Positions 1 to 64,000 are shown, counted from the first letter of the stretch. The stretch is 64,000 nt of DNA from Polyangiales bacterium (GCA_044229975.1 JBGARZ010000019.1:32001-96000); one strand, 5' to 3'. Made by a program: numbers and translations. The notes: a model not told the origin generated them from the letters alone.

Positions 1-310
1 CGCGTTGGGCGAGCAGTCGATCGAGGACGGCGCGCGAGGCGGGGCTGAGCTCGGAGAAGATCACCCCGACGCCCGGCGGGTCATCCTGCACGCGCACCAC
101 CTCGCCGACCCCTTCGATGAACTCCATCTCGTCGTGCAGCACGGTGAACCGGAGGTTGACCTTGGTGCCCACCGTCAGCGGCGTGCGCGTCTTCAGAAAC
201 GCTCCGGTGCGCGACAGGTTGGTGACGTACTCCTCGATGAAGGCGTCGAAGGACTCGAACTCCTGGTTGATGGTGACGCGGTCGTCGCTGCGCCGGTGGT
301 CATCGCTCAT
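1..310 (-). CDS. Stand-alone PilZ-domain protein (myxobacterial paralogous type), 3' end cut by window edge
   Basis: Not in ORF track because no stop lies in the window. Manual translation from ATG at 310: MSDDHRRSDDRVTINQEFESFDAFIEEYVTNLSRTGAFLKT...GEVVRVQDDPPGVGVIFSEL; RxxxR and NxSxxG PilZ motifs present. Confidence 0.8.
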   Translation of the reverse strand, partial: MSDDHRRSDDRVTINQEFESFDAFIEEYVTNLSRTGAFLKTRTPLTVGTKVNLRFTVLHDEMEFIEGVGEVVRVQDDPPGVGVIFSELSPASRAVLDRLLAQR

Positions 311-331
311 GGAGAACTCCGCGTCGCCCGC

Positions 332-1939
332 TCACGCCCCGGCGAGGTCGAACTGCTCGATGTGATACTCGGGGCGCCCCTGCAAGACGATCTGACGCAT
401 GTAGCGCCGCTGGGCCTCTTCGAGGTCTTCGCGTGCCTCGTGCTTGAGACAGTCAACCACCGCGGGGTGCGCGTTGATGGTGACGGAGTAGCCCCTGAGC
501 TCGGCGCGCTCTCGACGAATCTGCCGGAGGATCTCGTACGCCACGGTGACCTTCGAAAAGGTGTGTCCCTTGCCGTCGCAATAGAAACACGCCTCGAAGA
601 GCGTGCGACCGAGCGACTCGCGGGTGCGCTTGCGGGTCATCTCGACGAGGCCGAGCTCGGAGATGCGCACGGTGGTGGTCTTGGCCTTGTCGTTCTTGAG
701 GGCCTCGACCAGTGCGCGCTCGACCCGCTCGCGGTTCTGCATCCGGTCCATGTCGATGAAGTCGATGACGATGAGGCCGCCGAGGTTGCGCAGCCGGAGC
801 TGGTACGCGATCTCTGCCACCGCCTCGATGTTGGTCGCGGTGACGGTCTCCTCGACGTCCTTCTTCCCGACGAAGCGACCAGTGTTCACGTCGACGGCGC
901 AGAGCGCCTCGGTCTGATCGATGATGAGGTACCCACCCGACTTCAGCGGCACCTTCCGCGCGAGCGCGCGGCCGATCTCGTCTTCGATGCCGTAGGCGTC
1001 GAACACGGGCTCGTCGCCCGCGTAGTGCTCCACGTCGTCTTTGCGGTCGGGCATGAACTGCTCGACGAAGCGCACGAGGCGACCGTGCGTGTCCTTGTCG
1101 TCGACGACGATCTTGTCGACCTCGGGGCCGAACACGTCGCGCACCGTACGCAAATGCACGTCGAGCTCGGAGTACAGCAGCGTCGGGCCCTTGCTGGTCT
1201 CGCGCTTGTGACAGATGTCCGCCCAGAGATGCGCAAGGTACGCGACGTCGGTCTTGAGCTGCTTCTTGGTGAGGCCCTCGGAGAGTGTCCGCACGATGAG
1301 GCCGCCCTTCTCGGGCTTCATCGACTCGATCACCTCACGCAGGCGTCGACGCTCCTTCTCGTTGCCAATGCGCTTGGAGACGCCGATGTGCTCGACCGTC
1401 GGCATGTACACGACGTAGCGGCCGGGCAGAGAGACATGGGAGGTGACCCGCGCCCCTTTGGTGCTGATGGGCCCCTTCGAGACCTGAACGACGATCTCCT
1501 GCCCCTCCTTGAGCACCTCGCGAATGCCCTTGGTGACGCGGGGCGCGCGCTGCGGACGCGAGTCGCGACGACGCCCACCACCCGTCGGCTTTCCCGCGGG
1601 TCGATCTTCCTCCGGGGCGCCCTCCGCGGTGGCGACGCCGTCGTCGCCGTGGGACTCGTCGTCGTCGTCGTCGTCGTCGTCGCCCGGCATGAGCGTCTTG
1701 AACTCCGACTCGGAGAGGGCGTCGTCGACGTGCAGGAAGGCGGCGCGCTCGAGACCGATGTCGACGAACGCGGCGTTCATCCCCGGGAGCACCCGGGTCA
1801 CCTTGCCGAGGTAGACGTCGCCGACGACATTGCGCTCGCCGCGTCGCTCGATGTGAAGCTCAGAGACGATGCCGCCCTCGATCAGGGCGACCCGGGTTTC
1901 GCCGATGTCGACGTTGATGACGATCTTGTTACCGACCAT
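332..1939 (-). CDS. rng: Rne/Rng family ribonuclease (RNase G-like)
   Basis: S1 region (VGDVYLGKVTRVLPGMNAAFVDIG), KGARVT, GGYLIIDQTEALCAVDVNTG, LRNLGGLIVIDFIDM, zinc-link CFYCDG; no long RNase E C-terminal scaffold. Confidence 0.92.
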   Translation of the reverse strand: MVGNKIVINVDIGETRVALIEGGIVSELHIERRGERNVVGDVYLGKVTRVLPGMNAAFVDIGLERAAFLHVDDALSESEFKTLMPGDDDDDDDDESHGDDGVATAEGAPEEDRPAGKPTGGGRRRDSRPQRAPRVTKGIREVLKEGQEIVVQVSKGPISTKGARVTSHVSLPGRYVVYMPTVEHIGVSKRIGNEKERRRLREVIESMKPEKGGLIVRTLSEGLTKKQLKTDVAYLAHLWADICHKRETSKGPTLLYSELDVHLRTVRDVFGPEVDKIVVDDKDTHGRLVRFVEQFMPDRKDDVEHYAGDEPVFDAYGIEDEIGRALARKVPLKSGGYLIIDQTEALCAVDVNTGRFVGKKDVEETVTATNIEAVAEIAYQLRLRNLGGLIVIDFIDMDRMQNRERVERALVEALKNDKAKTTTVRISELGLVEMTRKRTRESLGRTLFEACFYCDGKGHTFSKVTVAYEILRQIRRERAELRGYSVTINAHPAVVDCLKHEAREDLEEAQRRYMRQIVLQGRPEYHIEQFDLAGA

Positions 1940-2061
1940 GGATTGCGAACCAGACGCTATGCGCGCAGCGCCCGAATGCGCCGCGGCGAGCGGGGAGGGT
2001 ACTCCGAAGAGCGTTGGATGGAAGGGCGAATGAGCGCCTCGGGCTACAACAGCCCGTCGGC

Positions 2062-2577
2062 TCAGTTGGTGGTGAAGATGGCTTCGATTTCCTCGCGCAC
2101 CGAGTCTTCGGTGCGGTCGAGGGCGATGGCCAGCTCCTTCACGACGAGGCCCCGCGCGTTTTCGAGCATGCGCTTCTCGCCGAAGGAGAGGGACTTCTCG
2201 GTCTTGAGCCGGTAGAGGTCGCGGAGGACCTCGGCGACGTCGTAGATGCTGCCGGTCTTGATCTTGTCCATGAAGCCGCGATACCGGCGGTTCCAGGTCT
2301 GGTTGTCGTAGGCGACGGTGCGCTCGCGGAGGATCTCGAAGATCTCGCGGATCTCGGCCTCACAGATGACGTTGCGGAGGCCGACGACGTCGGCGTTCTT
2401 CACCGGCACCATGATGCGGCGCTCGGAGTCGAGGATGCGGAGAACGTAGAAGCGCTGCCTCGATCCGGCGATTTCGCGCTCCTCGATGCTGATCACCTCT
2501 GCCACGCCCTGGGCTGGATACACGGCCTTGTCACCGACCTTGAACTCCGAGCTGGTCCGCGCCTCTTGCATCGTCAC
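2062..2577 (-). CDS. cdnL: CarD/CdnL family RNA polymerase-binding regulator
   Basis: FKVGDKAVYPAQGVAEV N-terminal RID; TWNRRYR and SLSFGEKRML motifs; 171 aa with no HMGA tail, so CdnL-like. Confidence 0.88.
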   Translation of the reverse strand: MTMQEARTSSEFKVGDKAVYPAQGVAEVISIEEREIAGSRQRFYVLRILDSERRIMVPVKNADVVGLRNVICEAEIREIFEILRERTVAYDNQTWNRRYRGFMDKIKTGSIYDVAEVLRDLYRLKTEKSLSFGEKRMLENARGLVVKELAIALDRTEDSVREEIEAIFTTN

Positions 2578-2770
2578 TCCTCTGCACTTGAAACAAACGG
2601 GTTCGGCCCGTCACCGCGTGCGCCGGAACTCCGCAGAGTCCCGATCTCATCCAAGCAATTGCTGAGAGCGTCACCGATGTTTTGGTGACACACGAGCCTC
2701 ACACGCAAAGCGTCATCGCTGTCCGAGCGCTTGAGCTGCGGAGCGAGCAGGCAATGCGTGAGGCGGCCGG

Positions 2771-2799
2771 ACAATACGGGAATGACGCGCTCGCGTCAA
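2771..2799 (-). promoter_or_regulatory. Sigma70-type promoter for cdnL
   Basis: Minus strand TTGACG (2799-2794), 17 nt spacer, TATTGT (2776-2771). Confidence 0.6.
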
Positions 2800-2844
2800 C
2801 CCCTCCCCGGGATGTTGATGGAGGCGAAGGGGGACGAAGGGGAG

Positions 2845-3711
2845 TCAGCGCGCAGGAGCGGGCGCGACCGGAGGAGTCGAGGGCGGCACGGTGGGCGCCG
2901 CGTTGTCGAGCGAGGAGAGGTCGGGCAACTCCTCGATGTTGGGCATGAGCACGATCTCGACGCGGCGGTTCTGCGCGCGGTTTTCGTCGGTGTCGTTGGG
3001 TCTCGCGGGCTGAAACTCTGCGTAGCCTGCGCCGCCGAGGTGCACAGCGGCCACGTTGTTGGACGAAAGAAATCTCACCACGTTGAGAGCCCTGCCCGCC
3101 GAGAGCTCCCAGTTGTCGGCGAAGCGTCCTCCGCGCCCGAGCTGGACGTTGTCGGTGTGACCCGCCACGAGGAAGTCGCGGTCGCGGATCTGGGCGAGCA
3201 CCACGGCCACCTGGCGGAGCACCTGCTGGCCCTCGGCGCGAAGCTCGGCTCGACCGGAGTCGAACAGGATGCCCGCGGGGAGCTCGATGACCATGCGGCC
3301 GCGCACCGTGCGCACGCGAAGCTGGCCCGCCGAGATCATCGACTGAAACTGCGCGACCATGTTGCGGTAGGTGCTGAGCCGCGCCTCGGCCGCCTGCTGC
3401 CGACGCCGCAGCTCGGCCTCGCGCTGCTGCGCCTCGGTCAGCGCCGTCGCCTGCTGGGCACCCTGCGCTTGGAGCTGGGAGACGTTTTGCCCCAGCTCTT
3501 CGAGGCGGTGGGCCATCGTCGCGTTGGACGCCTGCATCCCCTCGAACTGCTCGCGCAGGTGGTCCCGCTCGCCCGTCAGCTCGCGGAGCTGCCCCTGTAA
3601 GGTGGTGATCTCCCGGAGCTTGCCCTGCCACTCGGCCTCGCCGTGACCGCAGCCCGTTGCGAGACCCGCTACCAACGACCACCCGAGCAGCGCCTGTTTC
3701 ACGTTCGACAT
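2845..3711 (-). CDS. OmpA/MotB-domain lipoprotein with coiled-coil
   Basis: Lipobox LATGC, Gln/Glu-rich coiled coil, then LFDSG..VAGHTD..NWELSAGRA..NRRVEI peptidoglycan-binding domain. Confidence 0.85.
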   Translation of the reverse strand: MSNVKQALLGWSLVAGLATGCGHGEAEWQGKLREITTLQGQLRELTGERDHLREQFEGMQASNATMAHRLEELGQNVSQLQAQGAQQATALTEAQQREAELRRRQQAAEARLSTYRNMVAQFQSMISAGQLRVRTVRGRMVIELPAGILFDSGRAELRAEGQQVLRQVAVVLAQIRDRDFLVAGHTDNVQLGRGGRFADNWELSAGRALNVVRFLSSNNVAAVHLGGAGYAEFQPARPNDTDENRAQNRRVEIVLMPNIEELPDLSSLDNAAPTVPPSTPPVAPAPAR

Positions 3712-3739
3712 GCCTCCAAAGCCCTGGAAAACGCGGCGG

Positions 3740-3769
3740 ACGCTAGACAGAGCTCCTGGGAATTGTCAA
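3740..3769 (-). promoter_or_regulatory. Putative sigma70 promoter for the OmpA/MotB gene
   Basis: Minus strand TTGACA (3769-3764), 18 nt, TAGCGT (3745-3740). Confidence 0.4.
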
Positions 3770-3819
3770 CGAAAGTGACGCCTCTGCACCCCGACGTACT
3801 TCGCCATGCGCTGACATGC

Positions 3820-3847
3820 TTGACACCAGCCCAAGAGACGATACATT
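3820..3847 (+). promoter_or_regulatory. Putative sigma70 promoter for the histone-like gene
   Basis: TTGACA (3820-3825), 16 nt, TACATT (3842-3847) in an AT-richer divergent gap; GGAGG SD upstream of ATG 3885. Confidence 0.5.
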
Positions 3848-3884
3848 ACCTAACAGTCAACCTCATCACTGGAGGTAAGGTTCA

Positions 3885-4241
3885 ATGGCAACTGCAAAGA
3901 AGAAGGCGGCCCCCAAGGCCAAGAAGCCGGCGGCGAAGAAGCCCGCGGCGAAGAAGCCCGCAGCCAAGAAGGCGGCGGCCAAGCCCGCAGCCAAGAAGGC
4001 AGCGGCCAAGAAGCCGGCAGCCAAGAAGGCTGCTCCGGCCAAGAAGGCAGCGGCCAAGAAGCCGGCAGCCAAGAAGGCAGCGGCCAAGAAGCCGGCCGCC
4101 AAGAAGGCCGCTCCCGCCAAGAAGGCGGCGGCCAAGAAGCCGGCCGCCAAGAAGGCCGCTCCCGCCAAGAAGAAGGCAGCCCCCAAGAAGGCTGCTGCCC
4201 CCGCGGCGCCCGTCGCCAGCGGCGGTGGCGAGGAAGAGTAG
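3885..4241 (+). CDS. Histone H1-like Lys/Ala/Pro-rich DNA-binding protein
   Basis: 118 aa almost entirely [10 protein letters not shown] repeats with acidic GGGEEE tail; SD, promoter and terminator support expression. Confidence 0.8.
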
Positions 4242-4278
4242 ACCTCTCCTCGTCCAACGGGCCGCTCCCAAGGGTCCG

Positions 4279-4324
4279 TGGTTGAAGGCGCGCATGGTTT
4301 TCCATGTCGCGCCTTCAACCATTT
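4279..4324 (+). terminator. Intrinsic terminator-like hairpin
   Basis: TGGTTGAAGGCGCGCATGG-TTTT-CCATG(T)CGCGCCTTCAACCA, about 19-bp stem with one bulge, followed by a short TTT. Confidence 0.65.
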
Positions 4325-4376
4325 GGAGGGCTGACCGTCGCGACCATGCGGCTATGGTGGCCGCCGGAGGTCGCTC

Positions 4377-5342
4377 ATGCGCTTCGCCTTTCTCATGGAT
4401 CCGATCGAGCACGTGCTCGTCGACAAGGACACCACCTTCGCACTGATGCTCGAAGCCCAGCGCCGCGGGCACGAGGTCTTCACCATCGGCTCGGCTGATC
4501 TGGTTGCGACGCCGGACGGCCTCTTCGCCCACGGCCATCGCACGCGTGTGATGCGGGCCGACGCACCGGCCCACTTCCAACGCGACGCGCCCGCCGAGCG
4601 GGTGGATGTGGCGTCGCTCGACGCGGTGTTCATCCGCACGGACCCGCCCTTCGACGCGCAGTACCTCTACAACACTCTGCTGCTCGAACAGGTTCGCGGA
4701 AGGGTGCTGATCGTCAACGATCCGCGCGGCATCCGCGACGCCAACGAGAAGCTCTACGCGATGCACTTCCCCGAGGTCACGCCGCGCACCATCGTTACAG
4801 CGCGCGAAGCCGATGTACGCGCGTTTCTGGAAGAGATCCGCGGCCCGGGCGTGATGAAGCCGCTCGATGGCGCGGGCGGTCGCGGGATCATGGTCGTCGA
4901 CCTCAACGACAAGAACTTCCGCTCCATCGTCGAGACGCTGACCTTGGAGGGGAAGCGGTTTGCGATGGTGCAGGAGTTTCTTCCCGCCGTGCGCGAGGGC
5001 GACAAGCGGGTGCTGCTGCTCGACGGTGAGCCGCTGGGGGCGATCTTGCGGGTGCCGCGGGCCGACGAGTCGCGGAGCAACATCCACGTTGGCGGGACCG
5101 TGCAGCCGGTCGATCTCGATGCGCACGACCTCGCCATCGTCGCGGCCGTGGCCGATCGACTGCGGAGGGATGGGCTGTACTTCGTCGGGCTCGACGTCAT
5201 CGGCGGTCGGCTCACCGAGGTCAACGTGACCTCGCCCACCGGCATCCAGGAGCTGTCTCGCTTCACGGGCTCGGAGCCCGAGGCGAAGGTCATCGCGTGG
5301 GCCGAAACCCGCGCGAAGGCGATCAAGTCTTCCACCCGTTGA
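4377..5342 (+). CDS. gshB: Glutathione synthetase
   Basis: [68 protein letters not shown]. Confidence 0.95.
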
Positions 5343-5475
5343 ATGACCATTCAGTGACGGCGCGGGTTGACACGCCGCGGCGGAAGCCCCTACACCACCG
5401 CGGCGCCGCGCACCCTTCCGGCCGAACGGCCACGCGCGACGTCCACCGAACCACCGTCAGCGAGGAGACGGCATC

Positions 5476-6312
5476 GTGAAGATCCTGGTTCCACTGAAGC
5501 GCACTGCAGACCCCGACAACGCCAACAAGATCAAGATCGGAGCGGGCGGCGCGAAGATCGAGACCACGGGGCTCGAACCGAAGGCCAACCCCTTCGACGA
5601 GTACGCCGTCGAGGCGTCGCTCCGGCTCATCGAAAACGGCCAGACCAAGGCGCGTAACGCGGGCGACAAGCTCACGGTCGTGTCCTTCGGCGCGAAGGAG
5701 GCTTCGGCCAACATCCGCCAGGCCCTCGCGATGGGCGGCGACGACGGGCTCCTCTACATCGCCGACGACGAGGCGCTCGACGGCGATCTCGTCGCGCGCG
5801 CGTTGGCCAAGGTGGTCGAGGCGCAGAAGCCCGACCTCGTGGTGCTCGGCAAGCAGGCCGTGGACGGCGACAGCAACCAGGTGGGCCAGGTGCTCGCCGA
5901 GCTGCTCCAGTGGCCGAGCGCGACCTTCGCCATGAGCATCGAGCTCAGCGCCGACAAGAAGACCGCCATCGTGGGTCGCGAGGTTGACGGCGGCGTCATC
6001 AAGCTGAAGCTCACGCTCCCCGCCGTCATCACGGTCGACCTCCGCATCGTCGCGCCGAAGAGCGTCACCAACCACGTGACTCCGGCGACGTTCTCGTACC
6101 CCGAGGGCGCGCGCTTCACGCCGCTCCCGATGATCATCAAGGCGAAGACGAAGCCCATCGTCGAGGCGCCCATCGCGTCGCTCGGCGTCGACGCCGCGTT
6201 GAAGTCCAAGTACGTGAGCTTCGCGCTGCCCCCGGCACGTAAGGGCGGCGTCAAGGTCAAGGACGTCCCCGAGCTGGTGCAGAAGCTGCGCGTCGAAGCC
6301 AAGGTCCTCTGA
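5476..6312 (+). CDS. etfB: Electron transfer flavoprotein beta subunit
   Basis: NPFDEYAVE, ALAMGGD, LGKQAVDGDSNQVGQ, REVDGG. Confidence 0.93.
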   Translation: MKILVPLKRTADPDNANKIKIGAGGAKIETTGLEPKANPFDEYAVEASLRLIENGQTKARNAGDKLTVVSFGAKEASANIRQALAMGGDDGLLYIADDEALDGDLVARALAKVVEAQKPDLVVLGKQAVDGDSNQVGQVLAELLQWPSATFAMSIELSADKKTAIVGREVDGGVIKLKLTLPAVITVDLRIVAPKSVTNHVTPATFSYPEGARFTPLPMIIKAKTKPIVEAPIASLGVDAALKSKYVSFALPPARKGGVKVKDVPELVQKLRVEAKVL

Positions 6313-6327
6313 GCGGAGTGATGTGAG

Positions 6328-7296
6328 ATGAGCAAGATCCTCGTGGTTGCAGAGGTCTCTGGCGGTAAGCTGAAGAAGACCACCCACAGCGCGATCACCT
6401 TCGCGCGTCAGGCGGGCCTCCCCTTCGACATCCTCGTGCTCGGGCACGACGTCGGCGCTGCGGCGGAAGAGCTGCGGGCGTACGGCGCCGGCGCGGTCAA
6501 GGTCGCCGACGACGCGACCCTCAAGAACTACGTCGGCGAGGCGTTTACGCCCACCGTCGCCGAGGCGGCCAAGGGTTACTCGGTCGTTGCAGTCACCGCG
6601 AGCTCCTTTGGCAAGGACCTCGCGCCTCGTGTCGCCGCGCGCCTCGGCGCCGGCCTCGCGAGCGACATCGCGGGCGTCGACGCCTCGGGCGGCGCGCTCA
6701 CCTACCAGCGTCCGATGTATGCGGGCAACGCGCTCGGCACCATGCAGATCACCACGGCCGTGCAGGTCGTGAGCACCCGTCAGTCGGAGTTCGAGGCGGC
6801 CGCGCCGAGCGGCGGATCGTCTCCCGTGGAGAAGGTCGCGGCCGTCGCGGCGCCTCTCGCGGCTCGCGTGGAGTTCTTGAGTTTCGACGAGGTGAAGTCG
6901 GCGCGGCCTGAGCTCACCGAGGCGAAGGTCGTCGTGTCGGGCGGGCGCTCGCTGAAGTCCGCCGAGGGCTTCAAGACCGTGCTCGAACCGCTCGTCGACG
7001 TGATGGGCGCGGCCATGGGCGCCAGCCGCGCGGCGGTCGATGCTGGGTACGTACCCAACGACCTCCAGGTCGGGCAGACCGGCAAGGTCGTCGCGCCGAA
7101 GCTGTACATCGCCGTCGGCATCTCCGGCGCGATCCAGCACATCGCAGGCATGAAGAACAGCAAGGTCATCGTGGCCATCAACAAGGACCCCGAGGCCCCC
7201 ATCTTCCAGCTCGCCGACTACGGGCTCGTGGCCGACCTCTACAAGGCCGTGCCCGAGCTCACCGACGCGGTGAAGAAGATCCGCGCCGAAGGCTGA
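6328..7296 (+). CDS. etfA: Electron transfer flavoprotein alpha subunit
   Basis: [49 protein letters not shown]. Confidence 0.95.
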
Positions 7297-7381
7297 TCCG
7301 TCCGCTCGCCGCGGTTTCCTACCCGGCGCCCCGCGTGGATGTGGTCAAAGTCCGCGTGCCTCGTTAGTGTCCTCCCTCCGC

Positions 7382-8827
7382 ATGCGTCGTCTCTCCATCG
7401 TCGTGACCCTGGTCGCGGTCGCCTCGCTGCTCTCTCGTAAGAGCGCCGCGCAGGACCTCAGCGGCTCGTGGCGCAGCACTCGCGACGACGTCGATGTCAC
7501 GGTGCGCGAGTGGGGCACCAGCTGCGGGCCGCGTCCGTCATCGCGCCACAACGGCGTCGGACGCGAAGCCACCGTGCGCGCGGTCGGAACGGGTGTGAGC
7601 GTCGACGTGGGCGGGCGCACGCTGCGATCGGATCGGTGCTGGAGCGACAATCGCGATGTCTCCGTCAGGACGTCGTCGCACCCGTCGGCCACACGATGGG
7701 TCACCACGTGCAGCACGCCCGACGGCGCCGCGCTCGCGGAGCGCGGGACATACACGACCTCGGCGGAGGGTGACCGCCGCCTCGTGCTCCGTGACGAGAC
7801 CGAGTACCAGTGGAACCTCGAAGGCTCGGTCTGTCGCGCCAGCTCCGTGATGGTGCGCGAGTACGACCGCGTCGGTGACGCGCCCGCGCCAACGCCAACG
7901 CCCACGCCAACGCCAGCGCCGACACCCGCTCCTGCTCCCACGCCCGCTCCGACGCCTGCTCCGCGTCGTTGTGTGACCGTCGGTGCGCCAGCTTCGCTGG
8001 TGATCAGCCCGGCGCGGCGCAGCATTCCGGTTGGTGGCCGAGGGTGCTTTCGCGCGAGGGTCGTCGACGCCGCGCGCTGCGATGTCGAGGGAGCCGCCGT
8101 CGAGTGGCGCGCCCGCTCCACAGGTGGCCCGGCGGAGGTTGCCGTCGAGCGCGGTTGCGTGACGTCGACGCGCGGGGAGGGCAGCGTCGAAGTGGTCGCG
8201 ACCGCGGGCGCGCTGAGCGCGAGGGCGGTCGTCACGGTGGTGAGCGAAGATCAGTTCCGCTCGCTCGCCGCAGCGCACATCGAGGAAGAGGACGCGTCGG
8301 TCGAGAGCGTCGCGCCCGGTGGGGGACAGTCGCTCGGCGTGTCCGTGAGCGCCGAACCGTCGGTCGCGCATCGCCCGTGGGGCTTGGCCCTGGTCGGAGT
8401 CGGCGGAGTGCTGCTGCTCCTCGTCGTCGTGGCGCTGCTCGTCCGGCGCGGTCGCGTCAAGACGCCGCCTCGGTGGAGTGATCCGCCGGTCCCCCCGAGA
8501 CACGACGAGCCGGCGTCGGAGCCGGTCGCTCCTCCAACGGTGGTGGTCCCGCCGCAGGTCAGCGCGCCCCGGCCCGAGCCGACGGTAGGACCGGTCGCGT
8601 TCACACGGCGCTGCCCGGCTTGCGGAAAGCTGTTCGGGGACACCTCGGACTTCTGCACCGAAGACGGCTCGCGTCTCGCCTCGCTCGCGGGACAGGCGCC
8701 GCTCGCTCCCCCCACCGCCCCGGCCGTTGTGCCGCTGCGGGTACGCGTCTGCCCCAGGTGTGCGCGCCGCTACGAACCGCCCATGGACTTCTGCGTCGAC
8801 GACGGCGAGAGGCTGCGGGACGGGTGA
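7382..8827 (+). CDS. Secreted single-pass membrane protein with Pro-rich linkers and C-terminal double zinc-ribbon
   Basis: Signal peptide, Cys-paired beta-rich ectodomains, (PT/PA)n linker, TM helix, then CPACG..FCTEDG and CPRC..FCVDDG. Confidence 0.7.
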   Translation: MRRLSIVVTLVAVASLLSRKSAAQDLSGSWRSTRDDVDVTVREWGTSCGPRPSSRHNGVGREATVRAVGTGVSVDVGGRTLRSDRCWSDNRDVSVRTSSHPSATRWVTTCSTPDGAALAERGTYTTSAEGDRRLVLRDETEYQWNLEGSVCRASSVMVREYDRVGDAPAPTPTPTPTPAPTPAPAPTPAPTPAPRRCVTVGAPASLVISPARRSIPVGGRGCFRARVVDAARCDVEGAAVEWRARSTGGPAEVAVERGCVTSTRGEGSVEVVATAGALSARAVVTVVSEDQFRSLAAAHIEEEDASVESVAPGGGQSLGVSVSAEPSVAHRPWGLALVGVGGVLLLLVVVALLVRRGRVKTPPRWSDPPVPPRHDEPASEPVAPPTVVVPPQVSAPRPEPTVGPVAFTRRCPACGKLFGDTSDFCTEDGSRLASLAGQAPLAPPTAPAVVPLRVRVCPRCARRYEPPMDFCVDDGERLRDG

Positions 8828-8893
8828 GAGACCTCGAAGCCAAAGGGCAGGGGGCCGTTCGTATCGAAGCCACAGCGAGCGCGAACACCACGC

Positions 8894-8923
8894 TTGACCC
8901 CGGATTCCGCGGATCTCTAGAAT
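8894..8923 (+). promoter_or_regulatory. Putative sigma70 promoter for the GltJ-like gene
   Basis: TTGACC (8894-8899), 18 nt, TAGAAT (8918-8923). Confidence 0.5.
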
Positions 8924-9034
8924 GCGCGACCGCAGCGGTAGGCGGCGCGGCGTGACACGCGCCTCGGCACTCCGCAAGACCCGCGTCCATCCATCACCCA
9001 GACCACGCCAGGGCCTCGCACGGGACAGAGCCAC

Positions 9035-10837
9035 ATGAAGATCGAATGCCAGAGCTGCGGAGCGGCCTACAAGATCGCGGACGAGAAGGTCCAGGGTAAG
9101 AAGGTCTTCAAGATCAAGTGCAAGAAGTGCTCGTCGGACATCATCGTCCGCGGCACCGACTACGCCGCGGAGGTGCAGCGTCCTGTCGAGGACGAGGCGA
9201 CGCGCGCGATGTCGACGGACGTCGGCGGCGACGTCATCTGGCATGTGGTGCTCAACGGTGAGCAGCAGGGGCCGTTCAGCGTGGCGCAGGTCGCCGAGAT
9301 GCTCGCCCAGGGCAACATCGACGCGGAGACCTATGTCTGGCGCGATGGCTTCGACGGGTGGCTGCCGCTCCAGGAGGTCGGCGAGCTTGCGTCGGTCTTC
9401 GGCGCGCCGCCGTCGCAGGAGCCCGAGGCGCCCTTCATGGGCAACGACCTGTTCGCATCCATCGCGCCGCCCGCGGCGGAGATGCCGATCGCCGCCCCGG
9501 CGCCTGCCCCAGCTCCCGCCCCGGCACCGCAGGCCGCGAGCGATTTCTACGCAGCGCCCGAGCAGTCGAAGAGCAGCAGCCGACCGGTCAGCGCCGAGCC
9601 CGTGAAGGCGCGCGCGAAGGTCGGCGGCGGCGATCTCTTCGCGACCGAAGCGCGCGCGCAAGAGGCGTCCAAGCCCCTGTTCTCCAACGACGAAGCCACG
9701 GTCACGACCACGGGTAGCGGCGGTGGTGGTGGCGGTGGCGACAGCATGACCGGGCAGCGCAACGAGAACTCGGTGCTCTTCTCCCTCGCGACCCTCCAGC
9801 AGCTCTCCGGCCCCAAGGAGACGCCCGCGGCGTCGAGCTCCGCGGGCGGTGACTCCAGCGGTCTCATCGACATCAACAAGCTCGCCGGCGCCCTCAACGC
9901 GGGCCCGGGGTCGAAGTCGAAGAGCTCCGTGGACGACATCCTCACGGTGGGCGCGTCGGGTGGGCTCAGCTCTCCGCTCGCGGCACCCGTGCTCGCGCCG
10001 GTCGCGGTTCCGGTCGCGGCCATGGTGGCGCCGGTCGCTCCGCCGCCGCAGGCCGCGGGGTCCAAGAGCATGACCGGGGCGATCATCGCCGCGGCGCTCA
10101 TCGTCGTCGCCGGTGGCCTCGGCGCGATGGCCCTCTACTTGAGCCGCAGCGAGCCGCCGGCGCCAGTGGTCGCGGCCAACACCAACACCAACACGCCCCC
10201 GCCGGCTTCGACGACTCCTGAACCGACGCCGACCGCGCAGCCCGAGAGCGCGCCGACGCCTCCGCCGACGACGGCTCCCACGCCCGCTCCGGCGGTGGCG
10301 CCGACGGCGGCGGCGAGCCCTGCGCCCGAGGCGCGCGATCGTGAGCGAAGCCGCGAGCGCGAGCGTGATCGCGGGTCGAACTCCGCCGCCCACGCGCCGA
10401 CGACCGCGCCTACGCCGACGCCTTCCCCGGCGCCATCGGCGCCCGCCGCTCCTGCGGCGCGTCCCCGTCCGGCCACCACGGGTGGCAGCCTCGAACAGCT
10501 CATGAACCAGGTCGGCGGTGGTGGCCCGACTCCCGCCCGACCCGCGGCCGCGGCGGCCCCGGCGGCGGGCGTCCCCGATCTGCCTGGGCGTCCAGACGTG
10601 GCGGCAGCGATGCGTGGCGTTGGTCCGGCGGTGCGCGCGTGTGGTACCGGGCAGGGCGGCACCGCGACCGTCACGGTGGTCTTCAACAGCCAGGGCAGCG
10701 TCAACACCGCCAACGTCGCGCCTCCCGCCGCGGGCACCCCGGTCGGGAGCTGCGTCGCTCGCGCGGTTCGCGGCGCGCACATCCCGCCCTTTGGTCGTCC
10801 GACCTTCTCCGTCACCTACCCCTTCCCCCTCAACTGA
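9035..10837 (+). CDS. GltJ/AgmX-like protein: zinc ribbon + GYF_2 + TM + TonB-C-like domain
   Basis: MKIECQSC..KIKCKKC zinc ribbon; WHVVLNGEQQGPF..YVWRDGFDGW GYF_2; RNENSVLFSL linker motif; TM; C-terminal C..C domain ending VTYPFPL. Confidence 0.75.
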   Translation: MKIECQSCGAAYKIADEKVQGKKVFKIKCKKCSSDIIVRGTDYAAEVQRPVEDEATRAMSTDVGGDVIWHVVLNGEQQGPFSVAQVAEMLAQGNIDAETYVWRDGFDGWLPLQEVGELASVFGAPPSQEPEAPFMGNDLFASIAPPAAEMPIAAPAPAPAPAPAPQAASDFYAAPEQSKSSSRPVSAEPVKARAKVGGGDLFATEARAQEASKPLFSNDEATVTTTGSGGGGGGGDSMTGQRNENSVLFSLATLQQLSGPKETPAASSSAGGDSSGLIDINKLAGALNAGPGSKSKSSVDDILTVGASGGLSSPLAAPVLAPVAVPVAAMVAPVAPPPQAAGSKSMTGAIIAAALIVVAGGLGAMALYLSRSEPPAPVVAANTNTNTPPPASTTPEPTPTAQPESAPTPPPTTAPTPAPAVAPTAAASPAPEARDRERSRERERDRGSNSAAHAPTTAPTPTPSPAPSAPAAPAARPRPATTGGSLEQLMNQVGGGGPTPARPAAAAAPAAGVPDLPGRPDVAAAMRGVGPAVRACGTGQGGTATVTVVFNSQGSVNTANVAPPAAGTPVGSCVARAVRGAHIPPFGRPTFSVTYPFPLN

Positions 10838-10889
10838 CCTGTCGCCGTCGCGGTTGACCCCGCGCGTCGTCCGCCGCGATGCTCCGCGC

Positions 10890-11159
10890 GTGGACCTCGC
10901 TCGCACGGTCTCGCTCGTCCAGCACGCGCTCGTCCTCGCGCTCTCCGTCGCTGGTCCAGCGCTGCTCGCTTCGGCGCTCGTCGGCCTCGTGGTGGCCGTC
11001 GTCGGCGCGCCGCTGCGCCTCACCGACCCGTCGCTCGTCGCCGTCCCGCGGCTCGTCGCCGTCGCGGCCGTGCTCGGACTCTCCGCCGCGTGGGGCGCCA
11101 GCGCGGTCGCGCAGTTCGCGCGCTACGTCTGGACCTCCATGCCCGCCTGGGTCGCGTGA
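10890..11159 (+). CDS. FliQ/SctS-like export-gate small membrane protein
   Basis: 89 aa from GTG 10890; ALVLALSVAGPALLASALVGLVVAVV..LTDPSLVAVPRLVAV resembles the FliQ pattern; GTGA overlap with next gene. Confidence 0.65.
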   Translation: MDLARTVSLVQHALVLALSVAGPALLASALVGLVVAVVGAPLRLTDPSLVAVPRLVAVAAVLGLSAAWGASAVAQFARYVWTSMPAWVA

Positions 11160-11863
11160 CCCTCCTTGCGCTCGCGCTGCTCGGGCTCACGGTGCTCGCG
11201 CTGCGGGTGGTTCCGTTGCTCTGGCTCGCGACCCGCGCGCTCTCTCCGCTGCGCTCGGGCCTGCTCGTCGCTGTCGCCATCTCGCTCGTCGTCGGGATGC
11301 GCGCGGGCGTCGGTGCGCTCCCCCTCGACGCGTGGCTGATCGTCACCGCGCTTCGTGAGCTCGCGCTCGGCGTCGCCCTCGCGCTGGTGCTCGGTGCGCC
11401 GCTCGTCGCGGTGAGCGTCGCGGGGCAGTGGGTCGATCGGCCCTGGTCCAACGGTGACGGTCCCTTCGCGCGGCTGCTGTCCCTCGTCGCCGCGATGACG
11501 CTGCTCGCGTCGGGCGCGCACCGCGGGGTGACGCGCGCGCTCGCGGCGACCTACGACGTGCTGCCCATCACCGCGCGAGAGTGGTCGGTGTCGACGTCGT
11601 GGTCCGCGGCGACGGGCGCGGTCGCGGCGGGTCTGTCGGCCGCCTCGACGCTCGCGGCGTCGGTGCTGCTCGCGGTGCTCGCCATGGAGCTCACCGTGGC
11701 GTTCGCGGGTCGCGTCGGCGCGCCGTGGGAGCGAGCGGAGGTCAGGGTACCCGCGAGGGAGGTCGCGCTGCTCGGGGCGGTGGCCATCTCGCTCGGCGCC
11801 TGGACGGGGGCGGTGCGCTCCCTGGCGGCCACGGCGTTGGAGGCGGTCGCGACGTTGAGGTGA
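11156..11863 (+). CDS. FliR/SctT-like export-gate membrane protein (divergent)
   Basis: 235 aa hydrophobic; RELALGVALAL, VAGQWVD, GAH..ALAATYDVLP, LAASVLLAVLAMEL..AGRV follow FliR spacing; coupled to fliQ-like gene. Confidence 0.6.
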   Translation: MTLLALALLGLTVLALRVVPLLWLATRALSPLRSGLLVAVAISLVVGMRAGVGALPLDAWLIVTALRELALGVALALVLGAPLVAVSVAGQWVDRPWSNGDGPFARLLSLVAAMTLLASGAHRGVTRALAATYDVLPITAREWSVSTSWSAATGAVAAGLSAASTLAASVLLAVLAMELTVAFAGRVGAPWERAEVRVPAREVALLGAVAISLGAWTGAVRSLAATALEAVATLR

Positions 11864-11958
11864 CAAGCGATGCTTCGCGCCGTCGCGAAGTAGGCCCGCG
11901 CACGGGGCGTCGTGATAAGGGCAGTGGGCGTCGTCGAACCGCATCCCGGAGAACGGAC

Positions 11959-12480
11959 ATGAAGAAGCTCAAGGTGCTGCTGGATGAAGAGACCCTCGCC
12001 AAGCGCGTGAAGGAGCTGGGTGAGCAGATCACCCGCGACTACGCCGATGCCGAGCACCTCGTCGTGGTGCCCATCATGAAGGGCAGCTTCCTCTTCGCGG
12101 CTGACCTCATCCGGCACATCGATCGGGAGCTGTCGGTGGAGTTCCTGGGGCTGCGCTCGTACGGCAGCGGAACCGAATCGTCGGGCGTCGTGCAGATCAC
12201 CTACGACCTCACGCAGTCGGTCACCCACCAGCACGTGCTCGTGGTGGAGGACATCGTCGATACCGGGCTCTCCATGCGCTACCTGCTGGAGAACCTCGGC
12301 ACCCGGCAGCCCAAGTCGCTCAAGCTCTGCTCGCTGCTGCACAAGCCCGCGCGCACCCGCGTGAAGGTGCCCATCGACTACCTCGGCTTCACCATCGACG
12401 ACCACTTCGTCGTCGGGTACGGGCTCGACTACGCGGAGAAGTTCCGCAACCTGCCGTACATCGGCGTCATCGAAAACTGA
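11959..12480 (+). CDS. hpt: Hypoxanthine phosphoribosyltransferase
   Basis: MKGSFLFAADL, SYG..SSG, VLVVEDIVDTG PRPP motif, FVVGYGLDY..RNLPY; ATG 11959 after GGAG. Confidence 0.95.
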   Translation: MKKLKVLLDEETLAKRVKELGEQITRDYADAEHLVVVPIMKGSFLFAADLIRHIDRELSVEFLGLRSYGSGTESSGVVQITYDLTQSVTHQHVLVVEDIVDTGLSMRYLLENLGTRQPKSLKLCSLLHKPARTRVKVPIDYLGFTIDDHFVVGYGLDYAEKFRNLPYIGVIEN

Positions 12481-12496
12481 CCCGGAGGAGCGCGCG

Positions 12497-12811
12497 ATGC
12501 CCACCCGCCTCGAAGCCCTGGAGATGATGGTCTCCAAGGAGCCCAACGACCCCTTCCCCTACTACGGCCTCGCCCTCGAATACCGCAGCGCCGGGCGGCT
12601 CGCCGACTGCCTCGCGGGCTTCGCGAAGCTCCAGGCGAAGTTCCCGGATTACGTTCCCATGTATCTGATGGCCGCCCAGGTGAGCCAGGAGCTGGCGCTC
12701 ACCGCCGATGCCCGCCGCTGGTGCACCGACGGCATCGCCGCGGCGCAGCGCAAGCGCGACGGACACGCCCTGGGCGAGCTGGAGTCGCTCCTCGGGAGCC
12801 TGCCGGAGTGA
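12497..12811 (+). CDS. Small tetratricopeptide-repeat protein
   Basis: PNDPFPYYGLALEY and FPDYVPMY helical TPR-like units; GGAGG SD. Confidence 0.75.
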   Translation: MPTRLEALEMMVSKEPNDPFPYYGLALEYRSAGRLADCLAGFAKLQAKFPDYVPMYLMAAQVSQELALTADARRWCTDGIAAAQRKRDGHALGELESLLGSLPE

Positions 12812-13656
12812 CCGTCTCGTTCAGCTTCGAGGGCGACGCGCCGACGCCGCGCGACGCCGCCACGGTGCTCGTCGTGCGTGACTCACCCAACGGCCCCGAG
12901 GTGTTCTTCGTGAAGCGCGCGGCGGGTGTGCGCTTCATGGGCGGCGCGTACGTCTTCCCTGGCGGGCGGCTCGACCCCGAAGACGCCGACCCCGCGGTGG
13001 CGTGCGATCTCGACGCGGCGACCTGCGCGCAACGCCTGGGCGACGACGACCCCGCGCGGGCGAGGGCGCTGCACGTCGCGGCGCTGCGCGAGTGCCTCGA
13101 AGAGTCGGGGCTGCTGCTGTCGGCCGCACCCGTCGACGCGGATGTCGTCGATGCGCTGCGCAGTGCGCTCGTCCCGAGGGAGCGGCCGACGCTCGCGGCG
13201 CTGTTGCAGACCCACGGGGTGACGCTGTCGTGCGCGGCGCTCATCCCGTGGTCGCGGTGGGTCACGCCGCGGCAGGAGACCAAGCGCTTCGACGCGAGGT
13301 TCTTCGTGGCGCGCGCGCCGTCGGATGTCAGCCGCGCGCAGCACGACGGCGGAGAGACCGTCGCGAGCGGGTGGCTCACCCCGGCCGATGCCATCGCGAA
13401 GGCGCGCGCCGGGGAGATCGTGCTCGCGCCGCCCACCTGGCGAACGCTCGCCGAGATCGCCGACGCGCCCGACGTCGCGGCGCTGCTCAACGTCGCGCAC
13501 TCGCCGTCCGTCGCGTGGGAGCCGTCGGTGCTCGCCGTCGACGACACGTTTGCAGTGCTGCTCCCGGACGACCCCGATCACCCCGAGGCGCTGAGCACAC
13601 CTCGCCCCGGCCTGCCCACCCGCTTCACGTATCGCGATGGAACCTGGGAGACCTGA
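12808..13656 (+). CDS. NUDIX hydrolase (NUDT19-like)
   Basis: RDAATVLVVRD, FMGGAYVFPGGRLD, AALRECLEESG nudix box, WVTP..RFDARFF; GTGA overlap with TPR gene. Confidence 0.88.
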   Translation: MTVSFSFEGDAPTPRDAATVLVVRDSPNGPEVFFVKRAAGVRFMGGAYVFPGGRLDPEDADPAVACDLDAATCAQRLGDDDPARARALHVAALRECLEESGLLLSAAPVDADVVDALRSALVPRERPTLAALLQTHGVTLSCAALIPWSRWVTPRQETKRFDARFFVARAPSDVSRAQHDGGETVASGWLTPADAIAKARAGEIVLAPPTWRTLAEIADAPDVAALLNVAHSPSVAWEPSVLAVDDTFAVLLPDDPDHPEALSTPRPGLPTRFTYRDGTWET

Positions 13657-13716
13657 CGCAGGTCGCCGCAGCAGGAGGGGTTTCCGTGGCGAAATGGTCG
13701 CGGTACCGTCAGAGTC

Positions 13717-15051
13717 ATGACAGATGCTCCAAGACGAACTGGGGGGTCCAGTGTCCAGCAGTCGACGCCGCGATCGAGCGGGACGCGGCCGCGCGCCGCG
13801 AACGTGGAGCCCGTCTATCTGGCGTCGCAGCTCGCGTCGATCTGTGATGTCGATCTGAAGACGATCCACAACTGGTGTCACCGCCTCGACGAGCGCTCGT
13901 CCGAGGCAGCGCTGGAGTCGTTTCGTACGACGGGTGGGCACCTGCGATTTCGCCAGTCGTCGGTGCTGAAGTTCCTGGAGCGCTGGGGCTACCCGACGCC
14001 CGACGCGCTGCTGCGCGACCGCCCGCATGTGCTGGTGGTGGAGAGCGATCGAGAGGCGCGTCGCGCGATGATCGCCTCCATGGCCATGACGCGCCTGGGT
14101 GACGATCCGTCGGTGGTTCCCAATGCGGGAGACGGGACGGGTCGCTGGGTCAGCGCGGAGGCGTACCTGCACGTGTGGGGCGACCCGTACGACGCGCTCG
14201 TCGGCCTCGGCGAACGAGCGGGCGCAGCGGCGGCGCCGGATGCCGTGGTGCTCGGTGAGGGGCTGGGTGACAGCCTCCCGCGCTGGGTCGCGGCGGCGCG
14301 CGGACGCATCGACGAGAGCCTCCGCGTGGTCGTGCTCGACGGGCGCGCGGCGGGGTCCGTCGAGGGCGTGATCCGCGGACCGCACGGGGCGTTGCGGGGA
14401 TTGCTGGCCGAGGCGCTCACGGCGACGAAGGCGGCGCCCGCGCGCAAGCGGTCGACGTCGACGCGGCGGGTGCCCATCGCGCCGCGCGAGCCCATCTTCG
14501 TGGCGTCGCAGGTGGCGAGCCTCTGGGGCGTCGACCTCAAGACGGTGCACGGCTGGGTGGAGAGCGGCGACGTCGAGGCGTTTCGCACGCCGGGTGGACA
14601 CCTGCGCTTCCGGCGACGCGCGCTGCTCGACCTCTTGCGGCGCTTCCACATGCCCATCCCGATGAGCCTCGGGCCGCGGAGGCCGATGGTGCTCGCGGTG
14701 GTTCCTGATGCGGACGTCGTCGCGAAGCTCGCGATGTCGCTCGGCGACACCTTCGACATCATCTCTCGCGCCGACCCGATGGAGGGCCTCGCCGAGATCG
14801 GGACCCTCTGCGCCGGCACCGGCATGCTCGACGCCATCGTGGTGTCGCTCCCGTCGCCGGGCGTCGACGCGCAGCGGTGGATTCGCGCGGTGCGCTCGCA
14901 CCCCGACACCCGCTACGGTCGGCTGGTGGTGCTCGGCGGCAGCCCCGACGAGCAGCGCGCCTGGCAGGCGCTCGGCGTCAGCGCGACGCTCGACCTCGCG
15001 AGCGTGGGCCTCGTGCGAACCGTGCTCGAGCGGGCGCTCGGCCTCGCCTGA
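13717..15051 (+). CDS. Tandem (excisionase-type HTH + degenerate receiver) x2 regulator
   Basis: Two copies of ASQ.AS...VDLKT.H.W....FRT.GGHLRF, each followed by a REC-like beta/alpha segment. Confidence 0.75.
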   Translation: MTDAPRRTGGSSVQQSTPRSSGTRPRAANVEPVYLASQLASICDVDLKTIHNWCHRLDERSSEAALESFRTTGGHLRFRQSSVLKFLERWGYPTPDALLRDRPHVLVVESDREARRAMIASMAMTRLGDDPSVVPNAGDGTGRWVSAEAYLHVWGDPYDALVGLGERAGAAAAPDAVVLGEGLGDSLPRWVAAARGRIDESLRVVVLDGRAAGSVEGVIRGPHGALRGLLAEALTATKAAPARKRSTSTRRVPIAPREPIFVASQVASLWGVDLKTVHGWVESGDVEAFRTPGGHLRFRRRALLDLLRRFHMPIPMSLGPRRPMVLAVVPDADVVAKLAMSLGDTFDIISRADPMEGLAEIGTLCAGTGMLDAIVVSLPSPGVDAQRWIRAVRSHPDTRYGRLVVLGGSPDEQRAWQALGVSATLDLASVGLVRTVLERALGLA

Positions 15052-15085
15052 CGGGCCCGCGCCGTGATACGTCGGGGGCCCTTCC

Positions 15086-16054
15086 ATGGCGACCCCCGAG
15101 CCTTCGTCCAAGCGCAGCGGACCACTGAAAACCGCTGAGTTCGAGCCCCCGTCCGAGGCGTCGAAGTACCTCCCCTATGTCGCCGTCGCGGGCGTGCTGG
15201 GCGGGCTCGTGGTCACCGTCGCGAAGTCACCGCACTACGCCGTCTACGCCGCGACCGTCCTCGTCGGGCTCGCGATGCTGGGCCTCGCCTACGTCGCGTG
15301 GGACCACACCACCACGCTCCCCGACGGCGATCGGCTGCGCCCCGGCGCGCGCGCCGTGACCATCGCGGTGCTGCTCGCGAGCTTCGCGCCGACGGCGATC
15401 TCCCTCTTTCCTCCGCCGCCGCAGTCGGTGGTGCGCTTGACCCGACCGGGCGACCGCGTCGACGTCACCGTGCGCGGCGCGGCGGCGGCGGTGGTGCTCG
15501 AAGCCGAAGGGGCGTTCATGCCCGAGGTAGGCGCCGAGGCGCGGGCGCAGTTCGAGCTCACGGTGTCGCGCGGATCGACCACGGAAAACGTCCAGGGGTT
15601 GTTTCAGCGCGTGACCGAGGAGGGCGGCGCGTCGACCCGCGGGGCGCGTCAGGTCGAGGCGACCATGGCCTCGCGACACGTGCTCACGAGCATCCGCGGC
15701 CCCGGCGCGCTCACGGTGATGCTCGACCGGCTGCCCGAGTCGGTGCAACCGCCGCTGCGGGTGATGGTGCGCGCGGAGCCCTTCTCGCAGACCATGCTGG
15801 CGGTGCTGTTCGGGCTGCTGGTGGTCGCGGCGCTGTGGGTCGACGTGAAGCTCTCGCGGCGGAAGATCGAGACGGCCTTCGCGGCGGCGCTCGGGGTCGT
15901 GCTCGCGGCGACGTTCTATCTGCACGGTCACTTCACGCGCGCGTCGCTGCCGTCCGACCTGCTGGCCGCCGCGCTGGTGGGCGTGCTCGGCGGCGGCGTG
16001 GGCGGTGAGATCCTGGCGAGAATCGCGCGGGCCGTGGCGCCCGGTCAGTCGTAG
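15086..16054 (+). CDS. Multi-pass membrane protein, unknown function
   Basis: N- and C-terminal hydrophobic helices around a soluble beta-rich domain; coding-like codon bias. Confidence 0.65.
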   Translation: MATPEPSSKRSGPLKTAEFEPPSEASKYLPYVAVAGVLGGLVVTVAKSPHYAVYAATVLVGLAMLGLAYVAWDHTTTLPDGDRLRPGARAVTIAVLLASFAPTAISLFPPPPQSVVRLTRPGDRVDVTVRGAAAAVVLEAEGAFMPEVGAEARAQFELTVSRGSTTENVQGLFQRVTEEGGASTRGARQVEATMASRHVLTSIRGPGALTVMLDRLPESVQPPLRVMVRAEPFSQTMLAVLFGLLVVAALWVDVKLSRRKIETAFAAALGVVLAATFYLHGHFTRASLPSDLLAAALVGVLGGGVGGEILARIARAVAPGQS

Positions 16055-16077
16055 TCCACACGAGAGGGAGAGCGAAG

Positions 16078-17649
16078 ATGCCGACGATGCGAGAGCGGGT
16101 GGCGGCGCTGGAGGCCCGGCGCGCCAAGGTCGAGGAGATGGGCGGGGCCGACAAGGTCGCCCGCCAGCACGAGCGCGGAAAGCTCACGGCGCGCGAGCGC
16201 TTCGCCCTCTTCTTCGACGGCGGAACCTTCTTCGAAGTAGGCGCCCACGGCACGCAGATGGGCATCGCGGCGGGCGCCGACGGCAGCGACAAGCCCGCGG
16301 CCGACGCCGTGGTGTGCGGCTTCGGCAAGGTCGACGGGCGCGTGGTCTGCGCAGCGGCGTACGACTTCACCGTGAAGGGCGGGTCCATCGGTGAGGTGGG
16401 CGAGGTGAAGGTCACCCGCATGCGGGAGATGGCGTTGAAGGGCCGTCACCCGATGGTGTGGTTCATCGACTCGGCGGGGGCGCGCATCGAGCCGGGGCGC
16501 GGGAGCGAGGACGAGATCTCGCGCTTCGCCGGCAGCGGGCATCTCTTCCGCGAAGAGGTCTTGATGAGCGGCGTCGTCCCGCAGGTGGCCGCCATGGTGG
16601 GCCCCGGCGCGGCGGGCACGGCGTACATCCCGGGCCTCTCGGACTTCGTCCCGATGGTGAAGAACATCGGCTCCATGGCCCTCGCCGGCCCGCCGCTCGT
16701 GAAGGCCGTCACGGGCGAGGAGGTGGAGGAGCAGGCGCTCGGCGGGTCGAAGGTTCACTGCGAGGTGAGCGGCGTCGGCGACGGCGAGTACCCCGACGAC
16801 GCGAGCTGCATCGCGGCGGTGCGCACATACCTCTCGTACTTCCCGTCGCACTGCGAAGAAGCGCCTCCCGTGCTGCCCTGCACCGACCCCGTCGACCGTC
16901 GGGAGGAGTCCCTGCTCGACCTGGTGCCCGACTCACCGCGGCGCGCGTTCGACATGTACAAGGTCATCCGCGCGGTGGTCGACGTGGGGAGCGTCTTCGA
17001 CATCAAGCCACGCTTCGCGCGCAACCTCATCACCTGCCTCGCGCGCATCAACGGACGCTCGGTGGGTGTCGTCGCCAACAACCCGATGCAGCTCGGCGGC
17101 GTGCTCGACATCGACGCCGCCGACAAGGGCGCGCACTTCATCCAGCTCTGTGATGCGTTCAACATCCCGCTGGTGTTCTTCCAGGACACGCCGGGCTTCA
17201 TGGTGGGCACCAAGGTCGAGCACGCGGGCATCATCCGGCACGGCGCCAAGATGATGCACGCCATGAGCGCGGCGACGGTTCCGAAGCTCACGGTGGTCAC
17301 GCGCAAGGCGTACGGCGCGGGGTACTTCGTGATGTGCGGCCGGGCCTACGAGCCCGACCTGCTGGTGGCCTGGCCCGGCGCGGAGATCTCCGTGATGGGC
17401 GCCGAGGGGATGGTCGGCATCGCGGGGCGAAAGCTCTTCCGCGGTGAGGCGATGCCCCCGGAGATCAAGCAGCAGATGGTGGAGATGATCCAGGGGTACA
17501 TCGACGTGTACAAGGTCGCGGGCTGGGGGCTCGTCGACGACGTCATCGACCCGCGCGACACGCGCCGCGTGCTGGCGATGGGCCTCGAGCTCGCCGCCCA
17601 CAAGAAGGTCGAGCGCCCGTACCGCAAGCGCGGCGTCATCCCGGTCTGA
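16078..17649 (+). CDS. Acyl-CoA carboxylase carboxyltransferase (beta) subunit
   Basis: GKLTARER, DFTVKGGS, DSAGARI, ALGGSKVH, DTPGFMVG, IIRHGAK, RKAYGAG, DDVIDPRDTR. Confidence 0.92.
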   Translation: MPTMRERVAALEARRAKVEEMGGADKVARQHERGKLTARERFALFFDGGTFFEVGAHGTQMGIAAGADGSDKPAADAVVCGFGKVDGRVVCAAAYDFTVKGGSIGEVGEVKVTRMREMALKGRHPMVWFIDSAGARIEPGRGSEDEISRFAGSGHLFREEVLMSGVVPQVAAMVGPGAAGTAYIPGLSDFVPMVKNIGSMALAGPPLVKAVTGEEVEEQALGGSKVHCEVSGVGDGEYPDDASCIAAVRTYLSYFPSHCEEAPPVLPCTDPVDRREESLLDLVPDSPRRAFDMYKVIRAVVDVGSVFDIKPRFARNLITCLARINGRSVGVVANNPMQLGGVLDIDAADKGAHFIQLCDAFNIPLVFFQDTPGFMVGTKVEHAGIIRHGAKMMHAMSAATVPKLTVVTRKAYGAGYFVMCGRAYEPDLLVAWPGAEISVMGAEGMVGIAGRKLFRGEAMPPEIKQQMVEMIQGYIDVYKVAGWGLVDDVIDPRDTRRVLAMGLELAAHKKVERPYRKRGVIPV

Positions 17650-17657
17650 CCCGTCTC

Positions 17658-18842
17658 CTACGAAGCGCTCTCGGCGTCGCGCCACCCACGCACCCACGCA
17701 CCCAGGTCGGCCCAGGCCAGTGGGCGCGCGAAGTAGTACCCCTGCCCGAGGTCTGCCCCCGCGGCGGTGATGAGGTCGGCCACGCGCTCGGTCTCGATGC
17801 CTTCGGCCACGATGGCGATGCCGAGGTCCTTCGCGAGCGACACCGAGCTCGCGACGATGGCGCGCGCGGCCGGGTCGCGGTCCATCACGCGCACGAACTG
17901 GAGGTCGATCTTCATCTCGTCGAAGGGAACGCGGTGGAGCATCTCCAGCGACGCGTGCCCGGTGCCGAAGTCGTCGAGCGTGAGGCCGAAGCCCTTCAGC
18001 CGTAGCCGCGTGAGGATGTCGAGCGCGATCACGGCGCTGTCGGCGACGGAGGTCTCGGTCACCTCGAAGCGCAGGCCGTCGGCGCGGCGGCCGGCGTCGC
18101 GGACGCGGCGCATCACCTGATCGGGAAACCCGCGGTCGACGAGCGCGGCGGGCGGCAGGTTGATGGAGAGCGGGACGGCGCCGTGGTGGCCGAAGGTCGC
18201 CGGGTTGAACTCCCGCAGCGCGACGTCGATCACCTCGTGGGTGAGCGCGAGGGCGAGCCCGTTGCGCTCGGCGAGCGCGATGAAGGTCGCGGGCGAGAGG
18301 AGCCCGCGCTCGGGGTGGCGCCACCGGACGAGGGCCTCGACGCCCACCCAGCGACGCGTGCGGAGGTGAATGAGCGGCTGGTAGTGCACCTCGAGCTCGT
18401 GGCGCGCGAGGGCGCGGCGAAGCTCGTCGAGCGGGGGAATGGCCGCGTCGGTTCTCTCCGTCGTCGGGGCCGGGCGTCGCGCGCGGAGCTGCTCCCGGAT
18501 GGCCTCGATGCGGAGCGGCTTCTCCAGCAGGCCGACGACGCTGAGGCCGAGCTGCGTGGCGAGCGCCGAGGTCGAGTGGAGCACCCGGCGGCTCATGCCG
18601 CTCATCAGCACGATGTCGGTGCGGCAGTCGGCCTCGGCGAGCAGGCGGAGCACCTCGACGCCGTCGAGCTGCGGCATCGCGAGGTCGAGCACGATGAGGC
18701 TCGGCTTGCGGTGTAGCGCATCCAGCAGCAGGGCGGGGTCGCTGAACTCGACGGCGTCGAGGCCCAGCGAACGCGCGACGCGGGCGACGAGTCCGCTGAT
18801 GAGCGGCTCGTCGTCGAGGACGAGTAGGAGAGGCGTAGTCAC
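17658..18842 (-). CDS. Response regulator with EAL (c-di-GMP phosphodiesterase) domain
   Basis: REC: VLDDE, VLDLAMP, EKP; EAL: YQP, EALVRW, FEVTE, DDFGTG, KID, AEGIE, QGYYF. Confidence 0.92.
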   Translation of the reverse strand: MTTPLLLVLDDEPLISGLVARVARSLGLDAVEFSDPALLLDALHRKPSLIVLDLAMPQLDGVEVLRLLAEADCRTDIVLMSGMSRRVLHSTSALATQLGLSVVGLLEKPLRIEAIREQLRARRPAPTTERTDAAIPPLDELRRALARHELEVHYQPLIHLRTRRWVGVEALVRWRHPERGLLSPATFIALAERNGLALALTHEVIDVALREFNPATFGHHGAVPLSINLPPAALVDRGFPDQVMRRVRDAGRRADGLRFEVTETSVADSAVIALDILTRLRLKGFGLTLDDFGTGHASLEMLHRVPFDEMKIDLQFVRVMDRDPAARAIVASSVSLAKDLGIAIVAEGIETERVADLITAAGADLGQGYYFARPLAWADLGAWVRGWRDAESAS

Positions 18843-18892
18843 AGGGAGACCGGTGCCTCCAGGGGTGTCGGTTGTTGAGAGCCGTGAGAGCT

Positions 18893-18908
18893 CCGATAGC
18901 TCTATCGG
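18893..18908. promoter_or_regulatory. Perfect inverted repeat, possible operator
   Basis: CCGATAG-CT-CTATCGG, about 50 bp upstream of the REC-EAL start. Confidence 0.35.
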
Positions 18909-18963
18909 CCTATCTCCGATCTCCTTGAGGAGGGCGGGGGCGGAATTGACCCTTGAGGGGCGA

Positions 18964-20523
18964 TTACTGAAACGACTTGGTCGGCGCCATGGCCTCGGCG
19001 CCGTCGACCTTCACCTCGCAGCCGAACACCTCTTCCATGAGGTCGGCCTTGCGGAGGGCGGTCCAGCGTTCGAGGGCGAGGTCCTTCTCGCCCGCGGTGC
19101 GCGGGTTGGGCGTCGCCCGCAGCGCGATGCGACCGGGCGTGATGCGAACGGCGAGGTCGAGCACCTTTCCCTGATGTTCGCGGTCGAAGGCGTCGGCCAC
19201 GCGCAGCAGCGCCGCGAGCTTGCGCACGACCGTCCGCAGGCGCCGATCGAGCTTGCGAAAGCCCGGGTGCGACAGGTCAGGCAACGACTTGCGGTGGTAG
19301 CGCGCGACGTTGGCGACGACCTCCTTCTGCTCGGGCGTGAGGCCCATGAGATCGGAGTGCGTGATGAGGTAGTAGGTGTGCTTGTGGTGCGCGTCGAAGC
19401 CCACGAAGTCGCCCGCGTCGTGCAGGAGGGCGGCGAGCTTGAGCAGCGAGCGCTCCTCGGGGCCGAGGTGGTGCAGGTCGGCGCACTGGTCGAAGAGCGA
19501 CAGCGCCATGGCGGCGACGTGCTGCGCGTGCGCCTCGTCGAAGCGGTACTTGCGACCGAGCGCGAGGGCCTGCGCCTCGACCTCGGCGGCCTCGCCCGGC
19601 ACGTCCCACACCCGAAACGCGCGGTCGACCAGCTCGGCGAGGATGCCGTCCTTCAGGCCGACGCCCGGCGTGACCACGGCCCGCGCGCCCACGGCTTCAG
19701 CCACCGCCGACAGCACGAAGAGCGCAGGAACGATCACGTCGGCGCGGTCGCCCCGGAGGCCGTAGCGCTCGCGGCGCGCCTTCGGGGGGAGGGCGGCCAT
19801 CTCGTCGCGCAGGGTGAGCATGGCGGCGACGTCGATGCCGATGCCGTCGTCGGTGGCGAAGGGGCAGAGCGCGGCGATGGCCTCGGCGTTGCCGCCCGTC
19901 GCGACCACGAGGTCGGGCTTCGCGCCGGGGAGAAACTCGGCCTCGGTGAGCGATCGCTCGATGTACTCGACGAGCAGCGTGCGGCGCTCGACGGAGACGG
20001 CGGCGTCGTGTTCGAGGAAGGCCTCGTGGAGGCGCACGGTGCCCATCGGGAGCGACACCGACGCGTGGGGCGCCTGGTCGGCGAGGAGGGTGAGCTCGAC
20101 GCTGCCGCCGCCGATGTCGACGAGCAGCGCGCGGCGCCCCTTGAGGTCGACGGCGTGGCGCACCGCGACGAGGACGAGGCGGGCCTCCTCGACGCCTTCG
20201 ATGACGTCGAGCTTGATGCCGGCTTCGCGCTCGGCGCGCTCGACGAGGAGGTCGGCGTTTTGTGCTTCGCGCACGGCGCTGGTGGCCACGGCGCGATACC
20301 CGTCGACGCCCGCCTCGCGCATCACGTCGCGGAAGGCCTTGAGCGCGTCGACGGCTTCGAGCGCGGCGGATGGCGCGAGGCGTCCGGTGAGGAAGACATC
20401 GTGCCCGAGGCGGACGGGCGCCCGCTCGGCGGCGACCTCGCGCACCTGATCAGGGGAGGTCGCCTCGACCACCCGGAGGCGCATGGCGTTGGAACCGACG
20501 TCGATGGCGGCGAAGCGCGGCAT
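18964..20523 (-). CDS. ppx: Ppx/GppA exopolyphosphatase with HD domain
   Basis: AAIDVGSNAMRL, ATSAVREA, GVEEARL, DIGGGSVE, RADVI, LLHDAG..HHKH. Confidence 0.92.
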   Translation of the reverse strand: MPRFAAIDVGSNAMRLRVVEATSPDQVREVAAERAPVRLGHDVFLTGRLAPSAALEAVDALKAFRDVMREAGVDGYRAVATSAVREAQNADLLVERAEREAGIKLDVIEGVEEARLVLVAVRHAVDLKGRRALLVDIGGGSVELTLLADQAPHASVSLPMGTVRLHEAFLEHDAAVSVERRTLLVEYIERSLTEAEFLPGAKPDLVVATGGNAEAIAALCPFATDDGIGIDVAAMLTLRDEMAALPPKARRERYGLRGDRADVIVPALFVLSAVAEAVGARAVVTPGVGLKDGILAELVDRAFRVWDVPGEAAEVEAQALALGRKYRFDEAHAQHVAAMALSLFDQCADLHHLGPEERSLLKLAALLHDAGDFVGFDAHHKHTYYLITHSDLMGLTPEQKEVVANVARYHRKSLPDLSHPGFRKLDRRLRTVVRKLAALLRVADAFDREHQGKVLDLAVRITPGRIALRATPNPRTAGEKDLALERWTALRKADLMEEVFGCEVKVDGAEAMAPTKSFQ

Positions 20524-20591
20524 GAGGGTGGCCGTTCACTTACGACAGAACGGGGCGCGGGTGCAGGGCAGTATCGGTGACGAGGGGGCGT

Positions 20592-22190
20592 TCAGCGCGG
20601 GATGACCATGACGACACGCTCGTCCTGGCCGGGGGCGAGGGTCACTCGGCGGGAGATGCTGCGGCCGCCGCGCTGGGAGGCGACGAGGGTGTGCGGTCCG
20701 GGAGCGACGGTGGCGCGCCGGGTGGGGAGCGGGCGCCCGTCGAGGGTGACGTCGCCCCACGGCTGCACGGTGACGGTGAGCGTCGCGGGTTGCACGATGG
20801 TCGGAGGTGGCGCAGCGACGACGACGGGCGGATGGGTTGGCGGCGGCGTCACGGGTGGCGGTGTCACGGGTGGCGGCGTCACGGATGGCGGCTGCGGCGG
20901 CGGGGTGTGGACGACGGCGGGCGGTGGCGCCTGGTCGGCGGGCGTCCCGCGCGTGGCGAACAGCGCGACACCGACGAGCGCCAGGAGGACGAGCGCCGGG
21001 ACGGCCGCGCGGCGCACGAACGAACGCGGGGTGGGCGTGGCCACGGGCGCGCTCGGTGTGGTGGCGGCGAAGGGCAGGCTGGTGGAGGTGGGCTCCGGCG
21101 ACGCGATGGGCGCGACGATCGGCGGCGGCACCGGCGTGAACACGGGCGGCGGGGTGATGGCTGTCTCTTCGCCGCTGGAGGCGTCGTAGACGGCGGTGGG
21201 TTCGGCGAGGGCGCGGCTGGGGCGGGTGGACTCCAGCACGAAGGGCTTCGGCGCGGCCCCGATGGCAGGCGTCACGACCGACGCCTGGTCGGGATAGAAC
21301 TCCGCGAGCAGCGTCGTCAGCGAGCGCCCGCCGGTCGCGAAGGGGATCGTCTGGAGCGCATCGAGGGCGGCCGCCGCCGTGGGGAAGCGCTGCTGCATGT
21401 CGAGCTTGAGCAGCGTGTCGACCCACTTCTCGACGGCGGGAGGGACGTCGGGGCGGAGCGTTCGGAGCGCCGCGCGCTCGCCGCGGAGCATGGTGGAGAT
21501 GACCTCGCGGTCCTTGCCCTGGAAGGGTCGCTGACCCGCGATGAGCTCGTAGGCGCAGATGCCGAGCGCGAAGAGGTCGGTGCGACCGTCGAGGGTTTTT
21601 CCCGTGGCCTGCTCGGGGGCCATGTACGAGAGCTTGCCCTTCACGAGGTCGCCCTGCGTGTGGTGCAGGCGCGAGGTGGCCTTGGCGATGCCGAAGTCCG
21701 AGAGCTTCACCTCGCCCGCGTAGCTGACGAGCACGTTGTGGGGCGTGACGTCGCGGTGGACGATGTCGAGGGCGACGCCGTTGTCGTGCTTGCCGTGGGC
21801 GTACTCCAGGCCGCGCAGCACCTCCGACAGGATGAACAGCGCCGCGTCGATGGGGATGCGCCGCCCCTCGGCGACGAGACGCTTGCCGAGGCGGGCGACG
21901 TCGATGCCGTGCACCCACTCCATGCAGATGTAGAGCTGCCCGTCGGTGCTGCCGAAGTCGTCGATGGCGACGATGTTGCTGTGACGCAGCCGCGAGCAGA
22001 TGCGCGCCTCGTCGATGAACATCTGCACGAAGGACGAGTCGCCGCTGAGGTTGGGGCGGATGCGCTTGATGCAGACCTCGCGGCGGAAATCCATGGCGCC
22101 GCGGCGCTCGCCGAAGAAGATCTCGGCCATGCCCCCCTGGGCGATCTTCTCGCGCAGCACATAGGGCCCGAATCGTTCGCCCTCGTACAT
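20592..22190 (-). CDS. Ser/Thr protein kinase, TM, C-terminal PEGA-like domain
   Basis: Start MYEGERFGPY (ATG 22190); AQGGMAEI, IKRI, HRDVTPHN, SDFG, YMAPEQ, DLFALG. Confidence 0.9.
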   Translation of the reverse strand: MYEGERFGPYVLREKIAQGGMAEIFFGERRGAMDFRREVCIKRIRPNLSGDSSFVQMFIDEARICSRLRHSNIVAIDDFGSTDGQLYICMEWVHGIDVARLGKRLVAEGRRIPIDAALFILSEVLRGLEYAHGKHDNGVALDIVHRDVTPHNVLVSYAGEVKLSDFGIAKATSRLHHTQGDLVKGKLSYMAPEQATGKTLDGRTDLFALGICAYELIAGQRPFQGKDREVISTMLRGERAALRTLRPDVPPAVEKWVDTLLKLDMQQRFPTAAAALDALQTIPFATGGRSLTTLLAEFYPDQASVVTPAIGAAPKPFVLESTRPSRALAEPTAVYDASSGEETAITPPPVFTPVPPPIVAPIASPEPTSTSLPFAATTPSAPVATPTPRSFVRRAAVPALVLLALVGVALFATRGTPADQAPPPAVVHTPPPQPPSVTPPPVTPPPVTPPPTHPPVVVAAPPPTIVQPATLTVTVQPWGDVTLDGRPLPTRRATVAPGPHTLVASQRGGRSISRRVTLAPGQDERVVMVIPR

Positions 22191-22305
22191 TCGAGCGAGC
22201 GTAGAGGGGCGGTGCACAAAGGCCAAGGGGGATGTTGGGGGCGTCCGTGTAGGCGGGCGTTCGGCAGCGGCGGGGGGAGCGGCGGTGAGGTACGGTCGCG
22301 CCGCC

Positions 22306-24168
22306 ATGACGACGACCACCACCGCCTCGCTGGACTCCACCCTGCGCGCGCTCAAGGACGACTTCCTCCGGCTGCACACCACCAAGGAAGACCTCTTCTG
22401 GTCCGCGAAGATGGGCCTCGCCGACGACCCCGACGCCGCCCAGAAGGCGCTCTCGGTCGCCGAGGTCGCCATGAACCGCTTCCTCCAGGACCCCGCCGCC
22501 CTCGGTCGTCTGCGCTCTCTGCGCGCCACCGACGAAGGCACCGCCGCGCAGCGCCACGTACTCGACGGCTGGATCGCCCTCTTCGCCGCCAACAGCATCG
22601 AGAGCCCCGAGGCGCGCGCCCTCTCCGAGGAGATCGTCCACCTCGAAGGCGAGGTGCAGCGCGCTCGCGGTCAGATGAAGCTCGGGTTCATCGACCCGGC
22701 GACGGGGGAGTTCGAGGCAGCGGGCAGCAACAAGCTCTCGCTCATGTTGCGCAACGACCCCGACCCCAAGCGTCGGCGCGCCGCGTACGAGGGCCTGCGC
22801 TCCATCGAGACCTTCGTGCTGGAGAAGGGCTTCCTCGACGTGGTGAAGAAGCGCAACGCCCTCGGGCGCATGCTCGGCCACTCGGACTACTACGCGTGGA
22901 GGGTTCACACCGTCGAGCGCATGACGAAGGCCGAGCTCTTCGGCGCCCTCGACGACCTCGCCGCCCGCACCGCCGACCGCGCCCGCACGGAGCTCGCGGC
23001 CTTCGAGAAGCAGCACGGCCCCGGCTCCCTCGACCCCTGGAACTTCCTCTTCCTCCGCGCAGGCAAGCTCGCCGCCGCGCTCGATCCGTACTTCGGCTTC
23101 GGCCCGGCGGTGCGCCGCTGGGGGCGCTCGTTCGCGGCGCTGGGCGTCCGCTTCCGCGGGGCGACGCTGACGCTCGACCTCGTCGACCGCGCGGGCAAGT
23201 ACGAAAACGGCTTCATGCACGGCCCCGGCATCGGCTTCTCCGACGACGGCGTGTGGCGCCCGGCGCGCATCAACTTCACCGCCAACGCCGTGCGCGGTGC
23301 GGTGGGCAGCGGGCTGCGTGCGAGCGAGACGCTCTTCCATGAAGGCGGCCACGCGGCGCACTTCAGCAACATCGACGGCGACGCGCCGTGCTTCGCGCAG
23401 GAGTTCGCGCCGACCTCGGTGGCCTACGCCGAGACGCAGTCGATGTTCATGGACTCGATGCTGGAGGACGCGGACTGGCGCGCGCGCTACCTCACCGACG
23501 CCGCGGGCAACCCCATCCCGACGGCGCTCATCGAGGAGGCCATCGCCGAGTCGCAGCCGATGAAGCCGTGGGACATCCGCGCGATGCTCACCGTCCCGAT
23601 GGCCGAGCGGCGGCTCTACGAGCTCTCCGACGACGAGCTGACGCCGGAGCGGGTGCTGAGGATGTTCCGCGAGGTGGAGGTGGAGCTTCAGGGGCTGAGC
23701 AGCGGGACGCGCCCGGTGCTGGCCGTTCCGCACCTGCTCGCGGGCGAGGCGAGCGCCTACTACCACGGCTATGTGATGGCCGAGATGGCGGTGCACCAGA
23801 CGCGCGCCTTCTTCCTCCAGCGCGACGGGCACCTCGTGGACAACCCGAAGATCGGGCCCGACCTCGCGAAGCACTACTGGTCGCCGGGCAACGCCGTGAC
23901 CTTCAACGACACGCTGCGCTCGCTCACCGGGTCAGCCCTGTCAGCGGACGCCATCGTCGCCAACTGCAACCTCACCGTCGACGAGGCCGTGGCGCAGGGT
24001 CGCGCGTCCATCGCGAAGCTGCCGGGCATCAAGGCCCACGAAGGGCCGATCGACCTCAACGTGACCGTGCGGTTGATGCACGGGCGCGAGCTCATCGGCA
24101 GCTCGGAGGGCTCGACCTTCGAGCGCGTCGCCGACGACTTCGAGGCGTGGATCGGTCGCGAGGCGTGA
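22306..24168 (+). CDS. M3-family metallo-oligopeptidase
   Basis: LFHEGGHAAH zinc motif, AETQSMF third ligand, DR.GKYENGF, H..AYYHGY. Confidence 0.85.
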   Translation: MTTTTTASLDSTLRALKDDFLRLHTTKEDLFWSAKMGLADDPDAAQKALSVAEVAMNRFLQDPAALGRLRSLRATDEGTAAQRHVLDGWIALFAANSIESPEARALSEEIVHLEGEVQRARGQMKLGFIDPATGEFEAAGSNKLSLMLRNDPDPKRRRAAYEGLRSIETFVLEKGFLDVVKKRNALGRMLGHSDYYAWRVHTVERMTKAELFGALDDLAARTADRARTELAAFEKQHGPGSLDPWNFLFLRAGKLAAALDPYFGFGPAVRRWGRSFAALGVRFRGATLTLDLVDRAGKYENGFMHGPGIGFSDDGVWRPARINFTANAVRGAVGSGLRASETLFHEGGHAAHFSNIDGDAPCFAQEFAPTSVAYAETQSMFMDSMLEDADWRARYLTDAAGNPIPTALIEEAIAESQPMKPWDIRAMLTVPMAERRLYELSDDELTPERVLRMFREVEVELQGLSSGTRPVLAVPHLLAGEASAYYHGYVMAEMAVHQTRAFFLQRDGHLVDNPKIGPDLAKHYWSPGNAVTFNDTLRSLTGSALSADAIVANCNLTVDEAVAQGRASIAKLPGIKAHEGPIDLNVTVRLMHGRELIGSSEGSTFERVADDFEAWIGREA

Positions 24169-25313
24169 GCGTTCCAGGTTCGCTGAGGTTCTTCGCGACG
24201 GCGGCCAAGGGCACGGAGCCGGCGCTGCGAGACGAGCTGCGCGCGATGCGCTTCTGGCACGTTCGCGCCGACCGCGGCGGGGTGCACTTCGAGGGCGCGC
24301 TCGCGGACGGGATGCGCGCGTGCCTCCACAGCCGCATCGCGATGCGGGTGCTGCTGGAGCGCGGTCGCTTCGCGGCGAAGGGCGAGCAGGCGCTCTACGA
24401 CGGCGTTCGGGCGCTCGGCTGGAACGACCAGGTCACCCCGAAGCACACCGTCGCGGTGTCGGCGACGTGCCGCAGCTCGCAGCTCACGCACTCGCAGTTC
24501 ATCGCCCTGAAGGTGAAGGACGCGATCGTCGACGAGGTGCGCGACCTGCACGGGCGGCGCCCCGACGTCGACCCGAAGACGCCCGACGTCTCGGTGGTGG
24601 TGCGGCTGGTGAAGGACGAGGCCACCGTGTACCTCGACCTCGCGGGCGAGGCGCTGCACAAGCGCGGCTACCGCGTGGCGACGGTCGAGGCCGTGATGAA
24701 GGAGAACCTCGCGGCGGCCGTGCTGCGCATGGGCGGCTGGGACGCGACGACCGACCTCATCGACCCGGTGTGCGGCGCCGGGACGCTCGCCATCGAGGCG
24801 GCGATGATGGCGTGCCGCGTGGCGCCCGGACTGCGCCGACGCTTCGGCTTCGAGCGGTGGCCGACCTTCGACCAGAGCGCCTCCAACGAGTGGGAGGCGA
24901 TGCTCGAAGCGGCCAACGCGGCGGTGCTCACCGAGTGCCCGGTGAAGATCACGGCCACGGACGTGGCACCCGAGGCCGTCGACGTGACGAAGCACAACCT
25001 CGCGGCGGCGGGCGTGGCGGGCGCCGTCACGGTGCAGCGGCGGGACGCGCGCTCGTACGCACAAGAAGACGGTCCGGCGTGGGTGGTGGCTGATCCGCCG
25101 TACGGCGGGAGGTTGGCCGCGCAGCCGTTGCAGCTCGCGGGCTTCTTCCGTCAGTGGGGCGAGTCGATGCGCGCGATGACGGGGAGCACGGTGGTGCTCA
25201 TCTCGGGCAACCCGATGGTGGAGCGCAACCTCGGGCTGAAGCCCGACCTGGAGCACACGCTCTACAACGGCGACATCGAGTGCCGGCTGCTGCGCTACCG
25301 GATTGGTGCGTAG
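24165..25313 (+). CDS. THUMP-domain RNA methyltransferase (RlmL-like)
   Basis: GVHFEG, SRIAMRVL, LHKRGYR..KENLAAA, DPVCGAGT, DPPYG; GTGA overlap with peptidase. Confidence 0.88.
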   Translation: MSVPGSLRFFATAAKGTEPALRDELRAMRFWHVRADRGGVHFEGALADGMRACLHSRIAMRVLLERGRFAAKGEQALYDGVRALGWNDQVTPKHTVAVSATCRSSQLTHSQFIALKVKDAIVDEVRDLHGRRPDVDPKTPDVSVVVRLVKDEATVYLDLAGEALHKRGYRVATVEAVMKENLAAAVLRMGGWDATTDLIDPVCGAGTLAIEAAMMACRVAPGLRRRFGFERWPTFDQSASNEWEAMLEAANAAVLTECPVKITATDVAPEAVDVTKHNLAAAGVAGAVTVQRRDARSYAQEDGPAWVVADPPYGGRLAAQPLQLAGFFRQWGESMRAMTGSTVVLISGNPMVERNLGLKPDLEHTLYNGDIECRLLRYRIGA

Positions 25314-25371
25314 GGGGGGGAGGGAACCCTCGGCTGCGGTCAGGTGACGCAGCCGAGGCGAGGGCGGCGGG

Positions 25372-27558
25372 TCACTTCACGAAGAGCAGCTCGCGGTACG
25401 ACGGGATCGGCCAGAGGTGGGCGCCGATGCGGGTCTCCAGCTCGTCACCGAGGCGGCGCAGCTCGGACATCAGCGGGACGACCTTGGTCTTCAGGTACGT
25501 AGCGTGACGGGCAGCGTCGCCGTCCTCGTGGTTGTCGGCCTCGTCGACCGCCGCGAGTGTCTGGTTGAAGCGCGTCGCGAGGTCGACGAACGCGCGGAGC
25601 TGCGCGATGGTGTCGGGGCTCTCGACGCCCGCCGCCTTGCAGGCCGCGACCGACTGGGCGAGCTCCGTCTGCTGGGCGAGCGCCGCGGCGGCGATCACCT
25701 GGCGCCCGAGGAGCACCATCGCTTCGGACTCGATGAGCAGCTCCTTTGCGTACTTCTCCTGGGCGATGTGCACGCGGCTCTCGACCTCGGTGGCGCTGAG
25801 CACGCGGTACTTCTCGAAGAGCGCGATGTTCTTCGCGGCGCCGAGGGCGGGGATGGCGGTGAGGCAGTCGCGGAGGTTGGGCAGGCCGCGGCGCTCGGCC
25901 TCGGCGTGCCACTCGGCGGAGTAGCCGTCGCCGTTGAAGATCACGCGCTTGTGCTTCTTGATGATGTCCTGGAGGAGCGTCGTGACGGCTCCGCGGACCT
26001 TGTCCTTGTCGCCGCCGCTGGCCTTCTCCAGCTCGGTGGCGACGTAGTCGAGCGACTCGGCGACGATGGTGTTGAGCACCGTCGTCGGCCACGCCACCGT
26101 CTGCCCCGAGCCCACCGCGCGAAACTCGAACTTGTTGCCCGTGAACGCGAAGGGCGAGGTGCGGTTGCGGTCGCCGGAGTCGCGCGGAATCTGCGGGAGC
26201 GAGCTCGTCCCGAGGTTGATGGCGCCGCCCTTCATGGTGCGCTCGGACACGCCGCGCTCGAGCTGCTCGATGATGTCCGTGAGCATGTCGCCGAGGAAGA
26301 TGGAGATGATCGCCGGCGGGGCCTCGTTGGCGCCGAGGCGGTGGTCGTTGGAGGCCGACGCGACGGACGAGCGCAGCAGGTCGCCGTGCAGGTCGACGGC
26401 GCGCACGACGGCGCAGAGCACCACGAGGAAGGCCGTGTTGGTGTGGGTGTCGTCGCGCGGGTCGAGGAGGTTGGTGCCGGCGTCGGTGGCGAGCGACCAG
26501 TTGAGGTGCTTGCCCGAGCCGTTGACGCCCGCGAAGGGCTTCTCGTGCAGCAGCGCCTGGAACCCGTGACCGTGCGCCACGCGGCGCAGCGTCTCCATCA
26601 CGAGCATCTGGTGGTCGCAGGCGATGTTGGCCGTCTCGAAGATCGGCGCGAGCTCGAACTGCCCCGGCGCGACTTCATTGTGGCGGGTCTTCACCGGCAC
26701 GCCGACGCGGTACAGCTCGCGCTCGACGTCGCCCATGAACGCGAGGACGCGCGGCGGGATGGCGCCGAAGTAGTGGTCTTCGAGCTGCTGCCCCTTCGGC
26801 GGCTTGGCGCCGAAGAGGGTGCGCTCGCAGGTCATGAGGTCGGGGCGCGCGGCGTAGAGGTTGCGGTCGACGAGGAAGTACTCCTGCTCGCAGCCCGCGG
26901 TGGCCACCACGCGGGAGACGCCCGCGTCGGCGCCGAGCACGCGCAGCACGCGCAGGGCGTGGTGCGAGAGCGCATCCATGGAGCGCAGGAGGGGGGTCTT
27001 CTGGTCGAGCGCGGCGCCCGTCCACGACACGAAGGCGGTCGGGATGACGAGGGTGACCTCGCCGGCGTTGCGCATGAGGAAGGCGGGGCTGGTCGCGTCC
27101 CAGGCGGTGTAGCCGCGGGCCTCGAAGGTGGCGCGCAGGCCGCCCGACGGGAAGCTCGACGCGTCGGGCTCGCTCTGCACGAGCTCCGAGCCGGAGAGGG
27201 TGAACTGCACGCTGCCGCGGCCGTCGATGCTGATGAGCGCGTCGTGCTTCTCGGCGGTGGAGCCGGTCAGCGGTTGAAACCAGTGGGTGTAGTGGGTCGC
27301 GCCGTTTTCGACGGCCCACTCCTTCATCGCGCACGCGACCGTGTCGGCGACCTGCGGGGCGAGGGGCTCGCCCTGTTCGAGGGTGCGGAGCAGCGCGCGG
27401 TAGGTGCTCTTGGGCAGGCGCCGCTGCATCTCGGCGCGCGAGAAGACGTCGGCCCCGAAGGCCTCGTCGACGGGCAGCCCCCCGGCCGGACGCGGCGGGT
27501 TCTCGGGGCGGGAAATGGCGGCGGAGATGGCCTTGTGGCGTTGGTCGGCGGTGATCAT
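25372..27558 (-). CDS. glnA: Glutamine synthetase type III
   Basis: [81 protein letters not shown]; start ATG 27558. Confidence 0.95.
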
Positions 27559-27751
27559 GACGGGTCCATCCTTGCGGCCCCCACGGTCGGGGGGGGTTGG
27601 GGTGACAGCGAGCAGGCGTCGTCGGGTGGCGTCGACCGGTGAGTTGGCGCGCGCGGGCCGGTACGCTCTCAAGGCGCTTGCCGCGGTGTCAAGCTCCTCG
27701 TTGCTGCACTGCGGCATCGACGTGCGAACCGCGGTTGATAGAGTGCGCCGC

Positions 27752-28765
27752 GTGAAGCGAGTCGCGCGTTGGTTGGCCGTCGGCGGGTTGGGGGTGCTGG
27801 TCGTAGGGTGCGGTGACGAGGCGGGCGGCACGCGGCCGACCCCCGACGCGGGCTCCCGCTGCGAGGGGCTGTGCGGCTGCGCGCAGGCGGGGCCGCCGGA
27901 CATCACCCGCGCGGGCTCCGGGATGCCCGCGGAGTCGTCCACCGACGATCAGCGGGCTGCGCTCCAGCGGGCCAACCTGTGGCGCACGTCGGCGGGTCTC
28001 GCGCCGCTCAACGCGCACGCGCTGCTGGAGCAGGCGGCGACGGCGCACTCGGAGTTCATGGTGGGCAACGCGTCGAGCTGCTGGCCAGGCGCGCACAACG
28101 AGGTGATGAGCGCGAGCTGTCGCGGGTTCACCGGCGCCGCGCCCGGTGCGCGCGCGACGGCGGCGGGGTACCGACCGGCCGCGTTGGGCGAGGTCATCAA
28201 CTGGGAGTCGACGCCCGCGGCCGCCATCGACGGCTGGATCTGGACCGTCTACCACCGCTTCCCCTTCGTGAACCCCGACTACACGGAGGTCGGCTTCGCC
28301 GCCGTGCCGGGCACCTTCAGCGGGCGGCGCACCAACTTCAACACGATGGAGTTCGCGCGGCCGTCGGGCGAGCCCACCGCGGTGCTCACCGAGCCCGCCG
28401 TGTTTCCGCCGCCGGGTCAGTCCGACGTGCCGGTGCTCTTCCGCGGCAACCTGGAGGGCCCGACCCCGCCGCTGCCCGCCACGGGTCGCTGGCCGAGCGG
28501 ACCGGTCATCACGGTGACCTTCCCGTCGACGGAGTTCGAGCTGACGGTGCACAAGATCTACGACGTGTCGTGCGCCGAGGTGCCGAGCTCGTACTTCACC
28601 GCGCGCACCAGCACGGACAGCAACGTGCGCAACCTCGCGCGGCGCATCGCGTTCTTCTACCCCGACGAGCCGCTCGCGGCGTCGAGCGAGTACACCGTCG
28701 AGGCGCGCGGAACGGTCGACGGACAGCCGTGGTCGAGGGTCTGGCGCTTCACCACCGCGAGGTGA
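27752..28765 (+). CDS. CAP/SCP-domain lipoprotein with C-terminal Ig-like domain
   Basis: Lipobox [35 protein letters not shown]; ends W.FTT. Confidence 0.8.
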
Positions 28766-28776
28766 AGGCTACGGGC

Positions 28777-29718
28777 ATGACCCACTCGTTCAAGCCGGTC
28801 TCGCCGCGTGAGGTGCCGCGCTTCGCCGGCGTGTCGACCTTCCTCCGACTACCCCTGCACGACGACCCGCGCGACGTCGACGCGCTCATCATCGGCGCAC
28901 CCTTCGACGGCGGAACCACCTACCGCCCCGGCGCTCGCTTCGGGCCGCGCGGCGTTCGGCAGGCGAGCGCGCTCACTCGCGGCTTCCACCCCGACCCCGA
29001 CATCGACCTCTTCGAGACGCTGCGCTGCGCCGACGGCGGCGACGTCGCGTGCGTCCCGATGGACATGGCGCTGTCCCTCGCGCGCATCGAAGCGCGCGTC
29101 GCGGAGATCGCCGCGGCGGGTGCCGTGAGCGCGGTCATCGGCGGTGATCACACGTGTTCGCTGCCTGCGATCAGGGCGCTCGCGAAGGTGCACGGGCCGC
29201 TCGGGCTGGTGCACTTCGACGCGCACAGCGACACGTACCCGGCGGCGTGGGGCATCGACCCGCACCACGGAACGATCTTCCGCAACATGGTCGAGGAAGG
29301 CCTCGTGCGCGGCGGCGACGTGCTCCAGATCGGCATTCGGGGACCGTTCTCGACGCGCGACGATCTGGCCTTCGCGAAGGCTGCGGGCTTCACGGTGTTG
29401 AGCGCGGAGGACGTCCATCGCGACCTCGACGGCGTCATCGCGCGCATCGCGGGACTCACTCCGAACAAGCCCTACTACGTGAGCTTCGACGTCGACGCCG
29501 TGGACCCCTCGATGGCACCTGGGACGGGCACGCCGGTGCCCGGCGGGCTCTTCTCGTGGCAGGCGCTGGCCATGGTCAGGGCAACAAAATCACTTCGCGT
29601 CGTGGGCTGTGATGTCATGGAAGTGTCGCCCGATTTCGACGTCAATCAGATGACATCTCTCCTCGGGGCCAATGTTCTCGCAGAAATGTTGGCAGCCATC
29701 GCCGCCCACCGGCGCTGA
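28777..29718 (+). CDS. speB: Agmatinase (ureohydrolase family)
   Basis: GAPFDGGTTYRPGARFGP, GGDHT, HFDAHSD, SFDVDAVDP..APGTGTP, EVSP. Confidence 0.88.
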   Translation: MTHSFKPVSPREVPRFAGVSTFLRLPLHDDPRDVDALIIGAPFDGGTTYRPGARFGPRGVRQASALTRGFHPDPDIDLFETLRCADGGDVACVPMDMALSLARIEARVAEIAAAGAVSAVIGGDHTCSLPAIRALAKVHGPLGLVHFDAHSDTYPAAWGIDPHHGTIFRNMVEEGLVRGGDVLQIGIRGPFSTRDDLAFAKAAGFTVLSAEDVHRDLDGVIARIAGLTPNKPYYVSFDVDAVDPSMAPGTGTPVPGGLFSWQALAMVRATKSLRVVGCDVMEVSPDFDVNQMTSLLGANVLAEMLAAIAAHRR

Positions 29719-29828
29719 GGCCGACCCACTGTCAAATACCTGGCAGGTTACCCCTGCCTCCACTCTCCCACGGAACGTCTCGACCCCCCCTTCAAAGCCG
29801 CTTCGAGTCGGCCGATGTGTTGAGGGCG

Positions 29829-31436
29829 ATGGGCACTCAACAAAGCATCCCGAGCTTCGGTCGCCTGGGCTTCAACTACGGCGAGCAGGACGTCGACCCG
29901 CCCGATCATCACCACGTCGGACCGTGGGCGGTGTTCCAGGCGTTCAGTCGGGAGCGCGACTTCGCCGAAGACCGCAACCGTGCGGCGCTCGCCATGCGCT
30001 ACCTGTCCGTCGACCCGGCCTCGCCGCGGGCGTACCTCCTGGCGATGGGTCGCTGCGCCCTCAACGTCACCGAGGCCGCGCGCATCAACGACGAGACCCT
30101 CGACGACGTCGACCTCTTCGTCCGCATCCTGGAGCGCGGCGCCCACCACCGCGCGCTGCTGGTCACCTCGGTGCCGCCCGTCGAGATCGAGCCTGCGACG
30201 GAGGCCGAGTTCGAGCTCAAGCAGTCGGCCGTGCGTTCGCGCCCCGCCGATGCGCCGCGCAACGAGCGCGACTTCGCCCCGCGCGACGTGCTCCTCCATC
30301 CGCTCGTCGTGGGGTCGCTCGGTGAGGCGCACCTCGCGCTGCGCCGCGAGCCCGGCGGCCGCGGCCACTGGGTGCTGGTCAAGCTGCTCGACCGCGATTT
30401 CGTCGAGTCGCCCATCGACGCCGAGCTTCGCCGCGTCGAGGCCAACCTACGCGGCCCCAACGTGTGCCCGGTGCTCGAACTCGGTCGGCGCGACGGCGTG
30501 GGCTGTCACATCTCCGAGTACCAGCACGGCCTCTCGCTCGCGCAGATCGCCCGCCAGGCGGCCCCCCTCGGAGGCATGCCGACGCACATCGCGGCGACCA
30601 TCGTCTCGCAGGCCGCGCGGGGCCTCGCGATCGCGCACGGTCACCTCGACGCGCACGGGCGGCCGCGGCCCATCGTGCACCGCGACATCTCCCCGCAGGC
30701 GCTGCTGGTGATGTTCGAGGGCGCGACGCGGGTGCTCGGCTTCGGGATGCCCCGCCCGATGGAGTCGAAGGGCGGCTTCACGCGCAAGGGAGACTTCAAG
30801 GGACGCCCGGCGTACATGGCCCCGGAGCAGCTCCGCGGCCACTCGCCCGACCCGACGATGGACGTGTGGTCGCTGGGGGTGATCCTCTGGGAGATCATCG
30901 TCGGGCGTCGGCTCTTCACCGGCGCGACGGAGGTCGACACCATCGCCGGCGTGCTCAGCGCGCCGATTCCCCGCCCGTCGTCGCTCCGCAAGGAGGTGGA
31001 CGGCGCCTTCGACGAGATGATCTTCCGGGCGCTCGATCGCGACCCCGCGCAGCGCTACCGCGACGCCGGGGAGTTTGCGCGGGCCCTGGAGGCGACGCGT
31101 GCCGCGGACACCTGGGCCGGCAACGAGGCGGTCGCGCACTACGTCCAGACGCGCTTCGCCGCAGAGCGCGACCTGCGCGAGGCGCTGCTGCAAGACCTCG
31201 GGGCGCAGGCCGCGCGGAACTTCGAGCCCGTGGCCAACGACGACGCGCGCCGCAGCGTTCCAGCCCTCTTCGACGAGGATGCTGTCACTCCGGCCATCGC
31301 GCGTCCGATGTTGGCGCCCATCGTGCCCGACTTCGGTGCGCCGCCGGCCGACCAGCCGAAGTCGGCGGTCATCTCTGGCGTCCAGGCGAAGCGCACCCCG
31401 CGGGAGAGCCCCATCGCCCGACGCCAGGTTCGCTAA
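29829..31436 (+). CDS. Ser/Thr kinase-like protein, predicted pseudokinase
   Basis: Kinase fold (VKLL, HRDISPQA, YMAPEQ, DVWSLG) but catalytic-loop Asn is Ala and DFG is GFG; extra N-terminal region. Confidence 0.8.
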   Translation: MGTQQSIPSFGRLGFNYGEQDVDPPDHHHVGPWAVFQAFSRERDFAEDRNRAALAMRYLSVDPASPRAYLLAMGRCALNVTEAARINDETLDDVDLFVRILERGAHHRALLVTSVPPVEIEPATEAEFELKQSAVRSRPADAPRNERDFAPRDVLLHPLVVGSLGEAHLALRREPGGRGHWVLVKLLDRDFVESPIDAELRRVEANLRGPNVCPVLELGRRDGVGCHISEYQHGLSLAQIARQAAPLGGMPTHIAATIVSQAARGLAIAHGHLDAHGRPRPIVHRDISPQALLVMFEGATRVLGFGMPRPMESKGGFTRKGDFKGRPAYMAPEQLRGHSPDPTMDVWSLGVILWEIIVGRRLFTGATEVDTIAGVLSAPIPRPSSLRKEVDGAFDEMIFRALDRDPAQRYRDAGEFARALEATRAADTWAGNEAVAHYVQTRFAAERDLREALLQDLGAQAARNFEPVANDDARRSVPALFDEDAVTPAIARPMLAPIVPDFGAPPADQPKSAVISGVQAKRTPRESPIARRQVR

Positions 31437-32668
31437 CGGCGGTCGGCGAGGCGTCCGAGGGTCGTGCGGGCGTGCTTGCGGCACGGCCACGCAGGACGAC
31501 CGCGGTCTTCGAGCTCGTCGACGGACAGGGTCGCGCCGTCGATCCAGTGGCCGCCGAGGCCCCGCGCGCTCACCGTCGGAACCGCTCTCACATCACTGAA
31601 CGCGACGGCACCCGAGGCGTCGCGTCCGAGGTCGAGCTCGACGAGGGCGCCAACGCGACACGCGAGCGTGGGCATGATGGTCGCGAGGTTGCCCAGCGAC
31701 CACGCGATGAGCCCGAAGCGGGGAGATCCACCGCGGCGCGCCTGGAGCGGGCACGCGGGGTCGGCGCCGTCGATGGACACCATCTCGATGGGCTGAAGCA
31801 CGTGGGGGGACGAGCCCACGATGAGGTCGAAGCCGAGCTCGATGAGGCGGAGCGCGTCGGCGCGTTGTGGGGCTGCGGGCCAGTACTCGTACTCGAAGCC
31901 CCAATGGGCCGAGAGCAGGTGGAGGTCGCGCGGGGTCGCGGCGAGGTCGGCGTAGCGGCTCCAGTCGGGCGTGTGATCCGGTGAGCCGAAGCGCTCGACG
32001 GGGATGCCCGATGGGTGAGGCGCGGTGGAGCCGTTGATGCCGTAGGTGACGGCCGTGGCGCGCACGCTCAGGTCGTTGACCGTGAGCTCGGTGGTCTCAT
32101 CGCCCGCGGTCGGTCCACCGAGGGCGGCGAAGCCCATCGAGCGCACCACCTCGCGGGTGCGTCGCAGGCCGTCCATGCCCTGGTCGAGCGCGTGGTTGTT
32201 GCACAGCGACACGATGCGCGGGCGATCGCTCCGCCACGCGTCGAGGTACGCGGGGGGCGTGTTGTAGCGGAGCGTTTCGTACGTGTACGTCGGCACGGCG
32301 AGCTCGGGGACCATCGGGGATTCGAGGTTGACGCACGCGAGGTCGGCGGCGGCGATGCGCTCGCGCAGGCGAGGGGAGAGGGCGTCGGCGAAGCCGCGAC
32401 GGATCCACATGAGGTCGCCGCCGAGCACGACGCCGGTGGGGCGCGCGACGGGGCGTCGCCAGGTGCCGCCTTCGAGGTAGGCGCGGGCGCGCTCGGCGTG
32501 GAGGCGGTCGGCCTCGGTCCATGGCGTGGTGCGGTGGAGGAGGCTCTTGGCGAGGTAGGGGAGGTTCTTGTCCCAGCGCCAGAGCGGCCACGCGCCGTCT
32601 TCGTAGCGGGTGCGTTCGACGAGCGCGCCGAGCGCACCGAATGACGGGCGGGGAGAGGGGATGGACAA
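31433..32668 (-). CDS. CapA/PgsA-family metallophosphoesterase
   Basis: GGDLM, VNLESP, NNHALDQG, HWGFEY, GSSPHV, SLGN; start uncertain (TTG). Confidence 0.85.
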   Translation of the reverse strand: MSIPSPRPSFGALGALVERTRYEDGAWPLWRWDKNLPYLAKSLLHRTTPWTEADRLHAERARAYLEGGTWRRPVARPTGVVLGGDLMWIRRGFADALSPRLRERIAAADLACVNLESPMVPELAVPTYTYETLRYNTPPAYLDAWRSDRPRIVSLCNNHALDQGMDGLRRTREVVRSMGFAALGGPTAGDETTELTVNDLSVRATAVTYGINGSTAPHPSGIPVERFGSPDHTPDWSRYADLAATPRDLHLLSAHWGFEYEYWPAAPQRADALRLIELGFDLIVGSSPHVLQPIEMVSIDGADPACPLQARRGGSPRFGLIAWSLGNLATIMPTLACRVGALVELDLGRDASGAVAFSDVRAVPTVSARGLGGHWIDGATLSVDELEDRGRPAWPCRKHARTTLGRLADRR

Positions 32669-32675
32669 GGAGCTC

Positions 32676-35300
32676 CTAGCGACCGTCGAGCACCTCTCGC
32701 ACCCGGCGCAGGAGCGCGTCGGGCGTGATCGGCTTCACCAGGAACGCGATGCCCGAGTCGAGGATGCCGTGGCGGATGATGGCGTCTTCCGTGTAGCCCG
32801 ACATGAAGAGCACCTTCATCGCGGGGCGCAGCGGCGAGAGGCGGTCGGCGAGCTCGCGGCCGCTCATGCGGGGCATCACCACGTCGGTGAGCAGCAGGTC
32901 GATCTTGGCGCCGAACTGCTCGCAGATGAGGAAGGCCTCGCCGCCGTTGCGCGCGTCGAGCACGTTGTATCCGCCGCGCCGCAGGATGGTGCGAACGACG
33001 CTCTGCACCTGCTCGTCGTCCTCGACCACGAGCACCGTCTCGGTGCCGCGCAGCGTGGCGGGCTGCGGGGCCTCGGGCTCCTCCGCGTCGGGCTCGGCTT
33101 CGACGCGCGGGAGGTAGACCTTGAAGGTCGTGCCCATGCCGGGCTCGCTGTAGACCCAGACGTGGCCGCCGCTCTGCGTGACGATGCCGTACACCGTCGA
33201 GAGCCCGAGGCCGGTGCCCTTGCCCTTCTCCTTCGTCGTGAAAAACGGCTCGAAGATGTGTGACCTCACCGCGGCGTCCATCCCCACGCCGGTGTCCGTC
33301 ACGGCGAGCCGCACGTAGCGCCCCGGCGTCACCCCGTGGTGCGCGGCGGCGTAGTCCTCGTCGAGGGTCACGCACGCCGTCTCGATGGTGAGGCTGCCGC
33401 CCGTCGGCATCGCGTCGCGCGCGTTGACCACGAGGTTCATCACGACCTGCTCGACCTGACCCGGGTCGGCGAAGACCCGACCCTTCGGCGGCGTCGACAG
33501 GATGGAGAGGTCCACGCCGTCGCCCAGCAGTCGTTGGAGCATCTTCTCCAGGCCCGTCACCACCTGGTGGAGGTCGACCACGCGCGGGCGGAGCATCTGC
33601 TTGCGACCAAACGCCAGGAGCTGGTGCGTGAGCTCGGCCGCCCGCTCGCCCGCCTTGCGGATCTCGGCGATGTGCGGCCGCATCGGGTCGCCCTCCTTCA
33701 GCGTCGCGCCGAGGAAGTGCGTGTACGTGAGCACCACCGAGAGGAGGTTGTTGAAGTCGTGGGCGACGCCGCCCGCGAGCTGCCCCACGGCCTCCATCTT
33801 CTGCGCCTGGCGGAGCTGCTCCTCCAGCTTGCGGCGGTCGCTGATGTCCTGAAACGCGCCCTGCACCCGCGAGATGTCCCCCGCGGCGTCGCGCTCGGCG
33901 TGGCCGATGACGCGCACCCAGACCTCGCGCCCGGCGGGGGTCACGAGCTGCGCCTCGAAGTCGAAGGGCCGCCCCTGCGCCGCGCAGGCCGTCGCCCGCC
34001 GCCGCGCCATCTCCCGGAACTCCGGCGCAAACGCGTCGATCGCCTGCCGCGTCGTCGGCGTCGTCCCGGCGGGCACACCGTGGATGGCGCACACCTCGTC
34101 CGACCAGTCGACGCGCCCGCCCGGAACCTCGATGCTGAAGCCCCCGAGGTGCGCCGCGCGGACGGCGATGCGGAGCAGGGCCTCACTGCGTTCGAGCTGG
34201 CCGGTGCGCTCGCCGAGGGCGTCGAAGAGCCGTCGTCGCTCGCGCTCGTTGTCGTTGGCCTCGATGGTGAGCGAGATGTGGTCGGCGATGGCGCCGAGCA
34301 CCTTCACCTCCTCGGGGCCGAAGAAGTCCGTCGTGTCTCCGTAGATCGCGAAGATCCCCCGCGCGCCGTTGCCGAGCCGCAGCGGAAACACCGCGCAGGC
34401 GCGAAACCCGCGGCGCGCCGCGTCCTTCTTGAAGAAGAAGGTCGGGTCGTTGGCGATGTCGTTGGAGACGGCCGCGCAGCCCGTTCGCATGGCGCGCGCC
34501 GCGGGGCCCTGGTTGAGCCGCTCGTCGCGCATGCTGAGGCGGATCACGTCGAGGTAGCCCACGTCGCGGCCGAAGCTGGCGACCGGCTTCAGGTGGTCGA
34601 TGGCCTCCTCGTAGCGGCCCACCCAGGCGAGCTGCGCGAGGCCCTTCTCGACGGCGATGGCGCAGGCCATGTCGAGGATGGCCTGCGGGTCGCGCACCCG
34701 GACGATGGCCTCGTTGACGCTGCTCGACACGGCGTAGAGCCGCGCGAGGTGGTGTGCCCGCGCCTCGCTCTGGCGCAGCGAGCGCTCGGCCCGGTCGCGC
34801 ACGATGGCCACCGCGGCGAGGTGCGTCGCGGCGGTGACCCACGCGACCTCGCGCTCTTCAGGGCCGCGGGGCACGTCGTAGTACATCGCGAAGGTCCCGA
34901 GCAGCTCGCGCGTGGGCGAGAAGATGGGCGACGACCAGCAGGCGCGCAGGCCGCCCGACAGGGCGAGGTCGCGCACGATCGCCCAGTTGGGGTGCGTCGC
35001 GATGTCGTCGACGATGACGCGCTCGCGGCGGTACGCGGCCGCGCCGCAGGAGCCCACGTCGGGGCCCACCTTGATGCCGTCCACGACGGCCTGAAACGCC
35101 ACGGGGAGGTGTGGGGCGGCGCCGTGGGTGAGGGTCCCGCGCTCCTCGTCGAAGAGGAGCACCGAGCAGAGCATCCCTTCGGCCTGGCGCTCGATGAGCA
35201 GGACGATGGCTTCGAGGATCTTCGGCAGGGCGACGCCCCGCGTGACCTGTTCGAGCACGTCACACTGCGCCGCGTAGAACGACTCGTTCTCCCCAGGCAT
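32676..35300 (-). CDS. Hybrid sensor histidine kinase (GAF-GAF-PAS-HisKA-HATPase-REC)
   Basis: [33 protein letters not shown]-box; [34 protein letters not shown]. Confidence 0.93.
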
Positions 35301-35341
35301 CGTCCGAGACTACCCGAAGTCGCGGCTGTCGATGGCGATGT

Positions 35342-36298
35342 CTACGGGGCCTTCTTGAGGAAGGCGTGGCCGTCGGCGACGTAGGTGGGGCCCGCCACGA
35401 AGGCCCGCCAGAACACCTTGAAGTAGCCGTCGAAGACGGGCGCGTCGCGGCGGTCGAGGGCCTCGCGCAACCGCTCGTGGAGGCGCGGGAGCTGATGACC
35501 GGGGACGCGCGGGAAGAGGTGGTGATCGAGGTGGTGGTTGAGGCCGCTCCACAAGAAGGCCCACGACCGCGTGGTGCGAACCGTGGTGGCCGTGTGGAAG
35601 CGGTCGCCCGCCCATTGGTTGGCGTAGTGGTCGGCGATGGATTTGAGGCCGTTCCAGGGGGTGGCGAAGAGGAAGGGGACGAACCAGAGCGCGACGACGG
35701 CGCGCAGCCAGCCATAGGGGATGAGCACGTAGCGCACGGCCACGACCCACACGAGCGCGTTGGCCGCGAGCTCGACGAGGTGACCACGCAGTGCGCGGCC
35801 GCGCATGAAGACCGCGGGGTAGAGCACCCCGAAGTGAAGCGGCGCGAGCGCGAGCCCGAGCGTGACCACCACGTAGAACTGCACCCGCACGAGGAGACCA
35901 TCGGCGCCGGCGTTGTAGGCGTCGGGGTCGCGGGCGGTGCGGTTGTAGCGGTGGTGCCGGAGGTGCGCGTCGCGCGCCGACCGAAACGGCACGAACGACA
36001 GCAGACTGAACAGGTGCCCGAAGACCGCGTTGAGCCAGCGCGTGCGGAAGAGGTTGCCGTGCCAGGACTCGTGACCGAGCTGCACCAGCCCGTTGGCGAA
36101 GAAGCCCGCCGCGACGAGCAGCGGCAGCGAGACCCACCACCGCGGGGCGCGCCACGCGAGCCAGCCGAGGCCGACGGTGATGCCCATGAGCAGCGCCGTC
36201 ATCGCGACCGAGCGAACGCCGTCGGGCACGAGCATCGCGCGGAGCTCCTCGCGGGAGACGCCGAGCTCCTCGGGGCGCGTGGGGTCGTGCGGCGTCAC
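35342..36298 (-). CDS. Membrane fatty-acid desaturase family protein
   Basis: Three His boxes HESWH, HLRHH, HLDHH plus TM helices. Confidence 0.88.
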   Translation of the reverse strand: MTPHDPTRPEELGVSREELRAMLVPDGVRSVAMTALLMGITVGLGWLAWRAPRWWVSLPLLVAAGFFANGLVQLGHESWHGNLFRTRWLNAVFGHLFSLLSFVPFRSARDAHLRHHRYNRTARDPDAYNAGADGLLVRVQFYVVVTLGLALAPLHFGVLYPAVFMRGRALRGHLVELAANALVWVVAVRYVLIPYGWLRAVVALWFVPFLFATPWNGLKSIADHYANQWAGDRFHTATTVRTTRSWAFLWSGLNHHLDHHLFPRVPGHQLPRLHERLREALDRRDAPVFDGYFKVFWRAFVAGPTYVADGHAFLKKAP

Positions 36299-36909
36299 GC
36301 GCGGGCTCCGAAGAGGTAGCGCGGCGTGCGCTCACGGTAGGCGGTCCAGGCGTCGCCGAAGCGCGCGGCGAGGAAGCGCTCCTCGGCGATCACGAGGCGG
36401 TGCATGGCGAGGGCGAGCGCGACGACGAGGACGATCTGCGGGGCGCTCGGGTGCCAGAGGGTCATCCCGGCGAGGAAGGTCCACGAGCCGAGGTAGATGG
36501 GGTTGCGGGAGAGCGCGTGCGGGCCGCGGGTCTGGAGTGCGTCGGCGGTGTCGGCGTCGTGTTGTCCGACGCGGAAGGCGGCGCCCATGGCGTACTGACT
36601 CGCGGCCATCGTGACGAGACCGAGCACCGCGACGGACCACGACACCGCGGGCGGGATCGCGACCAGGGCCGGAGCGACGCGCACGAAGGACGGCGACAGC
36701 GCCGACGCGACGAGCGCGGCGGCCCAGAGCAGCGAGAGCGCGGCCACGAGGCGGGTGGCGCGACCGTGCTCGGTGGCGCCCGCGCGGTAGAGCACCAGCG
36801 GGTTGCGCCCGAAGCGGAGGCGATGGACGGCGGCCGAGCCGAGGTGGCCCACCAGCAGGTGCAGCGACGCGAAGGCGAGGTGAGGGAGCGGCGCCGACTG
36901 GAGGCTCAC
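36295..36909 (-). CDS. Isoprenylcysteine carboxyl/phospholipid methyltransferase (ICMT/PEMT) family
   Basis: MGAAFRVG, LQTRGPHALSRNPIYLG, EERFLAARFG..Y..RTPRY; GTGA overlaps at both ends. Confidence 0.85.
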   Translation of the reverse strand: MSLQSAPLPHLAFASLHLLVGHLGSAAVHRLRFGRNPLVLYRAGATEHGRATRLVAALSLLWAAALVASALSPSFVRVAPALVAIPPAVSWSVAVLGLVTMAASQYAMGAAFRVGQHDADTADALQTRGPHALSRNPIYLGSWTFLAGMTLWHPSAPQIVLVVALALAMHRLVIAEERFLAARFGDAWTAYRERTPRYLFGARA

Positions 36910-38180
36910 GCGATGACCTCGGCGCCCGGGCCGTGGTGGCGGGTGATCCAGGCGCGCGCGGCGTCGACGAAGGCATCGAGCTCGGCGGCGCTCCAGAGGC
37001 CCGCGAAGGACGCGCAATTGATGACGAGCGCGTCGCGGAAGGAGAAGCCCGTGGCGCCCCAGGTTGGCGTGTGGGCCTGGAGCGTGTGGATGGGAAAGGG
37101 GGCGGCGGTGAGGTAGCGATCGACGGTTCCGAGGTAGGTGACGACCATGGTGTTGGCGCGGCGCTCGGCGACGAGGTCGGGGCGCAGGTGGTCGCGCAGC
37201 ATCGGCCGCGTCGCGACGCGCGAGACGACGAGGCACTCGACGAGCGTGGCCCAGTGGACGCCCGCGCGGAGCATCGCCTCGACGGCGTCGGGCACGAGCG
37301 AGCGCAGGCGCGCGGGGTCGTCGAGCGCGGCGGTGAGCGCGTCGTCGTCGACCTCGACGGCGAGGGCGGAGCAGGCGTTTTCGAGGGTGACGCCGATGCC
37401 GAGCTCGCGGCGCAGGTCGACGGGCAGACGCAGTCGAACGGGGCGCGCGATGCGGGCCGGGTCGCGGGTCGCGGCGATGCCCGCGAGCATGGCGGCGAAG
37501 TAGAGCGACGAGCGCTCACGGGGCGTAGTGCTCGGCGAGAGCGGGACGCGCAGCGAGCGCAGCATGGGAGCGCCGATGGTGGCGCCCGAGTGACGGAGCG
37601 ACTGCCCGCGCGAGGCGAGCACGCGGTGCTCGGACCGGGCGAGGGCGGCGACACCCGCGGGGCGCAGCGCCGCAGCGAACAGGGCGCGGCGGTCGCTCAT
37701 GGCGGGCTCGCCGAGGCGCGAGCCCTCGGTGGGGTGACCCGCGCACCACTCCCAGAAGCGACGCGTGAGGAAGAGCGACGCGCGCCCGTCGCCGAGCGAG
37801 TGGTGAAGCTGGATGGCGAGCAGCGTTCGGGGGGGTGCGCCGTCGGTGAGGGGCACCGTGGTGATGCGCACCGGGATGTCTCGCGCGAGGTCGATGGACT
37901 CGGCGATGAGCGCGGCGGTGGCCGCAGCGAGGGTCGCGGGGGGATGCTCGCGGACGGCGTCACGGAGGTCGCGCTCGGTGGCGGGCTGCGGGCGCCAGCG
38001 TCGCGCGGGCGAGTCCCAGCGGGAGTTGAGGCGCGGTGTCTCCGCGACGAGCGCGGCGAACGCGCGGCGCAACGTGTCGGGCGATGGCGGGGCGTCGGTG
38101 GTGAAGAGGCCGGTGATCCAGATGGTCGCGACGGCGCCGTCGGCGTCGGCCAGCAGGCGGTCTACGTAGTTTGCGCGCAC
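36906..38180 (-). CDS. Stand-alone condensation-like CoA-dependent acyltransferase (HHxxxDG)
   Basis: QLHHSLGDG active-site motif, PVDLRRELG..LEN motif; about 425 aa; start approximate. Confidence 0.75.
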   Translation of the reverse strand: MRANYVDRLLADADGAVATIWITGLFTTDAPPSPDTLRRAFAALVAETPRLNSRWDSPARRWRPQPATERDLRDAVREHPPATLAAATAALIAESIDLARDIPVRITTVPLTDGAPPRTLLAIQLHHSLGDGRASLFLTRRFWEWCAGHPTEGSRLGEPAMSDRRALFAAALRPAGVAALARSEHRVLASRGQSLRHSGATIGAPMLRSLRVPLSPSTTPRERSSLYFAAMLAGIAATRDPARIARPVRLRLPVDLRRELGIGVTLENACSALAVEVDDDALTAALDDPARLRSLVPDAVEAMLRAGVHWATLVECLVVSRVATRPMLRDHLRPDLVAERRANTMVVTYLGTVDRYLTAAPFPIHTLQAHTPTWGATGFSFRDALVINCASFAGLWSAAELDAFVDAARAWITRHHGPGAEVIA

Positions 38181-39121
38181 CGGGTCATCCACCCTTCGAC
38201 GAGGGGCGCGGCGGTGCCGGTGAGGGCGGACGCGCGGAGGTTGGCGAGGGCGTCGCGTCGCGCCTCGCGGGGGAGCCGTTGGAGGACGATCTCGTCGGGT
38301 CGCGTGGCGTGCAGGCGCACCCCGACGGGGACGAATCCCTCGGACTCGAAGCGGGGGAGGGAGAGCACGCGAGCGTCGGTCGGGAGGTGCACGAGATCGG
38401 TGCGGGCGGCGCTGTGATCGGTCACCGACGGGTCGCGCACGACGACGCGGCGGGTGAGGTCGATGGCGGTGTTGTGCTCGAAGGTCTCGGTTCCGACGGA
38501 GGGCGCGGTGCCCGTCGCGATGTCGGTGGCGAGGCCGAAGCTCGCGAACACCGAGCGCAGCCAGTCGCTCCACGGGCCCGGCGGGAGGAGGCGCGGTCGC
38601 TCCGTGGTGGGCGCGAGGCGCGAGGTCATGGTGACGGCGTCCATCGGGCGGTCGATGGCGGGCCATCCGATGAGGTGCTCGCCCACCGCGTAGCCGACGA
38701 TGACCCCGGCGGCGCGGGCGCGCATGTAGCGCTCGGCGTAGCGCTGCGCGAGGGGATGGCGGGTGGTGGTGTTCTGGTGGATGAGCGGGTGCGTTGCGGC
38801 GACGTCGTCGAGGATGCGCCGCCACGCGACCGCGTCGGGCGTCACGCCGCGCGCGCGGGGTCGCTTGAAGGACATCCCCGACTCCACGTAGTCGCCGCGC
38901 GGGTCTTTGTAGAGGATGCCGGTGTGCCCCGCGAGGCGACCGTCCTCGTCGAAGTCACCCCACAGCTTCGCGCGCTTCTCCCGCAGGAGACGCGCGACGC
39001 CGCCGGGCTCGTAGAGCGATCGGTACGAGTAGGTCGCGCCGTACACGTCGCGCAGGAGGCCCTGAAACGCCGGCTCGTCCTCCTCGCCGAGTGGGTGCAT
39101 GCCGACGCGGTGCTCGCGCAT
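38162..39121 (-). CDS. GNAT-like fold protein
   Basis: DVYGATY..LYEP, GRLAGHTG, ESGMSF.RP.ARG resemble GNAT beta-strands and acyl-CoA loop; family call tentative. Confidence 0.5.
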   Translation of the reverse strand: MREHRVGMHPLGEEDEPAFQGLLRDVYGATYSYRSLYEPGGVARLLREKRAKLWGDFDEDGRLAGHTGILYKDPRGDYVESGMSFKRPRARGVTPDAVAWRRILDDVAATHPLIHQNTTTRHPLAQRYAERYMRARAAGVIVGYAVGEHLIGWPAIDRPMDAVTMTSRLAPTTERPRLLPPGPWSDWLRSVFASFGLATDIATGTAPSVGTETFEHNTAIDLTRRVVVRDPSVTDHSAARTDLVHLPTDARVLSLPRFESEGFVPVGVRLHATRPDEIVLQRLPREARRDALANLRASALTGTAAPLVEGWMTRCAQTT

Positions 39122-39131
39122 GGCGGTGATG

Positions 39132-40316
39132 CTACCCCGCGCCGCGAGCGTCGCCCGTCGCGACCTCCGCCCGCCGGGTGAACACCGCGTGCATCCCCGC
39201 CGCGAGCGCGCTCACCGTCGCCGCCGCGCCCCACATGACGGGTCCGCCGAAGCGCTCGCGGAGGCCGGGGCCCAGCAGCGGCGCGAGCATCGAGGCGCTG
39301 GCCCAGCAGAGGGAGAAGGCGCCCTGGTAGGTTCCGCGTCGGTCGGGCGGGGCGACGTGCGTGACGAAGGTGGGCGACGCGCCCGAGAAGGCCACCTCGC
39401 CGAGCGACACGATGGCCATCGACGCCACGAAGCCCGGAACGTCGCGCGCAAACGCCGCCACGACGGCCGCCGACGTGACGAGGAGCGCGGCGAGGGTGAG
39501 CAGTCGCCACGACGGTTGTCCTCGCGTCACGCGGAGGAAGGGCGGCTGCAACGTGACGATCACCACGCCGTTGAAGGCGGCGATGAAGCCCACGTCGACG
39601 ACGCTCAGACCGCGCGCCCGCTCCTGCAACGGCAGCGTCACGAACGACTGGATGAACACCAGCAGCACCATGAACTGCGCCGCCGCGAAGCCCAGGAAGC
39701 GCGGATCAGACAGCGCGCGCGGCAGGCCCGTGATGCCCGCCTTCTCGCGGCCCTCGGTCTCGGGCGGGCGCGTCTCGGGGACGAACGCGTAGATGATGCC
39801 CGCGAGCGCCACGGTGGTGAGCGCGTCGCCGACGAAGAGCCAGCGGTAGCCGTGGCGGCTGAGGGTTCCGCCGAGGAGGGCGGCGAAGGTGAACCCGAGG
39901 TTGACGGCCCAGTAGAAGTACCCGAACGCGCGCTGGCGATCGGCGGGCGGGACGACGTCGCCGACGGCCGCCGAGAGCGCGGGGCCGTAGCCGTTGCACA
40001 CGCCGTGGGCGAAGGCCGCCGCGGCGATGCAGGGCCCGGCGGGGGCGATGCCGAAGAGGAGCAGCACCGCCGCGCTGCACGAGGTCAGGACGAGCAGCGT
40101 GCGGCGTCGGCCGAAGCGGTCGCTCGCCCAGCCGCCGAGGGAGGCGCCGAAGAGCCCGCCGAGGCCGAAGAGCGAGAGCACCGTGCCCGCGCGGGCGGCG
40201 GTGTAGTGGTGGTGTTCGGTGAGGAAGAGCGGGAGGAAGGTGAGGACGAAGCCGCCGAGGCGGTTGATGAACTGCCCGACCCAGAGCACCCAGTAGACGC
40301 GCGGCAGGCCGAGCAT
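39132..40316 (-). CDS. MFS transporter
   Basis: About 12 TM; GWASDRFGRR motif A; NLGF; RGTYQG. Confidence 0.92.
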   Translation of the reverse strand: MLGLPRVYWVLWVGQFINRLGGFVLTFLPLFLTEHHHYTAARAGTVLSLFGLGGLFGASLGGWASDRFGRRRTLLVLTSCSAAVLLLFGIAPAGPCIAAAAFAHGVCNGYGPALSAAVGDVVPPADRQRAFGYFYWAVNLGFTFAALLGGTLSRHGYRWLFVGDALTTVALAGIIYAFVPETRPPETEGREKAGITGLPRALSDPRFLGFAAAQFMVLLVFIQSFVTLPLQERARGLSVVDVGFIAAFNGVVIVTLQPPFLRVTRGQPSWRLLTLAALLVTSAAVVAAFARDVPGFVASMAIVSLGEVAFSGASPTFVTHVAPPDRRGTYQGAFSLCWASASMLAPLLGPGLRERFGGPVMWGAAATVSALAAGMHAVFTRRAEVATGDARGAG

Positions 40317-40334
40317 CGACGGGGCCGTCGGGCT

Positions 40335-41582
40335 TCAGTAACCGGGCGGGAGGATGACGCTGGAGAGCGGGACGCGCTGCGCCATGTCGGCCGTCCAGGT
40401 GATGGGGCCGTTGAGGTAGTCGACGTGGAGGTCGGTGTAGCCGCCGAAGTAGCCGGTGCCCGACGGGTCACGCGCGGTGCCCCAGGAGTTCTTGATGCGG
40501 AAGAACTCCACGGTGCCGTAGCGCGCCGCGAGCTCCTGATCGGCCTCGGAGGCGAGCTCACCCGCGCGCAGCGTGCGCTCGGGCTGACCCGGCTGGCGCA
40601 CGACGACCTGGTAGTCCTCCATCGAGGTGAGGTGGCCGCCCTGGCGCCCCGGCGACGTGAGGTTCGACATGCGGAAGACGCCCGTCGATGACATCGCGTT
40701 GAAGTCCACGAGCCAGGAGACGAGCACCGGCTGGTTGTCGTTGAGCGCGCGAATCACGCGCTGCTGGAAGCGCGTGCGCTCCGTCGCGCTGGTCGGGTAC
40801 GAGGCGCTGCGCCACGCGAAGCGGCCGTAGCCCGAGACGTCGGCGAGCGTTCCGTCGAGCTGCTGCGCGCGGCCGTTGCTGTACCGCGACGTGCGCGCCG
40901 GGATGGAGCTGAGCGGGCGGAAGTACCCGTCGGGCGTGGTGCGCGACGACGGGAGCGTGGTGGCGCCGCGCGCGCCGAAGACGCGGGTGATCTCCGCGCG
41001 CACGCTGTCGTTGAGCTGCCACGCGGTGAAGAGCGTCTGGAGGACGAGCGCCGGGTCGCGGCGGGCCGCGGTCGTCGCGAGCGCGCCGCCTTCGTTGAGG
41101 GCGGTGTTGATGGCGCGGAGCGCGTCGGCCTGCCGCGTCGAGCGGTCGATCGTCGCCTCCTCGGGGATGAACTCACCCTCGTACACGACACCGCGCGCAC
41201 GCAGGATGGTCATCGCGCCGTCCCACCAGCCGCCCGTGGGGACCTCCCAGCGGCCCATGGTCTGCGTCGCGCGGCCGCCGGTGATCTTGCCGTACCAGTC
41301 CCAGAAGGTGATCCAGCTCTCGGAGATGTTGATGTCCTGGCCGGTGCGCGCGCGGTGCAGCGACTCGGCCCACCCGGTGGCCGCGTAGGACCAGCAGTTG
41401 CCGATGGACTGGTTGCGCACCGCCGTGTGGTTCACGTCGGTGACGGGCTCGACGTACTCGCCGCTCTCGTCGATGGCCGTAGCTTCGTCCGTGGCGCAGC
41501 CGCTCATCGCGGGGACGGCGAGGGACAGGAAGAGGCCGAGGCGCCAACCGCGGCGCCAGCTTGGGAGGGTCATGAACATCAC
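40335..41582 (-). CDS. Papain-like (C1) cysteine peptidase lipoprotein
   Basis: Lipobox MSGC; NQSIGNCWSY (Gln/Cys), GGH, IKNSWG catalytic motifs. Confidence 0.8.
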   Translation of the reverse strand: MMFMTLPSWRRGWRLGLFLSLAVPAMSGCATDEATAIDESGEYVEPVTDVNHTAVRNQSIGNCWSYAATGWAESLHRARTGQDINISESWITFWDWYGKITGGRATQTMGRWEVPTGGWWDGAMTILRARGVVYEGEFIPEEATIDRSTRQADALRAINTALNEGGALATTAARRDPALVLQTLFTAWQLNDSVRAEITRVFGARGATTLPSSRTTPDGYFRPLSSIPARTSRYSNGRAQQLDGTLADVSGYGRFAWRSASYPTSATERTRFQQRVIRALNDNQPVLVSWLVDFNAMSSTGVFRMSNLTSPGRQGGHLTSMEDYQVVVRQPGQPERTLRAGELASEADQELAARYGTVEFFRIKNSWGTARDPSGTGYFGGYTDLHVDYLNGPITWTADMAQRVPLSSVILPPGY

Positions 41583-41585
41583 TCC

Positions 41586-43238
41586 TTAGAGGTGGAAGCC
41601 GACGAGCACCGAGGTGTCGATGTTGAAGAGGAAGGTCGGAAACATGAACTGCAACGCGACCTCCGCGCCGACGTGGAAGCCGTTGCGCAGGGCGTACTCG
41701 ACGCGCGCTCCGGCGTGGGCGTTGCCGTAGCCCGAGAGCACGTGCGCGCCGTCGCCCATCACGTTGGCCGGGATGGCGGGCTTGGGCTCGATCTGGCCGA
41801 CGCCGCCGCCCGCGAAGGCGCTGGCGACGAAGCCCTGCGCCGCGAAGCCGTGCGGCGTGAAGGCGTAGTAGAGGCGGGCCATCATCAGCAGGTTGGCGAA
41901 GGGGTTGCTGCGCGCGGTGCCGCCCATGGCGCGCTCCTGGGCGGTGGGCTCGACCGTCCAGTCGGCGCTGTCGGCGAACTGCCAGCGCATGACGATGGCG
42001 GCGCCGATGCGCGGCGTGAAGTTGTAGCGGGCGTTGATGCCGAGGAAGAGCGTCGGCGCGAAGCCCGGGTCGATGGTGGCGTAGCAGACGTAGCCGCTGC
42101 ACGAGCGGATCTGGGTGCCGCTCGACGACTGGAAGTAGCGCTGCTCGGCGTAGGAGGGGCGGCCCGTGAGGAAGGCCGCGCCGACGCCGAAGCTCGCGTC
42201 GAGGGAGAAGCGCGACGTGCGCGGGGCGTTGGGGTCCGTGGGCTCCGACGGACCCGTCTCGCTGCTGGACTCACCTACGGCGCAGGCGCCGGCGTCGCAG
42301 TGCAGGCCGTCGCCGCACCCGCTGTTGGAGCTGCACGGGTCACCGAGGCCGCCGCGCGGCGTGGGTCGCCGGCACTGCGGACCGGTGATGCCGGGCGGGC
42401 ACTCCTCGGCGTCGCTCGCGCAGGTCTCGGACGGCGCGCGGCCGGGGAGCGACGGAGCGGGGTGCGAGCGGCGGCTCACGATGGAGACCTGCACGGGCGA
42501 CGACTCGCTGCCCACCGTGGCGACGACCTGCGTGTTCGCGTCGACGGCGGTGACGTAGTACTCCATCGACGGGGCGATCATCGCGGCGCACGGGATCTCG
42601 GTGCCGTAGCCGTTGGCGGCGCGGGTCATCTCGCGGCGCTCGAAGGAGCGCATGCCGTTGCCCTTGTAATAGACGTAGACGTGCTCGACGGAGAACGTCC
42701 CGCTGGGCTCGACGTAGACGGGCAGCGGGGTGTTGCCGAGCTGCTCGGGCGCGGGCGTGTGGAGGAGCTCACCGCCGCCGGAGCTGGGGTTGTTCACCGG
42801 CCGCGGGTTGGTGGGCGGGGTGGTGATGGGGTTGGGGCGAGCGCCACTGGCGACCTGGCCCTGGGCCGAGCGAAACGCCTGGCTGATCTCCGGGGTGACG
42901 AGCATCGCGTCGGGCTCGGCGTTGGGGTCGAGCCGCAGCGCGCTGACCATCGACTCGACGCCGGCGGTGTTGTTCTGCTGGCCGCCGACCTGCACGATGC
43001 CCATGGCCATGTGGACCTTGGCCGTGACGGCGGGCGAGCAGCCGCTGTTGGCGCAGGTGCGCAGCGCGGCCTGCAGGCGCTCCAGCGACCGGTCGATCTC
43101 GAGGTTCTGGTAGTCCTCCAGCGCGGTGCTGATGAGCGAGCGCGCGGGCCGGTCGCGGGGACCCTGCTGCGCGAGCACTTCAGTCGGGAGAATCACCAGG
43201 GCGGTCAGGAAGACTGCGGTCCGTTGCCAGCTCATCAC
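41586..43238 (-). CDS. Secreted protein: TPR-like, Ig-like, Cys-rich and C-terminal beta-barrel-like regions
   Basis: Signal peptide; ALRLDP TPR-like end; Cys-rich C..C..C module; amphipathic strands ending VGFHL. Confidence 0.6.
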   Translation of the reverse strand: MMSWQRTAVFLTALVILPTEVLAQQGPRDRPARSLISTALEDYQNLEIDRSLERLQAALRTCANSGCSPAVTAKVHMAMGIVQVGGQQNNTAGVESMVSALRLDPNAEPDAMLVTPEISQAFRSAQGQVASGARPNPITTPPTNPRPVNNPSSGGGELLHTPAPEQLGNTPLPVYVEPSGTFSVEHVYVYYKGNGMRSFERREMTRAANGYGTEIPCAAMIAPSMEYYVTAVDANTQVVATVGSESSPVQVSIVSRRSHPAPSLPGRAPSETCASDAEECPPGITGPQCRRPTPRGGLGDPCSSNSGCGDGLHCDAGACAVGESSSETGPSEPTDPNAPRTSRFSLDASFGVGAAFLTGRPSYAEQRYFQSSSGTQIRSCSGYVCYATIDPGFAPTLFLGINARYNFTPRIGAAIVMRWQFADSADWTVEPTAQERAMGGTARSNPFANLLMMARLYYAFTPHGFAAQGFVASAFAGGGVGQIEPKPAIPANVMGDGAHVLSGYGNAHAGARVEYALRNGFHVGAEVALQFMFPTFLFNIDTSVLVGFHL

Positions 43239-43368
43239 TTTGCTCGTTGGTTATTCCAGGGGATCCGCCGAGAAACAGGCGGATACACGACCCCGTAGGC
43301 GATCGGGCGGCGGCATCCTACACGGTTTCCTCGCGGCGCCAACGACCCCGCGCACCCACGCGGTGGTG

Positions 43369-44475
43369 TTAGCGGATGAAGCGCCCGTCGGCGTCGATCT
43401 CGTTGAGCTCCACGCGCCGGTTGGCCGCGCGGCCTTCGGGCGTGGTGTTGCTCTCCAGCGGCGTCCGCGGGCCATAGCCACGCGAGGTGAGCCGCGCGGC
43501 GTCGATGCCGTGGGAGAGCAGGTACGTCCGCACCGTGGCGGCGCGGGCGGCCGAGAGTCGCTCGTTGAGCGCGCGCGAACCTTCGCTCGACGTGTGACCG
43601 CCGACCTCGTAGCGGAGCGCGCGGTTTTGCGTCTGCCCGAGGTACTGCACCACCTCGTCGAGGGTGACCGCCGCGGTGGGTCGCAGCGTCGCGCGGTTGA
43701 CGTCGAACTCCACCCGGAAGCGCACCCCATGCTGGGTGATCTGGAGGTGCTCGAACACCCGCGGGCACCCGTTGTTCTCAGGCGGACCAGGCTCGTTGGG
43801 GCACTGGTCGGTGAGGTCGGCGACGGTGTCCTGATCGTTGTCGTTGTCGGGGCAGCCGTCGGCGTCGTTGTACCCGTCGGGGTCTTCCGGCTCGTTGCGG
43901 CAGTTGTCCACCGTGTCGACCACGCCGTCGGCGTCGTTGTCGTTCTCGGGGCAGCCGTCCTCGTCGAGGTACTGATCCCGGTCTTCGGGCTCGATGGGGC
44001 AGAGGTCGCGCGAGTCGACGAGACCGTCGCCGTCGGTGTCCGGATCGTCGGGGCAACCGTCTTCGTCCTGGAAGGAGTTCCAGGTCTCGGGGTTGTCGGG
44101 GCAGCGGTCGTCGGGGTCGAGGTAGCCGTCGCCGTCGCGATCACCGGGCGCCGCGCGCGGCAGGCAGCGGTCGGGCGGCGACATCCGCAGCGCCGCGCGG
44201 GCGTTGAGGTCGGCCTCGTTGAAGTGCTCCTCGGCGCGGCGGAAGTGCGCCTCGTCGAGCTCCCGTTCCGCGAACTCGGCGTGGCTCCGTCCCACCGCGA
44301 GCTCGCGCGGGGCGCACTCGTGGGCGCCGTTGCGCTCGGCCTGCGTGAGCAGCGTGCGGGTCGCGTCGATGCGGCCGCGGAGGCCCGCGGTAGCGGCGCA
44401 GCCCAATAGACTGCTGCAACCCATCACCCCAGCGAGCAGCAGCGCGAGCGGGCGGTGGTCAGTGCGCCGGCGCAT
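43369..44475 (-). CDS. OmpA-family lipoprotein with DUF4398-like N-terminus and thrombospondin type 3-like repeats
   Basis: Lipobox LLGC; repeated DxDxDG..DxCP..PED; GHT..NERLS.ARA..NRRVE. Confidence 0.88.
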   Translation of the reverse strand: MRRRTDHRPLALLLAGVMGCSSLLGCAATAGLRGRIDATRTLLTQAERNGAHECAPRELAVGRSHAEFAERELDEAHFRRAEEHFNEADLNARAALRMSPPDRCLPRAAPGDRDGDGYLDPDDRCPDNPETWNSFQDEDGCPDDPDTDGDGLVDSRDLCPIEPEDRDQYLDEDGCPENDNDADGVVDTVDNCRNEPEDPDGYNDADGCPDNDNDQDTVADLTDQCPNEPGPPENNGCPRVFEHLQITQHGVRFRVEFDVNRATLRPTAAVTLDEVVQYLGQTQNRALRYEVGGHTSSEGSRALNERLSAARAATVRTYLLSHGIDAARLTSRGYGPRTPLESNTTPEGRAANRRVELNEIDADGRFIR

Positions 44476-44791
44476 GACCCTGGCCCCGTGCGATGTCGCG
44501 AGCCCGGTTGCCGTACTCCTCGGCGACCCCGGCCATATCCATGGCGTCTTGATACTCGGCCGAGCTCGCGAACTCCTGGGCCTTGCGCAGGTGCTCGACG
44601 GCGAAGTGGTACTCGTAGGTCGCGCGGGCCGGGGCGCCCGACTGACGGGCCTCCTCGACGGCGTGCTGCGCCCCGGAGAGGTTCACCATGTAGAGCACCG
44701 GGCCACACCCCGAGGCGCCCAGGAGGAGCGAGAGACACCCGACGACGATCGCGAACCGACGCACCGCGCGGACGCTACACGAGCGAAACAA
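44459..44791 (-). CDS. DUF4398-like small lipoprotein
   Basis: Lipobox ASGC; A...A..EY..A..HL.KA helical hairpin; overlaps OmpA gene start; start uncertain. Confidence 0.7.
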   Translation of the reverse strand: MFRSCSVRAVRRFAIVVGCLSLLLGASGCGPVLYMVNLSGAQHAVEEARQSGAPARATYEYHFAVEHLRKAQEFASSAEYQDAMDMAGVAEEYGNRARDIARGQGHAPAH

Positions 44792-44795
44792 ACAG

Positions 44796-45042
44796 GGTCA
44801 ACGACACACGCAGGGGCGTCGACCGAACGACCGCCACGGTCTCGTTCGAAGGGTCGAGGCTTCCGACGAGACCAACGGAGTCTCGTCAGGAGGGGGCGCA
44901 ACCTCCGACCGCGACCATCGTGGTCTCGTCGGAAGCCTCGACCCTTCGAACGAGACCATCGGAGTGACCGCAGGCCGTCTCCAGCGCCCCCAACGAGACG
45001 CCGTTGGTCTCGTCGGAAGGGTCGGACCCTGCCAACAAGACC
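44796..45042. repeat. 42-bp-period palindromic repeat array (REP/BIME- or MITE-like)
   Basis: Well-conserved units start with GGTCTCG at 44838, 44922 and 45006, with degenerate units at about 44796, 44880 and 44964; 44838-44873 is the exact reverse complement of 44922-44957. Confidence 0.8.
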
Positions 45043-45078
45043 CCATCGGCGCCTGGGCTCTGGTATGCCGCGCCTGCG

Positions 45079-45726
45079 ATGGACCGCGGAACCTGGATCG
45101 CCTGTGTTGGTCCCATTGGTGTCGGCAAGAGCACGCTCGCGGCGGTGGTCGCGCGCCGCACGGGCGCCCTCTTCGTCCCCGAGCGCTTCGGCGACAACGC
45201 CTTCCTCGAACGCTTCTACGGACCCGACGGCATCAAGCGCTGGGGCTTCCAGACGGAGGTGTCGTTCCTCACGCAGCGCTTCGATCAGGTGCGCGAGATC
45301 GACGCCCTGCTCGCCGCGGGCCGCTCGGTGGTCACCGACTTCACCCCGCAGCAGAACCTCATCTTCGCCCGCATCACCGTCGACCCGCTGGAGTTCTCCC
45401 TCTACGAGCAGCTCTACGACCGGCTCTTCGGCGCGCTCCCGCGGCCCGACCGGCTCATCTGCCTCGACGCCGACCTGCGCACCATCCTGCGCCGCATCCG
45501 CAGCCGCGCGCGCTCCATGGAGGCGGGCATTCCGTCGGCGTACATCCGCAAGCTGCGCGACGGTTACCTCACCTGGCACGAGCACCCGCCCGCCCCGACC
45601 CTCTGGATCGACACCTCCAAGATGCCCATCCCGAGCGACCTCGTGGCCCGCGCCGCCGCCCTCGACGCCGTGATGCTCTCGTTCGAACCCGACACCCGCC
45701 GCGCCCTCTTCGGCCGCGAAGGGTAG
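45079..45726 (+). CDS. Deoxynucleoside kinase family protein
   Basis: P-loop GPIGVGKST, FLERFY, FQTEVSFL.QRF, PD.LICL, RIRSRARSME lid. Confidence 0.85.
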   Translation: MDRGTWIACVGPIGVGKSTLAAVVARRTGALFVPERFGDNAFLERFYGPDGIKRWGFQTEVSFLTQRFDQVREIDALLAAGRSVVTDFTPQQNLIFARITVDPLEFSLYEQLYDRLFGALPRPDRLICLDADLRTILRRIRSRARSMEAGIPSAYIRKLRDGYLTWHEHPPAPTLWIDTSKMPIPSDLVARAAALDAVMLSFEPDTRRALFGREG

Positions 45727-45731
45727 TCGTC

Positions 45732-47537
45732 TCACTCCGCCGGGAAGATCACCTCGGTCTCGCGCCCGCCCGCGACGCGCACCACCCGCTGCATCACGCG
45801 CCCATCCGGCCGCAGGCACCGCACCCGGTGCTCGCCCGCGCTCACCGCACGGTTGAACACCGGCGACTGCCCCATCCGTCGCCCGTCGACGCTCACCTCG
45901 CACCGCGGCGGATCGGCCCCCACCGTCAGCCGCCCCACCGTGCGCCGCACCACCGGCGCCATCGCGGGCTCCTCGGCCATCACCCCATCGTCCGCGTCGA
46001 CCACCACCCCCGCGTCGGGCGTCTCGATGGTCTGCTGCACCAGCATCGTCGACGCATCGACGACCTCCGCCACCGCGGGCTCCGGCGACATCGTCGGGAG
46101 CACCACCCGCTGCTCGTGGTCGGGCGTCAGCGTAAACGTCACCGCGCGATATCCGGGCGCCTCGACGCGCACCACCGTCGTCGCGGCGCTGCGTGTCGTC
46201 ACGACCTCCGCCCCATCGAAGGGCCGGTCGCCCACGAACACCCGCCCACCCGTCGGAACGCCCACGAAATGCAGCGCCACCGTCGACGACAACGGCGCCG
46301 TGTCGGGCGTCCGCGCGGGCAACGACACCGCCACCGCGGCCACCACGGACAGCACCGCCACCGCGGCCAGGCCCCACACCCAGCGCGAATGCGGCCGCGT
46401 CGGAACCGGCGCCACCAACGTCACCGCCCCACCCGGCGTTGGTCCGGTGAGCTCACCCGCGCCGATGACACCGGGCGGCGGCCCGATGGCGGGCGCCTGG
46501 ACGAGCGGCGGCGGAGGCAGCGTCGGCTCGCGGACCGGGAGCTCGGTCGCGATGGGGTACGCTCCGCTCGCCGCGAGGCTGGGCAGCACGCGCACCACGG
46601 TGGCCTCGCTCTCCATCAACGGCGCGTGGCGACCGCGCAAGACCGCGCGCAGTCCTTCGACGGCCTCGTTGGCTTCGGTGAAGCGCAGCTCGGGGTCGCG
46701 CTCGACGCAGCGGGCAAACCACGCGTCGAAGCCCGTCGGCAGGAGACCTGGTGCCAGCCCCTGCTCCAGGGCGCGCAGCCCCGGCGGCTCGATGGGATGA
46801 ACCACCACCTCCATCAGCAGGGCGTTGAGGTTGACCCCGTCGCTCTCGACGGCGCGCCAGTAGTGACGGCCCGTGAGCAGGAGGTACGCGAGCAGACCGA
46901 GCGGCCAGACGTCGGTGCTGCGTCGGAGCTTCGCCCCCGAGCGCGCCTGCTCGGGCGCCATGAAGAGGGGTGATCCGAGCTGCCGCGTGACGGTCACCGA
47001 GGTGGCGTTGTTGGCGATGACCTTGGAGATGCCGAAGTCGAGCACCTTCACGACGAAGGGCATGCCGCGCAGCCGCGAGCGGGCGACGAAGATGTTGCGG
47101 GGCTTCAGGTCGCGGTGGATCACCCCCGCTCGGTGGGCGGCGGCCAGCGCGTCGCAGAGCTGCTCGAAGATCTCCAGCACCTCGTGGGGAGCGAGCGCCC
47201 CGCGGCGCACGATGAGGTCATGGAGGTCTTCGCCTTCGAGGAGCTCCATCGCGAGGTAGGGGATCTCGGTCTCCTCGTCGACGCCCGCGGCGATGACCTC
47301 GACCACGTGGCCGCTGCCGATCTGTCCCCCGATGCGCGCCTCCAGCGTGAACTGCTCGCGGCTCGCCGGGTCGCTGACGAGGTCGGGGTTGAGCACCTTG
47401 AGGGCGCGCATCTTTCCCGACGAGAGCTGCTCGGCGACGAAGACCCCGCCCATGCCGCCCTCGGCGAGGGCGCGCACGATCCGGAAGTCCCGGGCGAACA
47501 CCACCCCCGGGCCAAGGCTCGCCAGCGCCGACGACAT
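45732..47537 (-). CDS. Ser/Thr protein kinase, TM, PEGA-like domains
   Basis: EGGMGGV, ALKVL, HRDLKPRN, LDFG, FMAPEQ, DVWPLG. Confidence 0.9.
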   Translation of the reverse strand: MSSALASLGPGVVFARDFRIVRALAEGGMGGVFVAEQLSSGKMRALKVLNPDLVSDPASREQFTLEARIGGQIGSGHVVEVIAAGVDEETEIPYLAMELLEGEDLHDLIVRRGALAPHEVLEIFEQLCDALAAAHRAGVIHRDLKPRNIFVARSRLRGMPFVVKVLDFGISKVIANNATSVTVTRQLGSPLFMAPEQARSGAKLRRSTDVWPLGLLAYLLLTGRHYWRAVESDGVNLNALLMEVVVHPIEPPGLRALEQGLAPGLLPTGFDAWFARCVERDPELRFTEANEAVEGLRAVLRGRHAPLMESEATVVRVLPSLAASGAYPIATELPVREPTLPPPPLVQAPAIGPPPGVIGAGELTGPTPGGAVTLVAPVPTRPHSRWVWGLAAVAVLSVVAAVAVSLPARTPDTAPLSSTVALHFVGVPTGGRVFVGDRPFDGAEVVTTRSAATTVVRVEAPGYRAVTFTLTPDHEQRVVLPTMSPEPAVAEVVDASTMLVQQTIETPDAGVVVDADDGVMAEEPAMAPVVRRTVGRLTVGADPPRCEVSVDGRRMGQSPVFNRAVSAGEHRVRCLRPDGRVMQRVVRVAGGRETEVIFPAE

Positions 47538-47608
47538 CGCGGCGGCACTCTAGCGCATTCCCTCTCCCTTCCGCGCATCGTCGACGCCCCATAGACTGCC
47601 GGGCACCT

Positions 47609-48505
47609 ATGCGGGTCTCATCGCTCTGGATCCACCCCGTGAAGTCGTGCCGGGCCATCGCGGTCGACCGCGCGGAGCTCGACGAGACCGGCTTCCGGCA
47701 CGACCGGCGATGGATGATCGTCGACCCCGCCGGGCGCTTCATCACGCAGCGCGAGCGCCCCGACCTCGCGACGGTCTCGGTCACCGTGTGGGGCGACCAC
47801 GTCGCGCTCACCTGCGACGGGCACGCGGCCCTCACGCTGCCCTTCGACCCCGGCGCCCACGCTCCGGTTCGTACCGTCACGGTGTGGGACGACACGGTCG
47901 AGGCCCGCGGAGCGTCACCCGACGCGGCGCGCTGGCTGCTCACCACCCTCGGCATCGACGGGGACGTCGTCTGGCTGCCGCCGCCGAGCGCCCGCCCGGT
48001 GGACCCACGCTTCGCGCGCAGCGTCGACCGGGTGGGCTTCGCCGACGGGTTTCCGTTGTTGCTCGCGAGCGAAGGGTCGCTGGAGGCCGTCAACGCGCGG
48101 CTCGCGGAGCACGTGCCCATGGAGAGGTTTCGACCCAACGTGGTGGTCGCGGACGCGCCGGCCTTCGAGGAGGATGGCTGGTCGGTGTTTCGGATGGGGA
48201 TCGTTCGGTGTCGGGCGGTGAAGCCGTGTGCGCGCTGCGTGATCGTCAACACCGACCCCTGGACGGGCGCGCGGGGCATCGAGCCGCTCAAGACCCTGGC
48301 GCGCTTTCGCACCGGAACCGCCGACAAGGCCCGGGTGTACTTCGGGCAGAACGTCGTTCATTCGAGGGACGCCATCGGGCAGACGGTGGCGGTGGGCGAT
48401 GAGGTGGTGGTCGAGTCATGGCGCGAGGCCGACGACGCGCTGGTGCTCGACCCGGAGCGCGCCACCCCCGCGAGCGTCTTCCCAAAGCCCGACGGCCCGG
48501 AGTAG
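47609..48505 (+). CDS. MOSC-domain protein (YcbX/mARC-like)
   Basis: IHPVKSC, DRRWMIVD, FADGFP, RFRPN, FEED.W, KPCARC, FGQN. Confidence 0.9.
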   Translation: MRVSSLWIHPVKSCRAIAVDRAELDETGFRHDRRWMIVDPAGRFITQRERPDLATVSVTVWGDHVALTCDGHAALTLPFDPGAHAPVRTVTVWDDTVEARGASPDAARWLLTTLGIDGDVVWLPPPSARPVDPRFARSVDRVGFADGFPLLLASEGSLEAVNARLAEHVPMERFRPNVVVADAPAFEEDGWSVFRMGIVRCRAVKPCARCVIVNTDPWTGARGIEPLKTLARFRTGTADKARVYFGQNVVHSRDAIGQTVAVGDEVVVESWREADDALVLDPERATPASVFPKPDGPE

Positions 48506-48704
48506 TCTGCGAGAAGAACGTGGCCGCGGCAGGCGTACTAGCGACGCACGCTCAACCCCACACCGGCGTCTGTTCTGGTCACGCGGAGCCGACGCCGGCG
48601 CTTCACCACACGGAGGGGGGGACCCCGAGCCGACCAGCGGTTCAGTGTCCGTCATCCGGTTCAACCACCTTGCGCAGTACCAGCGCCCAAGGAGCCCCAC
48701 GCCC

Positions 48705-49160
48705 ATGTCGGACAACACCAAGAAGCCGCCGGTCGTCACCACCCTCACCGAGGACGACATCGTCGAGGAGAACCCGCGTCGGCGGTCGGTCCTCGCGCTG
48801 CTGAGCGCCACCGTCGTCGGAGGCGCCGCCAAGGCGCTCGGCGGGTGCATCGTCGCCAACCCGCAGCCCGTCCAGACGGGCCCGGTCTACGCGCAGCCCC
48901 AGGGGGTCGTCGTGCAGCAGGGAGCCGTCCAGACGGGCGTCACCGACGGTGACTCGGGCGCCTACGCCGACCCGGTCAACGGTGGTCGCGGCCAGCCGCG
49001 CGGCATGCAGACGGGCGTCACCGACGGCGACTCGGGCACCTACTCCGATCCCGTCAACGGCGGCCGTGGTCGCCGCGGCTACCAGACCGGCATCACCGAC
49101 GCCGACTCCGGGTCCTACGCCGACGGCGTCGGGCGCGGCCGCGGCGGCCGTCGCTACTGA
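48705..49160 (+). CDS. Tat-type lipoprotein with three Asp/Gly/Arg repeat cores; candidate RiPP-like precursor
   Basis: AAGGAG SD then ATG 48705; RRRSVL + hydrophobic stretch + LGGC lipobox; three QTG[VI]TD[GA]DSGxY[AS]D..GRG repeats. Confidence 0.7.
   Translation: MSDNTKKPPVVTTLTEDDIVEENPRRRSVLALLSATVVGGAAKALGGCIVANPQPVQTGPVYAQPQGVVVQQGAVQTGVTDGDSGAYADPVNGGRGQPRGMQTGVTDGDSGTYSDPVNGGRGRRGYQTGITDADSGSYADGVGRGRGGRRY
48930..49157 (+). repeat. Three intragenic tandem repeats (78/75/75 bp)
   Basis: Units at 48930, 49008 and 49083 encode QTGVTDGDSGAYADPVNGGRG, QTGVTDGDSGTYSDPVNGGRG and QTGITDADSGSYADGVGRGRG. Confidence 0.9.
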
Positions 49161-49196
49161 GCGCAGCGCTCCCCCGCCTCTTCTCTCCCCACCGCC

Positions 49197-50390
49197 ATGA
49201 ACCTGTCCTTCCCCACGCTGGCGCGGATCATCGATCCGTTGCCCGTCGAGGTGTTCTTCCGCGACCACTGGGAGCGCGCCCCGCTGGTGCTCCATCGCGA
49301 ACGCCCGCGCGCCTTCGAGGGGCTGCTCTCGCTGGGTGACATCGATCGCTACCTCGGCACCAACGACGTGCACCACCCGTCGGTGTCGCTCGTCGACCAC
49401 CGCCGCAAGATCGCCCCCGAGGAGTACGCGTACCCGAGCGGCCTCGTGGACGCGGTGAAGCTCTTCAAGCTCTACGAGGCGGGCGCCACGATGGTGTTCG
49501 CGCAGCTCGAAGGGAATCACCAGCCGCTGTTCGAGTGTGTGCGCGCGCTGGAGCACGAGTTCAGCACGCGCTTCCAGGCCAACATCTACCTCACGCCGGG
49601 CAACGCCCAGGGCTTCCATCCCCACTACGACAGCCACGACGTCCTCGTGGTGCAGGTCGAGGGAACCAAGCACTGGATGCTCTACGACCAGGTCATCGAC
49701 ACGCCCCTGCGCCGCCAGGAGTTCGACCCGAAGGAGACGGTCTGCGGGCCGCTGTCGCAGGAGTTCGACCTTCACCCTGGTGATGTCCTCTACATCCCGC
49801 GCGGCCTGATGCACGACGCGCGCACCGCCGACGGCGACGGCCACTCGCTGCACGTCACCTTCGGCGCGCTCTTCACGTCTTGGACGGAGCTCATGGCCGA
49901 GGCCCTCGGCCGCTGGGCCCTCACTGACGTGCACGGTCGACGCAGCCTCCCGGCGGGCTTCGCGCGCGACGGCTTCGACGCAGCGGGCGCGCGGTCGTAC
50001 TTCGTGGAGGCGCTCAAGCGCTTCACGGCGGCCGCCGAAGCAGACGCCGACGGTGTGCTCGAACACTTCGCCCGCGACCTCGTCGACACCCGACACCCGC
50101 GACTGCCGGGGCAGTTCTCACAGCTCGCGGGCCTCGGCGCGCTCACGGCCGACCGACCCGTCGGCGTTCGCCCCGGTGTGGTGCTGCGTGTCGATGACGA
50201 CGGTGATCGCGTGATCCTCGCCGCCTACGGAACCGAGCTCGCCTTCCCGTCGCACGTCGCCGCGGCGCTGCGCTTCGCGGTGACCCACGAGCGCTACACC
50301 GCGCGCGACCTCCCGGGGCCGCTCGATGAGGAGGGGCGCCTCGTGCTGGTGCGTCGGCTCATCCGCGAGGGCGTGCTCCAGGCGCTCTGA
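49197..50390 (+). CDS. JmjC/cupin 2-oxoglutarate Fe(II) oxygenase, ROX (NO66/YcfD-like) family
   Basis: FF..HWE..P, NIYLTP, GFHPHYD (HxD), QVEGTKHW, GDVLYIPRGLMH (distal His), C-terminal winged-helix-like LVRRLIREG. Confidence 0.9.
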   Translation: MNLSFPTLARIIDPLPVEVFFRDHWERAPLVLHRERPRAFEGLLSLGDIDRYLGTNDVHHPSVSLVDHRRKIAPEEYAYPSGLVDAVKLFKLYEAGATMVFAQLEGNHQPLFECVRALEHEFSTRFQANIYLTPGNAQGFHPHYDSHDVLVVQVEGTKHWMLYDQVIDTPLRRQEFDPKETVCGPLSQEFDLHPGDVLYIPRGLMHDARTADGDGHSLHVTFGALFTSWTELMAEALGRWALTDVHGRRSLPAGFARDGFDAAGARSYFVEALKRFTAAAEADADGVLEHFARDLVDTRHPRLPGQFSQLAGLGALTADRPVGVRPGVVLRVDDDGDRVILAAYGTELAFPSHVAAALRFAVTHERYTARDLPGPLDEEGRLVLVRRLIREGVLQAL

Positions 50391-51314
50391 CTACAGCCCG
50401 CGCACGCAGCGAAACCCCACGTCCACCCGCGCCTCCAGCGCGTTGATCGCCTCCCGCGCGAAGCCGCTCGCGTCGGCCTCCGCCGTGCGGAAGGACCCGC
50501 CTCGCGTCCAGCGCGCGTCACCCTCGGTGGGTCCCGTCGGGTCGCGGTCGATGCCCGTCACGGCGGTGAGCGAGCCTTCGCGATCGTTCACCCACTCGGC
50601 GACGTTGCCCACCAGGTCGAGAACACCCTCGGGCGAGGCGCCGGTGGGGAGCGTTCCGGCGAGGCGCGTGGTGTCGCCGCAGCCCGAGGTGTGCGCGCGG
50701 GCGCAGGTCGGGGGGAGGGTTCCCCAGGGTGAGCGACGGCCCTCGATGCCGCGGGCGGCGAGGGACCACTCGGCGTCGGTGGGCAGGCGCCCTCCCGCGA
50801 AGGTGCAATAGGCCGCGGCCTGGGCGTGCGTGACGTTGACGACGGGCGCCGTGGGGCGGGTCATCGCGGCGAGCGGGTCGGTGAGGGCGGGGCAGCGGTT
50901 CGCGGCGACGCACGCGCGCCAGCGGGCGACGGTCACCTCGGTGCGATCGATGGCGAAGGTGCCGACGGACACCCAGCGACCGCCGAGCCGCCAGGTGGCG
51001 CCCGCGACCAGGGCCATGCCGATGGGGACCCGGGCGCGCTGGGCTGCGGTCGGGACGACCGTGTGCGAGCTGAGGCCCGCGACGTCGGCGGGGTCGGCGG
51101 CGCGTGCGTCCGTGACGGCGGCATCGGCGCGGGGGGCGGGCTGCGACCACGCGTTGGTGCAGCCGACGGCGAAGTGGAGGAGCGCGACGACTCCGACGGC
51201 TGGGCAGGAACGCACCGCGGCGGACCATACGCCACGGCCCGGCTGGAAACGTAGCGGCGTGGGCCCCCTTGCGGCGGATGGGTGGGTGGGTGCATCGTCG
51301 GGGACAACACCCAC
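50391..51314 (-). CDS. Formylglycine-generating enzyme (FGE-sulfatase) domain protein
   Basis: FAIDRTEVT, PVVNV, RLPTDAEW..AARG, DLVGNVAEW, RGGSF, GFRC; true start probably downstream (lipobox AVGC). Confidence 0.82.
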   Translation of the reverse strand: MGVVPDDAPTHPSAARGPTPLRFQPGRGVWSAAVRSCPAVGVVALLHFAVGCTNAWSQPAPRADAAVTDARAADPADVAGLSSHTVVPTAAQRARVPIGMALVAGATWRLGGRWVSVGTFAIDRTEVTVARWRACVAANRCPALTDPLAAMTRPTAPVVNVTHAQAAAYCTFAGGRLPTDAEWSLAARGIEGRRSPWGTLPPTCARAHTSGCGDTTRLAGTLPTGASPEGVLDLVGNVAEWVNDREGSLTAVTGIDRDPTGPTEGDARWTRGGSFRTAEADASGFAREAINALEARVDVGFRCVRGL

Positions 51315-51356
51315 CCGGTGGTGGTGGTGGGTGCCGGGCAGATCGGGAGGGCACTC

Positions 51357-51782
51357 ATGGCCAACGACCGGACTCGTCGAGCGACATCGCAGATCACGGT
51401 GAGTCGACCGTCCCCGCGGGTACTAGAGCTCCGATCCGAGGGGTACATCACCCGCTTCGAGCTGGTGGCTGCGCTGGCCGAGGCCGAGCAGATCCTCGCG
51501 GAGTTTCCCGACGTCGACGCGATGCTCTGGAACACCCTCCACCACGACGGCCACGAGCCCGGCAACACCAACCTCGGGGTGGCCTTCCATCGCCAGCACG
51601 TGGGGCGCTTTCAGCGCGCGGTGATTCTCACCCACAGCGCCCCGATGGCCGCCCTCAGCAACATCGCGCGGGTGCTGATTCCGTCGCTCACCGTGAGTGT
51701 TTTCGCCCGTCGCGAAGACGCGCTCGCCTGGCTCACGCGCGGCCACAGCCAGCACGGCGGCAAGCGCACCCGCGCCGCGTAG
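51357..51782 (+). CDS. SpoIIAA-like (STAS/SEC14) small protein
   Basis: GGAGG SD then ATG 51357; alpha/beta pattern ending VF..REDALAWL. Confidence 0.6.
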   Translation: MANDRTRRATSQITVSRPSPRVLELRSEGYITRFELVAALAEAEQILAEFPDVDAMLWNTLHHDGHEPGNTNLGVAFHRQHVGRFQRAVILTHSAPMAALSNIARVLIPSLTVSVFARREDALAWLTRGHSQHGGKRTRAA

Positions 51783-51805
51783 TCACCCGCTCGCGCGGAG
51801 GGGCG

Positions 51806-52162
51806 TCAGTGCTCGACCGACCCGCCGCCACCGCTGCCACCGCCCTGCGGCGTCGCGGGGATGACCGTCACCGGGAACGTCATCGGGAGCTGCGAGATGT
51901 CGCGGCCGATGATGCGGGTGCGCCCCACGGCGATGCCCGTCACCCGCGCGTGGCCGTCGGGGAGCACCACCATCGTCGCGATGGAGTGGTCTTCGGTGTC
52001 GATGATCTGCGGGAGCCGCGGGAGCATGTAGTTGACGCTCTCGCCGACGCGAACCTCGACGCCGCCTGCGGTCTGCGCCGCCGCCGGACCGGTGGAGAGA
52101 CCGAGCGCGACGCACGCGGCGAGGCCGAGCGCGCGGAGGAAGGACGATCGACGAAACAACAT
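51806..52162 (-). CDS. Small secreted protein resembling the pilus-secretin N-terminal domain
   Basis: RRSSFL signal; VRVGES, D.SIAT, VTGIAVGRTRI pattern. Confidence 0.55.
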   Translation of the reverse strand: MLFRRSSFLRALGLAACVALGLSTGPAAAQTAGGVEVRVGESVNYMLPRLPQIIDTEDHSIATMVVLPDGHARVTGIAVGRTRIIGRDISQLPMTFPVTVIPATPQGGGSGGGGSVEH

Positions 52163-52293
52163 GGCGTGACTCCTGTGCAGGGCTCTGTACCACCGGGCGC
52201 GGGTCGTGGCTCGCTTCCGACCAACGGCCCCTTTCGCTGCGGTGTGCGCGGCGCATTGACAGTTGGTGCCGACCTCCCGATAGCAGTGGCCCC

Positions 52294-53262
52294 ATGAGAT
52301 TCACCTCCACCGCTCTCATCACGCTCCTGCTCGCGTCAGGCTGCGGCGCCAGCCGCCCCGCGACGCCCCCACAGACCGCAGCGACGGTCGCCACGCCCGT
52401 GGCCTTCGGCTCGCTCGACGCCGCCCTCGCGGGCTCGCAGCGCTCGGCCGCCGACCGCGCGCGCGATCAGTACCGCCACCCGCGAGAGACGCTCACCTTC
52501 CTGGGCATCCAGCCGGGGCAGACGGTTGTCGAGCTCGGTCCGGGCGGCGGCTGGTACACGGCCATCCTCGCGCCGCTGCTCCACGACTCCGGGCAGCTCG
52601 TCGCCGCGGCGCCGTCCGCGACCGGATCACGCGCCCAGTACAACCGGCGCTTCATGGACTTCCTCGCCACGCGCCCCGACCTCTACGGCAACGTGCGCGT
52701 CGCCTCCCTCGACCCGCCCGCCAGCGAGCTCGGCCCCGACGCGTCGGCCGACGCGGTGCTCAGCTTCCGCAACATCCACGGCTGGATCAATGACCACGCG
52801 GCCGAGCAGGTCTTCGCGGCGATCTTCCGCGTGCTGAAGCCGGGCGGCGTGTTCGGCGTCGAGGAGCACCGCGCGGCGACCGGCGCCGACCCCGCGGTGA
52901 CCTCGCGTCAGGGCTACGTTCCCGAGGCGTACGTCATCCAGCTCGCGACGGCGGCGGGCCTCGTGCTCGAAGAGCAGTCGGAGATCAACGCCAACCCGCG
53001 CGACACCCGCGACTACCCCGAGGGCGTGTGGTCGCTGCCGCCGACGCTGCGCCAGGGCGACACCGACCGCGCGCGCTACCTCGCCATCGGCGAGAGCGAC
53101 CGGATGACCCTCCGCTTCCGCAAGCCCGCCACCCCGCCGCCGGCCCCGGCCCCTGCCGTGGCCGAGCCCGCTCCGCCGGCAGCTCCGGCGCCCGCCGCTG
53201 CGCCTGCCGCCCCGGCGCGGGCCCCGGCGCGAACCCCCGCGCGCCCGGCCCCGCGGCGCTGA
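52294..53262 (+). CDS. Class I SAM-dependent methyltransferase lipoprotein (COG4798-like)
   Basis: RD.YRHP.ETL.F.G, VELGPGGGWYT, FRNIH, LKPGG, SEINANP.D, IGESDRM; lipobox ASGC. Confidence 0.85.
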   Translation: MRFTSTALITLLLASGCGASRPATPPQTAATVATPVAFGSLDAALAGSQRSAADRARDQYRHPRETLTFLGIQPGQTVVELGPGGGWYTAILAPLLHDSGQLVAAAPSATGSRAQYNRRFMDFLATRPDLYGNVRVASLDPPASELGPDASADAVLSFRNIHGWINDHAAEQVFAAIFRVLKPGGVFGVEEHRAATGADPAVTSRQGYVPEAYVIQLATAAGLVLEEQSEINANPRDTRDYPEGVWSLPPTLRQGDTDRARYLAIGESDRMTLRFRKPATPPPAPAPAVAEPAPPAAPAPAAAPAAPARAPARTPARPAPRR

Positions 53263-53302
53263 TGCGCTGGCGACGCGCCCCGTTGTTGGGCATCGTCGCC
53301 TC

Positions 53303-55093
53303 GTGAACCCCTCCCGCTCCGTCGTCCTCGCGCTCTGCCTCGTCGCCTGCGGCTCCGCCCGCACCGTCGCGAGCAACCCCACCACGCCCCCCGCCGTCGC
53401 TCCCGCCGTGTCGCTGCTCGCGCCCGGCCCGGCAGCGACCTACGCCCGCTTCGCCGTCGCCACCGACCACCCCGAGGCCTCGGCCGCGGGCGCCGAGGTG
53501 CTCGCCGCCGGGGGGACCGCCGCCGACGCCGCCGCCGCCGCCATGCTCGCGCTCGGCGTCGCCGGGCCCGCGTCGAGCGGACTCGGTGGTGGCGGGTTTG
53601 CCCTCTACTACCGGGCGAGCGATCACAGCGTGACCTTCCTGGACTTCCGCGAGACGGCGCCCGCGGCGGCGACGGCGGCGATGCTCAACCCGCCGCCCGC
53701 ACCGGCCGGGGCAGGGGACGCGGGCGCGGCGCCGACCCGGGCCGCGGGCCTCGCGGTGGGCATCCTCGGTGAGCCGCGGGGCATCGAGGAGATGCTGCGA
53801 CGCTTCGGCACCATCGGCCGTGAGCGGGTCGTCGCACCCGCGATACGACTCGCCGAGGAGGGCTTCACCCCGAGCGAATACGTCGCCTCGTATTCGCAGC
53901 GCTTCGCGGCGGTGCTCCGGCGCGACGCGCTCGGCCGCACCTGGCTGCCGGAGGGGTCCGACGCCATCCGCGCGGGGGTTCCGCTGCGCAACCCGATGCT
54001 CGCGCAGACGCTCCGCAGCTTCGCCGCGCAGGGCGCGCAGGTGTTCTACGAGGGGGCGCTCGCGGAGGAGATCGTCCGCGCGACGCGGGCCATCGGCGGC
54101 GTGATGACGGCCGACGACCTGCGGGGCTATCGCGTGGTCGAGCGGCAGCCGCTCTCGGCCGAGCGCTACGGGCACCGCTGGGTCACCGCTCCGCCGGAGA
54201 GCGCGGGCGGGTACACGCTGCTCACGAGCCTCGGGCTGCTCGAACGCTGGCTGCCCTCAGGCGGTGCGCGTCCCTCCGAGGTCGACGCGCTGCACGCGAT
54301 GGCCGAGTCGTGGCGAGCGCCCTTCATCGATCGGGCGCGGTACTTCGGTGACCCGGATTTCGTGCGCGTCCCGATGGCGGCGTTGATGGCGCCTGAGCGG
54401 CTCGCGACGCGCGCGGCCCTCTTCGACGCGGCGCACTCGCGTCCGTCCCGCGACTACGACCAGCCCCTGCCCGATGGACCCTCCGCGGCCCTCGCCCCGG
54501 TGCCCGTCGGCTCTGGGACCTCGCACATCTGCGTCGTCGACGCCGAGGGCAACGTCGCGAGCGTCACCACCACCATCAACATCCCCTTCGGCGCGGGCGT
54601 GAGCGTCGGCGGCTTCTGGCTCAACAACGAGCTCGATGACTTCACCGTCCCACCCGCGCCCGGCGCGCCCGCCCCCGCGCTCCCAACCGGAACCTTCAAC
54701 CAGCCCGCGGCCGGTCGCCGTCCGGTGTCGACCATGACCCCGACCATCGTCTTCCGCGGCGCCGACCCCGTGCTGTGTGTCGGCGGCAGCGGCGGAACCC
54801 GCATCGTCACCTCGGTGGTGCAGGCCGCGTGGCGCGCCATCGTCCTCAATGACGCCGTGGCCGAGGCCGTGGCGCACCCGCGCGTCCATCAAGCCGCACA
54901 GCCCGACGTGCTGTCCACCGAGGCCGCGCTCGATGCCGCCGTCGTCGAGGGGCTGCGGACACGCGGCCACCAGACCGACCCGCTCCGCTTCGGCGCCGTG
55001 GTGCAGGCCATCCGTATCACCCGCGGCGCCGACGGCGTGCGCCTCGACGCGGCGAGTGATCCGCGCAAGGGCGGCCGCCCCGCGGGGAGGTAG
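53303..55093 (+). CDS. ggt: Gamma-glutamyltransferase
   Basis: GGTAADAA, SSGLGGGGF, DFRETAP, GTSH cleavage site, TTTIN, NNELDDF, RPVSTM.P, GGSGG.RI, SDPRKGG. Confidence 0.92.
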   Translation: MNPSRSVVLALCLVACGSARTVASNPTTPPAVAPAVSLLAPGPAATYARFAVATDHPEASAAGAEVLAAGGTAADAAAAAMLALGVAGPASSGLGGGGFALYYRASDHSVTFLDFRETAPAAATAAMLNPPPAPAGAGDAGAAPTRAAGLAVGILGEPRGIEEMLRRFGTIGRERVVAPAIRLAEEGFTPSEYVASYSQRFAAVLRRDALGRTWLPEGSDAIRAGVPLRNPMLAQTLRSFAAQGAQVFYEGALAEEIVRATRAIGGVMTADDLRGYRVVERQPLSAERYGHRWVTAPPESAGGYTLLTSLGLLERWLPSGGARPSEVDALHAMAESWRAPFIDRARYFGDPDFVRVPMAALMAPERLATRAALFDAAHSRPSRDYDQPLPDGPSAALAPVPVGSGTSHICVVDAEGNVASVTTTINIPFGAGVSVGGFWLNNELDDFTVPPAPGAPAPALPTGTFNQPAAGRRPVSTMTPTIVFRGADPVLCVGGSGGTRIVTSVVQAAWRAIVLNDAVAEAVAHPRVHQAAQPDVLSTEAALDAAVVEGLRTRGHQTDPLRFGAVVQAIRITRGADGVRLDAASDPRKGGRPAGR

Positions 55094-55094
55094 C

Positions 55095-55121
55095 GTCACC
55101 CACCCGTCACGCGCGCCTCAC
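55095..55121 (+). promoter_or_regulatory. Pho-box-like 11-bp direct repeats upstream of exbB
   Basis: GTCAC at 55095 and 55106, CTCAC at 55117, exact 11-nt phasing. Confidence 0.3.
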
Positions 55122-55254
55122 GCCGATGAGCGCGCAGCGTCGACGTCTTGTCGCGATCGCGCCGCGAGACGCTCACTTCGCAACGGTAGTCCTGTCGCCG
55201 CGCAACGAGACCGGCTCATCGGTCAGTCCAAGCGGGGCGCAGACAGGTACTGCC

Positions 55255-56007
55255 ATGCACCGTTTCTCACTGATCAAGCTGTTCACCTCGTTCGCGATGC
55301 TCGGCGCCGAGTGGGTCATGTGGGTGCTCATCGCGCTGTCGTTCGTGACCGTATCAATCATGATCGAGCGGGCCCGGTACTACCGCTCGCTCAACGATGA
55401 CCTCGACACCCTCGCGACCAACTTCGACGCCCACCTCCGCAAGGGCGACCTCACCGCCGCCTCCAAGCTCCTGCGCGCGTCGTCGTCACCCGCCGCGCTC
55501 GTCGCGCTCGCTGGGCTGCGCGAGGTCGCTCGTGGCGCCGACGCCGCCGAGTGCGTGATGGCCGGCACCCTGGCCCGCGTCCGCCGCGAGCTCGAACGTC
55601 GCCTCGCCTTCCTCAACACCGTCGGCAACAACGCCCCCTTCGTCGGGCTCTTCGGCACCGTCATCGGGATCATCCAGGCCTTCGACGCCCTCAAGCCGCC
55701 CGCCGGTCTGCGCGGTGCCGCCGCTGCGGCCGCCGCCGCCGCCAACACCGGCCGCGTGATGGGAACCATCGCCGAAGCCCTCGTCGCCACGGCCATCGGG
55801 CTGCTCGTCGCGATTCCCTCGGTGGCCGCGTACAACCTCTTCCAACGCCGCATCAAGTCGATGCTCACGGACACCGAGGCGCTCACCCAGCTCGTGCTGG
55901 CCTACGCGCACGCGCCCATCGCACCGGCCGCCTCGGCGGTCGCCCCGGCGCCGCTCACCAACGGCCACGCCGTCGCCGCCACCTCCACCTCCGCGCAGGC
56001 GAGCTGA
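55255..56007 (+). CDS. exbB: MotA/TolQ/ExbB proton-channel protein
   Basis: LNTVGNNAPFVGLFGTVIGII, IAEALVATAIGLLVAIP. Confidence 0.88.
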   Translation: MHRFSLIKLFTSFAMLGAEWVMWVLIALSFVTVSIMIERARYYRSLNDDLDTLATNFDAHLRKGDLTAASKLLRASSSPAALVALAGLREVARGADAAECVMAGTLARVRRELERRLAFLNTVGNNAPFVGLFGTVIGIIQAFDALKPPAGLRGAAAAAAAAANTGRVMGTIAEALVATAIGLLVAIPSVAAYNLFQRRIKSMLTDTEALTQLVLAYAHAPIAPAASAVAPAPLTNGHAVAATSTSAQAS

Positions 56008-56011
56008 GACC

Positions 56012-56430
<419 letters not shown>

Positions 56431-56434
<4 letters not shown>

Positions 56435-57237
56435 ACGCCCCCGCCCCCATCGACGACGCCGACGAACTCGCCGGGAGCTCCGTCTTCCGCAAGCCGCCGG
56501 GGCGTGTGTGGGTCGTCTCCTTCGCGGCCCACGCGGCGGTCTTCGCCGTGCTCGGCGTCGTCGGAACCTTCATCGGCGTGAAGACCGGCTTCATCCCGCC
56601 GACCATCATCGAGCTCGAAGCGCCGCCCCCGCCGCGCCGCCCGCTGCCGCCGCCCGTCGCGCCACCGCCGCGCCCCACGGCGCCAGAGGCCACGGCGCCC
56701 CGCGCCCCGCGTCCTGCCAACCGTCCCGCCAACAACGCCGCGCGCCCCGGTCGCGCCGCCGCGCCGCACGTGCTCGCCGCGCAGGGCAACGGCCCCGGCA
56801 ACGGCGACGAGATGCCCGTCGGTGACAACAACGACTTCCAGGGCGGCGTCGTCGGCAACGGTGGCGGTGGCGCCGTGGAGACTCCGCGGCCTGCGCCCGA
56901 ACCCGAGCCCGAGCCATCGGTACACGCCGGGACGGGTCGTCGTGGCCCCGTACAGATTCCGGAGGAGGCCGTACCACCGGTCGCGGTCGATCGACCGATG
57001 CCGGCGTACCCCGAAGGTGCGCGGCGCAGCGGGGTGCAGGCCGAGGTCGTCGCCCGCGTGGTCGTCGACGAGGACGGCTCCGTGAGCGCGGTGGAGATCC
57101 TCCGCGGGCACCCCGACTTCGACACCCTCGTGCGCGAGGTGCTGCGTCGCTGGCGCTTCCAGCCGGCCACCATCGATGGCCACGCGCTCGCCGTCTACCA
57201 GATCGTCCGTGTCCCCTTCCGCCTCGAAAACCTCTGA
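56431..57237 (+). CDS. tonB: TonB energy transducer
   Basis: TM with S...H motif, Pro-rich spacer, PAYPEGARRSG..W.F.PA C-terminal domain. Confidence 0.88.
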
Positions 57238-57249
57238 CGGAAGTCCCTC

Positions 57250-60021
<2,772 letters not shown>

Positions 60022-60166
60022 CGGGTCACCCCGTTGACACCAAACACCTCGATATCGGGACACGATGTTCGCGGGGTTGTCATAAGAGCCTGAGAGATTC
60101 CTCCCCGCAATCCAGCAACGACTCCGTTCAACGATGAGCGGAGCCCTTCGAGGAGGCTAGATCATC

Positions 60167-61801
60167 ATGCGCTTCAATCGACACTCCAGCATCCTGGGCC
60201 CGGCGGTCATCGCCGCGCTGATCGCTTCATCGGGCATCGTTGTCGGTTGTGACGACGACGGCGGCGGCGACATCCTGAGCAACCGCGACTCCGGCACCGA
60301 CGCTGGCACCACGCCGACCGACGTCGGCACGACGCCCACGGACATGGGCACGACACAGACCGACGTCGGCACGACGCCCGCGGACACGGGCACCACGCCG
60401 ACCGACGTCGGTACCAACCCCACCGACACGGGCACCACGGAGGCGGGCACCACGCCCACCGACTCGGGTACCACGCCCACGGACGTCGGCGCCGACTCTG
60501 GCGTGACGTGTCCCGCGTCGCCCATGGAGGTTCACATCACGGCCGACACCATCACGGCCAACACCACCTGGGATTGTACGCGCACGTACATCCTCGACGG
60601 CGCCACGCCGACCTTCGTGATGTCGCCCGCGGTGCTCACCATCGGCCCCGGAACCGTCGTCCGCGGCAGCAACCCCTCGTCGGCGATCATCATCACCCGC
60701 GGGGCCCGGCTGGAGGCCAACGGCACCGCCGAGCAGCCCATCGTCTTCACCAGCAACCGCCCCGTCGGCATGCGCCGCGCGGGCGACTGGGGTGGGGTGG
60801 TGATGCTCGGCAACGCCCGCATCAACGACAGCGCCAACATGACCGGCTCGACCGGCACGAACCAGTTGGAGGGCCTCGACTCCACGGACATGCGTGGTCG
60901 TTACGGCGGCGGCGCGACGCCTGACGACGCCGCGAGCTGCGGCACGCTGCGGTACGCGCGCATCGAGTTTGCGGGGTACACGCTCTCGGCCAACAACGAG
61001 CTCAACTCACTCACGCTCTGCGCCTGCGGCTCGGGCACGACCATCGACTATGTGCAGGTGCACCGCGGCGCCGACGACGGCGTGGAGATCTTCGGCGGAA
61101 CCACCAACATCCGCCACATCGTCAGCACGCAGTCCGACGACGACGGCCTCGACTGGGACCAGGGGTGGCGCGGCAAGGGGCAGTTCATCGTGGTGCAGGG
61201 CCCCGCGATGTCGGGTGAGTCCGACCCGAGCGGCATCGAGGCCGACAACGACCGCGACGTCCCGACGTCCATGCCGACCTCCGAGCCGACGCTCTACAAC
61301 CTCACGGTGCTCGGCCCGGGGAACACCGTCTCCATCGCCAACAACCGCGCCGTCGTGCTGCGCCGCGGGACCGCGGGTCGCCTGGTCAACGCCCTCGTCG
61401 GCGGCTTCCCGGTGAGCGGCATCGACGTGCGCGACACGGCGACCTTCACCCTCGCGATGGGCGACACGCCGCGGCTACAGTTCGCCAACTCCCTCATCTG
61501 GGCCAACGGGCCCGATGGGATGCAGAACTTCCTCGACAACACCACGGACACCTTCGACGAGGCCGGGTGGTTCACCGCCGCCGCGCGCAACAATCGCGTG
61601 GGCACCGACCCGATGCTCCCGGCGCCGTACAACGCCACTGCGCCGGGCCTCGTGCCGCCCGCGGGCTCTGCCGCTGCGACCGGTGCTGCGACGCCCCCGA
61701 GCGACGGCTTCTTCGATGCGACGGCGACCTTCGTCGGCGCCGTTCCGCCTGGCAGCACGACCAACTGGATGTCCGGTTGGACGGCCTTCCCCGCCAACTG
61801 A
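60167..61801 (+). CDS. Lipoprotein with Thr-rich stalk and predicted beta-helix domain
   Basis: Lipobox VVGC; PIVFTS, GDWGG, GTLRYARIEFAG, NELNSLT, DDGVEIFGG, DDGLDWD; ends WMSGWT. Confidence 0.78.
   Translation: MRFNRHSSILGPAVIAALIASSGIVVGCDDDGGGDILSNRDSGTDAGTTPTDVGTTPTDMGTTQTDVGTTPADTGTTPTDVGTNPTDTGTTEAGTTPTDSGTTPTDVGADSGVTCPASPMEVHITADTITANTTWDCTRTYILDGATPTFVMSPAVLTIGPGTVVRGSNPSSAIIITRGARLEANGTAEQPIVFTSNRPVGMRRAGDWGGVVMLGNARINDSANMTGSTGTNQLEGLDSTDMRGRYGGGATPDDAASCGTLRYARIEFAGYTLSANNELNSLTLCACGSGTTIDYVQVHRGADDGVEIFGGTTNIRHIVSTQSDDDGLDWDQGWRGKGQFIVVQGPAMSGESDPSGIEADNDRDVPTSMPTSEPTLYNLTVLGPGNTVSIANNRAVVLRRGTAGRLVNALVGGFPVSGIDVRDTATFTLAMGDTPRLQFANSLIWANGPDGMQNFLDNTTDTFDEAGWFTAAARNNRVGTDPMLPAPYNATAPGLVPPAGSAAATGAATPPSDGFFDATATFVGAVPPGSTTNWMSGWTAFPAN
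60305..60487 (+). repeat. 21-bp coding tandem repeat (GTTPTDx heptads)
   Basis: Eight 7-aa units plus one 5-aa unit. Confidence 0.85.
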
Positions 61802-61811
61802 TCTCGGGCGG

Positions 61812-62873
61812 TCACCTCCCCGCGAGGTGACGCCACCGCCACACCACGATCCGCATCGCGCCCGCGTGACGGAGGGCAGTGTCGGTCAGGCCGCGTGAGC
61901 CCTCGTGGCGCAGCGTGTCCGAGCCGTCGAGCACTCCGTCACCGTTGGCGTCGGCGACCAGCGCGCCGATGTGATCCCAGGCGCGAGGGAGGCTGTGCCC
62001 GGCGTCTTCGGCGTAGTCGATGGTGACGAGGTCGCCCGGCCGAACGTCGCTCCCCCACCGCAGCGTGACGGCTCCATCGGCGCCGCGAATGGCTCCATCG
62101 GTCTCCACCCGCAGCACCCCGCTCTGCGCCACGGCGTACTCGTGGATGCCCGCCACCGAGGTGTACCGGACGGCGCGCATCCCGGAGGCGCGGAGCCCGC
62201 CGATGAGCACGTCGGCGCAGTCGGCGCCGGTGTAGCGGTCGGTCTGGTGGGTCGCGTCGGTTCCGCCGTTGGAGCCGAAGACGCTGGTGACGTGGAAGTA
62301 GGTCGAGAGCCAGCCGAGGTAGTCGTCGCCGCTGCGGTAGCTCACGCGCATCACCGTGGGCGACAGGCCCAACGTGTCGACGGCCGATTCGTTGGGTGTA
62401 CGTACGATCTGCCCGCCGGGGAGCGTGACGTCGGCCGCGTACCACGACGATCCGGCGCCGCCGTGCTCGTCGCCAGCATTGCGGACGGTGAGCGTCGGGC
62501 CCTCGGAGGCGACGGCGGCGGTCTCGTACTCCAGATGGTCGTAGCCGATCCAACGGCCGTGGCGCGGGCCGAAGAGGACGGCGTTGGAGAAGCTGGTGAG
62601 GCCGGGGTTGGGCGAGGGGGAGTCGCGGTGCTCGGTGCGCGGGACGACGCGATGCCAGCGGACGGTCGCGCCGGGCGGGAGCGGGGAGAGGCGGCCTCGC
62701 GCGGAGGCCATGACGGTGAGCGTGACGGGGTCGCCGACGCGGGCCTGGACGGGTGCGGTCGACCACGCGGGGCGGGCGGCGGTCTGCGCGACGACGCGCA
62801 CCGTGACGGGTTGCGCGGTGGCGACCGCGGGCAGGAGCGAGGCGAGGAGGAGGGGCAGGAGGGTCGCCTTCAC
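61812..62873 (-). CDS. Secreted protein with possible NlpC/P60-like Cys-His domain and EF-hand-like loop
   Basis: Signal peptide from GTG 62873; GADCAD, PGDLV, DHIG; DANGDGVLDGSD. Confidence 0.55.
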   Translation of the reverse strand: MKATLLPLLLASLLPAVATAQPVTVRVVAQTAARPAWSTAPVQARVGDPVTLTVMASARGRLSPLPPGATVRWHRVVPRTEHRDSPSPNPGLTSFSNAVLFGPRHGRWIGYDHLEYETAAVASEGPTLTVRNAGDEHGGAGSSWYAADVTLPGGQIVRTPNESAVDTLGLSPTVMRVSYRSGDDYLGWLSTYFHVTSVFGSNGGTDATHQTDRYTGADCADVLIGGLRASGMRAVRYTSVAGIHEYAVAQSGVLRVETDGAIRGADGAVTLRWGSDVRPGDLVTIDYAEDAGHSLPRAWDHIGALVADANGDGVLDGSDTLRHEGSRGLTDTALRHAGAMRIVVWRWRHLAGR

Positions 62874-62958
62874 GGGATGGACACCGTAGAGCAATCACTC
62901 ACGCTCGCCCAATGCGTCCCTTCGGGTAAGGTCGTCGACCGCGGGCCTGACCGGGAGC

Positions 62959-64000
62959 TCAGCGCGCCCGCAGCCACGCCAGCAGCGCCGCGCGATCGTC
63001 CTCCGCCAGCTCCGTGCCCCACTCGTGCCCCGGCACCGCGCCCACGCCGTGCACCCCGCGGTACGTCGGGCTCAATCGCTCCCGCGAGAACAACTCCTCC
63101 AGCGTCGCCACCGAGCCGTCGTGCAGGTACGGCCCGGCCTCGCCCACCGCGATCAGTGCCGGTGGCCGGTAGCGACCCGTCCCGCGCCCGTGGCCCGTCG
63201 CCAGCGCCGCGTTGGTGCCCACTCGCGCGGCGGTCACCAGCGGGCCGCCACCCGCCGCGTTGCTGTGACATCCGCGGCATTGTTCATTGAACAACCGCTC
63301 TCCCCGCGAGAGCAACGCGGCGTCTCTCGGGTAACGAGGCGGCGCTTGCAGGGTGTAGAGGTACATCGCGAGCGCCCAGGCGAGCTCGCGCGGTGGGCGC
63401 ACCCGCTCGTGGTTGGAGTGCAGGAGCTGCGTCTCCTGGCGTATCGCGAGCGCCGCCGGGCCGACGTGTCGAAGCGTCCCCGCCTGGGTGAGGTACTGCT
63501 GGTCGCGCAGGCCCCACAGGTCGGGGATCGCCACCGGGTCTTCGTCGCGGTCTTCGGTCACGTCGGCGCGCCCGCGACCCCAGGTGCGCATCCGCCGCGC
63601 GAGCTCGGGGTCGACGGATGTCCCGGTGTCGGCGTGGTAGGCGAGGCGCATTCGTCCGTAGTCGAACGATCGCCGCGCGCGGCCCACCACGAGCGCGCCG
63701 TCCGCCACGTCGGTGTGGCAGAGCGCGCAGGTGATGCCGACCCGCGCCTCACCGTCGACGTCGCGAAAGCGAACCGCGCCAGGGTAGGTTCCGTCGGGCG
63801 CGCGGAGGATGCCGACGTCGAGCGCGAGCGGCGGGCGGCCGAGGGCGTGCTCGACGTAGACCTCGGCCCTCAACGGATATCGGAAGAACACCTCGCGCCC
63901 CAGCGACACCCATTGGGACATCGATGAAGGGCGACGGCCGTCCCACAACGGCGCGACGCCTTCGAGGGACGGCGACGGCGCATCGGTGACGGGGACGGAG
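62959..64000 (-). CDS. Di-heme c-type cytochrome (CCP/MauG/RoxA-like), 5' end outside window
   Basis: CALCH and CRGCH heme motifs, PYLHDGSV.TL; frame stays open to the window edge. Confidence 0.8.
   Translation of the reverse strand, partial: SVPVTDAPSPSLEGVAPLWDGRRPSSMSQWVSLGREVFFRYPLRAEVYVEHALGRPPLALDVGILRAPDGTYPGAVRFRDVDGEARVGITCALCHTDVADGALVVGRARRSFDYGRMRLAYHADTGTSVDPELARRMRTWGRGRADVTEDRDEDPVAIPDLWGLRDQQYLTQAGTLRHVGPAALAIRQETQLLHSNHERVRPPRELAWALAMYLYTLQAPPRYPRDAALLSRGERLFNEQCRGCHSNAAGGGPLVTAARVGTNAALATGHGRGTGRYRPPALIAVGEAGPYLHDGSVATLEELFSRERLSPTYRGVHGVGAVPGHEWGTELAEDDRAALLAWLRAR

Follow-up and report, generated by a model that had tools for sequence, protein, structure and literature searches.

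JmjC/2-oxoglutarate (2OG) hydroxylases with a C-terminal RiPP recognition element (RRE) have been published as RiPP enzymes, so the description 'new system', given in a first-pass annotation of the DNA analysed here, was too strong. An RRE is defined by three strands followed by helices, with its binding cleft at α3/β3, and Cupin_JmjC_RRE (RREFam042 of RRE-Finder), a fusion of a JmjC domain (PF08007) to an RRE, has bacterial homologues in RiPP-like contexts (PMC12710340, running text). MppG, of the MppG/MppE system in Moorena, is a non-haem Fe/αKG hydroxylase with a His-x-Asp...His motif and a C-terminal RRE; its leader carries an L(X)4L motif that is modelled as extending the RRE sheet and the mutation of which impairs turnover, and its β-hydroxylation is processive (bioRxiv 10.64898/2026.10.04.756588, available portion). 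PhaI (PF08007; PMC8784127), BipG (PMC12707348) and CzlI (PMC11575548) likewise combine a JmjC-type 2OG enzyme with a ribosomal precursor. The residues hydroxylated by characterized JmjC-type relatives are His, Arg, Orn or Phe; for MppG the residue is Trp, not Asp. Fe/2OG-dependent β-hydroxylation of Asp in RiPPs is described for SmaO and CinX, with SmaO modifying both Asp residues of a DGDG motif; SmaO is listed under the 2OG-FeII_Oxy Pfam families, and PF08007, cupin and JmjC are absent from the supplements (PMC12186529, available sections). In the human ribosomal oxygenases, the role of the winged helix in substrate binding is unsettled (PMC4295552, available sections).

Here we analyse a 64,000-nucleotide stretch of Polyangiales bacterium DNA (GCA_044229975.1 JBGARZ010000019.1:32001–96000; hereafter the window), of about 70% GC in a genome of 10.0 Mb, in which the genes at 48705–49160 and 49197–50390 form a real pair of small repeat-protein precursor and oxygenase (Table 1). 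We propose that the oxygenase probably holds the precursor by an L-x4-I tag and β-hydroxylates the Asp residues of D-x-D motifs in the repeats before export through the Tat pathway.

Precursor gene and protein

Direct reading of the sequence confirmed the 151-residue reading frame first described, with its Shine–Dalgarno (SD) site, an acidic segment (residues 13–19, TLTEDDI), a twin-arginine motif (residues 25–30, RRRSVL), a hydrophobic region and LGGC. A purine-rich GGA core precedes the gene in 9/9 same-genus regions; aligning the upstream regions of these nine genomes gave the SD in common and no other motif, and a promoter and terminator scan at the locus found nothing, including no sigma-70 site. 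The three repeats are of the TDxDSG...GRG type. Their description as near-identical holds for cores 1 and 2, which differ by seven synonymous and two non-synonymous codons, and not for core 3, which is more diverged (4/6 and 6/7 synonymous/non-synonymous codons). Third-position GC is 0.93 in the precursor gene compared with 0.91 in the enzyme gene.

Table 1 Features of the precursor–oxygenase locus, in window positions
Feature	Position	Strand	Remark or basis
Shine–Dalgarno AAGGAG	48689..48694	+	10 nt 5' of the precursor ATG
Precursor ORF, 151 aa	48705..49160	+	Tag, Tat signal, lipobox-like Cys48, Gln/Val/Pro spacer, three repeats
L14-x4-I19 tag, signal peptide n-region	48744..48761	+	Predicted binder of the enzyme winged helix
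Twin arginines R26-R27, Tat signal	48780..48785	+	Conservation; TatC in genome
Lipobox-like L-G-G-C48	48837..48848	+	Sequence; lipid anchor putative
Core 1 QTGVTDGDSGAYADPVNGGRG	48930..48992	+	Read from sequence
Core 2 QTGVTDGDSGTYSDPVNGGRG	49008..49070	+	Read from sequence
Core 3 QTGITDADSGSYADGVGRGRG	49083..49145	+	Read from sequence
NO66-like Fe(II)/2-oxoglutarate JmjC oxygenase, 397 aa	49197..50390	+	Barrel, dimerization helices, C-terminal winged helix
C-terminal winged helix, RRE topology	50148..50387	+	Full-length structure model

Protein searches returned 82 homologues of the precursor, the closest from Myxococcaceae, Polyangiales and Deltaproteobacteria metagenome-assembled genomes. 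Genome size and GC content, given above, point to a myxobacterial host. Positions D5, D7, G9, D13, G18, R19 and G20 of the core are invariant in 35/35 cores from nine same-genus genomes. Judged by these homologues and invariant residues, the small protein is more than a chance reading frame. It matched no family above the cut-off in Pfam or NCBIfam, and a search of the ESM Atlas gave no match at 0.9 or above.

The oxygenase and its ancestry

The enzyme reading frame begins 36 nt past the precursor stop and matches PF08007 (E 1.3e-27). Its structure model (pLDDT 95.8) contains a domain for dimerization and, C-terminally, a winged helix, in agreement with the JmjC enzyme with HxD...H and a winged-helix-like domain recognized at first reading. 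The predicted Fe/2OG ligands, H143-x-D145...H206 plus K158, are invariant throughout the enzyme clade. In the full-length model the winged helix comprises strands 330–334, 338–343 and 346–351, helices 352–363 and 378–390 and a short helix at 369–371, in the order βββ-α-(3-residue helix)-α; folded alone, it reaches a pLDDT of 55, with PqqD and TbiB1 as non-significant matches (E 0.5–0.8).

The enzyme could in principle be a housekeeping ribosomal hydroxylase of the YcfD/RoxA kind beside an incidental neighbour. The nearest solved structures are indeed NO66 and MINA53 (E ~1e-31, compared with 1e-12 for YxbC and 1e-5 to 1e-4 for YcfD; TM-score 0.74 to NO66 and 0.55 to YcfD), the name 'ribosomal protein L16 Arg81 hydroxylase' is attached by JGI to several homologues and the genome holds no better YcfD candidate. 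Yet identity to Escherichia coli YcfD is 23% over 193 residues (43.5 bits), and in the phylogenetic comparison that the first-pass annotation had proposed, with a tree lacking NO66 and MINA53, YcfD falls outside the enzyme clade. The high-scoring enzymes form one branch of 46 representatives (SH-aLRT 97), the support of which drops to 81 once four plasmid homologues are added; as this group was set by profile score, partner association, not monophyly, is the independent result. Distribution is patchy (6/251 and 6/301 genomes in two samples), and the linkage to the peptide, described below, is tight and occurs in three orientations. We therefore regard the housekeeping role as extremely improbable; the enzyme has the ROX fold and, on sequence and tree comparison, is no YcfD orthologue. 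The same comparison led us to reject low-scoring alphaproteobacterial cupins as YcfD orthologues. The NO66 strand ...LHLTLS, the Ser of which binds the substrate His, corresponds to ...LHVTFG in the window enzyme.

Linkage of precursor and enzyme across genomes

The association holds in both search directions and occurs twice in this genome. On a second contig, a 132-residue Tat precursor (~292769–292371 of C39) is followed after 26 nt by an enzyme 36% identical to that of the window, and a six-frame scan of the genome placed the repeat at these two sites only. In a precursor-first search of genome contigs the enzyme lies directly behind the precursor at seven of eight loci; the eighth, a Rhodospirillales copy with 11 repeats, is an orphan in a genome that has a separate precursor–enzyme pair. 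Among 41 relatives, the precursor occurs in 23 genomes, with the enzyme no more than 1.5 kb away at 29/30 loci (30 of 49 matches examined, from kin and hence not independent) and the thirtieth locus ending at a contig edge.

Searching metagenomes from the enzyme side gave at least 578 matches in 21/64 parts, the best 80 of which were analysed. A small partner gene is present at 56/80 of these best loci with second-round profiles, a partly circular count, and at 54/80 with independent precursor-homologue profiles. Where flanks are adequate (800 nt or more upstream and 400 nt or more downstream; 45 of the best 80 loci), either profile set finds the partner at 39/45, and with by-eye cases included it is present in 33/38 clusters at 60% identity, again among the best 80 of at least 578 matches. 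Two loci missed by the profiles (L066 and L069, which with L064 represent one identical gene) encode a tagged lipoprotein without twin arginines that is visible by eye; at least four of the 45 well-flanked loci (L025, L029, L034 and L059) have no partner nearby. Relative to the enzyme, the partner is upstream in 59 cases, downstream in 10 and divergent in 8.

Alphaproteobacteria provide the contrast. The enzyme profile matches 37/301 genomes, and among 30 of 40 matches examined, enzymes above 380 bits have a partner in 6/6 cases (5/6 with independent profiles), whereas sister-clade Cupin_4 genes below 200 bits have one in 0/24. Co-occurrence, which the first-pass annotation had named as a check, thus stands at 39/45 well-flanked loci (of the best 80 of at least 578) against 0/24 in the sister clade. 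Repeat proteins occur in 4/301 alphaproteobacterial genomes, all four among the six that have the enzyme. Orphan precursor copies are found in two of those enzyme-bearing genomes only, which suggests, from gene content, that orphans may be modified in trans.

With a profile of the GRG-type repeat, only 7/80 loci (best 80 of at least 578 matches) are recovered, and linkage would seem weak; that reading was rejected, as the leader profile reveals that, at most other loci, a small partner shares the leader and differs in its core. Beyond the pair, 65 neighbours from about 30 loci gave no recurring family other than chance pairs (patatin, sulfatase). MOSC and FGE-sulfatase-like genes adjoining the pair were considered as parts of the system and rejected, as they recur in close kin only. 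Deeper members of the enzyme clade belong to a LanM cluster in Pseudanabaena and to a radical-SAM/GNAT cluster in Rhizobium, neither of which showed a D-x-D partner.

A leader tag predicted to bind the winged helix

What the partners have in common is a short tag in the leader. Across 54 leaders, L14 and I19 show conservation of 90% or more, and an L-x4-I tag lies 5–7 residues N-terminal to the twin arginines in 66/68 distinct leaders, a count in which five further loci are unscorable and for which the leader profile itself favours tagged leaders. The spacing from tag end to twin arginines is seven residues in 52 leaders, six in 13 and five in 1. Among ordinary Tat-like proteins of the same genome, 0/11 have the strict tag.

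Modelling of the enzyme with its peptide, another of the checks first suggested, gave a score of 0.71 (0.69–0.73) for leader residues 5–40, compared with 0.02 for the best of three controls; 91% or more of the contacts are the same between runs, and the partner has a pLDDT of 61–63. The score mark applied is reached by 116/157 solved complexes and 2/215 mismatched pairs, counts that are approximate with our own alignments, and the pass may reflect likeness to solved RRE–leader complexes. In the model, leader residues 10–24 contact enzyme residues 345–354 and 375–387, with L14 placed against residues 380, 383 and 384 and I19 against 349, 350 and 387, the two side chains packing on residues 348–351 and 380–387. 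The tag is thus predicted to occupy the winged helix's β3/α3 cleft in the manner of an RRE leader, in keeping with the RiPP-like arrangement that the first-pass annotation had suggested.

One enzyme lineage has tagless partners. Precursors at L020/L106, L101 and L105 begin directly at the Tat motif; the winged helix of the corresponding enzymes is degenerate (18–26 bits against a median of 99), whereas the catalytic part (265–275 against 306 bits) and dimer part (86–91 against 96) are kept. These enzymes form one branch, so the correlation represents a single evolutionary event. Two further loci labelled tagless by pattern were excluded: L045 starts at a contig edge and L083 has LSGTDI. The idea that tagless precursors go without an enzyme was rejected, as two genomes (G251 and G494) have both. 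Tagless 'MKPTRRLSRR' precursors were also noticed among P0056–P0084.

As the predicted contact covers the n-region beside the twin arginines (leader residues 10–24), the JmjC protein might instead serve mainly as a signal-peptide chaperone that delays export through Tat and modifies the partner little or not at all. We consider this very unlikely: the metal and 2OG ligands are all invariant, and both tag and D-x-D remain in partners that lack a twin arginine or a signal peptide. That the enzyme modifies its partner is, in our judgement, very likely.

D-x-D cores and the target residue

Mature parts were defined mechanically, from 28 residues past the twin arginines, which gave 74 distinct sequences. 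Asp is the sole residue type of ten tested that occurs in all 74; Arg is absent from 16, Asn from 29, Lys from 33, His from 35 and Pro from 3, and the GRG motif is missing from 40. D-x-D is found in 72/74, one exception ending at a contig edge and the other (L057) being full-length and real. Its occurrences number 320 compared with 140 ± 9 in shuffled sequences, with DD and DxxD depleted, counts that the repeats inflate. The core types include a single terminal ETDKD, DPDK, DRD, TDSD and the GRG type; repeats number as many as 11, and Lys is abundant in some cores.

An independent example came from a plasmid search. In Streptomyces clavuligerus (pair WP_009999493.1 and WP_009999494.1), a 38%-identical enzyme lies behind a 48-residue peptide that has the tag SLEPDEI and the cores ADNDP and ADPDP and contains no signal peptide, Arg or His. 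Similar peptides occur in two other Streptomyces, and a Kitasatospora plasmid encodes a 51-residue tagged peptide ending in DDTD. Genes for an S9 peptidase and for an ABC transporter lie near the S. clavuligerus pair. The common tag and D-x-D, together with this peptide lacking Tat signal and Arg, make Asp β-hydroxylation the likeliest reaction and indicate that neither Arg or Asn targets nor lipid anchoring are general. Of the three residues originally put forward as targets (Asp, Asn or Arg), Asp is therefore retained, and the Arg of GRG was rejected as a family-wide target.

The same partnership could nevertheless carry out other chemistry: oxidation of Pro, of the middle residue or, in the subfamily of the window, of the GRG Arg, or cross-linking or desaturation. 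Weighing against Asp, Pro is nearly as universal, R19 of GRG is invariant within the genus and Orn or Phe is the target of the JmjC RiPP enzymes cited above (PMC8784127, PMC12707348 and PMC11575548); the title of a 2025 JACS paper (Xia et al., cited in PMC12710340) reports αKG-dioxygenase macrocyclization in RiPPs. On the other side, the middle residue of D-x-D can be P, S, G, R, A, N, T or K, and Arg is absent from the 16 mature parts and the S. clavuligerus peptide already named. The restriction of the GRG-type repeat to 7/80 of the best loci implies that members may differ in target; conversely, pocket residues Q127, N129, Y131, H147, H219, T221 and G223 are invariant in 46/46 clade representatives whatever the core type, which suggests one target. 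We judge other chemistry to be improbable and β-hydroxy-Asp to be the probable modification.

Export, anchoring and use of the product

R26 and R27 are invariant in 36 homologues, and the genome encodes TatC (E 3.5e-66). Where Tat motifs usually have Phe, the window precursor has Val; many relatives have RRSFL. Lipoboxes likewise follow consensus rules, from which L-G-G-C48 departs by its Gly at −2, although Cys48 is retained in most same-family orthologues. For the lipid-anchored Tat product first envisaged, the twin arginines and lipobox-like Cys48 are present in the window copy, but a lipobox-like Cys occurs in only 17/75 partners and some partners that keep the tag and D-x-D have no Tat signal or signal peptide; anchoring was accordingly rejected as a family trait.

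In the proposed mechanism, the enzyme would bind the tag in the cytoplasm through its winged helix acting as an RRE, and would then hydroxylate Asp Cβ processively at one or two sites per repeat, the candidate residues being D81/D83, D107/D109 and D132/D134. The Tat pathway acts after translation, which would leave time for modification. Export through Tat would follow, and signal-peptide cleavage would take the tag away, such that no dedicated protease or transporter need be present. In the window copy only, Cys48 may be lipidated and the product may stay on the membrane. Outside the cytoplasm, the α-hydroxy-carboxylate groups of the product could bind hard metal ions (Fe3+, Ca2+).

For this last step we hold metal chelation to be the likeliest use, though only tentatively. 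In siderophores, β-hydroxy-Asp is a well-known ligand of Fe(III), and D-x-D is retained across otherwise unrelated cores. Exported RiPP metallophores exist in the form of bufferins (PMC11626156, available sections). It is equally conceivable that the repeats are modified and the product is no chelator, serving in repeat-fold stabilization, adhesion, signalling or antagonism, a reading that concerns product use only and overlaps the explanation preferred here. In its favour, the mature part in the window is charge-neutral (9 Asp and 9 Arg), no metal-related gene context, including metal uptake, is conserved among the 65 flanking proteins and the cores are diverse, some with a single D-x-D at the C terminus, others with as many as 11 repeats and some rich in Lys. 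Rather unlikely, but worth stating, is the broadest version of the chelator reading: widespread ribosomal β-hydroxyaspartate chelators, the tag in the Tat signal and the winged helix an RRE by descent. Signal peptide and RiPP leader would then be one piece, and D-x-D arrays would become siderophore-type ligands, displayed on the cell or released.

Discussion

A NO66-like clade that has been unnamed or called uL16 hydroxylases gains, from this analysis, a candidate substrate and a rule, an L-x4-I tag with a D-x-D core. Behind one six-residue tag, cores of very different kinds seem to be tolerated by the enzyme, so that it would be a portable means of installing β-hydroxy-Asp; were the product to bind metal, a siderophore ligand would be reached by a ribosomal route. 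The role predicted for the winged helix bears on the human ribosomal oxygenases, and S. clavuligerus offers a cultured, tractable host of a tag and D-x-D pair.

Among described systems, the ribosomal oxygenases NO66/RIOX1, MINA53/RIOX2 and YcfD/RoxA share the three-domain fold and differ in having ribosomal proteins as substrates (PMC4295552, available sections). Bufferins are alike as exported, metal-binding RiPPs with a general export signal on the precursor and a small gene set, and their signal peptide is dispensable for modification; they differ in using a Sec signal, MNIO chemistry on Cys and a separate partner protein (PMC11626156, available sections). SmaO, alike in its reaction on Asp, has a double-glycine leader and a graspetide cluster (PMC12186529, available sections). 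PhaI, BipG and CzlI act on Orn or Phe as accessory enzymes of large clusters, whereas the oxygenase here is the sole enzyme. For RREFam042, the running text of PMC12710340 names no Tat or D-x-D precursor, although its figures may. Full-text searches, which covered few subscription papers and neither the PMC12710340 figures nor the MppG supplements, turned up no account of a precursor family with Tat signal and D-x-D. JmjC–RRE RiPP hydroxylases (MppG, PhaI, RREFam042) are thus already known, and the Tat/D-x-D precursors are apparently new.

The tag itself matches the L(X)4L of the MppG leader. According to the available portion of that preprint, MppG works with a long folded Nif11 leader in a lanthipeptide cluster and on Trp targets; the window pair, by comparison with that description, has a six-residue tag inside a Tat signal, no second enzyme and linear D-x-D repeats. 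By analogy, the pair would work like an RRE-dependent RiPP hydroxylase on a small precursor with a conserved leader and a variable core.

Other loci in the host genome

The host genome encodes a second pair of a precursor and an NO66-like JmjC oxygenase, as well as a third full-length Cupin_4 protein; no clear orthologue of YcfD, the E. coli uL16 hydroxylase, was found in it. The second enzyme forms the deepest branch of the clade of high-scoring relatives of the window's enzyme, and this second pair is found again in same-genus genomes. Its precursor carries an AEA cleavage-like site and four cysteines, with no clear lipobox. In the window, TonB-system-like ORFs lie 5–10 kb downstream of the pair, with no sign of membership in it.

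Other loci observed besides the window's precursor–oxygenase pair (tag, leader motif L-x4-I; RR, twin arginines; L, fetched locus; C, contig)
Feature	Location	Description
ExbB-, ExbD-, TonB- and TonB-dependent-receptor-like ORFs	window 55126-60021	putative, read from translations only
Second pair, host genome	C39:292769-291160 (L015)	- strand
Third full-length Cupin_4 protein, host genome	C23:337103-338224 (L017)	belongs to partnerless clade
Orphan repeat proteins	G251 contigs C29, C43, C44; G494:C1 ~760.7 kb	tagless; 4-11 repeats
Split precursor	L011:768-1386	repeats spread across two frames
RR-less partner	L064:172-513; L066, L069 identical	lipobox and tag
Short partner	L107:290-487	~60 aa; tag and RR, no hydrophobic region, single DVD motif
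Streptomyces clavuligerus plasmid NZ_CP065235.1	L184:5793-7188	48-aa Tat-less peptide with tag and D-x-D; cupin
Kitasatospora plasmid NZ_CP108409.1	L187:3614-5176	unannotated 51-aa acidic tagged peptide, DDTD end, upstream of enzyme
Pseudanabaena and Rhizobium plasmid enzymes	L185; L186	29-30% identical

Variant precursors

Absence of the twin arginines in the L064-type partner suggests a changeover to Sec export with the tag retained. A TonB-dependent receptor gene lies near the short L107 partner. The split repeats of L011 reflect either a frameshift or an assembly error, and both genomes with orphan repeat proteins encode the enzyme elsewhere.

Other gene settings and plasmid homologues

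Three clade enzymes (L029, L034 and L036), for which no partner was seen, are followed by a radical-SAM-like ORF, which in L029 contains CxxxCxxC as read from the sequence. On the Kitasatospora plasmid, an ABC-transporter-like ORF follows the enzyme. The locus in cultured S. clavuligerus, on which our literature search found no publication, is a candidate compact RiPP cluster; an S9 peptidase and an ABC transporter are encoded alongside its peptide and cupin. The Pseudanabaena and Rhizobium enzymes, located inside lanthipeptide and radical-SAM/GNAT clusters, respectively, are probably additional JmjC-RRE (RiPP recognition element) RiPP enzymes.
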